In this document: positions 1 to 64,000 of the stretch, one piece after another | Layout of the letters: the number at the start of each line of letters is the position of its first letter | How positions within the stretch are numbered: the first letter of the stretch is position 1 | Assembly: GCA_029856045.1 (NCBI GenBank) | Contig: JAHQWG010000016.1 | Location: 1 to 64,000 of the forward strand | Origin: Promethearchaeia archaeon | Lineage (GTDB): Archaea; Asgardarchaeota; Lokiarchaeia; Sigyniarchaeales; SOKP01 | Direction of reading: 5' to 3' | DNA length: 64,000 nt | Made by a program: the position numbers and the translations under genes | The notes under the pieces: model-generated | What the model was told of the DNA's origin: nothing | What the model saw: the letters and a program-made list of their open reading frames with translations, nothing else | Databases searched by the model: none

Positions 1-1645
1 CAATAAATTTGCCCAAAATTATGGCTTTAGTGACTTTATTCTTAAATAAATATGTTTTATTGAAATATTTTTGATATATTTCTTTTTTATTTTGTTGTTC
101 CATCATTTCTGGAATATTAGAAATCTCAAATTTTTCTTTAAATTTAGTAGTTGCTACTTTTGTAAATAATTCTCTCGCTTGAGAAAATTTCGCTGCATAT
201 TTTCTCTGTTTAGATTTTTTCATTAAGAAAAAAGTAAGAAAAGCTTCTTTTAAGGGTTTTAAATTATCACCTAGAATTGCTGCAATTCTAAAATAAGTTG
301 GTGGATGAGAGTTAATAAAATTGCTGAGTAAAGATAATCTTGAGGGTTTTATCATTGAATTATTAATATATTCTGCAGTACTCATATAATCTAATAATGT
401 ATTATTTGGTTTTTGCTTCTCTTCCGCGAGTAATATAGTGTTAAGCCCCACTTCGCGTCCGTGTGCGTAGAAGCTTTCTAGATTATAGAGAGCTTTGGCA
501 AGATTAAGACCAAGGCCAATTTTTTTGGTTTTTAAGTCAGCTCGACCCTCTAAAATTCTTACAAATATAAATAATATTACATAAATGCCTAAATTTAAAA
601 TTATAAAAGCTACCAGGGGAATAGAGGGATTTCCAAAGACATAGTCATAATATGTGGCTGGAATATTTAGTATCATTCTGAAAATTAAATCGATAGAAGT
701 TAAAAGCGTTAAAATTAAAGTATGATATTCTTTTGTATGTGCAAGTTCATGTGCAATTATTCCATCTATTTCATCCTCTGCTATTTCAGAAATATCTTCA
801 GCAATGATTGCCACTCTTTTATCTAAAAAGGAACCATAAGCCATCGCATTGAGTATTGGATATTTACCAAATCCTACCTTAACTTTTCCACGTATCCCCA
901 CTTTTTCCTTTAACTTGTTGACTAAGTTGAGAAGTTTCTCATCTTGGACTTTTTTAATGCCCAACATTTTGTCTAAAATAGGACCAGAAATGAAATAGAT
1001 GACCCAATTTGTAATAAGTAAAACATAATAGATATAATCAATGAAATTTAAAGGAGTATATTGATTGATAAAGATAACGATTAACCAGGCGAGAACATAC
1101 AGGAGTAATGTGAGATATTCAGGACTCATAAATCTAAATACAATAATATATTTTCTTCCAAAGTATGCAAAACCTAAGCCTAAAATTATCCAAATAGAAA
1201 AAGAGAAAGCAGTATTAATAATAATATCATTATTTGTAATTCTTGAAATTATCCCTGAGAAAAAGATTATTGCATAAGTAATTAATGATATATCAAGTAA
1301 TTTGCTTAATACTTCATATTCTTTTACTTCGGATCTTCCTAATAACAGATAAATAAAGAAAGCGCCCATAAAAGAAGTCATTAAATCTTTAAACAGAAAA
1401 AATATCAAGAAGAATAAAAAAGCAATAAAAACTAGATCCGCTAATTCGCTTCTCTTTCCTTCTTTTACCCAATTCCATATTTCATTAACTAGAAAAAAAT
1501 ATAAAACAAGTGTAACCCAAAAAGAAATATCTGATATTATTGCCATCCAATCAGGAGTGAAAAAAACAAATCCAAATAGGTATACACATAAACTAGACAG
1601 CAATAAAGTAATAATTAAAACAAGAATCCGTTTATTTTTCTCCAT
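1..1645 (-). CDS. M48-family (HtpX/Ste24-like) membrane zinc metalloprotease, 3' end outside window
   Basis: Not in ORF track. Read manually from ATG at 1645 (MEKNKRILVLII...): many TM segments, then NAMAYG and IIAHELAH (HExxH), later HPPTYFR; frame runs off position 1. Confidence 0.85.
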   Translation of the reverse strand, partial: MEKNKRILVLIITLLLSSLCVYLFGFVFFTPDWMAIISDISFWVTLVLYFFLVNEIWNWVKEGKRSELADLVFIAFLFFLIFFLFKDLMTSFMGAFFIYLLLGRSEVKEYEVLSKLLDISLITYAIIFFSGIISRITNNDIIINTAFSFSIWIILGLGFAYFGRKYIIVFRFMSPEYLTLLLYVLAWLIVIFINQYTPLNFIDYIYYVLLITNWVIYFISGPILDKMLGIKKVQDEKLLNLVNKLKEKVGIRGKVKVGFGKYPILNAMAYGSFLDKRVAIIAEDISEIAEDEIDGIIAHELAHTKEYHTLILTLLTSIDLIFRMILNIPATYYDYVFGNPSIPLVAFIILNLGIYVILFIFVRILEGRADLKTKKIGLGLNLAKALYNLESFYAHGREVGLNTILLAEEKQKPNNTLLDYMSTAEYINNSMIKPSRLSLLSNFINSHPPTYFRIAAILGDNLKPLKEAFLTFFLMKKSKQRKYAAKFSQARELFTKVATTKFKEKFEISNIPEMMEQQNKKEIYQKYFNKTYLFKNKVTKAIILGKFI

Positions 1646-1717
1646 TATAAATTATTAATTAAGAAATAGACTAAAAAAGTTATTATTTTTTAAGTGAATA
1701 AAATTTTTTAGTTGTAC

Positions 1718-2797
1718 TTACCGTAATTTATCTTCTGGAATTAAATAATGAGAACAATCAATATGTCTAATCCAGTATAGATTCGCTGGTAGAATGTTAT
1801 AATTTTTGCCTTCAGGAATTTTTTCATCAAAAGCAAGCTTAACAAGCATATATGGCATATTAGCTTTTGGAACATTGTATTCTTTACCAGCATAAGAAAA
1901 ATAGAAGCTTGTGGTAAAAAATCGACCGGCATTTATTTCAGTTGGAACGATATTTCCTTCTTTATCTTCTTTTAAATCTACCGAAAATACACCAGTTGCA
2001 TTCGAATCAATACTCAATACTGCTTTTGTCGCCATTTCATTTACTTTATCATCATGGATAGTCTTTGCTACAACAGGAGTACCTGTTATTCCTGACGGCG
2101 CAAGATAAGGATATATATATTCTATTCTCTCTCTTGCTTGGGATGTTATAATCTCTCCATCATTGAACACACTTTGAAAGGCAATATTTTTTCCCGGAAG
2201 AAATTCTTGTGCAATAAAATCCCAATTTTTATCTCTCGAATACCAGTAGTGTATCCAACTTGAAGCAGTTTCTATATTATCAGCAGGAGTACTTCCAGTT
2301 CCTCCCGCCCCTTTCTTTGCTCTAATCCAGATTTTATCTCCCAAAACGGAGAAAGCGTTATTTAAATCCATTTCCAGATGATCTTTTCTAAGTTCAATAG
2401 CTTTTGCTGTTGGAAATCCTTTATTTTTCCAGATATCAGCACTTTTAAATTTATCTTGGCAAATACTTATTGTTTCTTTTTTAGGTAAAAATGTATTTGT
2501 ATCTAATTTTTCACGATTTTCTGATATCGCCGCAACTTCTACATCAGGTTGGGGAATTACTAACTGTATTTTATATTTTTCAATTATATTATTAATTTTA
2601 GGTATAAATTCAGGTGAATTACATCTTGGAACTAAAAACACTTCCCTTGTCCATGGTCGGGAAAATTCTAAATGATAAATATTAATATCTGTGCCAAATA
2701 AATTCATTTTTTCTGAAATAATATTCAGAGATTTAAGTGTATTGACTCCAGCGGGACCTCCAGAACCTGTGATTAGAATTCTTTTCAAATAAATCAA
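1718..2797 (-). CDS. ATP-grasp carboxylate-amine ligase (CarB/PylC-like)
   Basis: ILITGSGG N-terminus, CQDK, QEFLPG, EINAGRF ATP-grasp motifs. Confidence 0.75.
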   Translation of the reverse strand: MIYLKRILITGSGGPAGVNTLKSLNIISEKMNLFGTDINIYHLEFSRPWTREVFLVPRCNSPEFIPKINNIIEKYKIQLVIPQPDVEVAAISENREKLDTNTFLPKKETISICQDKFKSADIWKNKGFPTAKAIELRKDHLEMDLNNAFSVLGDKIWIRAKKGAGGTGSTPADNIETASSWIHYWYSRDKNWDFIAQEFLPGKNIAFQSVFNDGEIITSQARERIEYIYPYLAPSGITGTPVVAKTIHDDKVNEMATKAVLSIDSNATGVFSVDLKEDKEGNIVPTEINAGRFFTTSFYFSYAGKEYNVPKANMPYMLVKLAFDEKIPEGKNYNILPANLYWIRHIDCSHYLIPEDKLR

Positions 2798-2881
2798 CTT
2801 TAAAAAATTATGTTATATGAATTAGAATATTCTATTTAAGTAAATATTTTTGAAAATATAAGACTCTATTTTAATTGAAAT

Positions 2882-4045
2882 ATGAAAATTTGTTTTTTTG
2901 GTGCATTTGACAAAAATAGAAATGTGAATAGAGTTTTTTTAAATGGTTTGAAAAAAATCAAAGATATAGAGATTATTATAGTAAATCTTTCGACCCCAAA
3001 TTTAGTAAGAGATTTTTTATTTAATCATAAACATATGTTTACTTTATCATTTTTTAGGAATTTTATAAATCGTAATATTTATTTAATTAAAAAATATTTA
3101 AAATCAAATTATCATGATATAGATTGTATTTATATCGGTTATCCGGGTCATGAATCAATATATTTTGCATATTTTTTAAGAATTTTATCATTGAAATTAT
3201 TTAATAGAAAAATCCCTATTATTTTTAATCCATACACTTCATTAATTGATTCTGTTACAATGGATTATCGAAAATTGAAAAAGAAATCGCTTTTAGCAAA
3301 ATTCTATTACTCAATTGAATGGATTGCTTTTCATTTATCAGATTTTATTATTTCACAATCAAATATGGAAAAATATCGATTTTGTCAATTATTCCATATA
3401 AATCCAAAAAAAATTTTTAGGATATTTTTAGGAGTTAATGAAGTGTTGTTTTATCCTCAGAAATATAAAGGATTTAAAGACAAGTTTGTTATTGGATTTA
3501 ATGGTAATTACATTCCATTACATGGGATTGAATATATTATTAAATCAGCTAAAAGAATTGAACAATATTCTAAAGATATAATATTTGAAATTGTCGGTGG
3601 AACAAAATTAGAGATATTTGAAATGAAAAAAATTGTTAAAAAACTTGGAATTTCAAATATTAGTTTTTTTCCTCAAATTCCAATTGATCTAATACCACAA
3701 ACAATTGCAAGGTCTGATATTCAATTGGGAGTATTTGGTTCTACGTTGAAAGCGAGAAGAGTTATTCCAAATAAAGTTTATACTGCATTAGCAATGAGAA
3801 AACCAATAATTACCGCTAATACAAAAGCAATAAGTGAATTATTAACCCATCAAAAGAATTGTTACTTATGTAAGATAGCAGATCCAGATAGCTTAGCGAA
3901 TGCTATTATCACGTTGTATGAAAATGAAAATTTAAGAAATGAAATTGCATTGAATGGATATGAATTGTTTCAAAAAAAACTCAATTCTGTAATATTATCT
4001 AAAAAGCTAATTGATATAATTAAAAATTATAAAAATCTTAAATAA
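2882..4045 (+). CDS. GT4-family glycosyltransferase
   Basis: GT-B C-terminal motifs HGIEYII, IPNKVYTALAMRKPIIT. Confidence 0.85.
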   Translation: MKICFFGAFDKNRNVNRVFLNGLKKIKDIEIIIVNLSTPNLVRDFLFNHKHMFTLSFFRNFINRNIYLIKKYLKSNYHDIDCIYIGYPGHESIYFAYFLRILSLKLFNRKIPIIFNPYTSLIDSVTMDYRKLKKKSLLAKFYYSIEWIAFHLSDFIISQSNMEKYRFCQLFHINPKKIFRIFLGVNEVLFYPQKYKGFKDKFVIGFNGNYIPLHGIEYIIKSAKRIEQYSKDIIFEIVGGTKLEIFEMKKIVKKLGISNISFFPQIPIDLIPQTIARSDIQLGVFGSTLKARRVIPNKVYTALAMRKPIITANTKAISELLTHQKNCYLCKIADPDSLANAIITLYENENLRNEIALNGYELFQKKLNSVILSKKLIDIIKNYKNLK

Positions 4046-4066
4046 CTTGGTTTGAATTAAGCTGAC

Positions 4067-5422
4067 CTAAATACTTTCTTCATCTTCTCTTTTCTTCATT
4101 TTATCAATTTGCTTCCAAAAATAACGTAAGCAGCCTATATAATACCAAAGACCCAATCCAACAGCTGTGAGAAGTCCACTCCACAGCCAATTAAATGGAG
4201 TTTGTACAATAAACCAATCAATAAACCATACAAAAACAATTCCACTAGCTAATAATATCACCATTATTATTGAAATACCTCTAATTCTCGGAAATTTCCA
4301 ATAAATAATTAATGAAAACCCACCACATATCAAAATAAAAATTACCCCTGAAATAACTAAGAACGCAATATTATCATAGTATAGAGTCCATTGCATTGAT
4401 AGAGCAGCAATTATTGAAAATTGTCCGCAAATAAGAGATAAGGCAAAAAAATTATTAACCAATTCAGGTTCCGTTAACTCTCCTTTTGCGAGGATTAACC
4501 TTGGTAAACTCATTGCCGCATCATCCTCCCTTGAAGCTTTAATTTTACCATTTTCTAAAAAGATGATATCACTTTGCTTTATTTGAATCTGGCTACTTTC
4601 GAGTAATCGCCTAAGAGAAGATAATATATAAAAACTGTTAAAAACATGTCCTAATAAAACACAAAACGTTGGCACTTCGATTGAACCAAATATTGCAATA
4701 CAACCTATCATTGCCCCAATAGTAATAGTTCCTACATCACCTGGAAAAACTTTTGCTGGATATTTATTATATAAGAAAAAAGCTAATAATATTGCAATAA
4801 AGGGAACTGAATATATTACTGCTTGAGCAGAATTCCAAATTAAACCCGAAATAAACATAAAAATTACAGCTATTAGACATGTTCCTGAACCTTCTCCGTT
4901 ATAGCCTTCAAGCATATTGACTGTATTTGTTGTAACTGCAATAATTACAGGTAATACGAGTGGATAAATAAAATTAAGACGCAACATTCCTAAAATAGGG
5001 ATTGTGGGACTATCTACATCAATAAAGTTAATAAAATTCAGAATGAAAATAGGTCCACCAGTTATGATAGTTAAAATTATTTTTTTTACTGATGAAAGCT
5101 TTTTTCGGTCATCAATAAGTCCAATAACTCCCGCTATTATAATTGTTAATAGGATAACTAAGAGTTCATTGGTAAGTGAAGGAAATAGTATTAACATAAA
5201 AACCAATGCAAAACATAACCCTATAACTATGCCTATTCCTCCGGACTCTGCAACTTCAGGTTTTTCTACCTTATGAATATCAATTCCAATCCATCCTTTT
5301 GATCTTGTGAATTTAATTACGAATGGAATAACGAAATAAGTTATTAAGAAAATAATTATGAATAGAAAACCCAAATTAATTATTTCCACTACGCCGAATT
5401 GATATTCAGAAAAACTTTGCAC
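4067..5422 (-). CDS. aglH: UDP-GlcNAc:dolichyl-phosphate GlcNAc-1-phosphotransferase (AglH/DPAGT1, MraY superfamily)
   Basis: GIDIHK...ESGG, GLIDD, NTVNMLEGYNG, YPAKVFPGD motifs; polytopic membrane protein. Confidence 0.8.
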   Translation of the reverse strand: MQSFSEYQFGVVEIINLGFLFIIIFLITYFVIPFVIKFTRSKGWIGIDIHKVEKPEVAESGGIGIVIGLCFALVFMLILFPSLTNELLVILLTIIIAGVIGLIDDRKKLSSVKKIILTIITGGPIFILNFINFIDVDSPTIPILGMLRLNFIYPLVLPVIIAVTTNTVNMLEGYNGEGSGTCLIAVIFMFISGLIWNSAQAVIYSVPFIAILLAFFLYNKYPAKVFPGDVGTITIGAMIGCIAIFGSIEVPTFCVLLGHVFNSFYILSSLRRLLESSQIQIKQSDIIFLENGKIKASREDDAAMSLPRLILAKGELTEPELVNNFFALSLICGQFSIIAALSMQWTLYYDNIAFLVISGVIFILICGGFSLIIYWKFPRIRGISIIMVILLASGIVFVWFIDWFIVQTPFNWLWSGLLTAVGLGLWYYIGCLRYFWKQIDKMKKREDEESI

Positions 5423-5486
5423 TTATATAATTCACCTAAATTAATTGAGAATTTAAAGGTTTGGCATAAAAGCCTAATTCTAATAA

Positions 5487-5581
5487 TAGCTCCGGCAGGT
5501 TTCGAACCTGCGTTTCGGGGTTCAAGGCCCCGAATCCTTAGCCTTTAATTTCTTAAAATTTGGCCACTAGACGACGGAGCT
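5487..5581 (-). tRNA. tRNA-Gln(UUG) with 22-nt D-arm intron (5538-5559)
   Basis: Acceptor AGCTCCG/CGGAGCT+A with A1-U72, typical of archaeal tRNA-Gln. T-arm GCAGG-TTCGAAA-CCTGC; anticodon stem CGGGG/CCCCG, loop CCTTGAA. 95 nt minus 22-nt intron gives 73 nt; no encoded CCA. Confidence 0.9.
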
Positions 5582-5667
5582 TTATTTCTCTTTTACCTTT
5601 AATGAATTCTAATTTAATAATACAATAATTAAAATTATTTTAAAAGGATTAGTTTTTAATTGTTTCT

Positions 5668-6318
5668 TTAGATTTTAAATGGGATCAGATCTCTTTGTAA
5701 GAAATTAATTTTATCAAGAGTTTCCTTCCATTTATTTAAAAAAGTTATGTCTTCTTTTTCATTCCTATATTTATCTGGTAGCATTTGAGGTATTGTTTGA
5801 ACGATAGGATACCATCTATTACATTTAGAGCAAAATAAAATACCTTCTTCTATTTCAGTATCAATTTTAAATTTATTGATAAGATATAATTCTGGAAGGA
5901 TAGAATTAATAATTTCCTTTATTTTTTCTTTTTTATCTTCCTTTGAGATAAGTTTTATAGTTGATTCAATTTTTATCTTTACGCTTGTTTTAAGGAGATC
6001 AATACATTTATTAATTATTGGTTCTTTTGTAAGATTTATTATATTTTTGAGTTCTTGAATGCTTGAATTTATCGTATTTATGTATTCAGAAGATTTTTTA
6101 GATTTGAGCGCTATGCCATCCCGAATTTTTAAACTATTTTCAGTTTCAGTATATTTTATTAATTCTTCATTCTTAATGGATTTTTCATCTCGAACTTGAA
6201 AAATTTTTAAGAACTCTTCAACTTCATTTATATTGGTTTCCCATTTTAGTATTAAGAGTTCTAAAGGAAAATTTTTATCAATTGGGCAAGCTAATATGTC
6301 AAAAAGCCAAGGTTTCAT
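5668..6318 (-). CDS. trm112: Trm112-family methyltransferase activator with long central insertion
   Basis: MKPWLFDILACPID N-terminus and EEGILFCSKCNRWYPIVQTIPQMLPD C-terminus. Confidence 0.8.
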   Translation of the reverse strand: MKPWLFDILACPIDKNFPLELLILKWETNINEVEEFLKIFQVRDEKSIKNEELIKYTETENSLKIRDGIALKSKKSSEYINTINSSIQELKNIINLTKEPIINKCIDLLKTSVKIKIESTIKLISKEDKKEKIKEIINSILPELYLINKFKIDTEIEEGILFCSKCNRWYPIVQTIPQMLPDKYRNEKEDITFLNKWKETLDKINFLQRDLIPFKI

Positions 6319-6356
6319 TTAAATCATATAAATTTTATGCAATTTTGAATATATTT

Positions 6357-8216
6357 TTAATAGAGGTATGCTTTAAGCTCATTTATTTGCCGGTCTATCG
6401 CTTTCCGAACTTTTTCTCGACGTTTAAGAAAATCCCCTAATAATTTCTCATAAGCGCTTTTAGAGGGTAATTTTCCGCGTTTATATCTAGTTTCTAGCAA
6501 ATTTATATTATCTTTTAAGCTTAATCTTTCAGCTTCAAATAGTTCAAGTTTTTTGAATATGTTTTCAAAAATTTTCGTTGATTCTTCTAATATTTTCCTG
6601 AGAGGGGCAAGTTCGTTTTCTAGTGATTTTAATCTTAATTCATATTTTTTTAACTCACTAAGATATTTCTTTTTGGTAAGTTTCTTTCTTTTCACATCAT
6701 CATCTGCTAGCTGAAGATCTAGGTAAATTGCATTTTTCTCTTCATATAAGGAATAAAATTCACGTAATTCCTTTATTGGAATATCTTTTCTTCTGTAAGC
6801 ATCAATTGGTAATTCTTCTTTTCTAATTTTTGTTAGAATTACAAAAGATGTGAAAATAATCATAAATAGAACTGTAAAAATTAATGGTCTCATTAAAATT
6901 TCAATAAAGTCTAAAGTGTATATAATGTTAATGTGTTTTTCATCAAGGGGTGAAATTACGTCTTCAGTAAAAATTAATACCAGATCATCCCCAAGCGTTT
7001 CAATTGAATCAGGTTGTTTAGTTATGGACATAATATTTTCACAACCATCAATAATAATTTGAATTTCTTGATTATATGTAATATAATCAGATTTTGTGAG
7101 TAATAAATCGATTGAAATAGAATTATAGAGCCAATTAAAAACATGGTATTCATCATAGGGCAATTGATACCTTATAGAAACATCGAATTTAGAATCCACA
7201 TATAGATATACCCTATTTTGTGTCAATAAAATTTTTAAATCTTTAGTAACACCATCCAGATTAGGTTCTGCGTCTAGTGTGGTACCTGTTATTGGGCCTA
7301 AATAATCAAATACTTCAACTTCTGATACAATCGCTGGAATTTTGACAGAAAATTCTGATATTGGAATCGCCCCAGTATTGTGAATTGTGAGTGTCTCATC
7401 CACAATTATATAACCTAGTGAGTTAAATGTAATTTTTCTTAACATTTTATCAATTTGTAATTTAGTGTTATCAGAATAATCAAATGCACCTATTATCAAT
7501 TTATTATAGAAAGGCATCATTAATTCCTTAGAATATTGTAAATAACCACCCTCAAATATTCCCTCTTCACCCGAATCATTAATTGTAAATATTTCTTCTC
7601 CGAGTTTTGGATGATTAAAAAATATACCTACATAATCAACCTCATAAGGGACAATTGGATATAAATAAAAATTAAAAACAACTGTTTGCATTTGCTCTTC
7701 TCCTACACTCATTACAGAAAAATTACAAAGATCTTTATATGAATGAGTAAAAGTGATTAAGGTCTCTTGAGAAGGGAGTAATGGACTATTAAAAAAAATA
7801 TATATCATTTTAAATGTCTCAATCATTGTTTCTGAGAATTGAACATCTAGTGATTCTGAATATGTTCCTTTTGCGTCATAATAAATAAGATTTTCAAAAA
7901 AATATTTATCTATCCCCATTGTAATAAAAGAGATTGGGTTATTATGGATATTTTTTATAGTAAATGTGTCTTCTGCAGTTAATAATCCATTTCCACTAAA
8001 TTCCACATTCCTATAGAGTTCTGTAATTTGAACACCTTCGAATGTATCCAGAATTGAGGATTTTTTTAATGCAATATCAACTTGAAGATTTTCAGTCTTT
8101 TTATTTGGTAATACTGAAATTAATGAGCAAAAAATTAAGAGGGCAAACAAAAAAGTAAGTAATAAAAACCTTTTATTTTTTTTTAATCTATAAGCAATTA
8201 GATTATATCTTTTCAA
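6357..8216 (-). CDS. Ribophorin I / Ost1-like oligosaccharyltransferase accessory subunit
   Basis: Signal/TM, two similar beta-rich domains (RNVEFSGNGLLTAEDTFTIKN; RKITFNSLGYIIVDETLTIHNTG, like ribophorin I), one TM, helical cytoplasmic tail. Confidence 0.75.
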   Translation of the reverse strand: MKRYNLIAYRLKKNKRFLLLTFLFALLIFCSLISVLPNKKTENLQVDIALKKSSILDTFEGVQITELYRNVEFSGNGLLTAEDTFTIKNIHNNPISFITMGIDKYFFENLIYYDAKGTYSESLDVQFSETMIETFKMIYIFFNSPLLPSQETLITFTHSYKDLCNFSVMSVGEEQMQTVVFNFYLYPIVPYEVDYVGIFFNHPKLGEEIFTINDSGEEGIFEGGYLQYSKELMMPFYNKLIIGAFDYSDNTKLQIDKMLRKITFNSLGYIIVDETLTIHNTGAIPISEFSVKIPAIVSEVEVFDYLGPITGTTLDAEPNLDGVTKDLKILLTQNRVYLYVDSKFDVSIRYQLPYDEYHVFNWLYNSISIDLLLTKSDYITYNQEIQIIIDGCENIMSITKQPDSIETLGDDLVLIFTEDVISPLDEKHINIIYTLDFIEILMRPLIFTVLFMIIFTSFVILTKIRKEELPIDAYRRKDIPIKELREFYSLYEEKNAIYLDLQLADDDVKRKKLTKKKYLSELKKYELRLKSLENELAPLRKILEESTKIFENIFKKLELFEAERLSLKDNINLLETRYKRGKLPSKSAYEKLLGDFLKRREKVRKAIDRQINELKAYLY

Positions 8217-8385
8217 TTTCTGACGACTCTTGAAAACTTGAAGATTTTAATTTGAACTTGTGTTAATATTTTTTTTAAAATAATTATTAATTCATAAAAT
8301 TTTCTATACAAGTATTTTAGTAATTTTAAATAATTTAGATTTCTTATAAATTATATATCTATTAAACCACATTTTGAATAAAAAG

Positions 8386-8583
8386 ATGTCGCAAAAAAGT
8401 AGAAGAAAGAAAAGAAGGTCAAAAGGTTCGCCCATGCCTATGAGTGGTGCAGGTCTTATGAGATTTTTTGAAGACAGTTCCATAGGAATAAAAATTGGTC
8501 CAATAAGTGCGGTGGTTTTTTCTCTATTACTTATTGTAATAGTCATTCTTGCTCATGTGGGTATATTTGATTGGATTCTTTAA
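8386..8583 (+). CDS. sec61b: Preprotein translocase subunit Sec61-beta
   Basis: AGLMRFFED..GIKIGP plus C-terminal TM ending LAH; ATG at 8386 preferred over TTG at 8374. Confidence 0.92.
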   Translation: MSQKSRRKKRRSKGSPMPMSGAGLMRFFEDSSIGIKIGPISAVVFSLLLIVIVILAHVGIFDWIL

Positions 8584-8657
8584 GAATGACAATTTTTTAT
8601 TAAATTTTTTTAGCCTAATTGGTTTTTAATTTAATATTTTTTAAGTGAGTTGTATAA

Positions 8658-8963
8658 ATGAGAATCTCAGAATTTCAAAAGCTAATAAAAGATATATATT
8701 ATCATCGGGATAAAGAGAGGGGAGTGTATAAAAATTTTATATGGTTAGTAGAGGAAATAGGAGAATTAGCTAGGAATTTAAAAATGAAGGAATTAGAAAT
8801 TCCCCACATTTCTGAAGAATTAGCAGATATAATTGCTTGGACAGTATCCATTGCGAACATTCTTAATATTAACTTAGAAAAATCTTTAAAAAATAAATAT
8901 CCGGATAAATGTTATGTGTGCAATTCAAAGCCGTGTCAATGTAATAAGGAATTTAAAGGTTAA
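8658..8963 (+). CDS. MazG-family nucleotide pyrophosphohydrolase
   Basis: LVEEIGEL and EELADII motifs; C-terminal Cys cluster. Confidence 0.88.
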   Translation: MRISEFQKLIKDIYYHRDKERGVYKNFIWLVEEIGELARNLKMKELEIPHISEELADIIAWTVSIANILNINLEKSLKNKYPDKCYVCNSKPCQCNKEFKG

Positions 8964-9007
8964 TTTATTAACTAATATGAATTCTTCATTGCATAAAGGG
9001 AAAAAGA

Positions 9008-10009
9008 ATGAATATTGAAGGAAAAAATGTTTTGATTACAGGGGGAGCAGGTTTTATTGGTTCTCATTTAGTAGATCGATTTTTAGAAAAAGAAGCTAGT
9101 AAAATAGTTGTATATGATAATTTTTCAACTGGTAATCAAGACTTTCTTAAAAATAAACCTATAGAAATAATAAAAGGGGATATTTTAGATTATAAAAAGT
9201 TGGAAGAGAGCATGAAAGATGTGGATTTAGTCTCACATCATGCTGCTGAACTTGAAGTTTTTACTGGAATCGAAAATACAATCCATGACTTACGAACTAA
9301 TATTGAGGGAACTATAAATGTATTAAACGCGGCATTAAAAAATAATGTAGAAAAATTAGTTTATGCCTCTTCTGGAGGTGTTTATGGGCAAGCTCAATTA
9401 ACTCCAGAGCCAGAAAATCATCCGTTAATGCCTCATTGGCCCTATGGAGTGAGTAAACTAGCGGGAGAAAAATATTGCCTTCAATATTATTTATTATATG
9501 GTTTTCCAACTATTTCACTTCGGTATGGAATTGTATATGGACCGAGAGAATGGTATGGAAGAGTATTAACATTATTTATTAAAAGAGTTTTAGAGGGTAA
9601 GGCACCGATAATATTTGGAGATGGAAAACAAGTTCGAGATTATGTATACATTAATGATGCGGTTGATGCTAATATTCTTGCGTTAAAAAATGAGAAAACG
9701 AATGGGAAAGTATATAATGTTGGAGGAAAAGAATTTTACTCAATTAATGAAGTTGCAGAAATTGTTATTAAACTCATAAATCCTAATTTAAAACCAATAT
9801 ATGACGATCCTAAACCAGGTGAATCTAGCAAATATCAACCTAATCGAAAAAGATTACCTGGAGAATTAAAAGATTTTATTTTAGATAGTACATTAATTTC
9901 TAAGGAATTAAATTATGAACCTAAAATGAAGTTTGAAGAAGGCGTTAAAAAAGAAGTAGAATGGATTAGGAAAAATTTGAAACTGTGGAATTGTCAACCT
10001 AGGGTTTAA
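9008..10009 (+). CDS. NAD-dependent nucleotide-sugar epimerase/dehydratase (extended SDR)
   Basis: TGGAGFIG, YGVSK (YxxxK), QVRDYVY. Confidence 0.93.
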   Translation: MNIEGKNVLITGGAGFIGSHLVDRFLEKEASKIVVYDNFSTGNQDFLKNKPIEIIKGDILDYKKLEESMKDVDLVSHHAAELEVFTGIENTIHDLRTNIEGTINVLNAALKNNVEKLVYASSGGVYGQAQLTPEPENHPLMPHWPYGVSKLAGEKYCLQYYLLYGFPTISLRYGIVYGPREWYGRVLTLFIKRVLEGKAPIIFGDGKQVRDYVYINDAVDANILALKNEKTNGKVYNVGGKEFYSINEVAEIVIKLINPNLKPIYDDPKPGESSKYQPNRKRLPGELKDFILDSTLISKELNYEPKMKFEEGVKKEVEWIRKNLKLWNCQPRV

Positions 10010-10032
10010 TTTTTAAGGGAGGGATTAAAATA

Positions 10033-11106
10033 TTGAAAATTTGGTTAGATTTTTGTGAGCCAAAAAGTGTTACAATGCTTAAACCGCTTTATGAAAAGTT
10101 AATGAAGGATAATGACGTTTTCATAACTGCGAGGGATTTTGATTCGACCTATTATTTATTAAATAAATGGGGAGTAGATTATATTCCAGTAGGAAAGTAT
10201 GGTGGGAGAACTATGCTTGGAAAATTAGAGGCATATTCAAAAAGACTGTCAGAACTAATTGGAATTATTAGTAAGGAAAAACCAAAATTTTTATTTTGCA
10301 TAACAAGTCCAGAGGCATTACGAATTTCCTTTGGGCTCCAGATTCCCAATATAATGTTTAATGATGAACCAAGATCTTATGGACCATGTTCTACAACATT
10401 CCCCTATGTAAATCAAATTATTGTCCCAAAATGTATTCCATTAAAAATGTATTTGGAATATGGGCTTAAAGAAGAAAAAATAATTAGATTTAATGGAATT
10501 GATGAGGTTGGATGGCTTTCAGACTTTAAACCAGATGAAAGCGTATTAAATTATTTAAAATTAACAAAAGATTATTACGTAATTTGTCGAACAGAACCTA
10601 CTAAGGCTGGTTATTTAGCTAATAAAATGAAACCTCATGAAACTCAATTATTAGAGATAATACCTGAATTATTACAGCATACATCTGACTATAAATTTTT
10701 AATTATAACTCGAAATGAGGAACAATATAATTTTCTTAAGTTAAAATTTAAAGAACATATTAATGTTGATACAGTTAGAATATACCAAGGATTAGATAAT
10801 TTAGCTCAAATAATGTATTTTGCGAAATTAGTAATTACTGGGGGTGGAACTATGGTGAGAGAATCTGCTTTATTAGGTGTTCCTTCTATTGAGTTTTTTC
10901 CTTTAGAAACTTATCCACAAGAGCAATTTCTTATAGATAATGGCTTTCCTTTAAAACATTTTCATTTAGCAAAGGATTCTGTCAATCAGTCTATTAAATA
11001 TTTAGAAGGTAATTATAAAATTGATACTTTTGAAAAAATTAGAAAATTAGACAATCCAATTGAAATAGGTATAACCAAATTTAAAGAAACAATTTCTAAA
11101 TCTTAA
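10033..11106 (+). CDS. DUF354-family GT-B-like protein
   Basis: KIWLD, ITARD, VGKYGG, GGGTMVRESALLGVPSI. Confidence 0.8.
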   Translation: MKIWLDFCEPKSVTMLKPLYEKLMKDNDVFITARDFDSTYYLLNKWGVDYIPVGKYGGRTMLGKLEAYSKRLSELIGIISKEKPKFLFCITSPEALRISFGLQIPNIMFNDEPRSYGPCSTTFPYVNQIIVPKCIPLKMYLEYGLKEEKIIRFNGIDEVGWLSDFKPDESVLNYLKLTKDYYVICRTEPTKAGYLANKMKPHETQLLEIIPELLQHTSDYKFLIITRNEEQYNFLKLKFKEHINVDTVRIYQGLDNLAQIMYFAKLVITGGGTMVRESALLGVPSIEFFPLETYPQEQFLIDNGFPLKHFHLAKDSVNQSIKYLEGNYKIDTFEKIRKLDNPIEIGITKFKETISKS

Positions 11107-12223
11107 GGAATTCTTGATAAATATCTATTAAATTTTTACCAAAAGACTCCATAGAATACTTTTTAATTAAATCTTGGGATTTATTTATTAAATTTTTTTT
11201 TATTTCTTCTTTCTCAAAATAATATTTGATTTTTTCTGCCAATAATTCAGGTTCTTTCGGGGGAACAAAAATGGCATTATTACCTAATATCTCTCTATAT
11301 GCTGGAAGATTTGAACAAATTACTGGAGTTCCACATGCAATAGATTCGATTGGAGTTAAACCAAATCCTTCGGATGCATTAGAATAAGTAACGAACACAT
11401 CTGCCATGGAATAGTAATACTGAATCTTTTCTTCTGGAATCATTCCTACAAATTTTATATCTTTATATTTTTCTTTCCAACTTTGATATATATTTGCCAT
11501 TTTTAATGTAGGTTTTCCCCCAATAACTAAATTTAAATCAGATATTTCCTTTTTTACTAAGTGATAGGCTGCAATAAGATCATCTATGCCTTTATAAAAT
11601 GCGACACGTCCAATATAAAGAATAGTTGGTCCCTTTAAATTCAATTTTTCTTTTAGAGAAATGCCTTGTTTAGGATAAGGTTTAAATTTTGGATCGATTG
11701 GATTATATACACATTTAATTTTTTTAATATTAAGCCGTCGAATGTAATATTTTAAACCCATTCTAATTATATTTGATGGAGTAATTATTTTTTTTGCTCT
11801 AAAAGCATTTAATTTTACTAACATTGGTAAAATTGGGATTTTTGAAAAACTGGTTTCGAAAGGTCCTAGATCGTGAATAGTAGTAAGATATTTTCTAAAA
11901 AGAAATGGAATATTCACCCTAGATCCATTACCATGAATTATATCAAATTTTTGCTTGTTTAAAATTCTGAAAACATTTAATATAAATTGAGGGAACCAAA
12001 AAAACCGCTTTCTAATAATATTTATTTGAATTATATTTGGATCCTCTAAATCAATATTCCATTTTGCAGTGATAACCTTTATGTTATAGCCATTATTGTT
12101 TAAATAATTATATATAGAAGTAGCAATTTTTGCAGATCCATCTTTTTTATCAGGAAAAAAGGCAAGAGATACAAGACAGATTTTTATGTGTTTATTTTCG
12201 ATTGATTTGCCTTTTTTTTGCAT
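11096..12223 (-). CDS. GT4-family glycosyltransferase
   Basis: YIGRVAFYKG, EGFGLTPIESIACGTPVI. Confidence 0.92.
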   Translation of the reverse strand: MQKKGKSIENKHIKICLVSLAFFPDKKDGSAKIATSIYNYLNNNGYNIKVITAKWNIDLEDPNIIQINIIRKRFFWFPQFILNVFRILNKQKFDIIHGNGSRVNIPFLFRKYLTTIHDLGPFETSFSKIPILPMLVKLNAFRAKKIITPSNIIRMGLKYYIRRLNIKKIKCVYNPIDPKFKPYPKQGISLKEKLNLKGPTILYIGRVAFYKGIDDLIAAYHLVKKEISDLNLVIGGKPTLKMANIYQSWKEKYKDIKFVGMIPEEKIQYYYSMADVFVTYSNASEGFGLTPIESIACGTPVICSNLPAYREILGNNAIFVPPKEPELLAEKIKYYFEKEEIKKNLINKSQDLIKKYSMESFGKNLIDIYQEFLKI

Positions 12224-12269
12224 AATAATCTTATTTCTATTGTTGTAATATTTGAATATTTGATTTAAC

Positions 12270-13313
12270 CTAAGTTAATTGTGTACATCCATCCTTGGTA
12301 ATTAAAACTGTTTCCTCATGTTGTGAAATATAGACACCTTTCCTTTCAAGAAGTACAGGATATTGAGTGATTTTACCTGAGTTTATTAGCTCTTGTAATC
12401 CAAAACTAGTACCCGATTTTAATTCAGCTAAAAGTTGTCGCTCACAAAAAGGCAGTGTTTTATATTCTTTTGAGATTAATCCTAAAATTTTTCTAGAAAT
12501 TTTTCGTCTTAAAGGAACTCTCCCTGCAGAAGAATTTAGGCTATAGATGTACACATTTCTAGATCTATGAACCGTTCCTTCTCCAGTAGAAGCAAAAACT
12601 TCAACGGCATATATTTCATTTTCTTCAATTTCCGTTCCATGCTTTGAGCTATGGTTTGGGAGTTCTTTTGATCCATGAACTCTCCACCGTTCAACAGAAT
12701 GACCTCCCAACTCCTTTATCGATGTAAATCCATAACCCTTAATTATTTGTTCAATTTTATTACCAATCTCATTGGTTTTAACACCGGGTTTCATCATCAT
12801 TATTGCTGCCTTAACCGCTACTTCTGGTGCTTCTACTATATTTTTTAATGCTTCATTATCATTAAAACTTAGAGAAAATGCATTATCAACGCAAAAACCA
12901 TCGATATGAACTCCAAAATCAATTTTTACAATATCTCCCTCATTTATCACCATCTCATCTTTTATAGGTGAAGTATAATGTGCAGCAATGTTATTAATGC
13001 AAATATTAATTGGAAAAGCAGGTTTAGCTTCTAGATCAAAAATCATATTCTCAATTTCCTTTATTATGTTAATTGCTTTTACACCGACTTTTATTTTAGG
13101 GCGAATAGCGTTTTTTATTTTTTTGGCGATTTCTCCTGCTTTTTTGGTAGATTCAATCTTTTTTTGTAATTCTTCTTCCTCTTCTTTCTTTTTTTCATCT
13201 TTTGATTCTTTCACAATTTGTTTTTCTTTATTATCTTCTTTTTCTTTATTATGTTGTTCAGCAGAATTTTCTATACGATTTTTAACTGTTTTTGGAGCTT
13301 TCTTTTCACTCAT
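12270..13313 (-). CDS. map: Methionine aminopeptidase type II with charged N-terminal extension
   Basis: AAHYT, DFGVHIDG..VD, GH...HG, EVFAS, QHEET metal/catalytic motifs plus type II insert. Confidence 0.93.
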   Translation of the reverse strand: MSEKKAPKTVKNRIENSAEQHNKEKEDNKEKQIVKESKDEKKKEEEEELQKKIESTKKAGEIAKKIKNAIRPKIKVGVKAINIIKEIENMIFDLEAKPAFPINICINNIAAHYTSPIKDEMVINEGDIVKIDFGVHIDGFCVDNAFSLSFNDNEALKNIVEAPEVAVKAAIMMMKPGVKTNEIGNKIEQIIKGYGFTSIKELGGHSVERWRVHGSKELPNHSSKHGTEIEENEIYAVEVFASTGEGTVHRSRNVYIYSLNSSAGRVPLRRKISRKILGLISKEYKTLPFCERQLLAELKSGTSFGLQELINSGKITQYPVLLERKGVYISQHEETVLITKDGCTQLT

Positions 13314-13501
13314 TATTTCTTACTCATCACTAATATTAATCAAATTCTAAAATTATTTAAATAATATTCTAAACACTAATTAAAATTAATTAATAAAATA
13401 TAAATTACATTAAAGAAAAATAAAAAATATAAATTAGTTTAATGAGATATTAATTTAGTAAATATTATATTTTAAAAATTCCCAAGGATGATACATTAAA
13501 A

Positions 13502-13894
13502 TTGTCAGAGAACCTTTCGGAGCTTGCAAATATTCTTAGACAAATGGAAGCAATGAATTCTGAAATTCAAGGGAGTGCTATTGTTAGTATTCAAGGATTA
13601 CCAATAGCTAGCGCCCTCCCAAGATTAAGAGCTGAATATGGAGGAGAAACTAATGACGGAATAATCTCAGCAATGAGCGCCGCTATAATATCCGTTTCAG
13701 AGAGAGCAGTATCTGAGTTAGCCCGTGGAAATTTTAAGAGAATTATGATTGAAGGAGATGAGGGCTTAATTATTTTATCAAGGGCAGGAAACAATGCAAT
13801 TTTGTGTGTTTTAACATCTCAAAATCCTTCATTGGGCATGGTCTTTTTAAATATTACTGCTACTTCTAAAAAAATTGCAGGACTATTAGATTAA
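13502..13894 (+). CDS. Roadblock/LC7 (MglB-like) protein
   Basis: GSAIVSIQGLPIAS, ISAMSAA, LGMVFL pattern; 130 aa. Confidence 0.9.
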   Translation: MSENLSELANILRQMEAMNSEIQGSAIVSIQGLPIASALPRLRAEYGGETNDGIISAMSAAIISVSERAVSELARGNFKRIMIEGDEGLIILSRAGNNAILCVLTSQNPSLGMVFLNITATSKKIAGLLD

Positions 13895-13958
13895 ATCAAA
13901 GTAGATATAATAAAGACGATTTTTTTTTATATTAATATAACATTATTTTATTTTAATA

Positions 13959-15308
13959 ATGAATATTCCCAAATATCTTCCTAAATTAGAAATTGAATTG
14001 CGGAAAAAAATTCGTGAGAAAAAATATGCTGATTCTGAGCAATACCTACATAAAATATTTTCAAATTGCATAACTCTTGATTCATTAAAACATTTTCAAA
14101 GCATTTTAGATTTAGCCTCAAAACTAGGCATTTTTGTTGATCCTTTAAAAATTCCAGACAGATTTAAAAAAATTCAATTCGCTATTAATGAATGTATTCA
14201 AAATCTACAATTGGGTGGAATTATTAGTATCTTACAATATGTAAATCGTTATAATTTAAGTTATCGAGAATTAAATGTAAAGAAAATTAATTTAATTAAA
14301 AAATTAAAGCAAAAAACTCTTTTTATGGAAAATTTAATGGATATATTTGGAGAAGTTAGTGATTATTTTATCTATTTTGTACATAAAGATTTACCTGAAG
14401 GATTATATAATTTATTTATTCAAACAGATGGAATATATCCAGGTTATAGTAATCTTGAGGAAATTGGGGGACAAATTCGTATCTATTTTAATAATTATTC
14501 AGTTTATGGATTAAGTGTAAAAAATTTGGGAAAAATTTCGAGATATTTAAAAATTTTTAAAACTCATATCAATAAAACTCATAATTTTGATTTAACAGAA
14601 ATCAATGATGAAGATAATTTCTTGATAATAGAAATTGACAATAAAACTCATTTGATTTCAGAAAATAACATTATAATCAATTTAAATAAAATGACAAATC
14701 CAAAAAGGTATAATTTCTACACATATTCTATGATTTTTTTAGGAGGATTAGGACCAGAGGGGCACGGTTTTAGTTATAGTACTCCAAGAGGTGAAATTGT
14801 AGAGATTTGTTCTGATAGAAAAGAAAGCCAAGCTATAATTGTAAAATTTAAATCATATTTAAAAGAATCATTTTTACAAAAATTAACAAATGAATTATTA
14901 AAAAGCAACATAAATGAAACCGTAATAGATAAAATAATTCAATACATTGATAATATTATATCAGAGGAGGATTATCTTGATATTAATAAGAAAGATCCAC
15001 TAATTAAGAAAATAAAATCATATCTATATTCAAATAGTGAATTAAATGCTAAATTAAAATTAAAAATGGAGGATTTAATTAAAGAAATTTCTCAAATATT
15101 TTCAATAATTCTTAGACCAGTAGATTTAATTGACCAATTTAAATGTCGAATGAATCTCGTAGCGGAGGGTAAGATAAAATCAGAAGAAATACCAAAATTA
15201 ACAAGTTTAAAAAATAAATCACATTATGATGTTTTGAAAGAACGCTTTTTTTTCCAAAATATCGTTGAATTATTTTATCAAAGGTATAAATCAGAAATTA
15301 AACAATAA
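13959..15308 (+). CDS. Hypothetical protein
   Basis: 449-aa ORF with no family recognised; one Gly-rich island (FLGGLGPEGHGFSYSTPRGE). Confidence 0.7.
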   Translation: MNIPKYLPKLEIELRKKIREKKYADSEQYLHKIFSNCITLDSLKHFQSILDLASKLGIFVDPLKIPDRFKKIQFAINECIQNLQLGGIISILQYVNRYNLSYRELNVKKINLIKKLKQKTLFMENLMDIFGEVSDYFIYFVHKDLPEGLYNLFIQTDGIYPGYSNLEEIGGQIRIYFNNYSVYGLSVKNLGKISRYLKIFKTHINKTHNFDLTEINDEDNFLIIEIDNKTHLISENNIIINLNKMTNPKRYNFYTYSMIFLGGLGPEGHGFSYSTPRGEIVEICSDRKESQAIIVKFKSYLKESFLQKLTNELLKSNINETVIDKIIQYIDNIISEEDYLDINKKDPLIKKIKSYLYSNSELNAKLKLKMEDLIKEISQIFSIILRPVDLIDQFKCRMNLVAEGKIKSEEIPKLTSLKNKSHYDVLKERFFFQNIVELFYQRYKSEIKQ

Positions 15309-15319
15309 AAAATTTAATA

Positions 15320-15340
15320 CTTGGAGGTTTTATCTCCAAG
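15320..15340. terminator. Stem-loop between convergent genes
   Basis: CTTGGAG-GTTTTAT-CTCCAAG perfect 7-bp inverted repeat 12 nt after a stop codon; function inferred. Confidence 0.4.
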
Positions 15341-15418
15341 GTTTCGGAATTTTTGTTAAATTTATGGATAGAAGATTACAAAAAGATTAAAGACAATTAG
15401 AAAAGAGAAGGTTAAATT

Positions 15419-16402
15419 TTAATAGTTTAGATATTCATCTAAAAAAATAATTTTTCCATTATTATTTGCGGATTCTATTGCAGCTAAACATAATGCAACA
15501 GAATTTTTGCCATCTTCACCCACTATTGCTAAATTCTTATGTCTATTGATAATACAATCAATAAAATGAGAAAGTTCATTATAATAACCATCATCTGATT
15601 TCAATTTCTCAATAATCTCAACTGAATATCCTTCAAATATTTTTTCTCCATTGAATTCTATATTTCCTCTTGTTCCTATAATATTTCCATATGTAGTAAA
15701 AATAAAATCTTTTTTTTCGGCCCAGCTCGCTGTACATTTAGCTTTTTTATCATCTTGAAATGTTAAGGATGTATTGGATTTACCAAATACCTTCCGATCA
15801 AATCGTTTTATTTTTTTTGCTTTACATGAAATAGAAATTACATTTCCTAAAATCCATGAAGCATAATCAAGATCATGAATAGAAAGGTCAAAAATTACAC
15901 CACCAGATTTTTTTTCATCTGCAAACCACTCACTCCATGGAAATGTGCTTAATCTTTTCGCTATAAGTTTATGTATATCACCAAGATTGGATTTAGAACT
16001 AATTATAAAATCTCTAACATAGCGGTAAGTGGGCCAAAATCTTAATACATGTCCAATAAAAAGTTTTACATTATTAATTTCAACAGTATTAATAATACTA
16101 TCACATTCTTCAAGTGTAAGTGCCATTGGTTTTTCTAAAAATATATCTAAACCATTTTCGGCGCAGAAACAAGCAATGTTTTTATGAGTGAATGTGGGAG
16201 TAGCAATGAGTACTGCATCAATTTCTTCTTTTTCAATCAATTTTTCATAAGAACTGTAAAAATTTATCCCTTTAGGAAGATTTGCTTTATGAGAACGGGA
16301 ATATATTGCTTTTACTTCAGCTTTTGGATGTTTTATTAAATTCTGAAGGTGAATTGCTCCGATATTTCCATATCCAAGTACTGCAAAGTTTTTAACTTCC
16401 AT
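15419..16402 (-). CDS. Gfo/Idh/MocA-family oxidoreductase
   Basis: GYGNIG, ATPTFTH, EKPMA, DLSIHDLD. Confidence 0.92.
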   Translation of the reverse strand: MEVKNFAVLGYGNIGAIHLQNLIKHPKAEVKAIYSRSHKANLPKGINFYSSYEKLIEKEEIDAVLIATPTFTHKNIACFCAENGLDIFLEKPMALTLEECDSIINTVEINNVKLFIGHVLRFWPTYRYVRDFIISSKSNLGDIHKLIAKRLSTFPWSEWFADEKKSGGVIFDLSIHDLDYASWILGNVISISCKAKKIKRFDRKVFGKSNTSLTFQDDKKAKCTASWAEKKDFIFTTYGNIIGTRGNIEFNGEKIFEGYSVEIIEKLKSDDGYYNELSHFIDCIINRHKNLAIVGEDGKNSVALCLAAIESANNNGKIIFLDEYLNY

Positions 16403-16444
16403 TATTTTCAGTATTTGGTTTTATACTAAAATAAAAGACAATAA

Positions 16445-17905
16445 TTAACTTCTAATTTCTTCTAAAAATTCAACTATTTTATCGGCATGTTGTTTTATTG
16501 ATTCCAGAACCTCCCCTCCGGAGGTTGTTGATTTAACCGTCGTTTTTATACTTTCATGTTCACGGGCGAGCATAATCCGAACTGGAAGACTCAACAAGGC
16601 ATTAATTAACAATAAGATTTCTTGGAAGATCTGTATCAATGTTGATCCTTTTTCTTCTTTAGTCGAAGTAATAGAAGTTAATTCGAATTCCTCTTCAGTA
16701 GGTTTATGTTTTTTTAATTCCTCCCATATATTCTCTTTTAATTCTGAAAAATCAATACCGAGATCTTCTAATGCCATTTTGGTTCCTTCTAAAATAAGGT
16801 CAGTGCAATCGGTTGGAGAAAGGTCTTTAATTTTTTCTACCATTTCTTCAGGAGCTAAATCTCTAAGAAATTCTAGTAAAAGTTGATGGTAATCATCTAT
16901 TATATCAAAAGGAATAAATATTTTATAGGTTTCTTTAATTTGTTGAAAAATATATCCACTTATTTTTGCAAATATTTCATTTGAAAGATATTTCTCAACA
17001 AGTCCTCCATATTCATTAAGTAGATGTATGCTCAAATAACCGATTATTCTAAAAATATCACTCTCATAATTAGTAAACCAATCAAAAAAATCTTCAGTCT
17101 CCATATGCATTTTATCTCTTATAAGATTAGAAAGATTTTCTTTAATTGAATTTAAAGGTTCATCAAAAAATTCTTCAATTCTATCTAAATCTATCTTATC
17201 TCGAAGCTTGTCAAACATATTTTCTTTAATTTCTTTAGCCTCTAACAAGAGATCATGATCTTTATCTCCTGTATAGGAAGAAATAAAATCTTCAGAGTCA
17301 GGAATTTTTGATTTGAAATCTTGAATATTTATAATATCCATTCTGAATTGTAATATGTCATCTCCCTTAGCGTAACATTTTTCTTCTGTTATTTTCATCC
17401 TAAAATCGTTATCTTTTGTCATAAGAAGATAATTAATTACCTTTTCTATCATTCCAATAAATCCACATGCCATTCCATCGGAGTCTGCTTTTAATTCATT
17501 AAAATCTATAGTATCTTCAGGATCCATTCCATATCCTCCACAAACTGGGCATTTTTTTATTTTTACACGAACTATTGGATAAGGATAGCCTTCTTCTACT
17601 TCTTCTTCATATTCATATTCTCCGATTTCCATTCCGAATACTATTGTCCATATAAGTTCAAAATATTTTAATACCCTATCTGGTTCTCCAGGTAAAAATT
17701 TTAAAATCGAAGCTTGTCTTTTTAGAGATTCCAAAGAAGCCTCTCCACCGATAAATCTCATTATCTTAACTGTTTTATCTAAATCTTTTTTAATATCATA
17801 AATCTCTTTAAAAATTTCACGATATAATAAAGTATAAAATAATGCTTTAGTATTTCTTCCAAGCGACTTCCCAATTTTTTTAATTAACCATGATAATAGT
17901 CCCAT
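16445..17905 (-). CDS. V4R/Bet3(TRAPP)-like domain protein with acidic helical C-terminal extension
   Basis: CPVC...ACGFIGMIE...EEKCYAKGD V4R pattern; N-terminal LFYTLLY helix resembles Bet3. Confidence 0.55.
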   Translation of the reverse strand: MGLLSWLIKKIGKSLGRNTKALFYTLLYREIFKEIYDIKKDLDKTVKIMRFIGGEASLESLKRQASILKFLPGEPDRVLKYFELIWTIVFGMEIGEYEYEEEVEEGYPYPIVRVKIKKCPVCGGYGMDPEDTIDFNELKADSDGMACGFIGMIEKVINYLLMTKDNDFRMKITEEKCYAKGDDILQFRMDIINIQDFKSKIPDSEDFISSYTGDKDHDLLLEAKEIKENMFDKLRDKIDLDRIEEFFDEPLNSIKENLSNLIRDKMHMETEDFFDWFTNYESDIFRIIGYLSIHLLNEYGGLVEKYLSNEIFAKISGYIFQQIKETYKIFIPFDIIDDYHQLLLEFLRDLAPEEMVEKIKDLSPTDCTDLILEGTKMALEDLGIDFSELKENIWEELKKHKPTEEEFELTSITSTKEEKGSTLIQIFQEILLLINALLSLPVRIMLAREHESIKTTVKSTTSGGEVLESIKQHADKIVEFLEEIRS

Positions 17906-17921
17906 TTCTTTCTACACCTTA

Positions 17922-18425
17922 TTATTTCTCAGATATATAAAATTCTTGCACACATTGAGAATCTCCAATAGCTCTAGATCTACTGACTTCTTTACGTTTT
18001 ATAGAAATAATTTTTTCATTGGGGTATTTTTTATTTAAAATATCAATGAAATTCGGTAAAAACCCTTGTAGCACTTCACATCCCGGGATATCTATATCCG
18101 GATAGTTGTATTTACATAGGCAGCATTTATTATCCACTATTTTTAGAATGTTTTTCTCATAATCTACCTCAAGATTAATTTTTGACTTAAAAATAGACGA
18201 ATATATCTCTTTTAATATAATATCCAGATTTTGTCTATTCAGTGCGTTTTTAGGGAGCCAATATCGGCTGTAGGTTGATGCTATATTTTTCCCTATTCGT
18301 TGTAATCGCATATTAACATCTTTAACATTTTCTTTTTTCATAAATCTAATTAAATGGTATATTGCATTCCTCATTTGATTCATTGCAGCGTCGGCTTGAG
18401 CTAGATCAGATCGTGTGTAATTCAT
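17922..18425 (-). CDS. V4R/Bet3(TRAPP)-like protein
   Basis: VNMRLQRIGKNIA, CCLC...GCEVLQGFL...SRAIGDSQC. Confidence 0.6.
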   Translation of the reverse strand: MNYTRSDLAQADAAMNQMRNAIYHLIRFMKKENVKDVNMRLQRIGKNIASTYSRYWLPKNALNRQNLDIILKEIYSSIFKSKINLEVDYEKNILKIVDNKCCLCKYNYPDIDIPGCEVLQGFLPNFIDILNKKYPNEKIISIKRKEVSRSRAIGDSQCVQEFYISEK

Positions 18426-18566
18426 AAAAGTACCTTTAAAAGTAATTATTATTAGGATTAAAAATAAAAATTAATATAAAATCCTTATCAAATCTAATTT
18501 CGTATTAAAGATATTATTAAAATCTTACATTTTTTAAAAATTTGGCAAAAAAATTAAAAAAAACAT

Positions 18567-18908
18567 TTATAATTGACTTATTATTTTCCGAACCATATTA
18601 GCAGGGAGGGCACCAAGTACAACACCATCTTTCATAACTTCATAACCGTCGAGTTTAATGTTATTATGAACCTTCTCACCATTTTTATAAAAGACTAAAT
18701 ACGGAATAGCTTGAATTCCAAAATTTATTGCAAGTTCTTTATTTAAATCAACATCCACAGAAACCACTTTAATTATACCTTCATGTTCAAGATCATGTAA
18801 AATCGGGCTAATCATATGGCATGGACCGCACCAATCAGCTGAAAAATCTACAACAGTTATTCCTTCTTTAGCAATCTCATCATTTAAATTATCAATTTTT
18901 CTAGACAT
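18567..18908 (-). CDS. trxA: Thioredoxin
   Basis: DFSADWCGPC active site, cis-Pro motif AIP. Confidence 0.93.
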   Translation of the reverse strand: MSRKIDNLNDEIAKEGITVVDFSADWCGPCHMISPILHDLEHEGIIKVVSVDVDLNKELAINFGIQAIPYLVFYKNGEKVHNNIKLDGYEVMKDGVVLGALPANMVRKIISQL

Positions 18909-19030
18909 GATTAAAATATATCTCAGTTTATTAGCATTTTATTATTTCTATAGAGCTAAAAATATAAAATTCATAATAAAATTTTAGATTATTTTTTGTA
19001 AATAGGAAATTATTAAATAATACAAAATTA

Positions 19031-19849
19031 TTGAAATTGGACTATATAATGTATAAGAGAAAGTATAAAATCAAACAACTCCAAAAAGGAAATTTTCATG
19101 ATTTTGAAGATATATTATTAATAGAACGACCAATTACGATTAAAATAAATGAAAATCAAGTTGTTACTATTATTTGTTTGCCTAAAGATCTTAAAGAATT
19201 AACGATTGGATTTTTGTTTACTGCTGGATTTATTGATTCAATTAATGAAATAAAAAATATAGAAGTTAATTCTATTGAAAACGAGATTTCAATTATTGTT
19301 GATGATTTAAATAAAGCCACCAAAGAAAACTTCAATTCTTCTATATATAATAGAATTATAAAAACATCTTGTTGTATTCCATCAATTTGGAGAGATTTAA
19401 TTTTAAATTCTATTGATAAAACTGAAGAACAATTCAATGATATTAAAATTACTTCCGATTTAATATTTAAAAGTATTGTCAAAATGCAAAAAGAGACATC
19501 TTTATTTAAAGAAACAGGTGGATGTCATGGAGCAGCATTGTTTGATTTTCAAGGAAAATTATTAGAAATATTTGAAGATATTGGGAGGCATAATGCAATT
19601 GATAAAGTTATTGGGAGTGCTTTGATAAAAAATATTGATTTAAAAGAGACATTTCTCTGTTCAACTGGAAGATTAACTGGAGACTCAGTTTTGAAAGCAG
19701 CGAGAAGTAAAATACCCATTTTAGCCTCAATATCAGCTCCGATTGAATCTGGAATAAGAATTGCACTTAATTATAATATTACATTAATTGGATTTGTAAG
19801 GGGAAGCAAGATGAATATTTATACTCATCCAGAAAGAATTGTTGTATAA
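19031..19849 (+). CDS. fdhD: Formate dehydrogenase accessory sulfurtransferase FdhD
   Basis: TGGCHGAAL, EDIGRHNAIDK, STGR, TLIGFVRG. Confidence 0.93.
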   Translation: MKLDYIMYKRKYKIKQLQKGNFHDFEDILLIERPITIKINENQVVTIICLPKDLKELTIGFLFTAGFIDSINEIKNIEVNSIENEISIIVDDLNKATKENFNSSIYNRIIKTSCCIPSIWRDLILNSIDKTEEQFNDIKITSDLIFKSIVKMQKETSLFKETGGCHGAALFDFQGKLLEIFEDIGRHNAIDKVIGSALIKNIDLKETFLCSTGRLTGDSVLKAARSKIPILASISAPIESGIRIALNYNITLIGFVRGSKMNIYTHPERIVV

Positions 19850-19853
19850 TATT

Positions 19854-20942
19854 TTAACCATATTTATAATAAATTGCACACGTTCCTTCTGCTGAGACCA
19901 TACAAGGACCCACAGGATTTACAGGAGTGCAAATCTTTTTGAACAATTTACATTCATATGGATATATTTTTCCAGTCATAACTAAGTGACAAGAACAACC
20001 TGGTTGAATATCTATAGATTTTTCAATTTTAATATCAAATTTTTTATCCGCATCATATTTAGAATAAGAATCCTTAATTGCTAGACCACCATCAAGAATT
20101 CTACCAATACCTCTCCAAGGGGATGACACTGAATCAAAGACATCAGCTATAATTTTTTGAGCAATCTTATTACCCTCAGATTTAACCACTCGTGTATACT
20201 CATTTTCTGTCTTATGTTCTTTATTTTTTATCTGTTTTAATAACATAGCCAATGCCATGAGCACATCATTAGGTTCGAAACCCGCTACAACATTCGGGAC
20301 GTGATATGCATCAGAAAATAATTGAAATGGTGTAGTTCCGATTATAGAAGCAACATGTCCAGGAGATATAAAACCGTCAATGTTTAATTGGTCAATTCCA
20401 ATAAGTAATTCCAATGCAGCAGGAATGAGTTTATGGGCGCAAATTACTGAAAAATTTAATGGAGGATTGATTTTAATCTCATATCCAATCAATGGAACAG
20501 TTGTTTCAAATCCAATAGCAAAAAAAATAACTTCTTTATCGGGATTTTCTTTAGCAATTTTAACTGCATCATTTGGTCCATATACAATTCTTACATCAGC
20601 TCCCTGAGCTCTTAATTCTGCTAGAGAAAGATTAGTTGCAGGAACCCGGAGCATATCTCCAAAGGTTGTGATTATTGTATTCTCTCTTTTTCCTATCTCT
20701 ATTGCTTTATCAATATCGGCTGCAGGACATACACATACAGGACATCCAGGACCGGAAATAATTTCAAGTTCTTTAGGTAAGATTGAACGAATTCCATATT
20801 TAGAAATAGTGTGTTCATGTGTTCCACACACATGCATTATTTTTATCTTTCTATTAATATCACTTAATAATTTTATAATTATACGGACTATTTTTTCTGA
20901 GACTTTTCTATCTCGTAATTGTTTTGTTCCTAGTATTTGCAT
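19854..20942 (-). CDS. hypD: [NiFe]-hydrogenase maturation protein HypD
   Basis: CGTH, GPGCPVC, GFETT, PGHV, GPCMVSAEGTC. Confidence 0.97.
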   Translation of the reverse strand: MQILGTKQLRDRKVSEKIVRIIIKLLSDINRKIKIMHVCGTHEHTISKYGIRSILPKELEIISGPGCPVCVCPAADIDKAIEIGKRENTIITTFGDMLRVPATNLSLAELRAQGADVRIVYGPNDAVKIAKENPDKEVIFFAIGFETTVPLIGYEIKINPPLNFSVICAHKLIPAALELLIGIDQLNIDGFISPGHVASIIGTTPFQLFSDAYHVPNVVAGFEPNDVLMALAMLLKQIKNKEHKTENEYTRVVKSEGNKIAQKIIADVFDSVSSPWRGIGRILDGGLAIKDSYSKYDADKKFDIKIEKSIDIQPGCSCHLVMTGKIYPYECKLFKKICTPVNPVGPCMVSAEGTCAIYYKYG

Positions 20943-20990
20943 TTTTTAAAATAAATTTTTTATGTAGTTAATTTTCAAATGATAATATTT

Positions 20991-22043
20991 TTAACAAATA
21001 CGAGGAATAGACTCCCCTAAAGGCATATCTACAAATCTAGTTCCTCCAATTATTGTTTTTAAAAATACTTTTTTAGGTTCCTCTGATTTTACCTCTCCAA
21101 TTATCCTGGCTTCTTTTCCAAGTTTTGTGGCTTTTATTTTTTGAAGAACTTTATCAGTATAATTATGTGCGACAGCAATAAGAGCTCTACCTTCACATGC
21201 AATATTAAATGGGTCTAATCCTAAAATATCACAAATAGAGTTTACTTCATCCTTTATTGGAATATTATCTTCCTCGAGCCAAATACTTAAATTAGATTTT
21301 GAACTCCATTCATTCAAGGCACTGGCAATTCCTCCACGAGTAGGATCTTTCATTGCATGAATATGATTTTGTTTAATATCTTCTTTAATTGCAAGATATA
21401 TTTCTTTTAAATGTGCAAGATCCGATTCTAAATTTGTCGATAAATTTAATCCTTCTCTTTTTGCCATTAAAGCAGCACCATGATCGCCGATTGAACCAGT
21501 AACTATAATTTTATCACCAGCCTTTAGATTATTATCACATATTTTTATATCCTTATCTTTTATCCCTATTCCAGAGGTTGCGATAATAATTTCATTCAAT
21601 GTGGTTTTAGGCATAATTTTTGTATCACCAGCAATAATTGCAATACCGACCTCTTTAGCAGTTTGATTAAAAGATTTGACAATTTTTCCTAATATATCAA
21701 AACTAAATCCTTCTTCAATAATATAAATTGAGCTTAAAGCTAAAGGTTCAGCTCCCATCATCAAAATATCATTCACAGTCCCACAGATACTTAATTTTCC
21801 AATATCTCCTCCCGGGAAAAATAGAGGAAAAACAGTGTGTCCATCAGCAGTTATTACAATCTCTTTATCATAATTTTTTAAGGGAATTGTAGCTCCATCA
21901 TCTAATTCTTCAACGCCTATACCATCATTAACATTTTTTTGAGCAATTCCCTTTACTATAAATTCTATTAATTCCGATTGCAAGATTCCACCTGCACCGT
22001 GAGCTAAGCGTATTATTTTTGAGCCTTTTACGTCGCTTTCCAT
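20991..22043 (-). CDS. hypE: Hydrogenase maturation carbamoyl dehydratase HypE
   Basis: LAHGAGG, FFPGGDIG, DPTRGG, C-terminal PRIC. Confidence 0.97.
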   Translation of the reverse strand: MESDVKGSKIIRLAHGAGGILQSELIEFIVKGIAQKNVNDGIGVEELDDGATIPLKNYDKEIVITADGHTVFPLFFPGGDIGKLSICGTVNDILMMGAEPLALSSIYIIEEGFSFDILGKIVKSFNQTAKEVGIAIIAGDTKIMPKTTLNEIIIATSGIGIKDKDIKICDNNLKAGDKIIVTGSIGDHGAALMAKREGLNLSTNLESDLAHLKEIYLAIKEDIKQNHIHAMKDPTRGGIASALNEWSSKSNLSIWLEEDNIPIKDEVNSICDILGLDPFNIACEGRALIAVAHNYTDKVLQKIKATKLGKEARIIGEVKSEEPKKVFLKTIIGGTRFVDMPLGESIPRIC

Positions 22044-22153
22044 GAATAATATAATAATGAGAATACATTAAAATTTAATTAAATTAAATTAAAATAAAAT
22101 CTATCAATTCCGATTATTGAGAATAAAGTAAAATTAATTCTGCACCTATTGAA

Positions 22154-24547
22154 GTGAAAAATATTAAAATCGAAATAAATATCACGGGAATTGTCCAAGG
22201 GGTTGGATTTAGGCCATTTTTATTTAATTTAGCTCGAAAACATGGATTTAAAGGATATATTTTAAATCAAGGTAATGCGGGAGTTCGTCTTGTTCTCTCT
22301 GGAGAAGAAGAATTATTGGATAGATTTGTTGAGGAAATTAAATTAAAAAAACCAAAAATTTCCTATATTGAATCAATTTCGGTTAAAAAAAGAGTGGTTG
22401 ATGAAGAATTTAAAGATTTAAAGATTCGGAAAAGTGAGAAAGGTCGTGGAATAAGTCTTACTCTTCCCCCAGACATAGCAATATGTGATGATTGCGTGAA
22501 TGATTTAAGAGATAAAAATGAAAAAAGATATTATATGTATCCTTTTGTTGCTTGTGCAGTCTGTGGTCCACGTTATACAACTGTTAATGCTTTACCTTAT
22601 GATCGCGAGAGAAGCACTATGATTAAATTTCCATTATGTGATGAGGACAAAACATCATGTGTTAAGGAATATAAAGATTTTAATAATAGACGATTTCATG
22701 CGCAAACTTTTGCCTGCACAGTTTGTGGACCACATTATCAATTATATGATAAATCCAAAAACATAATTGAGACAAATTCCATAAAGGAAATCTTGGAAAT
22801 CGCAGCAAGAAGAATCAATAGAGGTGAAATTGCTGCAGTTAAAGGGATAGGAGGAGTTAATTTAATTTGTCTGGCTGAAGATGATAAAGTATTAGAAGAA
22901 CTAAGAAATAGAAAAAAAGAGCGGAAATATAAACCATTTGCTATTATGACCCCTAAATTAGAGATTCTTGAAAATTTTGTTGTAATCTCTGAGAAGGAAA
23001 GAGAATTATTAAATTCTTTCAGAAAACCTATAGTTATTCTTGAAAGAAAAAAAAAATCTAATAAAGTAATACTTTCAAATCAAGTGGCTCCAGGTTTAAG
23101 TTCAATAGGTGTGATGTTACCTTATGCTGGGATTCATTATCTGCTTTTTGATTTTATAGGGCAAAAACCCTTAATTTATACTAGCGGAAATGTATCAAAT
23201 TTACCAATGGGAATAAGAAATGAAAATATTTTTGAGCAATTGAAAGATCTTGCTGATTTTTTTCTTTTACATAATAGAACAATTTTCCAGAGATGTGATG
23301 ATAGTGTTTTACGAGTTCATAATGATAGAGTTAAATTGATACGTCGATCTAGAGGATTTGTCCCAGAATATCTGCCATTGCCTTTTGAAGTTGAGATTCC
23401 AGGTGCTTTAGCAACAGGTCCTGAATTAAATGTAACCGGTGCAGTTTTACGGCGTAATAGAGTATTCCCAACTCAGCATATTGGGCATATTAAAAGTCTT
23501 GAAACTTTTAATTTTTTAAAAGATGCACTTTTTAATATAAAAAATCTATTGCAAATTGAAGATGATGAAATTAAATTTATTGCATGTGATCTACATCCAT
23601 CTTTTTATACCACAATTTATGCTAAAGAACTTGCTGAAAAGTATGGGATTAATTATTTCCCAATTCAACATCATTATGCTCATGTTTTGAGTTTAATGGC
23701 TGAAAATAATATAACTCCAGATGAAAAAATTATAGCAATTACAACAGATGGAGTAGGTTTTGGACCAGATAATACTGTATGGGGAGGAGAGATCTTATTA
23801 AGTTCCTACTATGAATATCAAAGATTAGGTCATTTAGAATACCAACCCATGGTTGGAGGAGACCGATGTGCAAAATATCCAGGAAGAATGTTCGCCTCGA
23901 TATTATTAAATTCTTCAGGAGTTGAAGACTCTAAAAAGATATTTGAAGAAATTGGGTTAAAAAATGATTTAGAATATAAAGCTACTGAATTAGAGGGGAT
24001 AATATCACAATTTAATAATTCTAGAGGAATTTTTCCTTCTAAAAATATTCCTCTAACTAGCGCTACCGGTAGAATTTTTGATGTTGTATCTTATTTATTA
24101 GGTGCTTGTAATATCAAGACATATCAAGGTGAGCCAGCTATTCGATTAGAAGGATTAGCTTCTAAAGGAAACCCAAAGAATATACAACTCTCGATAGATT
24201 ATTTCAAAGAAGACGGACAATATGTAATTAAAACCTCGGAAATTATTACTGGTATTTTAGAATTATTACGAGATTCAAATAATAGAAGAAAAGATATCGC
24301 TGCAGCATTTCAAATTGAGTTCGGTAGAGCTTTTGCAAAAATTGCTATTAAAGTGGCTGAACTAAATGAAATTAATAAAATTGGGTTAACGGGAGGAGTT
24401 GCATATAATTATTCATTTAGTAGTATAATTAAAAAATCAATTAATGACAAAGGGATGACGTTTTTAGAACATGATTTAGTCGCCCCTGGTGATGCTGGTA
24501 TTAGTACAGGGCAATTAATTGGTGGAATTTTTAAATATCAAAGTTAA
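22154..24547 (+). CDS. hypF: Carbamoyltransferase HypF
   Basis: GIVQGVGFRPF acylphosphatase domain, Zn fingers, DLHP, QHHYAH, GDAGISTGQ. Confidence 0.97.
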   Translation: MKNIKIEINITGIVQGVGFRPFLFNLARKHGFKGYILNQGNAGVRLVLSGEEELLDRFVEEIKLKKPKISYIESISVKKRVVDEEFKDLKIRKSEKGRGISLTLPPDIAICDDCVNDLRDKNEKRYYMYPFVACAVCGPRYTTVNALPYDRERSTMIKFPLCDEDKTSCVKEYKDFNNRRFHAQTFACTVCGPHYQLYDKSKNIIETNSIKEILEIAARRINRGEIAAVKGIGGVNLICLAEDDKVLEELRNRKKERKYKPFAIMTPKLEILENFVVISEKERELLNSFRKPIVILERKKKSNKVILSNQVAPGLSSIGVMLPYAGIHYLLFDFIGQKPLIYTSGNVSNLPMGIRNENIFEQLKDLADFFLLHNRTIFQRCDDSVLRVHNDRVKLIRRSRGFVPEYLPLPFEVEIPGALATGPELNVTGAVLRRNRVFPTQHIGHIKSLETFNFLKDALFNIKNLLQIEDDEIKFIACDLHPSFYTTIYAKELAEKYGINYFPIQHHYAHVLSLMAENNITPDEKIIAITTDGVGFGPDNTVWGGEILLSSYYEYQRLGHLEYQPMVGGDRCAKYPGRMFASILLNSSGVEDSKKIFEEIGLKNDLEYKATELEGIISQFNNSRGIFPSKNIPLTSATGRIFDVVSYLLGACNIKTYQGEPAIRLEGLASKGNPKNIQLSIDYFKEDGQYVIKTSEIITGILELLRDSNNRRKDIAAAFQIEFGRAFAKIAIKVAELNEINKIGLTGGVAYNYSFSSIIKKSINDKGMTFLEHDLVAPGDAGISTGQLIGGIFKYQS

Positions 24548-24683
24548 TAATTTCTGCTAAAAATTTTCTTAATAGATAATCAATTTTTATAGATACTTCT
24601 AATCTAATTCAAATACCATTTAAGAGAATATAAATTAAAATAAAAAATAAAAATTAAAAAATATTAAGGGATGCTAACTCAGA

Positions 24684-25364
24684 ATGGAGCGAAACAAGAG
24701 ATTAACAGAAAAGGTTAAAGAATATTGCAGAAAAGTTGGTATAGATATAGTTGGATTTGCAGACACCAAACATTATAATCGATTTCCAGAGGAGAATCAA
24801 CCTCAAAACTATTTAAAAGAATCTCAGACCGTTATAATTCTTGGATTCCATTTACACGACATAATTCTTGATGCTTGGAATCAAGATCAAAAAACTGATA
24901 AAAGCTTTCATTTTGCTGATGCAGTATTGGAAAATTATTGCAATTTGGTTAAAAATTTTATTAAAAAACAAGGATATGATTCCAAAATAATCTCATATTC
25001 CCCAGGTTTATTTTTAAAAGATTCAGCAGCCTTAGCAGGAATAGGCCCCATTGGGAAAAATAACTTGCTGATTACTGAACATTTTGGCTCACAAGTGCGA
25101 TTAAGAACATTAACTACAACAGCTCCATTGGTATGTGGAACGCCTATTTCTGAAAGTAAATATTGCAGGGAATGTAATATATGTATTGAATCATGCCCTG
25201 CTGGCGCATTTCCTGATGGAAAATATAATAAGGATATTTGTCGACCTTATGCAATATCACATTTGAGGAATCTATCTGAAAATACCGCGATATGGTGTAA
25301 TATTTGTATTGAATCTTGCCCTTTTACCAAAATCGAATATAAAAAAAATTTTGAAAAGAAATAA
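24684..25364 (+). CDS. QueG/reductive-dehalogenase-like cobalamin, double Fe-S cluster protein
   Basis: KDSAALAGIGPIGKNNLLIT..FGSQVRL; CRECNICIESCP and C...CNICIESCP. Confidence 0.8.
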   Translation: MERNKRLTEKVKEYCRKVGIDIVGFADTKHYNRFPEENQPQNYLKESQTVIILGFHLHDIILDAWNQDQKTDKSFHFADAVLENYCNLVKNFIKKQGYDSKIISYSPGLFLKDSAALAGIGPIGKNNLLITEHFGSQVRLRTLTTTAPLVCGTPISESKYCRECNICIESCPAGAFPDGKYNKDICRPYAISHLRNLSENTAIWCNICIESCPFTKIEYKKNFEKK

Positions 25365-25504
25365 ATCAAATTATTTGGTTTTTAATTTTCATTACTAATT
25401 CTTTTTAAAGGAATTTAAAAAAACTGTTAAGATTAAATAGAGTTAGTCTTTTATTTTTTGGAATTGTAACAAAATTAAATTATAAAATAATTTAGTGATC
25501 AGAT

Positions 25505-26035
25505 TTGGCAGTTATCGATTTCGAATTCCGTAATAGTATTATCCAAAAGGATTTGGGAAATACACTTTCCTATTGTTATCAATGTGGAACATGCTCTGGA
25601 GTTTGCCCAGTGGCTCAAGTAACCAAGGGTAGATATAATCCGAGAAAATTAATTTTAAATTCACTTTTGGGACTTAAAGAGAACTTATTATTAGGTGCTG
25701 AAAATAATTTTAATATCTGGGGCTGCACCGTTTGTGATACATGTGATGAAATGTGCCCTCAGAATGTTGAATTGACTGAGATTTTTACGATATTAAAAAA
25801 TATGAGCGTAAAAAAAGGAGAAGCCCCTGATTATTATACAACTCAGGCAAAATTTATTTTAGAGCATGGTAAGGCAATTCCGCTAGCACCTGCAATAGAA
25901 AGAAGACGAGAACAGATGGGATTACCTAAAACACCAAAAGTTGATAAAAAGGAAATTAGAGCATTACTGAAGGAAACAGGACTTGTAAAAATAATAGGAT
26001 CATTAGAAGAAGAAAAGAAGGAGGGAGTAAAATAA
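25505..26035 (+). CDS. hdrC: Heterodisulfide reductase subunit C
   Basis: CYQCGTCSGVCP and CTVCDTCDEMCP; its stop overlaps the hdrB start (TAATG). Confidence 0.9.
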   Translation: MAVIDFEFRNSIIQKDLGNTLSYCYQCGTCSGVCPVAQVTKGRYNPRKLILNSLLGLKENLLLGAENNFNIWGCTVCDTCDEMCPQNVELTEIFTILKNMSVKKGEAPDYYTTQAKFILEHGKAIPLAPAIERRREQMGLPKTPKVDKKEIRALLKETGLVKIIGSLEEEKKEGVK

Positions 26036-26916
26036 TGGAAGCGTATGATTTATTCCCTGGATGTGTCATTCAAAATCGAATTCCTTACATAGAAGATTCG
26101 GCAAGAAAAGTTTTTGACAAACTGGGAATAAAAACATCTGATGCGCCTTTCGGTTGCTGCCCAGATCCTGTAGGATTTAATGCAGTTCATCATAAAAGTT
26201 GGACTGCAATGAGTGCAAGAAATCTCACAATAGCAGAAAACGATGGTAGATCTATTGCCTCATTATGTAATGGATGCACTCAGACTTTGAAAGCAGTTAA
26301 TGTTGAATTAAAACAAAATGAAGAAGAAAGAGCTTCAATTAATGCAATTCTGACAAAGATTGGTCGAGAATTTAAAGGTACTATTAGTGTAAAACACTTT
26401 GTGCAAGTTTTAATCGAAGATGTGGGTATAGAAAAGATTAAAGAAGCTATAACGACACCTTTCACTGGCCTTAAAGTCGCTTGCCATACGGGATGCCATT
26501 ACGCTAGACCATCTCATATTATGCAATGGGACGATCCTATGGAACCCAAGTGTCTGCGTGAATTAGTTGAGGCAACTGGTGCAACTGCAGTTGATTACGA
26601 TGAAGAAGTTTTATGTTGCGGAGCGGGTGTAGGAAATACTGAAGAAGAGCCAGCAATGCAAATATTAAAACAAAAATTAGATAGCGCTTTAGAAGCGAAG
26701 GCAGATTGTTTTGTAGTAATATGCCCTGCATGTTTCCAACAGATGGATGGGAACCAACGAATCTTAAAAAAAATGTTTGAAAAAGATTATAATATTCCAA
26801 TATTGTATTTAACCGAATTATTTGCACTTGCAATGGGATATAAATATGATGACCTTAACTTAAAACTTCATAGAGCGCGCCCGCAAGCATTGTTAGAAAA
26901 ATATAATGCTGTTTAA
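26035..26916 (+). CDS. hdrB: Heterodisulfide reductase subunit B
   Basis: Two CCG-type domains: FPGC, CCP, CNGC, HTGCH, CCGAG, CPAC. Confidence 0.93.
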   Translation: MEAYDLFPGCVIQNRIPYIEDSARKVFDKLGIKTSDAPFGCCPDPVGFNAVHHKSWTAMSARNLTIAENDGRSIASLCNGCTQTLKAVNVELKQNEEERASINAILTKIGREFKGTISVKHFVQVLIEDVGIEKIKEAITTPFTGLKVACHTGCHYARPSHIMQWDDPMEPKCLRELVEATGATAVDYDEEVLCCGAGVGNTEEEPAMQILKQKLDSALEAKADCFVVICPACFQQMDGNQRILKKMFEKDYNIPILYLTELFALAMGYKYDDLNLKLHRARPQALLEKYNAV

Positions 26917-26968
26917 TTTTTTCATATTTTTAATTTCAAATTTTAACTTCTTTTAGTAGTAAAAAAAA

Positions 26969-27457
26969 ATGAGTAGAAGAGAGAAGCATTTTCCTTATAA
27001 GTCCATATTAGTCGTTTGTAGCGTTAATACCGCTAGAAGCCCGATGGTAGTAGGATTTTTAAAAAAGATTTTAGCAGAGAATAATATTTCAGATGTAGAG
27101 ATTTTTTCTGGTGGTATTAGTTCTCACGCAAGAGATGGGATGCTCACCTCATTGGATGCCAAAATGGTGATGGAAGAGGTTGGAATAAAGTTGCCTGAAG
27201 ATTATATGTCTATTGATTTAAAGAAACACCGAGATTTGATTTCGAAAGCAGATCTAATTTTAACTTTAACCGAGCAACATAAAAAAGAAATAAAAAATTT
27301 TGATGAATCTAAAGATAAGGAGATTCTACCATTAAAAGAAATTGCTGGGGAGACGGGAGATATTGAGGATCCCTCAATGGGTGGATTGCGAAAATTTAGA
27401 GAAATACGAAATTCAATAAAAAAATATTTGGATAAATGGTTTAAAAAATTTTTTTAA
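26969..27457 (+). CDS. Low-molecular-weight protein phosphatase (LMW-PTP/ArsC fold)
   Basis: CSVNTARS P-loop (Cx5R) and IEDP general-acid loop. Confidence 0.85.
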   Translation: MSRREKHFPYKSILVVCSVNTARSPMVVGFLKKILAENNISDVEIFSGGISSHARDGMLTSLDAKMVMEEVGIKLPEDYMSIDLKKHRDLISKADLILTLTEQHKKEIKNFDESKDKEILPLKEIAGETGDIEDPSMGGLRKFREIRNSIKKYLDKWFKKFF

Positions 27458-27506
27458 AAATTAAATATTTAGATAAATATAAACTATAAGAGAAAATATT
27501 TAGAAT

Positions 27507-28343
27507 ATGAGTTTTGCAGATATTAATGGAATAAAGCTTTGTTATGAAATTTACGGCAGAGAGAATAATATTTCTATAATCTTAATTCATGGGTTTGGTG
27601 CAAAAAAAGAGATTTGGAACTCACAAGTGGGGGCGTTAAGCAAAAAATTTAAAGTAATTACATTTGATATTCGTGGCTCTGGTAAATCCGACCGCCCAAA
27701 TGAACCTTATACTATGGAAATGTTTGCAGATGATATAAAAGGTTTAATTGATTATCTCAATATCAAAAAAGTTCATTTAATTGGAAGATCTTTGGGTGGG
27801 ATGATTGCTCAGCATTTTGCATTAAAATATCCTGAACGTTTAAATAAATTGGTTTTAATTACTACTAATCCAGGTATGCCAGATGAGCAAGGAGCCGAAA
27901 TGCTTAAAGAATCCTATATTGAAGGTTTGAAACGACTTAAAGAAGATCCAGTGAAAGAGTTTTGGCAAAAGTCTCGGGTATTATATTATAAAGAATTTAG
28001 AAAACAAATGGAAGCTAATCCTAAGAAAAAATTTCATGGAATTTGGTCAGTAGAGGATCGCATAAGAGAAAACACAATAGATCCACCAACTCCTCAAGAT
28101 ATTGAAAATCGAGCCCATGCCATTGCGAAACATAATACATTAGAAAGATTGAGTGAAATTAAAAATAAAACCTTATTACTTGGAGCTTCTCATGATAGAT
28201 TGACTCCTAAATCATCTATGGTTGAAATGCATAAAAGAATTCCCAATAGTGTCTTAAAGATTATTGATAAAGCAGGACATTTTATGACATTATCAAGAGC
28301 TCCTGAAATAAACAAGATTATCTTAGATTTTCTAGAAAATTAA
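27507..28343 (+). CDS. Alpha/beta hydrolase
   Basis: HGFG, GRSLGG nucleophile elbow, D...GH triad. Confidence 0.92.
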   Translation: MSFADINGIKLCYEIYGRENNISIILIHGFGAKKEIWNSQVGALSKKFKVITFDIRGSGKSDRPNEPYTMEMFADDIKGLIDYLNIKKVHLIGRSLGGMIAQHFALKYPERLNKLVLITTNPGMPDEQGAEMLKESYIEGLKRLKEDPVKEFWQKSRVLYYKEFRKQMEANPKKKFHGIWSVEDRIRENTIDPPTPQDIENRAHAIAKHNTLERLSEIKNKTLLLGASHDRLTPKSSMVEMHKRIPNSVLKIIDKAGHFMTLSRAPEINKIILDFLEN

Positions 28344-28707
28344 AACCAGAGAAAATGAGATAAAATAATATTGGTTGAGTTAATTTTTTTGAGATTTTAT
28401 ATTTAAAAGCACTCAAATAGCTGGAAAAGACTTTATAATAACTTTTATCAAGAATATTCCATCGATATATAAGAGGAGAAAAATGAAAGATTTTAAGGAA
28501 TCTGGATAAAATAGTCTAACAAAACTTTTTTTTTGATTTTTTCTTTTTCAAATTAATTTTTTCTAAGTCAATATTGACCATCAAATCGTTTTAGTCCAAA
28601 GTATTCCAGTATTAAATCGGTGATATTTATAGAATAAAAAGAAAAAAAATATTTTAGTATTAAATGTTAAATATAACTAAACAACAAAATTTTGAGCGTA
28701 ATTAAAA

Positions 28708-29478
28708 ATGAGAAAACAGATTATAGGAGGAAACTGGAAAATGCACTTGGGAATACCACAAGAAGCCCAGGTATTTGTTGAGAAATTAATTCATATAGTC
28801 AAGGATTTAAATAATGTTGATATTGTAATTGCGCCGCCTTTTACCGTTTTGTATGAAGTCTCAAAAATAATTAAAGGCACAAATATTAAATTATCTGGGC
28901 AAAATATGTATTTTGAAGATAAGGGTGCATTTACGGGAGATATCTCACCAATTTTTCTTAAAGATGTCGGTTGTAACTACGTTATCTTGGGACATAGTGA
29001 AAGAAGGAATATTTTTGGAGAAACAGATGAATTGATAAATAAAAAGTTAAAAAAGGCGCTTCATATTGGATTAAATCCGATTGTATGTATTGGGGAACTA
29101 CTTGAAGAAAGGGAGCAAGAAAAGACTGAAGATGTAATTGAATATCAATTGAAAAATACATTTAAAGATTTATCAAAGGATGAGTTTATAAAAACGATCA
29201 TTGCGTACGAACCAGTTTGGGCAATTGGAACTGGAAAGACTGCAACACCTGAACAAGCAGAAGTAGTTCATAAATTTATCCGGGAATATATAATTAGAAC
29301 TTATGATTTAGATACTGCAGACAAAGTTAGGATCCAATATGGTGGTTCTATAAAACCAAATAATGCAGAGAATTTATTTAATCAGCCTAATATCGATGGT
29401 GGATTAGTTGGCGGCGCATCACTCAATATTGATTCGTTTTATGAAATCTTAAAAGCCGCAAATGAAGTGAACAAATAA
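28708..29478 (+). CDS. tpiA: Triosephosphate isomerase, bacterial/eukaryotic type
   Basis: GGNWKM, GHSERR, AYEPVWAIGTG, YGGS, LVGGASL. Confidence 0.97.
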   Translation: MRKQIIGGNWKMHLGIPQEAQVFVEKLIHIVKDLNNVDIVIAPPFTVLYEVSKIIKGTNIKLSGQNMYFEDKGAFTGDISPIFLKDVGCNYVILGHSERRNIFGETDELINKKLKKALHIGLNPIVCIGELLEEREQEKTEDVIEYQLKNTFKDLSKDEFIKTIIAYEPVWAIGTGKTATPEQAEVVHKFIREYIIRTYDLDTADKVRIQYGGSIKPNNAENLFNQPNIDGGLVGGASLNIDSFYEILKAANEVNK

Positions 29479-29828
29479 ATATTATTTCTTAATCTTTAAA
29501 AAGAGTTAATTAAAGCTGGATTATTCTCCTTGCATTTATTGAGATAGTACCGAGTATAATAATTGTTAGAAATCAAGGTAAAAAATTTATTTAAGTGAAT
29601 AAATAGAGATTTTTATTTCTAATAGAAAAGAGAAATAATAATTTAAACCCATATTAGAGATTTATTTAATTAAATTATTTATTTTTATCGCAGTAATTAT
29701 TTATTTTGAATTAGATAACCAAAAAGAAAATTCAAGGACTTTTTAAATAAACTAAGTAAAGGGATAATGTTAAAGTAAGATATATTAAGGTTAAATAACG
29801 ATCAAATAAACATAAAAAAATAGAGTAT

Positions 29829-31541
29829 ATGACTAAATATAAAGAATGGGGAAAAATCCAAAGAGATTATACGATTAAAAAAAATAAAGTATATGAAGAT
29901 ATTAGTGTTGCTAAAAGCAAAAAACCTGAATCCATTGATTTACTAGCCCCGTCTAGGAAAGATTCTAAAAATGGAGTAATTAAAATTGGTAGTTCTTTAG
30001 TGGCAAAAGAATCTTTTTTGCTAAAAAGACCCAAATATAAAAAGAAACATAATATTTATTTAAGCGAAGAGGATCTACATAGACATATTTTTATTAGTGG
30101 TTTAACGGGAGCGGGAAAAACTAATTTCGTTAAAAATTTTTTATTTAATTTTATTAGAAAATTTAATATTAATTTTCTAATCATTCAAATAAAAAACGAT
30201 TTCGACTTTTTTAAGAATTATTTTAAAGATCTTGAAATATATTCTCCTGGTGAGAATTTTTCCATTGATATCTTTAATCCAGGTAAAACTGGTCCTTTAA
30301 TTCATGCTGAAAGAATATTTGAAATGTTTAAAAATACAAGGTTAATTGATTCTTCAAGTGAGTTTTCCCCACAAATGGAGAAAGTTCTTGTGGATGTTTT
30401 AACAGATGTATGTAGAAGTAAAGGTTTAAAAAAATGGCAAAACTTTTATGAAATTTGTAATGAATATTTTAAGAATCATAAACATGAAATTCCACAATTA
30501 GCACAAACATTAATAAGTATAAAAAATAGAATTCGAAGGTTTTCAGAAGGTCCTTTAAGTAAAGCATTTAGTAATGAAAATTTAATTCCAATTAGTAAAA
30601 TTTTAAATAATAATTGTATTTTGAATTTGAACTCAATCATTAGACTTGGAGGAGATAAAGAAGATATTTATTTCTTTTTAATGTTAGTTTTAAAAAATAT
30701 CTGGGATTATAATGTTTCAGCTGGTGTTTTTAATAAGTTAAAGCATCTTACAATTGTTGATGACGCAACATACTTTATGCCTAAGGATAGTTTTCAGAAT
30801 GATAAAATTAGCACGTATCTTGAAGACATTGCTTTGCTCCAGAGAGGTACGGGTGAAAGTTTAATGGCTATTGCCACAAGACCTGATATTAGTGAAAATA
30901 TTTTAGCTAATTCGGGTGTGGTTATAGGTTTTGAAACACATTTTAAGAAAAAAGATTTCGCTGAATTATTAAATTTACCCGAAGAGAAGTATATGTATCT
31001 TTCATTATTAGGAAAGGGACAATGCATAATTCGAACGCCCTCTATTAAAAATCCCTTTCTTTTACAAGTGCCTTGGGTAAAAGAGACTCACTCATCGAGA
31101 AAATCATCAAATGTAAAAAAGAAGGAAAATCATATCGATATGAAGGATAAGAGATTTAATAAAATCAATGTTAAGAGAATCAATAAGGCAATTAAAATTA
31201 AAGACCTCAATTATCGACTCAATTTTACTAGAAATTGTTTTCATTCAGGGGATTATTCAAGTTGTTATTTCATTTGTCTTGAAATTATTGACTATATTGT
31301 TGATCAACTTGTTTTTCGATTAAATTATAAGTTTGGAGGTGTTGAAAAACTTGTATTTGATATTGAACAAAATAATCTTTCAAATCGCATTAAAATTTAT
31401 CCCGAGTTAAAACTAATTTCAAATAATATTAAAAATACTAAAAAAAAAAAAATAATCTCACGTACCGATGTTTTAGAATTATTTGAACAAATTCGTAATA
31501 TTTTGAATAAATATAAATATGCCGAAATTAGCGTTCTTTAA
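29829..31541 (+). CDS. HerA/VirB4-like (DUF87-type) P-loop ATPase with C-terminal helical, possibly HEPN-like, domain
   Basis: RHIFISGLTGAGKT Walker A, LTIVDDA Walker B, L..GQCII motif. Confidence 0.7.
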   Translation: MTKYKEWGKIQRDYTIKKNKVYEDISVAKSKKPESIDLLAPSRKDSKNGVIKIGSSLVAKESFLLKRPKYKKKHNIYLSEEDLHRHIFISGLTGAGKTNFVKNFLFNFIRKFNINFLIIQIKNDFDFFKNYFKDLEIYSPGENFSIDIFNPGKTGPLIHAERIFEMFKNTRLIDSSSEFSPQMEKVLVDVLTDVCRSKGLKKWQNFYEICNEYFKNHKHEIPQLAQTLISIKNRIRRFSEGPLSKAFSNENLIPISKILNNNCILNLNSIIRLGGDKEDIYFFLMLVLKNIWDYNVSAGVFNKLKHLTIVDDATYFMPKDSFQNDKISTYLEDIALLQRGTGESLMAIATRPDISENILANSGVVIGFETHFKKKDFAELLNLPEEKYMYLSLLGKGQCIIRTPSIKNPFLLQVPWVKETHSSRKSSNVKKKENHIDMKDKRFNKINVKRINKAIKIKDLNYRLNFTRNCFHSGDYSSCYFICLEIIDYIVDQLVFRLNYKFGGVEKLVFDIEQNNLSNRIKIYPELKLISNNIKNTKKKKIISRTDVLELFEQIRNILNKYKYAEISVL

Positions 31542-31606
31542 GATTCAAATACCTATTTACATTTTAAAATCATTCGGACTAGATATTTCTTGGTTCGTAT
31601 ATTTAT

Positions 31607-32146
31607 TTATACTTTAAAAATTTTTTTTTGATTAAAGGTAAAAGTTCTTCTTGTTAAATGATATGGAATTTCTACTTTTTCAACATCAATTCTATTTTCT
31701 TTTAAAAAATCCTCATTTCCTAGGCATGTTACAACCTTTCCAATGAACAAAGTGTGATCTCCATAGACCTTAATATCGATTAGTTTACATTCTATATGAC
31801 TAATACATTCTTTTATTCGAGGGCATTTCACGTTTATTCCATCTAATGGTATTAAGCCGGTTTCTTTAAACTTATTTACTTTTTTACCTGAGGTTTGACC
31901 GCAATACATTACTTTTTTTAATATTTCCCTTGTAGGAATATTTATTGTGAATTCTCCTTGATCTTTAATTAAATTATGAGAAAATCGTGAGGGTGATACA
32001 GAAATACCTACAATCGGTGGTTTTTCACTTAAAATTAAAGTCCAAGCAAGGGGGATAATATTTGCAGGATAAGTAGTTATTAAAATTGTTTGTCTTGGAT
32101 ACATCAATCCAATATGATTTGTAATTGGTAATTTTTTAAAGCCCAT
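31607..32146 (-). CDS. Flavin reductase-like protein
   Basis: GEFTINIP, CGQTSG...NKF, GDHTLFIGKV. Confidence 0.88.
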   Translation of the reverse strand: MGFKKLPITNHIGLMYPRQTILITTYPANIIPLAWTLILSEKPPIVGISVSPSRFSHNLIKDQGEFTINIPTREILKKVMYCGQTSGKKVNKFKETGLIPLDGINVKCPRIKECISHIECKLIDIKVYGDHTLFIGKVVTCLGNEDFLKENRIDVEKVEIPYHLTRRTFTFNQKKIFKV

Positions 32147-32218
32147 ATGTATATAAATAGATTTATTTTCTTTAGTACTTTACTGACATTAATCTAATTT
32201 AAAATTGATTTAGAAGTT

Positions 32219-34060
32219 ATGTGCGGAATTTTTGGAGTTATAACAAATCAAGAGATACCAATTGGTAAAATAGCACTTGAAGGAATAAAACGGTTAGAAT
32301 ATCGAGGATACGATTCTGTTGGTATAGTTTCACAACATGAAGGAAAATTATTTATAAAAAAAGATGCTGGAAAAATTGATGAGGTACATAAAAAGCTTAA
32401 ATTGGACGACTTTCCAGGTAAAGTTGCAATTGCGCATACTAGATGGGCAACCCACGGTGCCCCGACAAAAGTTAATAGTCATCCACATACAAATTGTACT
32501 AATAATATAGCTGTAGTTCATAATGGAATTATTGAAAATTTCATGACACTTAAAAAAGAACTTATTCGAAATGGGCATAAATTTAGATCTGATACTGATA
32601 CCGAGGTAATTCCGCACTTAATTGAAGATAAAATGAAAGAAGGGTTGGATCTTAAAGAATCCATTATTGAGGTTTTGAAAATCTGTAAGGGTTCATATGG
32701 ATTAGCCATCTTACACTTGGATTTGCCGGATGCAATTATTGTTGTTAGAAAAGAATCTCCTTTAGTAATTGGGATTGAACCTGGAAAAACAACCTACTGC
32801 GCATCGGATATTCCTGCTTTCCTTCCATTAACAAGAATATGCTACATTTTAGAAGATTGTGAAATGGCGATCTTAAGAGCAGGAGAAGTAGATTTTTTTA
32901 ATATAAATACTTCAGAAAAGATAGAGAAGAAATCTCAACAAATTGAGTGGAGTATTGATGCAGCTGAAAAGGGTGGTTATAAACATTTCATGTTAAAGGA
33001 GATCTACGAACAACCTACTGCCTTAAGACAAACTTTAAAGATTTCAGAAGATGAAATGAAAACATTTGCTCAGATACTTTTATCTGCTGAAAATATTTAT
33101 ATTACGGGTGCAGGAACATCATTATTTGCATCATTGGCAGGAAAATTTATAATTTCAAGGTTTTTGGGTAAATTCATTCAAGCAATTGAGTGTTCTGAGT
33201 TAAAAATCCAATTAAAGGATTGCTTAAAAGAGAACTCAGTAATAATTGCACTTTCACAATCTGGAGAGACAATAGATACAATTGAAGCTATTCGCTGGGC
33301 TAAAAAAACACAAAATGTAAAAATTTTATCAATAACAAATATAGTTGGTTCTTCAATTACTCGATATTCAGATCATGTGATAATTACTCGAGCTGGTCCA
33401 GAAATTGGAGTTGCTGCTACAAAAACCTATGCTTGTCAAGTTTTAACTCTTGGATTAATATCCTTAGAGATTGCAAAATTGAGAAAGCAAGAAAATGAAG
33501 AGGAGATTCAACAATATGAAAAGGCATTAAAATCAACACCTCAAATTATTGAGGCTTTTTTGGAAAATAACATAAATCTAATTAAAAATACTGTAAAAAA
33601 TTTAGAAAAACATTCGAATTATTTCTTTCTTGCTCGAGGTATATCAATTGGGATAGCTAAAGAGGGAGGATTAAAGTTAAAAGAAGTTGCGTGTAGATTT
33701 ATTGAAGGATATTCTGCTGCTTCGGCAAAACATGGTCCTATTGCATTAGTTCGAAAAAATTTCCCAATTGTATTTATTGCACCACCTGATGAGACCTATG
33801 AGCGATTAATTGGAAATGTAATGGAGTTTAAAGCGCGAGGTGGTAAAATCATATCATTTGTTGTTGAAAGTGATAAAAAAATAACAGAGCTAAGTGATAT
33901 AACAATTAGAATACCTCAACCAGGTAATAAATATTTTAATCTATTCAGTCCAATTACTTTTATCCCTGCACTACAATTACTTGCTTATTATACAGCAATT
34001 TTTCATAATCTTAATCCAGATAAACCGATGAATTTAAGTAAGACTGTTACAGTCCATTAA
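32219..34060 (+). CDS. glmS: Glutamine--fructose-6-phosphate transaminase
   Basis: MCGI, LEYRGYDS, HTRWATHG, SQSGET, KHGP, K.VTV. Confidence 0.97.
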   Translation: MCGIFGVITNQEIPIGKIALEGIKRLEYRGYDSVGIVSQHEGKLFIKKDAGKIDEVHKKLKLDDFPGKVAIAHTRWATHGAPTKVNSHPHTNCTNNIAVVHNGIIENFMTLKKELIRNGHKFRSDTDTEVIPHLIEDKMKEGLDLKESIIEVLKICKGSYGLAILHLDLPDAIIVVRKESPLVIGIEPGKTTYCASDIPAFLPLTRICYILEDCEMAILRAGEVDFFNINTSEKIEKKSQQIEWSIDAAEKGGYKHFMLKEIYEQPTALRQTLKISEDEMKTFAQILLSAENIYITGAGTSLFASLAGKFIISRFLGKFIQAIECSELKIQLKDCLKENSVIIALSQSGETIDTIEAIRWAKKTQNVKILSITNIVGSSITRYSDHVIITRAGPEIGVAATKTYACQVLTLGLISLEIAKLRKQENEEEIQQYEKALKSTPQIIEAFLENNINLIKNTVKNLEKHSNYFFLARGISIGIAKEGGLKLKEVACRFIEGYSAASAKHGPIALVRKNFPIVFIAPPDETYERLIGNVMEFKARGGKIISFVVESDKKITELSDITIRIPQPGNKYFNLFSPITFIPALQLLAYYTAIFHNLNPDKPMNLSKTVTVH

Positions 34061-34076
34061 TTTTTTATAAATTTCA

Positions 34077-34946
34077 TTAACCTAAAATACTATTAATTTT
34101 AGAGGCTATAATACCTGGGGATTCTCCAAGAAAGCTCTCAGGACTAGCGAAAAGAATATAATAATACGGCATAAAAATAGATTCTTCAGAAGGTCCTACT
34201 CCAGAATTGACGATATATACCCATTTCCTTAAATCTCCAATTATTGATTCTCGATATTTCCATCGTAAAGTCTCTACTTCAGGAATATTTCCTAAATTTC
34301 TTAGGAGGTCTGCAACGGATTTAAAATTAATACCAAAAGAAATTATAGGGGATAAATCAAATGATGTAACACATACTCCTTCAAGTCCATAAACCTTCAT
34401 TTCATTTAAAAATTCATTAAAAACAAGTGTTAATTCATCTTTTTTTGCTTCAATTTGTTCTTTTGCTTTTGCATCTGTAATTATTCCTATAATTCTTTCT
34501 TTTTCTTCAAGATTTATTTTTTTTTCTGGACCAAGTGGGATTTTATTTTGAATTACCCAATCAAATATCATTTGAACTTTTTGTTTTACAGCCTTACTAT
34601 TTAGATAGGTTTCTGTTTGACATGTGATTAAAACATTGCCACTTTGTTTTTTTATTTGCTTTTCTTGGGATTTTTTGTTACTTTTTGTATTTTTACGTAA
34701 GGGAATAAATTCCAATACTTTTAGGTTTTTATCTAGAAGTCTTGCAAATTCAAAAATAGCTGAAACAAATCCAGAAGTCAATTCAAAACATTCGATTGGA
34801 TTGAATTCATTATTATGGTTAAATTCATGAGTTGAAAAATCGAAAAATCTTAGATAAAGAGGGATTCCTTCAGGCTGAGGTTCTATATCTAGATTATAAT
34901 ATGGATACCCAGTAGTCGTTATAACTTGAAGTGAGTAAATTGTCAT
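34077..34946 (-). CDS. Putative longin-like plus roadblock-like two-domain protein
   Basis: IYSLQVITTTGYPYY...LTSGFVSAIFEFA (Asgard longin-like pattern); C-terminal GVCVTSFDLSPIIS resembles the roadblock/profilin fold. Confidence 0.5.
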   Translation of the reverse strand: MTIYSLQVITTTGYPYYNLDIEPQPEGIPLYLRFFDFSTHEFNHNNEFNPIECFELTSGFVSAIFEFARLLDKNLKVLEFIPLRKNTKSNKKSQEKQIKKQSGNVLITCQTETYLNSKAVKQKVQMIFDWVIQNKIPLGPEKKINLEEKERIIGIITDAKAKEQIEAKKDELTLVFNEFLNEMKVYGLEGVCVTSFDLSPIISFGINFKSVADLLRNLGNIPEVETLRWKYRESIIGDLRKWVYIVNSGVGPSEESIFMPYYYILFASPESFLGESPGIIASKINSILG

Positions 34947-35058
34947 AGATTCTTAAAAATTTCTCAATTTTTCATATATTCAATATATACTAAAATTTGT
35001 TAATTGGATATAAATAATTATAGAAAAATTAATATTAAAAGAGATAGAACAAGTTTTA

Positions 35059-35622
35059 TTAACCCGAAATTGAAATTATTTCAGCACTTCTTACAATAAA
35101 ATTTGTATCAATATAGAGTAATAGAGCATGGTCTTGATGATTAAAAACTAAAGGAACAAGTTTTTTAGTTGAATTCTCGATTAAACTATTCTTTACATAT
35201 ATTTTAAGAGTTTTTTTACAATATTTACAAAATGCATCTATAAATCTTCCATTTTTACTTGGCACAATTTTTATAGCTTTCTCTACTACTGAGTTAAAAC
35301 CTTTAAAAAAATCATCGTAAATTGCGTCATAGGAATTTAAGATAGATTCTCCATAGATTTCAATAAATTTATCGGAGATATAATCCAAAATCGCCTCAAT
35401 TAACTGAAATTGAACAGATTTATCGGTAACAATCACAAAAACTATATCTTTTTTTTTGATAAATACAACTTTAGAGTCAGCTTTGTTTATATGATAATAT
35501 CTAGATTCTTGAGGAACATCTTTAGCGAGAGTATATTCAAAAAAAAAAGCTTTTGGTAAATTTTTTTGTTTCCAGGAAAAATAGGTGTTTTCGAAACATT
35601 CAATATTAATAAAATAAATCAA
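35059..35622 (-). CDS. Putative longin-like protein with C-terminal CxxC/HxxH domain
   Basis: IVFVIVTD...ILDYISDKFIEIY...FKGF longin-like pattern; CKYC...HQDH..LYID.NF.VR; start uncertain (may extend to 35652). Confidence 0.5.
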   Translation of the reverse strand: MIYFINIECFENTYFSWKQKNLPKAFFFEYTLAKDVPQESRYYHINKADSKVVFIKKKDIVFVIVTDKSVQFQLIEAILDYISDKFIEIYGESILNSYDAIYDDFFKGFNSVVEKAIKIVPSKNGRFIDAFCKYCKKTLKIYVKNSLIENSTKKLVPLVFNHQDHALLLYIDTNFIVRSAEIISISG

Positions 35623-35727
35623 ATTTGTATAATCTGGGAATTGTTTGGATATTTTTCAGCACCCTTAATTTCGCATTATATGAATAAAATATATTTTTTT
35701 AAGCTTTTATTTTTAATTCATTCTCCA

Positions 35728-38508
35728 TTATTCTAAAATAAGAACTGGTTTGCCAGGTAGTGCTTGTCCAGCTTTTTTATGTTCAATTTGATCTTCTAAA
35801 TGTATTTCAATGTTACACCCAAAATTATCTTGAAATGTTGGTTTTATTTCATTAAAAAAGTCCATTTCACCTTTTGATGTTAAGACTATTTTTGAATATA
35901 TCCCAAGATTTTGTAAAATATTATTAATAATTTGATTTATTTTTTTCCCAAATTTTTTTAATTCAGCGTCTTGCATAATTATTTTCATAATTTCTCCTTG
36001 ATCTTTAGATTTTTCAATCAATGGTATTAATTTTGAAAATAATTTGTATTTCCATTCGGTTGCAATTACAATTTTAATCAAAGAAATTTTTTGACCCTTT
36101 AAAATTTGTATTATATTTTTTATATCATCTATTGTGTTGTTCATTAAATTCCATTTAAAATCGTTTTCATCTGTTAATAGATTTTTGTTATGGGATGGCC
36201 AAGGACTTTTACTTAAGAAATCTTTATGACCAAGCAGTTCCCATAATTCTTCTGTTATGTGTGGTATAAATGGATGTAAGAGCAGAAGCAATTTTTCTTG
36301 ACATTCTTTATAGAGATGTTCAATAACACCTTTTTTCTTATATTCTTTCAAATTTGGAATGAATTGAACAATTTCATTTATCGTATCACGTAATGCGAGA
36401 TTATTCATGTGCTCTGTAGCTATTTTTATGAGTTTGTTTAATTTATATTCTATAAAAGTATCATTTATATTCCTTTGGTTTCTAATTTTTTCGACAGACT
36501 CTGTAAAAAGTGTCCATAAACCAGAGACAAATTTATATGCAAATCCAACTCCTTGATCAGACCATTCCAATCCTTTCTCTGGACTTGCTCCGAATAATAT
36601 GAAAAATCTAGTTGCATCTGCTCCATATTCATTCATAATTCCAATTGGATCAACGGTATTTCCTAGAGATTTGCTCATCTTAACACTTTTTAGAATATAT
36701 TCAGTTCCACATCGTTTACAAGTATCATCATGCATTTCTGCTTTCATCGCAAAGGTATTACATTTTGGACAATATGGATGTGCTTTATTAATCATACCAT
36801 GTGTTAATAATCGTTGAAAGGGTTCATCATGTGAATGTAACCCAAGATCACGTGCTACTTTTGTAAAAAATCTTGCATAAAGAAGATGCATAATTGCATG
36901 TTCGATTCCGCCAATGTATTGATCGACATTTCCCCAATAATCAACAATATCCTTTCTATATGGTAAATCATTTGTATGAGGATCACAGAATCTAAAGAAA
37001 TACCAAGAACTATCAACAAAAGTATCCATTGTATCAGTCTCACGCCTCCCTGGTTTACCACATTTTGGACATTGGCAATTAATGAAAGATTCAGAAGTTA
37101 TTAAAGGATTTCCTTTTCCAGTAAATTTAACATCTTTTGGTAATTCTAATGGCAAATTCTCATAAGGAACAGGCACAACTCCGCAATCATCGCAATATAT
37201 TATTGGTATTGGGCATCCCCAATATCTTTGACGGGAAATTAGCCAATCCCTTAACTTATAATTAACGGTTGCTTTACCCATCCCTATTTTTTCTAACTTT
37301 TTTGTTATCGAATTAATCGCGGTTCGATTATCCATCCCATCAAATTCTTCCGAATTTACTAGGATGCCATCTGCCACATAAGCTCTTGTCATTTTATCCG
37401 CATTTAATTCATAATCAGGTGGTTGAATAACAACTTTAATCGCGATATTATATTCTTTTGCAAATTCAAAATCACGTTGGTCGTGAGCAGGAACAGCCAT
37501 GACTGCACCTGCCCCGTATTCATAAATGACAAAATTTCCACTATAAATAGGAACTTTTTCTTTTGTCACTGGATTAATCGCATATTTGCCAATAAAAATC
37601 CCTTTTTTATCAACCTCAATATCCGTCCTTTCAAATTTATTCTGCGTCATAACATCAGTGTAAAAAATTTCGAAATCTTTTTCATATTCAGTTCCTTTAA
37701 CCCATTCGCGAACCCAAGGATGTTCTGGAGCAAAAACCATAAAAGTGACTCCATAAAGTGTATCAGCTCTAGTTGTAAATATGTCAATGGTTCTGTCTTC
37801 TCCCACAACTGGGAATTTAATTATCGACCCCTCCGACCTCCCGATCCAATTTCTTTGCATAACTTTAACTTTGTCAGGCCAATCAACATTATTTAAGCCA
37901 TTTAACAATTCTTCAGCATAAGATCTTATTTTTAAAAACCATTGGGTCAAAAATTTTTGTTCTACTTCTGAATTGCAACGCCAACAGAGACCACCTTGAA
38001 CTTGCTCGTTAGCCAACACTGTTACACATTGAGGGCACCAATTAATATAACTATCTTCTCGATAAGCTAGATCTTTTTCAAACATTTTCAGAAAAAACCA
38101 CTGATCCCATTTAAAATAATTTGGATCATGGCTATGAATTTCACGAGTCCAATCATAAGATAATCCTATCCTTTTTTGTTGATTTCTCATGATATCGATA
38201 TTTAAATTGGTCCATTCCTCTGGATTCACTCCCTCGTCAATTGCGGCGTTTTCTGCGGGTAATCCAAAAGAATCATATCCCATAGGATAAAGTATATGGA
38301 ATCCGCACATTCGTTTGTATCTAGTAAATGCATCGCCAACAGTATAATTACGTAGATGGCCTATGTGAAGTTTTCCAGAGGGATAAGGGTACATTTCGAG
38401 TATATAATACTTTTTCTTTTTTGGATCTTTTTGTATTTCGAAGATTTTTGCTTCTTCCCATTTCTTTTGCCATTTCTCTTCTATTTTTTGGGGGTTATAA
38501 TCATTCAT
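35728..38508 (-). CDS. leuS: Leucine--tRNA ligase, bacterial-type core with archaeal-type C-terminal domain
   Basis: MYPYPSGKLHIGH, FGLPAENAAI, FTTRADT editing domain after MQRNWIGRSEG, DWLISRQRYWG, KMSKS. Confidence 0.97.
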   Translation of the reverse strand: MNDYNPQKIEEKWQKKWEEAKIFEIQKDPKKKKYYILEMYPYPSGKLHIGHLRNYTVGDAFTRYKRMCGFHILYPMGYDSFGLPAENAAIDEGVNPEEWTNLNIDIMRNQQKRIGLSYDWTREIHSHDPNYFKWDQWFFLKMFEKDLAYREDSYINWCPQCVTVLANEQVQGGLCWRCNSEVEQKFLTQWFLKIRSYAEELLNGLNNVDWPDKVKVMQRNWIGRSEGSIIKFPVVGEDRTIDIFTTRADTLYGVTFMVFAPEHPWVREWVKGTEYEKDFEIFYTDVMTQNKFERTDIEVDKKGIFIGKYAINPVTKEKVPIYSGNFVIYEYGAGAVMAVPAHDQRDFEFAKEYNIAIKVVIQPPDYELNADKMTRAYVADGILVNSEEFDGMDNRTAINSITKKLEKIGMGKATVNYKLRDWLISRQRYWGCPIPIIYCDDCGVVPVPYENLPLELPKDVKFTGKGNPLITSESFINCQCPKCGKPGRRETDTMDTFVDSSWYFFRFCDPHTNDLPYRKDIVDYWGNVDQYIGGIEHAIMHLLYARFFTKVARDLGLHSHDEPFQRLLTHGMINKAHPYCPKCNTFAMKAEMHDDTCKRCGTEYILKSVKMSKSLGNTVDPIGIMNEYGADATRFFILFGASPEKGLEWSDQGVGFAYKFVSGLWTLFTESVEKIRNQRNINDTFIEYKLNKLIKIATEHMNNLALRDTINEIVQFIPNLKEYKKKGVIEHLYKECQEKLLLLLHPFIPHITEELWELLGHKDFLSKSPWPSHNKNLLTDENDFKWNLMNNTIDDIKNIIQILKGQKISLIKIVIATEWKYKLFSKLIPLIEKSKDQGEIMKIIMQDAELKKFGKKINQIINNILQNLGIYSKIVLTSKGEMDFFNEIKPTFQDNFGCNIEIHLEDQIEHKKAGQALPGKPVLILE

Positions 38509-38632
38509 ATTTCCTTTTATTCCATTCCATTGTTTTTATTAAAATTATCCACATTTTTTCAATATTATGAATTCTTTTTTTCAATGCTTCTTCGAACCTT
38601 TGAGCTTTAATTCTAAAAATATTTTCTGGATA

Positions 38633-38697
38633 TCAAGAGAGAACAAATCCATAAAAGTTATTAAAAGAAAAAAAGACTCAGGTTCATTCTCTCTTGA
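38633..38697 (-). promoter_or_regulatory. Putative attenuator hairpin enclosing a U-tract in the leuS leader
   Basis: TCAAGAGAGAA (38697-38687) is perfectly complementary to TTCTCTCTTGA (38643-38633); T7-C-T4 at 38674-38663 lies in the loop. Confidence 0.65.
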
Positions 38698-38698
38698 A

Positions 38699-38779
38699 TT
38701 AAAGTAATAACAATAATACCACTACTAAGAGTAGTACAAATAACAATATGTTTTGTACTTTTTTCATCAAGAGAGACAT
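38699..38779 (-). CDS. Putative leuS leader peptide MSLLMKKVQNILLFVLLLVVVLLLLL
   Basis: 26 codons with 12 Leu, ending in 5 consecutive Leu; same strand as leuS, 190 nt upstream; below the ORF-track size cutoff. Confidence 0.7.
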   Translation of the reverse strand: MSLLMKKVQNILLFVLLLVVVLLLLL

Positions 38780-38802
38780 AATGATAGATATTATAATTAC
38801 TA

Positions 38803-38810
38803 CTTTTAAA
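38803..38810 (-). promoter_or_regulatory. Candidate TATA box for the leuS leader transcript
   Basis: TTTAAAAG at -31..-24 relative to the leader ATG, compatible with a leaderless start; weak because the genome is AT-rich. Confidence 0.35.
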
Positions 38811-38834
38811 GATTATTATAAGGTCTATAGAAAT

Positions 38835-39935
38835 TTAATTATCAATTCTTTCACGAAGGAGAGTTTTTATTTTTATTGCTCTTTTATATAGGTTTTCAAT
38901 TTTATCGCCAATCTTTTTAAAATTATGCAGTTTATCAGTTAAAGCATAAGCATTTTTAATTATTTTATTTCTAAAAGTTGAATCATGAAGTAACATTTCA
39001 ATTCCACTCAAAAATTCATTATGATGATATGCTTTACAACAAGACTCATTATGAATTAACCAATTAAAGGGTTCAATATCACGGGCTACAATTGGTAATT
39101 TACAAACTGCAGCTTCCATGAGAGGAATCCCTTGATTTTCTACATATGATGGGAATAAAAGAACATCAGCCCCATAATAAGGCTCACAAATATTATCATA
39201 ATATCCTGTAAAAATACAATTTTCCAGCGATGTAGCTTGTTTTACATAGAAATTTTCTTTTATTGGTCCTACCCAAACAAACCAATAATCTGATAAATCT
39301 CTTGCACATTTATAGAATTCATCAACTCCTTTTCTTCTCCAAGTGAAACCTACATTTAGAATGATTTTGGCATCAATTGGAACATAATATCTTTCATTTA
39401 AAAATTTTCTAAATTTTTCTCGATATTCCTTTTTTTCTTTAAATTTTTCAAATTTAACTCCATTGCTAACTGCATATATTGGTGGTTTTTTCTTTAAATT
39501 TAACCTCTTTATTGAATTTTTAGAAAATTCTGATGGAGTTATTATCAAATGTGACACGTTATATAAATATTTAAGATATAATCGAGTTAATTTTGCCCAA
39601 ATTTTCATATTAGGTAAAAATCCACCTTCTAAATCTTCAACTGTTGTATGTGCATGTTGGATAACTGCAGCATTGTGTGTTTTTTTCATCTTATACAATT
39701 GCCATACAGTTAATGGATCAAATGAGGAACTAGATACTACATCTACTTTATTTTTTTGAACCCATTTTGGTGGAGATTTATTCTCACTTGGGACCCATAC
39801 GTTATGACCCTTATTTCTTAATGAATTGATAACATCCCAAGTATTTGTTTCTATACCACCAACAGTTTTAACTTGGGTGAATTTTTTGTATATATGAAAA
39901 TTTTCGATAAAGATAATATTAAGAATTTTTTTCAT
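38835..39935 (-). CDS. GT4-family glycosyltransferase
   Basis: HAHTTVED, RKGVDEF, FPSYVENQGIPLMEA. Confidence 0.9.
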   Translation of the reverse strand: MKKILNIIFIENFHIYKKFTQVKTVGGIETNTWDVINSLRNKGHNVWVPSENKSPPKWVQKNKVDVVSSSSFDPLTVWQLYKMKKTHNAAVIQHAHTTVEDLEGGFLPNMKIWAKLTRLYLKYLYNVSHLIITPSEFSKNSIKRLNLKKKPPIYAVSNGVKFEKFKEKKEYREKFRKFLNERYYVPIDAKIILNVGFTWRRKGVDEFYKCARDLSDYWFVWVGPIKENFYVKQATSLENCIFTGYYDNICEPYYGADVLLFPSYVENQGIPLMEAAVCKLPIVARDIEPFNWLIHNESCCKAYHHNEFLSGIEMLLHDSTFRNKIIKNAYALTDKLHNFKKIGDKIENLYKRAIKIKTLLRERIDN

Positions 39936-39987
39936 TTACTTTATATTATTTTTAAATTAATATAATTATTTAATTTTAAAATATTCT

Positions 39988-40986
39988 ATGACGATTGAAA
40001 AAATTAGAGTTTCTATTGGTAGTGCCACGATTTTAGGATTAACTTCCATAAAGCTCGAGACCCCTCCAACTACGGTTTATATTATGACTTACAAGAAAGG
40101 AAAATGCATTGCAAATTGTGGTTTTTGTCCTCAAGCTCGTGATTCAAAAAGTTCAACAGAAAAATTATCACGTATCAATTGGCCAATTTTTCCTTTTAAG
40201 GATTTTTTAACCAAATTGAAATATACTGCTTCTTTAAAAAAATATCAGAGAATCTGTGTTCAAACGCTTAATTATGCCGAGAATTTACAAGATTTAATTG
40301 AAATTATATCTGAGATTAAAAAAGTTACCAATCTACCAATATCTGTGGCAATACCTCCAATATCCAAAGATGAATTAAAGGATTTAAAGTTATGTGGAGT
40401 ACAAAGAGTGGGAATAGCATTAGATGGTGCAACACAAGAAATTTTCGAAAAAATTAAGGGAATAGGAGTTAATGGTCCTTATTTTTGGCGTTCTCATTTT
40501 GATAGTTTAAGAGATGCCTTGGATATTTTTAGAAAAGAACTTGTAACCACTCATATAATAATTGGTTTTGGTGAAACTCAGAAAGCAACATTAAAATTAA
40601 TTGCAGAATTGCATGAGTTGTCTATTTTACCCGGATTATTTGCATTTACACCTATTGAAGGAACGAAATTTGAAAATATGATCCAACCAGATATAAATCA
40701 CTTTAGAAAAATACAATTAGGTAGATATTTAATCGTAAATGATTACAAGAAATTAGATGATTTTACATTTAATCAAAAAGGAGATATCATTCATTTTAAT
40801 TTAAATAAGAAAGAATTAAGAAATTTTGTTGATGAGAGTGAAGCTTTCATGACTACGGGATGTCCTAGTTGCAATCGTCCTTATTATACTTCTAAGCCAT
40901 CAGGGCCAATTTATAACTATCCACGAAAATTAAATGAGAATGAGAAAGATGAGATATATAATATATTATCAAATTTTACTAATTAA
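39988..40986 (+). CDS. lipS2: Radical SAM lipoyl synthase subunit LipS2
   Basis: CIANCGFC plus the TTGCPSCNRP motif described for LipS2; adjacent to lipoate ligase. Confidence 0.8.
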   Translation: MTIEKIRVSIGSATILGLTSIKLETPPTTVYIMTYKKGKCIANCGFCPQARDSKSSTEKLSRINWPIFPFKDFLTKLKYTASLKKYQRICVQTLNYAENLQDLIEIISEIKKVTNLPISVAIPPISKDELKDLKLCGVQRVGIALDGATQEIFEKIKGIGVNGPYFWRSHFDSLRDALDIFRKELVTTHIIIGFGETQKATLKLIAELHELSILPGLFAFTPIEGTKFENMIQPDINHFRKIQLGRYLIVNDYKKLDDFTFNQKGDIIHFNLNKKELRNFVDESEAFMTTGCPSCNRPYYTSKPSGPIYNYPRKLNENEKDEIYNILSNFTN

Positions 40987-41003
40987 ACATTTGAAGTGAT
41001 AAA

Positions 41004-41783
41004 ATGGTTCCGTGGAGATTTTTGCCCTTAGAAATCAGAAATGGTTATTGGAATATGGCATTAGATGAAGCAATATTAGAAGCATGTATTGAAAAGAAAT
41101 CTCCAAATACAATTCGGTTATATAAATGGAATCCATCTACAGTGTCTTTAGGATATCATCAGAGTGTATCAGATGAAGTTGATATGGCTGTAGCTAAAGC
41201 GAAAAAAATTAACGTAGTCAGAAGAATAACGGGAGGTGGTGCAGTATTTCATGATTCTGAAGGAGAAATTACTTATTCAATTATATGTCCTTCAAAATTT
41301 TTTGAGATAATGGGATACAGAAGAGTAATTGAACAATATGAAATTATTACTCAAGGAATTATTAATGCACTTGATTTTTTTAATTTAAAAACAGATAAGG
41401 GAGTCATCCATTGCCCAGCGATTTTTTTAGATGGGAAAAAGTTTTCAGGAAATGCACAAAGGAAGAGAAGGGGATACTTATTACAACATGGAACAATATT
41501 ATTAGAAATCCAGCCAGAATTAATGTATTCAGTCTTGAAAGCACCAAAAAACGTCTCAACAAAGAAAATGGTGGCATCAGTGTATGCAAAAGTAATTGGA
41601 ATTAGAGAACAAATTAAAAATTTTGATGAAAACAAATTTATATCTTTTCTTATTGATGGTTTTGAAAATGCTCTAGGGATTCAATTAGAAACTGGAGATT
41701 TTTCACAATACGAGTTAGATTTAGCAAAAAAATTGGTTAAGGAAAAATATAATACGGAGAAATGGTTATATAAATATGAATAA
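41004..41783 (+). CDS. Lipoate/octanoate--protein ligase catalytic domain
   Basis: NMALDEA, RRITGGGAVFHD, KKFSGNAQ, LQHGT. Confidence 0.92.
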   Translation: MVPWRFLPLEIRNGYWNMALDEAILEACIEKKSPNTIRLYKWNPSTVSLGYHQSVSDEVDMAVAKAKKINVVRRITGGGAVFHDSEGEITYSIICPSKFFEIMGYRRVIEQYEIITQGIINALDFFNLKTDKGVIHCPAIFLDGKKFSGNAQRKRRGYLLQHGTILLEIQPELMYSVLKAPKNVSTKKMVASVYAKVIGIREQIKNFDENKFISFLIDGFENALGIQLETGDFSQYELDLAKKLVKEKYNTEKWLYKYE

Positions 41784-42840
41784 TACCCACACTCTATTAG
41801 GAAAAATTAAAACAGGAAATGCTTTATGGGATGATTATTTGGAATTTTTAAAATTGAAAGAAGATGATGAATTAGATTCCTTTTTTCATCTTGCTCAAAA
41901 AATAAAAATTCAAAATTTTAAAAATCAATTAAAAATTTATATTCCTAATAAAAGATTTCCTGCTGTAAGTGTAACTGGAAATGAATGTGCATTAAATTGT
42001 CAGCATTGTAGTAAGAAATATTTGGAAGGAATGAAGCCAATTTTAAATCCTATTGAATTAGAAAAATTTTTACTACATCTTTCAAAAAATAATGGAGTAG
42101 GTGCTTTAATTTCAGGAGGTTGTGATGAAAATGGCTCTGTACCACTAAAAAGTTTTTTGGATGTTATTAAAAGTATAAAAAATAAGACAAATTTAATTAT
42201 TAATGCTCATACTGGGTTACTGGACGAAAATACTGCACAGAAATTAGCAGAATCTAAAGTTGATATAATATCATTTGATATTAATATTGATGAGGAAATC
42301 ATTCATAATATTTACAGGTTGGAAAAAAATATAGAAGATTATAAAAATGCTATTAATCTATTAAAAAAATATAATTTAAATATCATTCCTCATATTTGTG
42401 TAGGTCTTTTTTACGGAAAACTCCATAAGGAACTTGATTCAATAAAATTTATAAAGCAAATATTAGTTAATCCTTCTATAATTGTGTTAATTGCTTTAAT
42501 TCCACCAATAAATTCAGAAAAAGCAAAAAAATTTGTAGCTCCTAATCCTATCGATATTGCAAAAGTAATTGCAGTTAATCGATTTGTATTTCCTAAGGCA
42601 GAACTTTCATTAGGATGTATGCGGCCAAGAGGACCTTTAAGATTTGAAATAGAGAAATATGCATTAATGGCAGGAGTTAATAGAATAGAGATTCCTATGA
42701 AAAAAACTTTAAGTTGGGCAAAAAAAAGATTTCCAGGAATCTCATTCGAGTTTTTTTCTGCTTGTTGTGCCATATCTAAGGATTATGAGAAACTTGCTGA
42801 AAGTTTTGGAAAAGATATTAAAAGATATTCAAAAATATAG
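41776..42840 (+). CDS. lipS1: Radical SAM lipoyl synthase subunit LipS1
   Basis: CALNCQHC plus the GCMR and C-terminal CC motifs described for LipS1. Confidence 0.8.
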   Translation: MNNTHTLLGKIKTGNALWDDYLEFLKLKEDDELDSFFHLAQKIKIQNFKNQLKIYIPNKRFPAVSVTGNECALNCQHCSKKYLEGMKPILNPIELEKFLLHLSKNNGVGALISGGCDENGSVPLKSFLDVIKSIKNKTNLIINAHTGLLDENTAQKLAESKVDIISFDINIDEEIIHNIYRLEKNIEDYKNAINLLKKYNLNIIPHICVGLFYGKLHKELDSIKFIKQILVNPSIIVLIALIPPINSEKAKKFVAPNPIDIAKVIAVNRFVFPKAELSLGCMRPRGPLRFEIEKYALMAGVNRIEIPMKKTLSWAKKRFPGISFEFFSACCAISKDYEKLAESFGKDIKRYSKI

Positions 42841-42855
42841 AAAAAGTGAGAAAAT

Positions 42856-43656
42856 ATGCAAATTAAAAATCAAATTAAGATAATAGGTGTTAAAAATATA
42901 CCTCTTATAAAAGAAGGAGATAATATACCAAGAATAATTTTTAATACATTAAGAGAAAACAGTTTAAACTTAAAAGATAAGGATATTATCGTTATTGCTC
43001 AATCAATTATCTCAAAAAGTAATGGGAGAATTAAAAATTTAAATGAGGTTAATCCTAGTAAAAAAGCAATTGAGATATATAAAAAAATAGAACCTAAAGC
43101 TAAAAAAGTAGGAATTCCAATGAAATCGCCAGAATTAATCCAAGCAATTTTAGATGAATCGAGAGAAATCCTTAAAATTGAGCATGTTCTAATCGTTGAA
43201 ACAAAACCACAAGGTTTTATTTGCGCTAATGCGGGAATTGATCAATCAAATGTTGCGGGAAAAAACAATATAACTTTATTACCAGAAAATCCAGATGAAG
43301 ATGCTAAGAAAATAAGGAATGAACTTAAAAAGTTAACCAAAAGAGAGGTTGCAGTAATTATTTCTGACTCATTTGGGAGACCATTTAGAAATGGATCAAT
43401 AGGTGTTGCACTAGGTATTGCTGGTATTAATCCGATATTAGATAAACGAGGGTTTAAAGATTTATTTGGTTATGAATTACAAACAACAATTATAGGACAA
43501 GCAGATAATATTGTTTCTGCAGCGCAACTAATTATGGGAGAGGCAGATGAGGGAATTCCTGTTGTAATAATTAGAGGTTATGATTACGAAATAGATGAAA
43601 ATGCTTCAATTAAGACCATTTTGAGAGAAATTGATTTAGATATATTTAGGAGTTGA
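42856..43656 (+). CDS. cofE: Coenzyme F420-0:L-glutamate ligase
   Basis: ANAGIDQSN, DSFGRPFRNG, MGEADEGIPVVIIRG. Confidence 0.95.
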   Translation: MQIKNQIKIIGVKNIPLIKEGDNIPRIIFNTLRENSLNLKDKDIIVIAQSIISKSNGRIKNLNEVNPSKKAIEIYKKIEPKAKKVGIPMKSPELIQAILDESREILKIEHVLIVETKPQGFICANAGIDQSNVAGKNNITLLPENPDEDAKKIRNELKKLTKREVAVIISDSFGRPFRNGSIGVALGIAGINPILDKRGFKDLFGYELQTTIIGQADNIVSAAQLIMGEADEGIPVVIIRGYDYEIDENASIKTILREIDLDIFRS

Positions 43657-44285
43657 ATTTAATGGATTTATTAGAAAGTTTAAAAAAAAGAAGGAGTTAT
43701 AAATTTCCTTTTGAAAAAAAGCAAATTGACCCCAAAATAATTGAAAAATGTATCAATATTTCTAAATGGGCTCCTTCTGCACATAATTCTCAACCTTGGC
43801 GTTATATTGTATTGCAGAATATGGATCTAAGAACCAAATTAATTAATAGGATGAATAATAAGCTGAGAAAGGATTTGAGAAATGACGGTAAATCTGAAGA
43901 ATTCATAGAGAATAAAATTAAAACAACAAAAACGCAATTTCTCCAAGCACCCATTTTAATTCTCGCGGGTATTGATTTAAAGGCATTAAAAGACTATCAG
44001 GATAGTGAGAGAAAGCATAATGAGTTTGTTTTAGGAGTTTTAAGCGTCGCAAGTTCAATAACTTATTTACTAATCTCACTTCAAGAGCACGGTTTAGTTT
44101 CTTGCTGGTATTCTGCACCATTGTTTGCGAGAGAAATAGTCTCAGAAATGTTGAAATTACCGGGAACGTATTATCCATTAGCATTTATCACGGTTGGATA
44201 TCCTTCAATAAAAGAGATTACCCCCCCTAAACATCAAAAATTAGATACATTTTTATTTTATAATTCGAATTTGCCAATAACATAA
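43653..44285 (+). CDS. Nitroreductase-family protein (FbiB C-terminal/FbiE-like)
   Basis: RRS, APSAHNSQPWRY, SCWYSAPLF, VGYP; lies between cofE and cofD. Confidence 0.85.
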   Translation: MNLMDLLESLKKRRSYKFPFEKKQIDPKIIEKCINISKWAPSAHNSQPWRYIVLQNMDLRTKLINRMNNKLRKDLRNDGKSEEFIENKIKTTKTQFLQAPILILAGIDLKALKDYQDSERKHNEFVLGVLSVASSITYLLISLQEHGLVSCWYSAPLFAREIVSEMLKLPGTYYPLAFITVGYPSIKEITPPKHQKLDTFLFYNSNLPIT

Positions 44286-44298
44286 GAGTAGAGATAAA

Positions 44299-45237
44299 TT
44301 GTCAGAAAGTTCAAAAATTGTGGTCCTAGCAGGTGGGATCGGTGCAGCTAAATTAATCAATGGTTTAATCGTAGTTTTACCAGAAGAGAATTTTCAAATT
44401 ATTGTAAATACAGGAGACGACATAGAATTGTTTGGATTAAAGATTTGTCCGGATTTAGATATTATCACCTATAATATTGCGGGAATTGTTGATAAGAATA
44501 AAGGTTGGGGATTTGAGAATGATAATTTTAATTGCTTAAATATTTTAAAAAAATATTATGATTTTAATTGGTTTAATATTGGAGATAAGGATGCAGCAAC
44601 TCATATTTTTAGAACTGATTTAATGAATAAGGGAATTTCAAAATCAGAGGCCACAAAAACGATTTGCAATAAATTAGGAGTTAAATGTGAGATTATACCT
44701 ATGACTGATACATGGGTGGAGACACACATAATAACACCACGTGGAGATATTCATTTTGAAGAATATTTTATAAAATATAATACAAACATTCTAGTTAAAG
44801 ATGTAATTTTTAATGGAATAGATAAAGCCGAACCAGTAAAAGGTGTTTTAAAGAAAATTGAAAAGGCTAAAAAAATTATTATTTGCCCATCAAATCCAAT
44901 TGTATCAATTAAACCTATTTTAGAGGTAAAGGGGATAAGAGATACCTTAAAGAAAGTGAAAAATAAGGTAATTGGAGTCTGTCCTTTAATAAAAGGTGCT
45001 CCAGTGAAAGGTCCTACAGATAAATTAATGAAAGCTTTAAATCTTGAAGTTTCAGCTTTTGGAGTGGCAAAATATTATGCAGATTTTTTAGGACATTTTA
45101 TCATTGATAAACAAGATAAAAAAATTAAACCTCAAATTGAAAAATTAGGAATAAAAACCTATACGTATGATACATTAATGAAAAATTTACAAAAAAAAGT
45201 GGCATTAGCAAAATATATTATTAATTTAAACATATAA
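44299..45237 (+). CDS. cofD: 2-phospho-L-lactate/PEP transferase CofD/FbiA
   Basis: LAGGIGAAK, NTGDD, CPDLD, HFEEY, PSNPIVSI. Confidence 0.95.
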   Translation: MSESSKIVVLAGGIGAAKLINGLIVVLPEENFQIIVNTGDDIELFGLKICPDLDIITYNIAGIVDKNKGWGFENDNFNCLNILKKYYDFNWFNIGDKDAATHIFRTDLMNKGISKSEATKTICNKLGVKCEIIPMTDTWVETHIITPRGDIHFEEYFIKYNTNILVKDVIFNGIDKAEPVKGVLKKIEKAKKIIICPSNPIVSIKPILEVKGIRDTLKKVKNKVIGVCPLIKGAPVKGPTDKLMKALNLEVSAFGVAKYYADFLGHFIIDKQDKKIKPQIEKLGIKTYTYDTLMKNLQKKVALAKYIINLNI

Positions 45238-45244
45238 AGTGTTA

Positions 45245-46675
45245 TTATGTGATTGTAACTTCTCCTTCTTCTTCTATTTCACTCTTTTCTTGTTCTGTAG
45301 TGACTAAATAATCTCCAACAGTAGCTTGAATTTCTTTTATTTCTCCTTCTTCCTTCAATTGACTAATTAGGGCTCTTTTTTTAACATAAGATATTATTTG
45401 AGCACTTATAGGGAAAAGTAATATTATTGGCAACATTACAACAAGTATTATTTCCGGTGAGAACATTGCAACACTTCTTGATATCGCCTCCGGTAAATTC
45501 AAAACTGAAATAATTAACCAAGAAGTATGGAGAATAATAAAACCAATAGAGATTAATGCAATTACTCTAATAAAAAAACTAGTGAGAGTTGAAATGATGA
45601 GTTTAGAAGGCCTTGGTGCGGAACTTGTGGCTGTGAGTGTATCTCGTGCTTCTGAATCTTCTATAAACAATCTTTCTATATAACTCCCTAATCGTCTTGT
45701 ATCATGAGCAGCAGAAATCAATTTCTTTTCCTCCTCTTCTAATTTCTTTTTTAATATCATCTCCTTTATATATGAGAATTTTTGTTCCTTCTTTCCTAAG
45801 AACTTAGAAATTTTTGCCCCCTTTTCAATTCCCAATTCTTCCTTTTTCTTTTTACTTTCTTCTTTAATCTGTTCAATATTTGTTGTAATCTCCAAAGCTT
45901 CTTTATTTAATACTTCTAATTGAGATTCCAATCTTTCAGTTCTTTCTAATGAAGGCATCGAGACTATATTTGTATAATTTATTTGAAAGGAGAGATCTAG
46001 ATAAATATAAAGAGCAAGTGCCAATTGAGAAATAGAACTTAAAATAAAAGCCATAAAGTCATTAACCGGTCTATCAAGAATAGATGGAAAGAGCGGATTT
46101 GGAAGATCATCTAAGTATTCTATACTAATAGTAAATAAATCAAACATATTTCTTAATCCTTCAAAGAACAGCGGAATTATAATCATTCCTACAAGGCACC
46201 CAACTACCCAGAAATTATATTTTGGATTTGTTTGAAGAATAGATCTAATAAAATTAATAATTAGAAGTAGAAATAAGATTTGAAATGATACATTATAAAT
46301 ATCATCCGTTATTAATTCAATTTGATTTAATAAACGGGTTGGAATCTGGCCCAAGGATTCTACTGATCCTTCTGGAAATGCAAACCATGAGTTTAAAAGA
46401 CCTTTAAATAAATTATCAAGAAAATTACGCATAAAAGAAGAATCAAAATGGCCGTGCCATAAAAACAAGAAAACTACCATCATGGATATTCCTACTGCGA
46501 CCAAATAGAGCAATCCAAAAATCAAATAGCTAATAATATTCTTTAAAGAAGTAATTACATTAATTATTGCAGCAAAATCAATTAAACTATTATCAAAAAT
46601 CGTATTAAAAATTGCTAAAATCCAAAAAAATACTAAAATATTTGCAACTTTTAATGTTGTTAGATACCATCTCAC
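45245..46675 (-). CDS. Polytopic membrane protein with large coiled-coil loop, last gene of the MoxR operon
   Basis: Several TM segments flanking an E/K-rich helical region. Confidence 0.7.
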   Translation of the reverse strand: MRWYLTTLKVANILVFFWILAIFNTIFDNSLIDFAAIINVITSLKNIISYLIFGLLYLVAVGISMMVVFLFLWHGHFDSSFMRNFLDNLFKGLLNSWFAFPEGSVESLGQIPTRLLNQIELITDDIYNVSFQILFLLLIINFIRSILQTNPKYNFWVVGCLVGMIIIPLFFEGLRNMFDLFTISIEYLDDLPNPLFPSILDRPVNDFMAFILSSISQLALALYIYLDLSFQINYTNIVSMPSLERTERLESQLEVLNKEALEITTNIEQIKEESKKKKEELGIEKGAKISKFLGKKEQKFSYIKEMILKKKLEEEEKKLISAAHDTRRLGSYIERLFIEDSEARDTLTATSSAPRPSKLIISTLTSFFIRVIALISIGFIILHTSWLIISVLNLPEAISRSVAMFSPEIILVVMLPIILLFPISAQIISYVKKRALISQLKEEGEIKEIQATVGDYLVTTEQEKSEIEEEGEVTIT

Positions 46676-46678
46676 TAT

Positions 46679-47983
46679 TTAATACGCCTTCCCCTTTTTC
46701 TTTGCTTCTAAATATTGGGCTAAAATCTGAGACATCATATCATCTGGGCCCACACTAATAATTGGTACTCCCAATGCTCTGGCATTTTGTCTTATTTTTA
46801 GAATTTGTTCCATCATTTCTTCTGATATTGCTTCAGCTAGAGCTTTATCACTTGGGGATAAATCAACCTCGTGAATTTCAAACCAAGGACTAAATGGACT
46901 TACGACAACTAAAGAATGCTTCCACATTACAACTTTTTTAATTCCCTTTATAATATCATCAGAAGTTTGCTCTAAATCTGTAATTAAGAACACTAAACTC
47001 CTTTTTTGAAATCTTTTATTAATAAAATCCATTGCTTCTTCTAATTTAGTTTTTCCAGATGGTTTTACTTTTGCAATAAAATCAAGCACTTGATAGAAAT
47101 GATCGCTCCCACTATTTGGTTCCTTAAAATAATAATTTTTTTTATCTGAAAATAAAAAAACCCCAACTGAATCTTTTCTCGTGAGTGATATCTTTGTTAA
47201 TAACATTGTAGCTCTAATAGCATATTCGAATTTTGTGTTTTCAATTGATCCACCTGCCATAGACTCTCCACAATCAACCATTATTAGCACTGTAATGTCT
47301 CTCTCCGATTCAAATTCTTTAACTATGAGTTTCTGATGACGAGCACTTGCTTTCCAATCAATTAATCGAAATTGGTCTCCAAATACATATTTTCTCATTC
47401 CATAGAATTCAGAACCCAAACCTTTCATCTTTGATCTTTGAACACCGTAGTTTAAACTAAGAGATCTTTTTGAACCAAGAATTTCAATTCGTCTAATATC
47501 CTCATAAGGAGGATAAATTAAAATTTTGGTGACTGATTTTGGAACGATTCTTTCTTCAGAATTAAAACCTAATCTATCTTTTACAATGACGGATAATGGT
47601 CCAAAAGGATATTCACCTCGAACCCTTGGTTGTAAGATGTAAGAAAATTTTATTATTTCTTTTGGATCAATTCTTGTTAAAATGTAATTTTCTCCTAAAA
47701 CCAATCTGAAAAGTGTAGGGTTGTAATAATCTCTCACTTCGATAAATTCAAATTTATTTTTCCCCAAATTTTCTACAACGACTTTCACATGAACAAAATC
47801 ATCTTTGAATACCTTATTTTTCTCTAATTCCCTTGTAACCTTGAGATCTTCAATATTTAACCCTAAATAAAATGATGGCAAGCTGATAATCGTTGAAAAT
47901 AAGAGTATAATTGCAAGGAAAATTAAAAAAAAATTTACAAAGGCAAACCCTGCCATTAAAAAAAATGCAGAGAGCAGTATCAA
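46679..47983 (-). CDS. DUF58 / vWA-like protein (start possibly ATA at 48007)
   Basis: EFYGMRKYVFGD..RLIDWKASAR..KLIVKEFE; next to moxR. Confidence 0.9.
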   Translation of the reverse strand: MILLSAFFLMAGFAFVNFFLIFLAIILLFSTIISLPSFYLGLNIEDLKVTRELEKNKVFKDDFVHVKVVVENLGKNKFEFIEVRDYYNPTLFRLVLGENYILTRIDPKEIIKFSYILQPRVRGEYPFGPLSVIVKDRLGFNSEERIVPKSVTKILIYPPYEDIRRIEILGSKRSLSLNYGVQRSKMKGLGSEFYGMRKYVFGDQFRLIDWKASARHQKLIVKEFESERDITVLIMVDCGESMAGGSIENTKFEYAIRATMLLTKISLTRKDSVGVFLFSDKKNYYFKEPNSGSDHFYQVLDFIAKVKPSGKTKLEEAMDFINKRFQKRSLVFLITDLEQTSDDIIKGIKKVVMWKHSLVVVSPFSPWFEIHEVDLSPSDKALAEAISEEMMEQILKIRQNARALGVPIISVGPDDMMSQILAQYLEAKKKGKAY

Positions 47984-48031
47984 TAACCGTCCATGTCCCG
48001 CTAGTATTTTATCTTCACCATTTTATTTTTT

Positions 48032-49012
48032 TTATATAGGAACTGGTAACTCTTCCAATATTCTTTTAATAACTGTGCTAGTATCAAGACCTTCTAATTC
48101 TGCTTCTGGTTTTAATAATACACGGTGGTTTAATACTGATATACATAGTGATTTTACGTCATCAGGAGTTACATAATTCCGTCCTAGAATTGCTGCTCTT
48201 GCCTTACCACATTTCATTAATGCTAAACTTGCTCTAGGTCCAGCTCCTAGAGCAATTTGTGGGTGTTGCCTAGTTTTAATGATAATATCTCTAATATATT
48301 TAAGGATTCTATCATCAATATATACCATATTTACCAAACTTTGAATTTGAATTATTTCTTCAGAATTGGTTATATTTTCAACAGCACTTACATCTCCAGA
48401 TAATTGTCGGCGAATAATCTCAACCTCATCATCTATTTCTGGATAATCAAGCCAAAGTTTAAAGATGAACCGGTCAACTTGAGCCTCCGGAAGGGGATAT
48501 GTACCTTCCATTTCTATTGGATTTTCCGTTGCAACAACCATAAATGGTTTTTCTAATATCCTAGTTTCATTTTCAATTGTCACTTGCCGTTCAGCCATCG
48601 CTTCTAGAAGAGCTGCTTGAGTTTTAGGGGCACTTCTGTTTATTTCATCCGCGAGAACTATATTAGCGAAGATTGGTCCTGGCATTAATACAAAACTACC
48701 TTCACTTTGATCAAAAATTTTGGTGCCAGTGATGTCTGCAGGTAAGAGATCTGGTGTAAATTGTACTCTACTAAATGACATACCGAGCACTTTTGCAAAC
48801 GTTTTTGCCATAACCGTTTTTCCAAGGCCTGGTACGCCTTCTAGCAAAACATGACCGTTTACTAGAAGTGCGATAAAAAGGTTCTGCATGATTTCTCCAT
48901 ATCCTACAATAACAGATGCTACTTCTGAGAGAACATTTTGTGCAACATTCCTTACTGGAGATAGGTCAAATTCTTGTCCAAATCGGTCTTTTACTTTTTT
49001 TGGTGCTTCCAT
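48032..49012 (-). CDS. moxR: MoxR-family AAA+ ATPase
   Basis: GHVLLEGVPGLGKT, QFTPDLLPADITG, DEINR, EGTYPLPEAQVDRF. Confidence 0.96.
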   Translation of the reverse strand: MEAPKKVKDRFGQEFDLSPVRNVAQNVLSEVASVIVGYGEIMQNLFIALLVNGHVLLEGVPGLGKTVMAKTFAKVLGMSFSRVQFTPDLLPADITGTKIFDQSEGSFVLMPGPIFANIVLADEINRSAPKTQAALLEAMAERQVTIENETRILEKPFMVVATENPIEMEGTYPLPEAQVDRFIFKLWLDYPEIDDEVEIIRRQLSGDVSAVENITNSEEIIQIQSLVNMVYIDDRILKYIRDIIIKTRQHPQIALGAGPRASLALMKCGKARAAILGRNYVTPDDVKSLCISVLNHRVLLKPEAELEGLDTSTVIKRILEELPVPI

Positions 49013-49079
49013 TTTTTTTCACTTTTTTATTTTTTTTTTTTTAATTTGTTTATTTTTTTAATGATTTAATTTTGGGCAA

Positions 49080-50753
49080 TCAAATTTGATTCATTGCCCA
49101 TTCCATTTCGAAGAATAACTTTTGGAACTCTTCAGGATCTTTAATTTTCTTTTTATTATTTTTAACACCAATTATTGCTTCAAAAAAATTAATTAATCTT
49201 CTTAAATTTGTTTTTGAGATATTGGCTTTTCCTTTTTCCATAATAATTAAATTAATTATATTTTCTACAGTTAAGGCTCGACCTTTTAATAAAGTATTGA
49301 TTTTTCTCTCAAGCCTTCTGAATAGTAAAGTTAAAGCTTGATTATATTTACGATTATCTTTATACCAATTAATTTTTCTTGCAAAGAAGGAGGAAGTTCG
49401 GAATTTTAATGTTTCTTCTTTCTTTTCCTCTTCTTTTTCTATCTTTTTTTCTTCTTCTTTAGCTTCTTTAGGCAAATATCTTTTAAGAGTATAAATTCCT
49501 AGTAATGGATAAATAAAGGCAGTTAGAGGATTTGTTGATAAATGAATTATATAACCTAGATAGAGACCAAAAATACCTGCAGAAGATACATCTGGCAAAT
49601 TTTCCGGTCTTATATGAGCCTCATCAAAAGTGATTATATAATTTGAAGGGTTTCCAAAGGTAAGCCAGTTTAAAATATTTAATGCAAATTGTTTGTTATC
49701 ATAATTATCATTATTTATTAGGTCATTATCAAATAAACTGGCATCTGCAGAACAGAATATACGGGAATTGTTTCCAACATCAGTTGCCATGAATACTGCT
49801 TGTGGATACCCTCCTAATGGAATTGTAAATTCGCCTTCAATCCCTAAAAATTCGCCCATGCCTCCAACAAAGGTATATCCATCATTCTCACTAGTATAAA
49901 CTCCATCTCCGTTTCTATCTATAAAGCTATATTGACTTGATTGACCAATTAAACTCCATCCAAACATATCAATAAATGGTCCACCTAAGGCACAAGATGA
50001 ACGACTTAAAATTACATTGGAAATTCCTTGGGTTGTTGGGTGAGTTTGAAAATCTGTTATAACTGGGAATGTTGGATTTGTATCATAAGAAGCATTATCA
50101 CGTAAAATTCCTTCAGGAAATATGGTTACGGGGAATGATCCAAGACTTGTAAGTGCAATTTGGTATAATAATTCTGATGTACTTCCATGATCATGACATA
50201 CAAGTAAGGAGTTATTTCCTTTCATAAAATCAATAAAAAATGGGATTTCATATAATGGATTATAAAAACGGTTTGCTCCCATTATAATTAAAACCACAGG
50301 TTTATCAAGTCTCTGAGTTGCACTTAAGTCAGTTTGAATGGAAGAAACATTGTAACTATTGTCTTCGAGTGTATCTTTCAGTTCAGAACATCCATTCCAT
50401 TTAGAATTATGTATAGAGAAATTATGGTCATTTCTTCCTTGATCTATTATAGAAGATAATAGAGGTATGAAAGATACAATGAAAATTATAAGGAATAAAC
50501 TCTGTTTCCAACTAATCTTCAATTTTTTCTCTGATTTTGCCTGTCGGGTTTTTTGTTTTCTAGAAGCAATAAAAAAAATTATAAGTCTAATTCCAATAAT
50601 TCCAGCAACTAAAAAACATACCATTGGAAGAAAACTAACAAAATAGGGAGCATTTGTCACAGTAGACAATTCAATTCCCACTACTATTAAATACACAGTA
50701 AAAAAAATATAAACTATGTATTTAGAAACTACAACACTTTTTCTTTCTGGCAT
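49080..50753 (-). CDS. Membrane-anchored DUF4350/GATase-like domain protein
   Basis: 3 N-terminal TMs, FSIHNSKWNGCSEL, DASLFDND...NKQFALN...FDEAH, late TM. Confidence 0.65.
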   Translation of the reverse strand: MPERKSVVVSKYIVYIFFTVYLIVVGIELSTVTNAPYFVSFLPMVCFLVAGIIGIRLIIFFIASRKQKTRQAKSEKKLKISWKQSLFLIIFIVSFIPLLSSIIDQGRNDHNFSIHNSKWNGCSELKDTLEDNSYNVSSIQTDLSATQRLDKPVVLIIMGANRFYNPLYEIPFFIDFMKGNNSLLVCHDHGSTSELLYQIALTSLGSFPVTIFPEGILRDNASYDTNPTFPVITDFQTHPTTQGISNVILSRSSCALGGPFIDMFGWSLIGQSSQYSFIDRNGDGVYTSENDGYTFVGGMGEFLGIEGEFTIPLGGYPQAVFMATDVGNNSRIFCSADASLFDNDLINNDNYDNKQFALNILNWLTFGNPSNYIITFDEAHIRPENLPDVSSAGIFGLYLGYIIHLSTNPLTAFIYPLLGIYTLKRYLPKEAKEEEKKIEKEEEKKEETLKFRTSSFFARKINWYKDNRKYNQALTLLFRRLERKINTLLKGRALTVENIINLIIMEKGKANISKTNLRRLINFFEAIIGVKNNKKKIKDPEEFQKLFFEMEWAMNQI

Positions 50754-50785
50754 ATTTTAAAGATGATTTTATCTTTTTAAATTAA

Positions 50786-51151
50786 TTAAAAACTGAATTG
50801 TTTTCCAGTTATTTCTGTATAGATTTTTGAAAATAAACTTATTGTGGCCTTGAAATCAGTTTCAGTAGGTTCAACTCCTCCGTATATCGTTTCTTCAATT
50901 TTTTGAATGAATGGATAAATATTTTCCGGATTTTGGCCTAATTTTTTTACGCATGTTATTGCAAAGTCTCGAATGGTTTCAAAAAATTTTCTTGGTTGGC
51001 CATATTTTTGCCGTATTAAATCGGTATAAATTAAATAAATGTATGCAATAGCTTCTTTCATACGATCTGTTTTATTTAACACTTGTATATTTCTTTTTTT
51101 ACCTTCTATATCAAAAATAGGTTGTGTTTTCTTTTTTTTACTTTTTGCCAT
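50786..51151 (-). CDS. Small DUF4129-like helical protein
   Basis: ETIRDF...EETIYGG; paralogous to the C-terminal domain of the upstream gene. Confidence 0.65.
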   Translation of the reverse strand: MAKSKKKKTQPIFDIEGKKRNIQVLNKTDRMKEAIAYIYLIYTDLIRQKYGQPRKFFETIRDFAITCVKKLGQNPENIYPFIQKIEETIYGGVEPTETDFKATISLFSKIYTEITGKQFSF

Positions 51152-51171
51152 ATTATTTCACAATTTTTTTC

Positions 51172-51198
51172 TTTTTTTTTTTTTTTTTTTTTTTTTTT
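51172..51198. repeat. 27-nt T homopolymer (A27 on the coding strand)
   Basis: Direct reading of the intergenic spacer. Confidence 0.9.
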
Positions 51199-51205
51199 CC
51201 ATATA

Positions 51206-52765
51206 TTACAATTTAATTTGATATCCTGTAAAATCATAAAATAATTTAATAAATTGAGAGAAAATTTCTACAAAATCTTCTTCACTAATTTTACCTCCAC
51301 TTCCATATAAAATTTGTTCAATTTTTTTTATGAAAGGATATATTTTTAAGGGTGTAAGCCCCATATCCCTAACACATTTGATAGCATAATCATTAATGGT
51401 TTCATTAGGCTGCTTTATTATTCCATATTTTGCTTCACTAAGTTGTAAAAAGACATAAAATAGATAAACTACTGACTCTTCACGCCTATCAGTATCTTTC
51501 AGGATAGTTATATTTTTTAACTTATTCTCAAGAGGGATTTGGACTACTTTAGGCTCAGCAGCTTGTCTCTTACTAAAAAAATAAACGGTAATAATAATTC
51601 CCGTTATTATAGCAATTATAATAATAATTGATACTGGATCAATTAGAAATCCTCCTGGTGGAGGTGGTTCAGCACCAGCAGTTACATTAACAATGATTGA
51701 TGATCGTAATGGCAAATTAAGAAGATTGTCAGTTGAAACTGTTAATGTACCATTTCCCGAAGGCACAAAGTTAAATGAAAACCCACCACTACCATTTGTT
51801 GTTAAATTTTTAATTAAAACTCCACCAAAATGAATATTAATTGATCTATTAAATATTTTAAAGGATGGATCTGTGGATGATGATAATTCTCCTCGTACGG
51901 TAATATTCTGTCCTTCGGTGATATTTTCAGGCACATTCCAATTACATGTGAAATTTGAAAATACCAATAAATTATTAATTATTAAACTTGATTCATAAAT
52001 GTTTGGAGACCCGGTGAAATTAAGAACTAACTCAATTGAACTCCAACTAGTAGAAGGGAGAGAAATTTGCCCAGAAAAATGTCCGTTTAAATCTGTTGTT
52101 ATAGTGCCCTGAGGTGAGTCCAAACCATTGATTCTCCAATATGCTTCCACATCTGTTGTAGAAATTCCAGAATTATTATCAAAATATAAATTGCCTGCAA
52201 TTTTATATTTTTCACCAATAACTTTAGGATAATTATTTATTTCTTCATAAATCATACTAGAATCTGCACCTACATTAATAAGATAATGATGGTTATATTT
52301 TGTAGGTTTATCATCAGTAACGTTAACATTGATTAAATGTGATTGATAAACATTAACCCAGATTGGAATTATTGTTGTTATTGTAAAATTTCCTGTTGCA
52401 TCTGTAACATTTTTTGCACCAATACTTTCACCAAAGTCATTTCCATCGAAAATTAAGGAGACATTTACATTTACTTGAGGGTTAGGATCATTTTTTTTAT
52501 AAACAATGCCTTTAACTGTTATTGGCTCATTATGTTTATAATTGGAATTATTTACTTCAGAGGGATTTGTCAAATTTAAAATATAATAATAAACTGCACC
52601 AGATTTCGGTAGATTATAATCATTGCTAAATTCGAATTCATTCTGGCTAATGTTAATGGAGCTAAATGAAATGTTTAAAAATGAAATTAATAAAAAAGCA
52701 AACAAAATTATTAAAGATTTTTTATGTTTTGAATCTCTCATAATTAACTTCCCAACTACTCCCAT
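51206..52765 (-). CDS. Surface protein with Ig-like domains, TM and DUF4129-like cytoplasmic domain
   Basis: Signal peptide, repeated T.D..G.F beta motifs, many NxS/T sequons, PPPP linker, TM. Confidence 0.7.
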   Translation of the reverse strand: MGVVGKLIMRDSKHKKSLIILFAFLLISFLNISFSSINISQNEFEFSNDYNLPKSGAVYYYILNLTNPSEVNNSNYKHNEPITVKGIVYKKNDPNPQVNVNVSLIFDGNDFGESIGAKNVTDATGNFTITTIIPIWVNVYQSHLINVNVTDDKPTKYNHHYLINVGADSSMIYEEINNYPKVIGEKYKIAGNLYFDNNSGISTTDVEAYWRINGLDSPQGTITTDLNGHFSGQISLPSTSWSSIELVLNFTGSPNIYESSLIINNLLVFSNFTCNWNVPENITEGQNITVRGELSSSTDPSFKIFNRSINIHFGGVLIKNLTTNGSGGFSFNFVPSGNGTLTVSTDNLLNLPLRSSIIVNVTAGAEPPPPGGFLIDPVSIIIIIAIITGIIITVYFFSKRQAAEPKVVQIPLENKLKNITILKDTDRREESVVYLFYVFLQLSEAKYGIIKQPNETINDYAIKCVRDMGLTPLKIYPFIKKIEQILYGSGGKISEEDFVEIFSQFIKLFYDFTGYQIKL

Positions 52766-55700
52766 TGCAACTCCACTCTAATATCTATGATAAAATTTTG
52801 ATTTACGAGAGATATGGCAAAAATTTTTTCAGGGTTTTCCCATATATATTGAAATACGATCTCAGCATAAAAATATCCGAACTCATTTGTTTGTTCTGTA
52901 TCGTTCCAATCATAAACAGTTCCGATAGAATCTTCTAATGTACAATTCACTTGCTCGTATTTAACGGCGCTTCCATTATCATAGTACATGGTTCCGTAGA
53001 TCTGTATAATATCACCATCATACCACTCACCCTCTATATCTGTATGATAATTACCATCAATTGTTACTGTAGCAAATACATTTAGGATTTTTAACTCACT
53101 GCTATTTGATATCATATAATTGCTAAGATCAATAAAAATAGGACCAGAATAATCTCTAATTGATCCATTAAAATCGACACGTGCATAATATTCGCCTGGA
53201 GGTGTCGAAATATTAAGTTTAAAATAAAATTTATAATTCCAACTATTCCCATTTGTAGTAAGTACGTAACTTTGACCCCAATCAATAATGAGATAATTGG
53301 TATTATCCACCATTGTTATTTTATTAAATAATCTAATGTTAACTTCCACTTGTTTCAATTTTATATCAGGGTCGGGAAACATATCCTTGACACTCCCAGA
53401 AATGGTTATCCAATTTAGATTTCTAGTTACATTGTTTTTATCAACTGAAATTTCTACCATCTTACTTCCATTCACAATAATAAATGTATAATTTGGGAAA
53501 TCATAGCCATCAGACTGATATAAAACCTTGATTTTATGAGGTCCTACAACCCATGAATCATTTATATGTAAAATAAATTCTGCAATTCCATTTGCATTAG
53601 TTTGATTAACCCAAAACCTATTTTCATAAACATCATAGAGATATATATCACTACCAACGGGAATGGGATATTTAATAACTCTTACAGTAAAATTAACGTA
53701 ATCACTACGCATAAATGATTGAGGACAATTATCATTATCATAAAAAGATTGTGTTTCACTTCCATTTATTTCTAATTTGATAGTTATATTATACGGATCT
53801 TTTATTTCTAAATCCATTACAGCAGAAGTAGATGTATTAATATAGATAAGAAAGAAATCATGTGGATAATCATAGTCTTGATTTAAATAATAAAATGTCC
53901 CATTAAAATCGGCTCTTATGGAATAATTTCCAGCCGGAATAGTATCACTTACTTCAAAATTTAGATCAAAGGTACCATCTGCACCACAATAATAAGGATT
54001 TGTGCTTGGATATATAGGAATGAGTTGTGTATTGTATTTATAATTATTTTTAATTAAATTTACGGTAATTTCTGCATATTTTATATGTCTATTATAAAAA
54101 TCATCAACAATAGAACCCTTGATATTAAATATGGTTCCAACGGAACCACTTCGATTAATAATATTTGGGACAGGCTTTGGTGGATTTAAATCTATTCTAA
54201 TAGCTTCATCTATAATGAAATAAGAGTGATTCTTTAAACTGCCCCATTCCCATTCTGCATAAACCAGATGTGGTCCTGCTAATAAATTACCAGTATTAAA
54301 ATAATAAGTAATATTTGCATATCCATTCTCATCTGTAATCTTTACGCCTATTTCGGAATTATTTGTTTCATCGAAAAATCTGACTGATTCTCCCTCTAAA
54401 GGACCACTTCCACCTTGAAGATTTACTTTTAAATTTAACTCTTGAGTTCTTTTTACAATTGGTTGTTCAAATTCGGAAGTTGAAGTTCCATTTATCCAAA
54501 AATCAAGGATTTGAATATCTGGAGCTTCAATTTTTAAGTCCATCACTGTAGAAGTAGATGTGTTAATATAAGTAAGAAAGAAATTATGTGGATAATCATA
54601 GTCTTGATTTAAATAATAAAATGTGCCATTAAAATCGACTCTTATAGTATAATTTCCGGGAGAAATATTATTATCAACATCGAAATTTAGATCAAATGTG
54701 CCGTCCTCACCACAATAATAGGGATTAGTACTTGGATTTAAAGGTTGAAGTTCCATAAAATATTCTATATTATTTCTAATCAAATAGACAGTTATTTCCG
54801 CATGTTTTATTGGATCATTATACCCATCATCCACAATCGATCCTTTAATATTAAATGTAGTAGATCCTGAACCGGTCCTATTAATAATATTCGGAACTGG
54901 TTTTGGTGGATTAAGGTCTATCCGAACACTTTCATCTACAATAAAATATGAATGATTTCTTAGAGTTCCCCATTCTGCACAAATTAAATGTGGTCCTGCG
55001 ACTGTGCTATAATTCCCCAAATCATACCAATAATATGCCTCTCCATTAAAATCAGTAGGAACAGAATTAATTATTATAGGGTCGTTATATAAATCTCCAG
55101 TAATGTCGTAAAAAGTAATATATTCACCAGTTAAAGGTGTACCACTTACTGTATGCAATTCTGCTTTTAATTCAATCCAATCATAGGCATTAACTATTGG
55201 ATTTTGAAAATCATCATTTGGATACCCTTCGATATAAAAATCTAAGAAAGTAGCAGATGGATTGAAGATATCAATAGATATAGGTAAACTGGAATCATTT
55301 ATTATAGGATAATAGAATGGATATGAAAAACCCAATAAAGGCACATAAACATTAAATGATCCATTAAAATCTACTCGAACATTGTATGTTCCACTTATCA
55401 CATGGTCATTCACTCTTACATCCACATTATATTCTCCATTATTATCTGTAATTTCAGAATCGGGTACGAATGCAAATGAATTTTTATTATTTAATGAATC
55501 TAAGAGTATAAATTCCACTTCCCCATCGGATACACCTTTTCCGTTTGCGGGATCAATTAGATCACCAGTTATATTTGTGTTACTAGAAATTGTTTTATCA
55601 ATATAATTGGGCAACACACTATCAAGGTTAACTTCTATAGGAGCATCCAAAAAGTAATTAGTATAATTAACAATAATTTCTTTTGATGCTTGAATTAAAT

Positions 55701-57159
55701 GAGGTCCAGCAACAGTATTAGTATCAATATTTATTATTATTGAGCATGATCCATCACTATCTGTTATACTTTGACCTAAATTTGGATCATTTTCAGTTAT
55801 ATCTTCAAAATTAATAACTTCTCCTTCTTGTGGAATTCCATTTAAATAAAGTTCAGCTATGATTTCAATATCATCACCACGAATTACGGGGGATATTGTG
55901 TTTGTATATACAATTAATTCCATTTCTTCAAAAGTTAATCGATTTTGTCCTTCAAATAAAATATCCATTTCAGTCCAAACACCAGATCCATCAATGGCTA
56001 ACGGAACATAAATTTCTGACCATGAGTAAAGATTTAATCTTTTGATTGTGTAGTAATTTTTTCCTTCCCATTGATTATAACTTTCTTCTGTATATCGAGA
56101 ATTGAAACCATCAACATATCGACTTGCGATTCCAAATGCACGAGTTAAAGCTGTATAAGTTGCAGCAAAATCAGAAAAAATTCCAGATTGAGTGCCACAA
56201 AACCACTCAACTACATCTTCTCCTTGAGCTGGGCGATTATAAGGAGGTAAAAAATCAATTTCAAAATTTTGTTGCAAATAATTTCTTATTTTATCTGCCT
56301 TTACATATGCATTATCTGTATAATCAATAATAACATCTAATGCATCATAATGACTTTTAAAATTAGGATTATTTTGGATATATCCAGGAATTCCTCCAGG
56401 GTCTGGTAATTGATAATATTGATCTTTTATCGAAGAAGGAGTATAAATTTCCATAACAGCGGAATTGTTTATTTCAGTTGGGCTCAAAACACTTTCTCCA
56501 AATAAATCGTATGTAAGATTTCCTGAATAGTCAGAGTTAAAATTAAGATTTATCGATGCTACATTGAATAAATCTTTATATAATATAGAAGATTGAGGAT
56601 CAAACCAATCTGCCCCGGGGGTTAACCATGGTCTGTCCATAATATGAGGTGTAGGGAATAAGGAGGGAATTATCAGTGAATTTTCTCCTGTTGTTGCATC
56701 AATGGGATATTTTATTCTTATCATATCTCTATCTGAATAGTCATTATAATAATCATTCCAAGAGGTAAATGTCGCTGGGCTTACCCCAGAAACTGATTGG
56801 GACCAGCTCCCGTCGTTATTATATTCATCCATTACAGAAAATTTCCATAACCAAGATTCATCAAAATAATCATAATCTTCAATATAAAATACTGCTTCTT
56901 CAGCATGTTCCAAAAGGTCTTCATAATTTAGAAGGTCCATTAAATTAAACATATCAAATGCAATATCGAATAATTCTGCCTCCTCATCCAGTGCATTTGT
57001 TAATTCATCTGATGGAGTTGTTCTTATACCGAATATAAAACCAATTAAAGCTGTAGAGCCTAAATATAGCCCAAAGAGTAAGATAGCTACTATTATTACT
57101 GAAATGGCTTGCTTTTTTGCATTTCCTTCAGTAATTAGCTCCGTTCTTCTCTCAGGCAT
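52756..57159 (-). CDS. Large surface protein: transglutaminase-like domain (catalytic residues lost) plus tandem Ig-like repeats
   Basis: GIFSDFAA...RAFGIASRYVDGF...YSWSEIY; four ~240-aa units marked by GPH and R.DFNG. Confidence 0.8.
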   Translation of the reverse strand: MPERRTELITEGNAKKQAISVIIVAILLFGLYLGSTALIGFIFGIRTTPSDELTNALDEEAELFDIAFDMFNLMDLLNYEDLLEHAEEAVFYIEDYDYFDESWLWKFSVMDEYNNDGSWSQSVSGVSPATFTSWNDYYNDYSDRDMIRIKYPIDATTGENSLIIPSLFPTPHIMDRPWLTPGADWFDPQSSILYKDLFNVASINLNFNSDYSGNLTYDLFGESVLSPTEINNSAVMEIYTPSSIKDQYYQLPDPGGIPGYIQNNPNFKSHYDALDVIIDYTDNAYVKADKIRNYLQQNFEIDFLPPYNRPAQGEDVVEWFCGTQSGIFSDFAATYTALTRAFGIASRYVDGFNSRYTEESYNQWEGKNYYTIKRLNLYSWSEIYVPLAIDGSGVWTEMDILFEGQNRLTFEEMELIVYTNTISPVIRGDDIEIIAELYLNGIPQEGEVINFEDITENDPNLGQSITDSDGSCSIIINIDTNTVAGPHLIQASKEIIVNYTNYFLDAPIEVNLDSVLPNYIDKTISSNTNITGDLIDPANGKGVSDGEVEFILLDSLNNKNSFAFVPDSEITDNNGEYNVDVRVNDHVISGTYNVRVDFNGSFNVYVPLLGFSYPFYYPIINDSSLPISIDIFNPSATFLDFYIEGYPNDDFQNPIVNAYDWIELKAELHTVSGTPLTGEYITFYDITGDLYNDPIIINSVPTDFNGEAYYWYDLGNYSTVAGPHLICAEWGTLRNHSYFIVDESVRIDLNPPKPVPNIINRTGSGSTTFNIKGSIVDDGYNDPIKHAEITVYLIRNNIEYFMELQPLNPSTNPYYCGEDGTFDLNFDVDNNISPGNYTIRVDFNGTFYYLNQDYDYPHNFFLTYINTSTSTVMDLKIEAPDIQILDFWINGTSTSEFEQPIVKRTQELNLKVNLQGGSGPLEGESVRFFDETNNSEIGVKITDENGYANITYYFNTGNLLAGPHLVYAEWEWGSLKNHSYFIIDEAIRIDLNPPKPVPNIINRSGSVGTIFNIKGSIVDDFYNRHIKYAEITVNLIKNNYKYNTQLIPIYPSTNPYYCGADGTFDLNFEVSDTIPAGNYSIRADFNGTFYYLNQDYDYPHDFFLIYINTSTSAVMDLEIKDPYNITIKLEINGSETQSFYDNDNCPQSFMRSDYVNFTVRVIKYPIPVGSDIYLYDVYENRFWVNQTNANGIAEFILHINDSWVVGPHKIKVLYQSDGYDFPNYTFIIVNGSKMVEISVDKNNVTRNLNWITISGSVKDMFPDPDIKLKQVEVNIRLFNKITMVDNTNYLIIDWGQSYVLTTNGNSWNYKFYFKLNISTPPGEYYARVDFNGSIRDYSGPIFIDLSNYMISNSSELKILNVFATVTIDGNYHTDIEGEWYDGDIIQIYGTMYYDNGSAVKYEQVNCTLEDSIGTVYDWNDTEQTNEFGYFYAEIVFQYIWENPEKIFAISLVNQNFIIDIRVELQWE
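53800..55000 (-). repeat. Internal tandem duplication (offset about 720-726 nt)
   Basis: Near-identical DNA at ~53850-53910 and ~54576-54637 encoding DFNGTFYYLNQDYDYPH; RIDLNPPKPVPNIINR occurs twice. Confidence 0.9.
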
Positions 57160-57388
57160 ATGTTGGTATTCTCATATAGATTATTATATATTTGTAATAA
57201 TATAAAAATAAAAATAGAAATATATAATTTAGCTGTATTTCTAAAAAAGTAGAATAGTCAAATTTTTTTTTTGCGAATTATATATTAAAATTTAACATGA
57301 TTATATTCGAAATTAGAAAAATAACTAGAAGAAATTCGATAAAAGAGAAAAAAGAGAATATTCAAATAAAAAGAATTTAGACAAACCT

Positions 57389-58258
57389 TTAAAATTCATA
57401 GCCACACTTGGTGCATATATTTTTCTTTGCGTAAATCGGTTTAGGGACGTAGGATACTATTTTAGTTTTATCTTCAACCTCTTTAATCGCAGTAGAGCCA
57501 CAGTTAGGACAGACTCTTCTTATTCCACCCCCTAATCCAATTGTGGGAGCTATGGTTGGCTCAAGTGTTGGTTTTAAAGGTGTTGGTGCCGGCGTCGGTG
57601 AAGTTGGTGTTGGCATAGTAGGTTGTTGGCTACTAGGATAAGGGCTTGTAGAAGCAAGTGTAGAAGGCATTACAGATTTTGGCTCTTTCAATTCTTCAAT
57701 TCTTTTATTTTTTGCTGAAATTTCTTGTGTTAATTCATTTACTTTTGCTTGCAGTGGGCCAACTTGTTGTTTTAATTGAACATTTTCAGCCGAAAAGGAG
57801 CGTGCTTGGGTTTGTGCTTCTGCTAATTGTGTTTGAAGTTGTTGAATATGTGAGTTGAGTTGATCTACCTGATTTTTATGGGCTTCCATCGATTGCTGGA
57901 GAGTGGCAAGTTGTTGGTTTAGTTGGTTAATTTGAGCATCTTTTTGAGTTGCAATATTATGCAATTCATTAATTTGATTATTTTTATTTCCCAGTTCTGC
58001 CTCTAATTGGTTAATTTGCCTATTCAAATCTTGTACTTGAGTCTGAATTTGACCTATATCAACAGAAGATATTTGAGTGGATGGCAATGGTGGTTGTGGC
58101 ACTGGAGGGGGAGAAGGTATTCGTATTGGCGGAGGAATTGGTGGACTTATTGGAGGTGGGATTTGAGTAGGGGCTGGTGGTGGAGGTGTGTATGGAGGTG
58201 CTCCTAAAGGTTTTTTTTCCTCTTCTTCATCTTTTTCAGGGTCGTATTCATCTGACAT
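57389..58258 (-). CDS. Proline-rich / coiled-coil / zinc-ribbon protein
   Basis: Poly-Pro N-terminus, Gln-rich heptads, P/T-rich linker, CPNC...CTKC. Confidence 0.75.
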   Translation of the reverse strand: MSDEYDPEKDEEEEKKPLGAPPYTPPPPAPTQIPPPISPPIPPPIRIPSPPPVPQPPLPSTQISSVDIGQIQTQVQDLNRQINQLEAELGNKNNQINELHNIATQKDAQINQLNQQLATLQQSMEAHKNQVDQLNSHIQQLQTQLAEAQTQARSFSAENVQLKQQVGPLQAKVNELTQEISAKNKRIEELKEPKSVMPSTLASTSPYPSSQQPTMPTPTSPTPAPTPLKPTLEPTIAPTIGLGGGIRRVCPNCGSTAIKEVEDKTKIVSYVPKPIYAKKNICTKCGYEF

Positions 58259-58398
58259 TTTTAATCATTTAAATTATTTTAAAATAATTCTCTAACAAAA
58301 AAATAGATAGACTTTTTAATTTATATATTTATAGGTCGCTTTAAAAAAATTTTACGTTATGGAGAAAAAAAATTAAAAAAATATTTTGATTCAAATGA

Positions 58399-59484
58399 TT
58401 AAAAACAATCCCAATATTCTGATAAGTTGTTCTTGATTTGTTTGATAAGTCTTTCTTGGGTATATTCAAATATTTTTTCATCAGATTTTCTTTCATCTTC
58501 GGAAATTAAATCAGTTTCACTGTTTAGAACTTTTAATACATTATATATTGCTTGAGCCTGTTTATCTAATTCATATCCTCCTTCTAAAGTAATTAAGATT
58601 TTTCCATTGGCATAATCATCAGCTAGTGATTTAATCAATTTTGTAAGATTTGCTGGCCCTTGGATTGTCCAGCCCATTCTTGTCAGGAGGTCAGTATGAT
58701 GAGTATCAAAACCAGCAGAGATTAAGATAAATTCTGGTTTAAATTCATTTGTTATTGGAATTGCTATTTCTTTATACAACAATTGAATTATATCATCACC
58801 AGAGGAAGGAGCCATAGGGAAATTAATTATATGGCCCTCTCCCTTTCCTGAACCAATTTCATTAGTAAATCCGGTTCCAGGATATAGAGTTCGTCCATCT
58901 TGATGAGAACTGAAAAAAAGTAATTGTCCATTTTCTGAGCCATCATAAAAAATATCTTGAGTTCCGTTTCCATGGTGGCAATCCCAATCAAAGATTGCAA
59001 CTTTTTTTATATTTTTTTCTCTAAAGAGATATTCCGCAGCGATAGCAATATTATTAAAAATACAAAAACCAGCGCATTTATATCTATTGGAATGATGCCC
59101 AGGTGGTCTAACAAGACCAAAAGCGCTACTAATTTCTCCCTTTAATATTTTATCAATACCAGTTAAATTTCCCCCGACTGAATATAAAGAAGATTCAAAA
59201 GTATCTCCAGAAACAACTGTATCCAGATCGATATTTTTTAAACTCTCTGTTTTTGCTGCTAAATCACTTAGTTCCTTAATTTGCTCAATTAGCCTCTCCG
59301 AATGAACATATTTTATTTGATCAATGGTTGCTTTACGAGGTTTAATTACCGGAAAATCTTTAGAGTTCCACATACCCTTTTCCTCTAAAAAATTTTTCGC
59401 TACAATAAGTCTTTTTGGCGTCTCTACATGGACTCCTACTTCATGTTTTAAATAAATCTCGTCATAAATTAATCCAACTGGCAT
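58399..59484 (-). CDS. Zn-dependent histone deacetylase family protein
   Basis: RPPGHH, GFCIFNN, DWDCHHGNGTQ, SAGFD, LEGGY. Confidence 0.94.
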   Translation of the reverse strand: MPVGLIYDEIYLKHEVGVHVETPKRLIVAKNFLEEKGMWNSKDFPVIKPRKATIDQIKYVHSERLIEQIKELSDLAAKTESLKNIDLDTVVSGDTFESSLYSVGGNLTGIDKILKGEISSAFGLVRPPGHHSNRYKCAGFCIFNNIAIAAEYLFREKNIKKVAIFDWDCHHGNGTQDIFYDGSENGQLLFFSSHQDGRTLYPGTGFTNEIGSGKGEGHIINFPMAPSSGDDIIQLLYKEIAIPITNEFKPEFILISAGFDTHHTDLLTRMGWTIQGPANLTKLIKSLADDYANGKILITLEGGYELDKQAQAIYNVLKVLNSETDLISEDERKSDEKIFEYTQERLIKQIKNNLSEYWDCF

Positions 59485-59640
59485 TTTTAAAATCTTTCAA
59501 TCATTAGATGGTTTTCATTTAATTGAATATAAATAATTTTTAAAGGTTAAAAAGATTTGGGGATAATTCTGGATTAATTCTTTTTAGTTATTGACTTAAA
59601 GAAAAGTATTAAAACACAAACTAATTTAATATTTACAAAG

Positions 59641-60162
59641 ATGAGTGATATTCAAGTATTTAAATTTAAGTTTGTTATAATTGGTGAAAACGGTGTAGGA
59701 AAGACATCTTTAGCGAGATCTTTTGTATCTAAACAATTTGCTATGGACTATAAACCGACAATTGGTAGTAATATCTTTATGCATAATGTTTCTTTATCAG
59801 ATAATATTAATGTTTCAGTTGCTTTATTTGACATTGCTGGTCAAGAGAAGTGGGCAATGATGAGGCATATTTATTATGAAGGAGCTCAAGCAGCTTTTTT
59901 GGTTGGGGATGTAACAAGAGAGCGTTCTTTCGATGAGTTAGCAAATTTTTGGTATCCAGATTTTATAAAATTTTGTGAGAAAAAGCCAACAATCTTACTT
60001 GCAAACAAGAGTGATTTAGAATCAAAAACGGATAAGAAGAAAATTGAAGAAGCGGCAAAAAAAATAGGAGCTATAGATATTGTTTATACTTCTGCAAAAA
60101 CGGGAGAAAATTGTGATGATGCGTTAAAAAAGCTCGTATTATATTGTATGAATCAAATTTAA
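59641..60162 (+). CDS. Rab-like small GTPase
   Basis: GENGVGKT, YKPTIG, DIAGQE, NKSD, TSAK. Confidence 0.93.
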   Translation: MSDIQVFKFKFVIIGENGVGKTSLARSFVSKQFAMDYKPTIGSNIFMHNVSLSDNINVSVALFDIAGQEKWAMMRHIYYEGAQAAFLVGDVTRERSFDELANFWYPDFIKFCEKKPTILLANKSDLESKTDKKKIEEAAKKIGAIDIVYTSAKTGENCDDALKKLVLYCMNQI

Positions 60163-60163
60163 C

Positions 60164-62296
60164 TCATCTATTATCCACAAATTTTATATATTTACTTCTA
60201 GGTTTATAAAGAGTTCCTTCTTTTACTGCTTGATCAATGGTTTCCTCAATAAATTCTCTATCTAGATCTTCTTCCATTTCAAGTATTTCTATAACATTTT
60301 CTATTTCGACTGCATTTCCGTCATTTTCATTGATCATATTCTTTATTCTATCTAAGATTTTAGTTATTTTATTTATCCTTGAGCGAGTCTGTCCGGTAAA
60401 AATTCTATCGATGTCAAATTTACCAGTGCTTTCATCATATCCTACATCTCGTAAGTATCTATTAAATATTTTTATTATTTCTTCGACATCTTCTATTAAT
60501 ACTTTATCTCTTAGAGCCATTTTTGTATATGATTCACTTAACCTAATTAAAGCTTCTAAATTTCTTGCCAATATTGATACTATTGCTTGTTCTGCATCGT
60601 ATTTACCTCTTAAATCTAAATAATACTCCTTTATTTTATCTTTTGCTTCTTGTGTTAAAACTGGAAAACAATTACAACGTGCATAATGAATATATTTTTT
60701 AAGAAGGTCATGATTTATAGGAATTAATGGCTCGTCAGCATTTTGAGAGATTTTTGTAAAATCACCAGTAGCTTGTTCTAAAATGAATTCTGCCAATTGA
60801 GCATCTTTAGCTTTATCAGGTTCATCCACAACGATAAAAATAAGATCAAACCTTGAAAGTAATGTTGGTGGTTGTTTAATATTTTCAGTAGGAGTCTTAT
60901 ATTTATTATATCTGCCCAGAGAAGGATTTCCAGCAGCTATTATACCGGTTTGAGCTCTTAATGTAGCTATAATTCCTGCCTTGGCTATACTAACGGTTTG
61001 TTGTGCCATCGCCTCGTGTATAGCAGCAATATCTTGCGATTCCATTTTGTCAAACTCATCTATAGCAGCAATTCCTCCATCAGCTAATACAATTGCCCCA
61101 GCTTCAAGAGACATAGTTCCTGTATCTGGATCTTTTACAACAGCTGCCGTAAGTCCTACAGCTGTAGAACCTTTACCCGATGTATACAATGCTCGAGGAG
61201 AAATATTAACAGCACTCTTAAGAATCTCACTTTTACCTGTTCCAGGGTCTCCTACAAATAATACATGAATATCTCCTCTTCTATAAGTTCCATCAACTTT
61301 TTTTAGTCTAGTACCCCCAAATAAGCATAAAGCGGTCGCCAACTTTAAATTCTCTCTTCCATATATGGATGGTGCAATAGATCTGGCGATTTTTCTTTGA
61401 ATATATGGCTCTGCAGCGAGTTCTTTAATTTGTTTTAATTCTTCTTCAGATGGATAAAAATCTTTATCCTCTTTATCTGAAGATTTAATAGAATTCACAT
61501 CAATAAAAGTTCTAAATATAAGTGAGCCTTTTCCTTTAGCATTTCTTAGTGGCAATGATTTAAAAACTCCCATTATTTTTACACGGTCACCAGGACGTAC
61601 CTTATCAACCAAATCTTTAATAAGAATTCCATCTATAGATCTAGGTATTCTTCCAGCTGGCAACTCTTCTGGTGTTTCTTGTATTGTTATTTTCTGCCAA
61701 TCAATAAAATCAGATTTTTTAGAAATGAAAATAAAATCTTTTTGATTATTTGCCTTACATTTTGGATTCATACAATGATTTGGCCAAATAAGTGTGTTGG
61801 ATAGTTGAATTTGTGGGAATTCAACATCGCATCTTAAACACTTATAAATTGCATTTTCTAATTTTGGACGAACAGTAGAAGCACGAAGTAAAATGCCACG
61901 AGTAAAAATTAATTTATCAATATGTTTTGATCTTAATCCTCTAAGTAAAACAAGATTAGAATCATTATCTGTTGAAATTTGAATAAAACATTCTACTTCA
62001 TCCTTTAATTTGCCTCCAGGAGCGTGAAATTTTAATAAATTTTTAAAAGCCTCAATGGCATCCGGGATTACATCTTCAGGATTATTTTTTAATATCTCTG
62101 CTAATGCGGGATCAAATGCATTTAGATCTTCAAATAAAAACTCAAGAGTATTTTCTCCTTCTGCGTAAATTTTAGAGATTTTATCTCTATATTTAAATTC
62201 AGTTGGTTTTTCTTGAAATAACCTGAAAAAATCTTCAAATCTTTTGATTTTATTAATTGGAATACTTGGTTGAGGCTGTTTATTATTAATTGTCAT
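60164..62296 (-). CDS. mcm: MCM replicative helicase
   Basis: Zn finger, GDPGTGKS, IDEFDKM, SIAKAG, SRFD; no intein seen. Confidence 0.97.
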   Translation of the reverse strand: MTINNKQPQPSIPINKIKRFEDFFRLFQEKPTEFKYRDKISKIYAEGENTLEFLFEDLNAFDPALAEILKNNPEDVIPDAIEAFKNLLKFHAPGGKLKDEVECFIQISTDNDSNLVLLRGLRSKHIDKLIFTRGILLRASTVRPKLENAIYKCLRCDVEFPQIQLSNTLIWPNHCMNPKCKANNQKDFIFISKKSDFIDWQKITIQETPEELPAGRIPRSIDGILIKDLVDKVRPGDRVKIMGVFKSLPLRNAKGKGSLIFRTFIDVNSIKSSDKEDKDFYPSEEELKQIKELAAEPYIQRKIARSIAPSIYGRENLKLATALCLFGGTRLKKVDGTYRRGDIHVLFVGDPGTGKSEILKSAVNISPRALYTSGKGSTAVGLTAAVVKDPDTGTMSLEAGAIVLADGGIAAIDEFDKMESQDIAAIHEAMAQQTVSIAKAGIIATLRAQTGIIAAGNPSLGRYNKYKTPTENIKQPPTLLSRFDLIFIVVDEPDKAKDAQLAEFILEQATGDFTKISQNADEPLIPINHDLLKKYIHYARCNCFPVLTQEAKDKIKEYYLDLRGKYDAEQAIVSILARNLEALIRLSESYTKMALRDKVLIEDVEEIIKIFNRYLRDVGYDESTGKFDIDRIFTGQTRSRINKITKILDRIKNMINENDGNAVEIENVIEILEMEEDLDREFIEETIDQAVKEGTLYKPRSKYIKFVDNR

Positions 62297-62505
62297 GTAT
62301 TAACCCATTACTTTTGATCATTTTTTTTTATAAAATGTCGGTATTTTTAAATTAAAGAATTTTAGATTATAAAACAATTTATTAATTCACAGATATTATC
62401 AGTAGATTAATACTGCATTAATATATTCAAAAAATAAAATATTAAGAGATTGTAAATTTAGAGATTTATAAAATACAAGAAGCAAAATTATTACTTGAAA
62501 TTATT

Positions 62506-64000
62506 TTATTGAAGTTCTTGTAGCACATTACAAATTATTGAGTCTTGAGACATCTCACATCTAATTTTTAAAAGAGCTATTATTCTCTTTTTAATATCTT
62601 CTTTTTCATATTTTGCTGTTCTTAAAAAGATTTTTGCAACAGATCTTTGTGTATTTATTGGAGTATCAGAAGAAAGTAGCTTTAAAAGAGTAGATAATAA
62701 ATTTTGAATTCCAATTTTATTTATTAATTGAGAAACTGATATAATAGTTTTTTCTCGGACAGAATCTGATGGATCGTTAAGTAAATCAACGATATAAGGA
62801 AAAATTTCATCTAAATCTTCTGAACTATAAATTTTTATCAATTTTATTGAAGATTCCCTTACAATTTCATCATCATCTCTTAAATTTTTGGAAATTTTAT
62901 TAAACGGAATTAATTTTGGGGATATATTTGGGATTTCAGTTAATATTTCCATTGAACTTCTACGTACCCATTTTTGATCATCATCAAGCATTTTAATAAG
63001 TTGATTTAAAATGATATCATAATTCTTGATATCTTTTATTAAATTTCCTAAACTTTTTATGATAGCATCCCTGACTACCCATTCGTCATCAGACATTGAA
63101 TCTATTAACACATTAGCTACTTTATCGGGAGCTTTATGCCCAATAAAAAATAAAACATTAGCTGCTGATTCCCGTACGAAAGGTTCCTTATCTTTTAATA
63201 AATTGATGATAGGGTCAATAGGTATTATCTCAGGGGAATTTTTTGCAATATCTATAAGCGATTTAGACAAAGTTATTTTTACTGATTTTTCTTGTACAAT
63301 TATAGTGTTTAAAAGAACAGAAATTAAAGGTTCGACATAATTGGGCATTCTAATCGCAATAATCGAAATAATCTTAGATGCTTCTGTTTTTAATTGCTTA
63401 GTTCCCTCAGATTTTAAAATATTTATAAAGGGATCAATGTTTATTAAATCAATATAATCTTCTGCTAGTTCAGATAATGAATTAATTGAAGTTAATTTAA
63501 TATATTCTTGATCTGAATTCAAATTTACTAGTAATTTTGGAATAAAAAGTTTAGGATTTTCTTTAACGATATTGATTACAGTTTTGGTTATTATACCTTT
63601 CGTGATAAATTTTGCTGAATCAGGGATTTTAATCAATTTACTAAAAACCATCTCAGGATTTTGTTTTCCAATATTAATAATCATATTGGAAATGCTATTT
63701 TTTATCTGTTCATCATCTGATTTAATATATTTTAATAAGATATCTGTGATTTTCTCAGGATTTGTCTCCCAGATTTTTCCTAATAATCTCAGAATACTAT
63801 ATTGAATTTCTAATTTTGATGAAGCCATCTTACTTAATAAGTAATCCAAATTAAGAGCGGTCGGAACTTCATTATGATATTTTTCTAATGCTTTTATTGC
63901 AGAATTCCTAACAGCTTCATTAGGATCTAAGAGTCCATCTAAAAAAGGTTTTATTGGAATAAAATATTCTTTAAAATTCCCGATTTTAGCTATTGTAGAA
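62506..64000 (-). CDS. HEAT-repeat protein, 5' end outside window
   Basis: Repeated L.D....VR..A units; frame stays open from 63849 to the window end. Confidence 0.85.
   Translation of the reverse strand, partial: STIAKIGNFKEYFIPIKPFLDGLLDPNEAVRNSAIKALEKYHNEVPTALNLDYLLSKMASSKLEIQYSILRLLGKIWETNPEKITDILLKYIKSDDEQIKNSISNMIINIGKQNPEMVFSKLIKIPDSAKFITKGIITKTVINIVKENPKLFIPKLLVNLNSDQEYIKLTSINSLSELAEDYIDLINIDPFINILKSEGTKQLKTEASKIISIIAIRMPNYVEPLISVLLNTIIVQEKSVKITLSKSLIDIAKNSPEIIPIDPIINLLKDKEPFVRESAANVLFFIGHKAPDKVANVLIDSMSDDEWVVRDAIIKSLGNLIKDIKNYDIILNQLIKMLDDDQKWVRRSSMEILTEIPNISPKLIPFNKISKNLRDDDEIVRESSIKLIKIYSSEDLDEIFPYIVDLLNDPSDSVREKTIISVSQLINKIGIQNLLSTLLKLLSSDTPINTQRSVAKIFLRTAKYEKEDIKKRIIALLKIRCEMSQDSIICNVLQELQ

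Follow-up and report, generated by a model that had tools for sequence, protein, structure and literature searches.

What does the RNA ahead of leuS in the Asgard archaeon Promethearchaeia archaeon (a Promethearchaeota MAG) do, given that it carries a short leucine-rich reading frame, three boxes with mutually exclusive pairings and a U tract? To answer this question, we analyzed a 64,000-nt stretch of its DNA (the window; contig JAHQWG010000016.1, assembly GCA_029856045.1) together with related genomes. A first-pass annotation of the sequence had described the boxes as a mutually exclusive RNA switch in which ribosome position selects the fold and so the accessibility of the U tract, for instance to aCPSF1/FttA. 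We found that the described elements are real, and that the leader belongs to a family with a conserved, covarying core. It resembles the ribosome-read amino-acid gauges of bacteria, although how it switches the gene is unproven.

Architecture of the leuS leader

The leader was read on the minus strand, and its elements are as follows.

38803..38810, minus strand: TATA-like element of the leader promoter, 31 nt before the ATG of the short frame (sORF); a near-leaderless transcript is inferred
38699..38779, minus strand: leader sORF with the ATG at 38779-38777, 26 codons and the stop TAA at 38701-38699; 12 Leu, 5 Val and 1 Phe, the last five codons all Leu
38767..38776, minus strand: box 1 (seg0), directly after the ATG, codons 2-4 of the sORF; 5' arm of helix P0
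38681..38697, minus strand: box 2 (38697-38687) plus extension (seg1), starting 1 nt after the stop; 3' arm of P0 and 5' arm of helix P1
38663..38674, minus strand: U7-C-U4 tract (U7 at 38674-38668, C at 38667, U4 at 38666-38663), in the P1 loop and in the 5' strand of helix P2
38633..38650, minus strand: conserved 9-mer GGATTTGTT plus box 3 (38643-38633) (seg3); 3' arm of P1
38594..38685, minus strand: helix P2, in which 38685-~38655 (including the U tract) pairs with ~38625-38594 (ending in GGUUC), with box 3 in its apical loop
35728..38508, minus strand: leuS, bacterial-type leucine-tRNA ligase (926 aa), the gene behind the leader

The boxes, the short frame and the U tract all lie where the first-pass annotation had placed them, so its observation holds; as a small correction, the conserved 9-mer that leads into box 3 lies at 38650-38642. 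A repeat search revealed that box 2 and box 3 are complementary at 11/11 positions and box 1 and box 2 at 10/10 positions, that box 1 and box 3 form an 11-nt direct repeat, and that an 8-bp AGTACAAA/TTTGTACT pair is present. The exact 10-mer occurs three times in the window, all within 144 nt, and 16 times in the 3.34-Mb genome (29% G+C), against 2 for the reversed control. In the minimum-energy fold the 2:3 stem extends to 17 bp with one bulge, and its duplex energy is -22.2 kcal/mol, whereas the box 1:box 2 duplex is -16.4 kcal/mol (z -2.6). No Rfam family, T-box included, reached gathering score anywhere in the window, and a tRNA scan of the window found none.

The gene behind the leader scores 974.8 bits against TIGR00396 (leuS_bact; cut-off 548.4), and LeuS proteins of 89-96% identity occur in Promethearchaeota MAGs. 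It is the only leuS found in the genome, as neither tblastn with an archaeal-type LeuS N-terminal half nor tblastn with the window's own LeuS found a second one. The core of the enzyme is bacterial-type, with TIGR00396 matching residues 4-804, but its last ~320 residues align to the very end of the archaeal-type profiles (TIGR00395 and NF008957 match 605/609-926). The nearest bacterial relatives are Smithella/Syntrophales at 56-61% identity, which suggests an old transfer with a mixed C-terminal domain; no Leu-run frame was found upstream of leuS in the bacterial relatives (Smithella and others). Just downstream of leuS, the 187-aa protein at 35059-35622 (minus strand) gave weak hits below cut-off to Longin and SRP-alpha N-terminal domains and is possibly one of the eukaryote-like trafficking proteins of Asgard archaea.

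Conservation of the leader in related genomes

To understand whether the leader is under constraint, we compared it with genomes of the same genus. Three of these (G004, G001 and G002) keep about 320 nt of leader at 84-88% identity, while a fourth (G003) lacks it. The sequence further upstream is unrelated, and in G004 and G001 the nearest upstream ORF is 466 and 472 nt from leuS on the opposite strand. The frame keeps its 26 codons in G004, G001 and G002; against G004, nine codons differ, of which six changes are synonymous, and four of the five changed tail codons remain Leu. The changes in the boxes are transitions that keep G-U pairs on this strand only, with one C-A mismatch near a helix end. 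The two hairpins that the first-pass annotation had placed inside the short frame were not examined outside the genus. A second lineage with bacterial-type leuS (genus g6) has a different frame at the same place, which ends in five or six Leu codons and is followed by a hairpin with other arm sequences but the same 9-mer, GGATTTGTT, in the 3' arm.

BLASTN of both leaders over the 135 genomes of the same family brought in many more loci. A covariance model of the P1 hairpin, built from 14 sequences (model R1), found about 155 copies in 103 of the 135 genomes, one to three per genome. The window copy was hit at 38629-38699 (minus strand) with 24.9 bits and an E value of 0.008 in 307 kb; it has the P1 hairpin with the 9-mer in the 3' arm, the U-rich loop and the sORF stop at the 5' arm, but it is a divergent member that is missed by the stricter genome-wide filters. 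A weak match at 11983-12054 (plus strand; 16.9 bits, E 0.66) is most likely chance. BLAST and nhmmer found no other copy in this genome except T-rich loop matches on two contigs (C10 and C44), taken as spurious, and a genome-wide scan for short frames ending in an amino-acid run plus a T tract found no convincing second case. In five genomes of sister families of the same order the best hit had an E value of 0.067, so no member was found there.

The related loci shared a common anatomy. A frame of 24-31 codons, with a polar start and a tail rich in Leu, Val or Ile, stands at 91 of 93 related loci, and its stop lies 0-6 nt from the 5' arm of P1 or inside it. An A-rich stretch plus a TATA-like box lies 29-36 nt before the ATG in all classes of the family. 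This spacing implies a near-leaderless transcript, but no transcription start has been mapped, which leaves undecided whether the sORF is the leaderless first frame. A T run of five or more stands in the loop in 79 of 91 members, a median of 21-23 nt after the stop in the four largest classes (16 and 23.5 in the two small ones). A further short frame at 38581-38652 (minus strand), which starts in the 3' arm of P1, owes its ATG to the context of the 9-mer; most classes read ACG there, so it is not conserved as a frame and is unlikely to be a conserved coding frame.

The first-pass annotation had named covariation across homologous leaders among its checks, and P1 is conserved and covaries. Across 93 relatives, 92.8% of cells are paired, 11 of 14 pairs show compensatory changes, none of 500 shuffles reaches the observed values, and slid controls give 27-50% paired; the alignment was fitted to the model, which favours the structure. 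In contrast, pairing of the start of the frame with box 2 (P0) is significant only in the window's class (class A) and in class C of genus g11 (z -2 to -5), whereas elsewhere z is near 0. The three-box arrangement is therefore real, but box 1 is an addition to the core.

A second conserved helix and predicted folding

We also found a second conserved helix, P2, which the first-pass annotation had missed. The stretch from the last four bases of the P1 5' arm through the U run pairs with a purine-rich stretch downstream of P1, with a mean duplex energy in the family of -17.1 kcal/mol (mean z -3.1). P2 is weaker in the window itself, at -12.6 kcal/mol (z -1.7). On a plain MAFFT alignment of 68 loci, not fitted to the structure, 79% of cells pair against 48-54% when slid, 12 of 20 pairs have compensatory changes, and four of five measures exceed all 500 shuffles. 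P1 and P2 share four bases and interleave, so that either they compete or they form a pseudoknot. We favour competition, because the outer pairs of P2 use bases of P1, but a pseudoknot holding P1 together with the core of P2 is not excluded. U-tract accessibility is therefore set by P1 versus P2 and not by the 2:3 stem alone.

The predicted fold of the window RNA depends on transcript length. A transcript ending at the U tract folds into P0, one ending 5 nt past box 3 folds into P1 (16.7 expected pairs), and one that includes the further segment seg4 folds into P0 plus P2, with no P1. From the stop codon onward, without box 1, the P1 state is more stable than the P2 state (-33.9 against -30.4 kcal/mol), so any ribosome that keeps box 1 away from box 2 should favour P1, while free RNA goes to P0 plus P2.

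Folding with ribosome footprints, which had also been proposed in advance as a check, revealed no output at the leuS start. A version that allowed pairing across the ribosome was discarded, and the corrected versions show no change in accessibility of the leuS start region in the window. Its unpaired probability is 0.67-0.69 in all states, and the mean of the bacterial-leuS class is 0.52 against 0.53. Some other classes do differ: with P2 forced, the downstream start region is more open in class C (0.81 against 0.58) and in 22 against 5 members of the archaeal-leuS class. There is also no G+C-rich hairpin followed at once by a U run, since the U tract begins 12 nt after P0 and lies inside P1 and P2, and in the window P2 is followed by an A-rich stretch.

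Downstream genes and composition of the leader tails

To understand whether the frame is linked to leucine, we compared the genes behind the 91 loci with a called sORF. The loci are distributed as follows.

Archaeal-type leuS (TIGR00395/NF008957): 54 loci
Bacterial-type leuS: 5 loci
FrhB/Fer4/TrmB fusion: 11 loci
Small acidic proteins of no known family: 21 loci

Homologous leaders thus precede two non-orthologous leuS types. Before leuS, the last ten residues of the tail hold 5.9-6.8 Leu and 0-0.4 Ile; before the fusion gene they hold 4.2 Ile; before the small proteins they hold Val plus Leu. This is what codon sensing predicts, although the classes are clades, so the independent leuS associations are few, about three. 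The leucine link is not exclusive, as the fusion and the small acidic proteins have no evident tie to leucine, and the tail of the window closely resembles that of class C, which precedes a small protein. The Leu codons of the tails are mostly UUA, the commonest codon (76% against 49% in leuS), with no rare-codon signal.

The fusion (L209:409-1860 and 10 further loci of relatives) is a ~480-aa protein with a 4Fe-4S domain, FrhB_FdhB N and C domains and a TrmB-type helix-turn-helix, and why a redox/regulator fusion should follow an Ile/Val-rich leader is unexplained. In class D (L137:1653-1838, L143 and L139), small acidic proteins of 45-62 aa with no family in Pfam or NCBIfam follow the leader behind a strong GGAGGTG site; in several loci the only codon at the right spacing is ACG, so a non-canonical start is possible. 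Several genomes of genera g11 and g2 (e.g. G023, G024 and G015) carry both leuS types; in them the leader stands before the archaeal-type copy, while the bacterial-type copy has a short (~130 nt) leader-less upstream gap.

Interpretation and alternative explanations

We interpret the element as a cis-acting, ribosome-read leader of the leuS messenger, an attenuator-like RNA switch, with a probability of roughly 0.55. The parts, their conservation and the three alternative helices are established by sequence, folding and comparison, whereas the start of transcription a few nucleotides before the frame, translation of the frame and selection of the fold by the ribosome are inferred. In this view, a ribosome stalled for lack of charged tRNA-Leu would sit on box 1, which also holds Leu codons, or between box 1 and box 2; P0 then could not form, box 2 would pair with box 3 (P1), and P2 would be kept from forming. 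A ribosome that runs through and leaves would let the RNA settle into P0 plus P2. We take the stalled state to raise leuS expression because this is the cell's only LeuRS, so the direction of control is argued from physiology and is not shown. The analysis does not identify the controlled step, which could be termination at the U tracts, nuclease or FttA access, RNA stability or re-initiation; no RNA run was found that contains the stretch, and four public runs compared with it gave only identical DNA contigs or short unrelated pieces, so that 3' ends at the tract, ribosome occupancy and amino-acid-dependent premature transcripts were not measured.

The interpretation of the first-pass annotation is partly supported. 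It is indeed the leuS leader of an archaeon, box 2 can pair with box 1 or box 3 but not both, the box 2:box 3 hairpin with a U tract in its loop is conserved and covaries, and the stop codon is tied to its 5' arm, as selection of the fold by ribosome position requires. However, P2 had been missed, box 1 pairing is confined to two clades, and an action of aCPSF1/FttA was not examined. The U tract may be a pause or termination signal whose exposure is set by P1 against P2, as the first-pass annotation had guessed.

The main rival, which we consider unlikely, uses the same parts with the opposite sign. In such a coupling gauge, the U tract 24 nt after the stop would be a pause or termination site; a ribosome that keeps up would reach the stop just as it touches the polymerase and would either shield the nascent RNA or drive formation of P2, which hides the tract, so that leuS is on when translation is fluent. 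A stalled ribosome would leave naked RNA and an exposed U tract (P1), and the transcript would be ended, for instance by FttA/aCPSF1, in a polarity-like control. The conserved distance from stop to U tract places, by our estimate of footprints, a terminating ribosome against a polymerase sitting on the tract; the U run is kept even where its P2 partner is G, giving U-G pairs, so it has a role of its own; and the more open start regions with P2 forced in several classes also fit. However, this control would lower the only LeuRS when Leu-tRNA is short, a self-reinforcing failure, and in the window the start region does not change between states.

It is also unlikely that the frame encodes a small hydrophobic peptide with its own function, with the hairpin and U tract as its 3' end and leuS transcribed from a separate promoter further down. 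The N-terminal residues are conserved across classes with different downstream genes, the window peptide has a 16-residue hydrophobic stretch, a U7 tract after a gene is what an archaeal terminator looks like, and TATA-like AT-rich stretches lie before leuS. In most classes, however, the hydrophobic tail is only 7-10 residues and holds Asp or Gln, too short for a membrane span; the module is always placed before another gene on the same strand, 50-135 nt from its start; P2 reaches beyond the would-be terminator and covaries; and the make-up of the tail tracks the downstream gene. Somewhat less likely still is recognition of a structured leader, possibly a P1+P2 pseudoknot, by a trans factor (LeuRS itself, another protein, or a tRNA as in T-boxes), with the frame secondary. 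The 9-mer and the U run are conserved in sequence beyond what pairing needs, and the loop lengths do not, by our estimate, exclude a pseudoknot, but no T-box match was found in the window, the same core before genes other than leuS makes a LeuRS- or tRNA-Leu-specific ligand unlikely, and the conserved start, length and stop position of the frame are left unexplained. A chance or relic repeat, for example remains of a small mobile element, is very improbable. The genome is A+T-rich, polypurine/polypyrimidine words pair in many registers, and with one mismatch allowed the 10-mer is not over-represented in the window (9 against 5.8 expected); against this, the three exact copies are clustered, the boxes are kept in four genomes of the genus and in 14 genomes of another genus, the pairing covaries, and the element is single-copy in this genome. 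The retained leader, the family-wide copies and the covariation already contradict this reading.

Comparison with known systems

Among bacterial leader-peptide attenuators of aminoacyl-tRNA synthetase genes, the nearest precedents are E. coli pheM-pheST and the attenuators predicted before leuS of Streptomyces avermitilis and S. coelicolor (PMC1262725). As in these, a short frame with cognate codons precedes a synthetase gene and is followed by alternative helices, with ribosome position as the presumed signal. Here, however, the host is an archaeon, no terminator hairpin is directly followed by a U run, the U tract lies inside one helix (P1 loop, P2 stem), the helices interleave (1:3 and 2:4) rather than overlap serially (1:2, 2:3, 3:4), and the regulatory codons run right up to the stop, which touches the first arm. 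The branched-chain amino-acid leaders of enterobacteria (leuL, ilvL and ivbL) and the ilvB leaders of Actinobacteria (PMC1262725) likewise have runs that mix Leu, Val and Ile and form families before several genes, but those genes are biosynthetic operons rather than leuS, a redox/regulator fusion and small proteins of no known family, and there is no sequence relation.

In the leaderless poly-Cys short ORFs of mycobacteria (bioRxiv 10.1101/834739), the sensory frame is the first of the transcript, stalled ribosomes are said to block an RNA structure, and many loci share one design ('ribulon'); in our window no change in accessibility of the start region is predicted. T-box leaders of leuS in Firmicutes have the same physiological task, sensing the charging of tRNA-Leu, but with a different sensor, tRNA binding with no leader peptide. 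The T7-C-T4 tract on the coding strand has the run of five or more T of archaeal oligo-U termination signals (factor FttA/aCPSF1), but it stands in a 5' leader and is alternately looped out (P1) or paired (P2). Full-text literature searches revealed no description of regulated use of such a signal and no report of leader-peptide attenuation in archaea.

Implications

Leader-peptide attenuation depends on the coupling of transcription and translation and is a textbook bacterial device. As a tentative and more far-reaching reading, Asgard archaea of this family may run a set of ribosome-read attenuators (a 'ribulon') for branched-chain amino acids whose geometry is not the bacterial one, in which an oligo-U signal is alternately exposed in a hairpin loop or buried in a competing helix according to where the first ribosome stands on a leaderless mini-gene, which would set premature termination or cleavage of the leuS messenger. 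This would be the first case of leader-peptide attenuation, and of regulated oligo-U termination, in Archaea. A conserved, covarying switch tied to a sensory mini-gene in Asgard archaea, the closest prokaryotic relatives of eukaryotes, would show that these organisms use ribosome position to control genes. It would also give a natural substrate for testing how archaeal oligo-U termination and FttA respond to RNA structure and to a trailing ribosome, and would supply a compact RNA element of about 200 nt with clear predictions for mutants. The family also marks the small proteins and the FrhB-TrmB fusion of unknown role as likely members of a response to branched-chain amino acids.

Follow-up and report, generated by a model that had tools for sequence, protein, structure and literature searches.

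In this study, we followed up a 26-codon, leucine-rich open reading frame (ORF) located in front of the leucyl-tRNA synthetase gene (leuS) of an Asgard archaeon, and we show that this ORF, a covarying RNA hairpin and a U-rich tract belong to a conserved leader that recurs in front of leuS genes of two kinds in the Promethearchaeota. The arrangement resembles the ribosome-based amino acid gauges known only from bacteria, and we hold with high confidence that it is a uORF-dependent cis-regulator of leuS. That it senses leucine through ribosome stalling is plausible (probability of about 0.55) but is inferred from sequence alone, and that it acts by termination at the U-tract is doubtful on present evidence. 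The window analyzed here comprises 64,000 nucleotides of a Promethearchaeia archaeon (GenBank assembly GCA_029856045.1, contig JAHQWG010000016.1, positions 1 to 64,000), from a genome (hereafter G000) of 3.34 Mb in 55 contigs with 29.4% GC.

The leuS leader and its conservation within the genus

The original prediction described a minus-strand ORF at 38699..38779 that is rich in leucine and lies just before leuS, and this observation is confirmed. The ORF has 26 codons plus a stop, with 12 Leu (codons CTC, TTG, TTA, CTA, and CTT, but no CTG), 5 Val, and 1 Ile, and five consecutive Leu codons (codons 22 to 26, 38702..38716) directly precede the TAA stop. Its stop is 190 nt from the ATG of leuS (35728..38508, minus strand, 926 amino acids [aa], identified with Pfam and NCBIfam). 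A TATA box (TTTAAAA, 38804..38810) lies at −31 to −25 from the uORF ATG within a promoter block (38803..38816) that is invariant in both clades of the genus, a spacing that fits a leaderless uORF. The LeuRS is a chimera by profile, in that the bacterial model TIGR00396 covers residues 4 to 804 with 975 bits, whereas the C-terminal 320 residues match the archaeal LeuRS models (residues 605 to 926); it is the only LeuRS gene of this genome, and no archaeal-type leuS was found in the genus. The gene after leuS (35059..35622, minus strand) gives a weak match to a Longin (regulated-SNARE-like) domain (E value of 3e-4, below the Pfam cutoff), which fits an Asgard genome.

Composition alone would not carry the case. 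Of 19,249 ATG short ORFs of 15 to 45 aa in the whole genome, 18 reach 46% Leu, and among 2,206 intergenic ORFs of at least 15 aa this one is the most Leu-rich, against a background of 9.8% Leu in proteins of this genome; yet a binomial enrichment of 2e-5 is not exceptional over about 31,000 tests, and the scan that raised this ORF looked at very many windows. A genome-wide search for other cognate-rich uORFs, a check that had been set beforehand, yielded only one further cognate pair: the most His-enriched intergenic short ORF (6 His, three in a row; contig C36, 46786 to 46890, equivalent to 2787 to 2891 of the extracted locus L055) lies 132 nt before hisC (TIGR01141; C36, 47023 to 48210), the first gene of a his operon that was found in only 3 of 41 related genomes. 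Its CAT repeats are part of a 7-bp inverted repeat, and in the sister species a 1-nt indel stops the frame before the His run, so that we regard this pair as a coincidence. Further, the three HMGL-like (leuA-like) genes of this genome have no Leu-rich uORF. Such coincidences therefore do occur, but a chance origin of the leuS-linked ORF is close to refuted, because the ORF, its length and its surroundings are conserved far beyond neutral expectation and recur before another leuS type.

Within the genus, the ORF is kept with the same length and frame, and with no indel, in seven lineages of two clades. The first clade includes the genomes G004, G001, and G002 (locus L067/L081) and two metagenome lineages (L034 and L059/L060), with LeuRS 89 to 93% identical, and the second has LeuRS only 75% identical (L064 and L065; L061 is cut inside the leader). 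Between the two clades, four-fold degenerate sites of leuS are saturated (35% identity), whereas the leader, about 330 nt long, stays 72 to 80% identical; taken separately, promoter block, uORF and spacer remain 70 to 80% identical, with 70 to 73% for the spacer. This indicates that the whole leader is under purifying selection. The spacer (38509..38592), in contrast to the uORF, has several indels; it carries a conserved block and GGA motifs before the leuS ATG, in a genome where Shine-Dalgarno-like motifs peak at −15 to −11, and a promoter inside it is not excluded. A second short ORF (38581..38652), which starts in the 3′ arm of the hairpin described below, is not conserved as a coding frame, since its start codon is ATG in only some relatives and a 1-nt indel changes its frame and length in the second clade. 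The upstream neighbor also differs: in G000 it is a GT4/GT1 glycosyltransferase gene (38835..39935, minus strand), found at this place only in this genome and thus an insertion between the leader and the divergent radical-SAM gene, whereas in relatives it is a divergent radical-SAM or acetyltransferase gene. The block therefore travels with leuS. The inserted gene ends 55 nt before the uORF ATG with no T-run in between, and read-through from it would enter the leader.

However, not all features of the ORF are conserved. The five-Leu run is specific to this genome; in relatives, two of these five positions (23 to 25) carry Val, Ser, or Thr, and these codons are the fastest-evolving part among close relatives (0.44 changes per site, against 0.22 at neutral sites), although 10 to 12 of the 26 codons are Leu throughout the genus. 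The rare Leu codon CTC (5% of Leu codons genome-wide) makes up 4 of 10 to 11 Leu codons in the leader ORFs of close relatives (G004, L059, and G001) and is kept at codons 22 and 26 in both clades, but G000 has replaced it at those two positions. By our count on the alignment, differences between the two clades fall 5/5/5 on the three codon positions, so that there is no coding signature in this subfamily alone, and the synonymous excess among close relatives is weak (P of about 0.03 to 0.1).

RNA structure and the wider leader family

The leader contains segments that can pair in mutually exclusive ways. Segment 1 (TCTCTCTTGA, 38767..38776, codons 2 to 4) is complementary to segment 2 (38688..38697), which starts 2 nt after the stop codon, within reach of a ribosome at the terminal Leu codons, and segment 2 is also complementary to a direct repeat of segment 1 in segment 3 (38633..38650). 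Hairpin A, formed by segments 1 and 2, encloses the ORF (−24.8 kcal/mol, z of −3.7), with 95% of cells paired in six sequences and wobble-only changes. Hairpin B pairs 38681..38697 with 38633..38650 (−20.4 kcal/mol, z of −2.95) and holds the U-tract (T7-C-T4, 38663..38674) in its loop, 6 nt after the 5′ arm; segment 3 also forms a small local hairpin (38627..38651). A third helix, C, pairs 38672..38686 with 38593..38608 (segment 5), spans the U-tract, and shows two G-C to G-U to A-U compensatory series between the clades. That helix C and hairpin B both span the U-tract argues for one RNA, although an internal promoter in the spacer remains possible. The z-score for folding of the whole leader was −1.6 and not significant. 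A sigma-70 and terminator scan was uninformative, with no terminator-like site found, and the U-tract lies in the loop of hairpin B and 8 to 13 nt after hairpin A, so there is no bacterial-type terminator; archaeal termination needs only a U-tract (PMC8716108), so that this bacterial criterion may not apply. A search of Rfam, including the Leu_leader and T-box models, gave only noise up to an E value of 10, and a C/D-box small RNA reading was rejected because the box order does not fit and the scores are noise.

A pattern search with segment 3 and a covariance model of the hairpin region (R1) showed that this leader is one member of a family. Among 151 genomes of the order, 24 had a hit, always one per genome, and all 24 lie in the window's own family; two weak hits elsewhere in G000 (C27:493503 and C25:6627) lie inside coding DNA. 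In one genus (g11; 15 of 53 genomes), the strong hits precede a small acidic ORF of about 50 aa (45 to 68 aa; loci L068 to L072 and L074 to L089, for example, L070, 4365 to 4738), which in most loci is followed by fwdA (formylmethanofuran dehydrogenase subunit A; TIGR03121). This small ORF has no Pfam or NCBIfam match and was not found in G000, and the idea that the 52-aa ORF after these leaders is a relic of the LeuRS N terminus was rejected by BLASTP. One weaker hit (genome G082) lies before an archaeal-type leuS, a gene not orthologous to the window's leuS and present in at least four other genera (g2, g3, g11, and g12). Following this lead, R1 found the module directly upstream of archaeal-type leuS, on the same strand, in 26 of 30 g11 loci and in 10 of 12 further loci, that is, 36 of 42; by eye it is present in all 12 of the latter, which cover g2, g3, g12, and g11. 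Genus g11 includes a one-contig genome (G101), whose archaeal-type leuS has the leader. The neighbors of archaeal-type leuS, a PAS protein and a Ras-like GTPase, differ from those of the window's leuS; in situ replacement of archaeal-type by bacterial-type leuS was rejected on this ground, and the difference indicates that the leader class became linked to a LeuRS gene at least twice. The bacterial-type leuS of 27 other genomes, searched with nhmmer and R1, has no such leader; g2 and g11 carry both this chimeric type and an archaeal-type LeuRS, and in genomes with two LeuRS genes it is the archaeal-type one that carries the leader.

The uORFs before archaeal-type leuS have 26 to 31 codons with 6 to 11 Leu, of which 5 to 7 are in the last 8 codons, whereas the other tail residues vary among Ala, Val, Ser, Gln, Arg, Glu, and Asp. 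In 20 aligned uORFs of this subfamily, pairwise diversity at the three codon positions is 0.08/0.12/0.22 for codons 2 to 8 and 0.06/0.06/0.16 for codons 18 to 28, and it is flat for the middle codons, which is a coding signature. Across 58 aligned family members, hairpin B shows double changes at 13 of 14 pairs, none of 500 shuffles reaches the observed score, and the covariation score is 0.288, against at most 0.084 for slid registers; the alignment was fitted to the model, which favors pairing but not double changes. All subfamilies keep a T-rich tract at the place of the U-tract and a TATA box about 34 to 26 nt before the uORF ATG, the spacing of a leaderless mRNA.

These data bear on the alternative that the peptide is an independent small membrane protein or a type I toxin-like peptide whose gene merely sits before leuS. 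In this genus and in the fwdA-linked subfamily, the peptide does have basic residues followed by 16 to 17 hydrophobic residues, and its mRNA start can pair with the region after its stop. However, the hydrophobic stretch is broken by Gln, Arg, Glu, and Asp in the sister leuS leaders, the element is single copy and always codirectional with the next gene, the RNA helices continue beyond the supposed gene end, and the peptide is too short to leave the ribosome tunnel before termination. We therefore consider this alternative very unlikely. A similarly low likelihood applies to a protein-binding operator, in which LeuRS itself, or another RNA-binding protein such as an Sm-like protein on the U-rich loop, would bind hairpin B and feed back on leuS, with the uORF only accessory. 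The strongly covarying hairpin, its conserved U-rich loop and the link to leuS would agree with it, but close paralogues precede genes other than leuS, ARAGORN finds no tRNA-like element, Rfam finds no match, and the uORF shows amino acid-level selection in the archaeal-leuS subfamily.

Leucine sensing as a model for the leader

The original prediction further inferred that the ORF senses charging of tRNA-Leu and thereby controls leuS, and this interpretation is partly supported. Our analysis demonstrates the ORF and its conservation, the promoter spacing, the covariation of the hairpin, the U-tract, and the repeated link to leuS genes of two kinds, whereas translation of the uORF in this subfamily, the sensing of leucine, any response of leuS expression to leucine supply, the use of the U-tract as a regulated terminator and the direction of control are inferred. 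In our best explanation, the ORF is the translated, probably leaderless, leader ORF of a family built in the order of TATA box, a 24- to 31-codon ORF ending in a cluster of Leu (and Val) codons, a stop codon abutting the 5′ arm of the covarying hairpin, a U-tract in the hairpin loop, a spacer, and the gene. A ribosome held on the terminal Leu codons when charged tRNA-Leu is scarce would cover segment 2 and prevent both hairpin A and hairpin B while RNA polymerase is at or just past the U-tract, 24 nt after the stop, whereas a ribosome that terminates and leaves would free it. The fold chosen would then decide how much transcription, or the resulting mRNA, continues past the U-tract into leuS. 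Since archaeal termination needs a U-tract and is helped by aCPSF1/FttA acting on accessible nascent RNA (PMC8716108, PMC7515710, PMC11616081), ribosome occupancy next to the U-tract could set read-through. By analogy with pheST and T-box control, we expect more LeuRS when Leu-tRNA is scarce, but the sequence does not fix the direction, and control of RNA stability or translation is equally possible.

The main rival is a uORF-dependent leader with no amino acid specificity, where translation of the short ORF as such (through ribosome supply or coupling to RNA polymerase) would open or close the hairpins, and the Leu/Val richness would be a by-product of UUA and GUA repeats that pair with AAU/UAC-rich codons near the 5′ end of the ORF. 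By sequence, the window's leader is closest to the g11 leaders that precede the small ORF and fwdA, with no known link to leucine (100 to 135 bits with R1, against 20 to 40 bits for the archaeal-leuS leaders), and those uORFs are as Leu/Val-rich as this one. Other paralogous leaders precede other small ORFs and have Leu-poor uORFs. In two loci (L090, on contig C130 of genome G140, and L096, on contig C235 of genome G076), two leader-plus-small-ORF units stand in tandem about 640 nt apart, and the upstream unit has a Leu-poor 25-codon uORF with the same hairpin and U-tract design and a strong GGAGGTGA ribosome-binding site before its small ORF. Moreover, in the archaeal-leuS subfamily, RNAalifold alone predicts that UUA codons at the uORF end (codons 23 to 26) pair with AAU-rich codons near its start (codons 4 to 7), by eye the same holds for UUA and GUA codons in other subfamilies, and third codon positions are strongly conserved in the window's own subfamily, so that RNA pairing could explain part of the composition. 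On the other hand, this rival gives no reason why the class is linked twice, independently, to LeuRS genes of two types, nor why the archaeal-leuS subfamily keeps Leu while the other tail residues change freely. We thus consider it unlikely, though less so than the other alternatives; the chassis is general, and what is specific to leuS is the Leu-dominated tail.

Relation to known leader systems

Leader-peptide attenuation is a textbook bacterial mechanism that needs ribosomes to follow RNA polymerase closely, and our literature searches found no paper describing it in archaea. A conserved, covarying, leuS-linked leader with a Leu-rich, probably leaderless ORF in Asgard archaea therefore provides a concrete, testable case for whether coupling is used for gene control in this lineage, how archaeal U-tract/FttA termination can be regulated, and how LeuRS levels are set. 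The family (covariance model R1, alignments A3 and A4) also offers a new structured RNA class for annotating Asgard genomes. We speculate, tentatively and at somewhat less than even odds, that Promethearchaeota use ribosome-mediated, amino acid-responsive attenuation, with a family of leaderless leader ORFs with Leu codon clusters gating a covarying hairpin and a U-tract in front of both LeuRS types and a few other genes. This would be a leucine "ribulon" that depends on coupled transcription and translation in the closest prokaryotic relatives of eukaryotes.

The nearest precedents are the classical bacterial attenuators of aminoacyl-tRNA synthetase genes, namely, the Escherichia coli pheST leader and the predicted leuS and trpS attenuators of Streptomyces (PMC1262725). 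As in these, a short ORF rich in the cognate codon lies in the 5′ leader of the synthetase gene, mutually exclusive RNA segments are present, one of them within reach of a ribosome at the end of the ORF, and a U-rich tract follows. Here, however, the host is an archaeon with a TATA promoter, the leader ORF is probably leaderless, the U-tract lies in the loop of the conserved hairpin instead of directly after a hairpin, there is no sequence or Rfam relationship, and members of the same family precede genes unrelated to leucine. Given the lack of an Rfam match and of a hairpin-plus-U-run terminator, we do not assign the element to the bacterial families, although in our model it works like them at the level of design. 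The leaderless polycysteine short ORFs of mycobacteria, which act as Cys-responsive attenuators (bioRxiv 10.1101/834739), share a leaderless short ORF as first cistron, a cluster of one codon type near its end, a stalled ribosome proposed to block an RNA duplex, and several loci of one design. In the present leader, from another domain of life and with a mechanism inferred from sequence alone, the covarying hairpin lies about 120 to 190 nt before the leuS start and does not include it. In archaeal U-tract/aCPSF1 (FttA) termination, a run of 6 to 7 U in the nascent RNA is the signal, such as the one found here 24 nt after the uORF stop, but the terminators described lie at gene ends (PMC8716108, PMC7515710, PMC11616081), and regulated use of one inside a 5′ leader, gated by a ribosome, has not been described in the papers we could search. 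Finally, T-box riboswitches of bacterial aminoacyl-tRNA synthetase genes likewise are synthetase leaders that report on tRNA charging, and the LeuRS core here is of bacterial type; in our model, in the absence of any T-box match, a translated uORF takes the place of the tRNA-binding stem.
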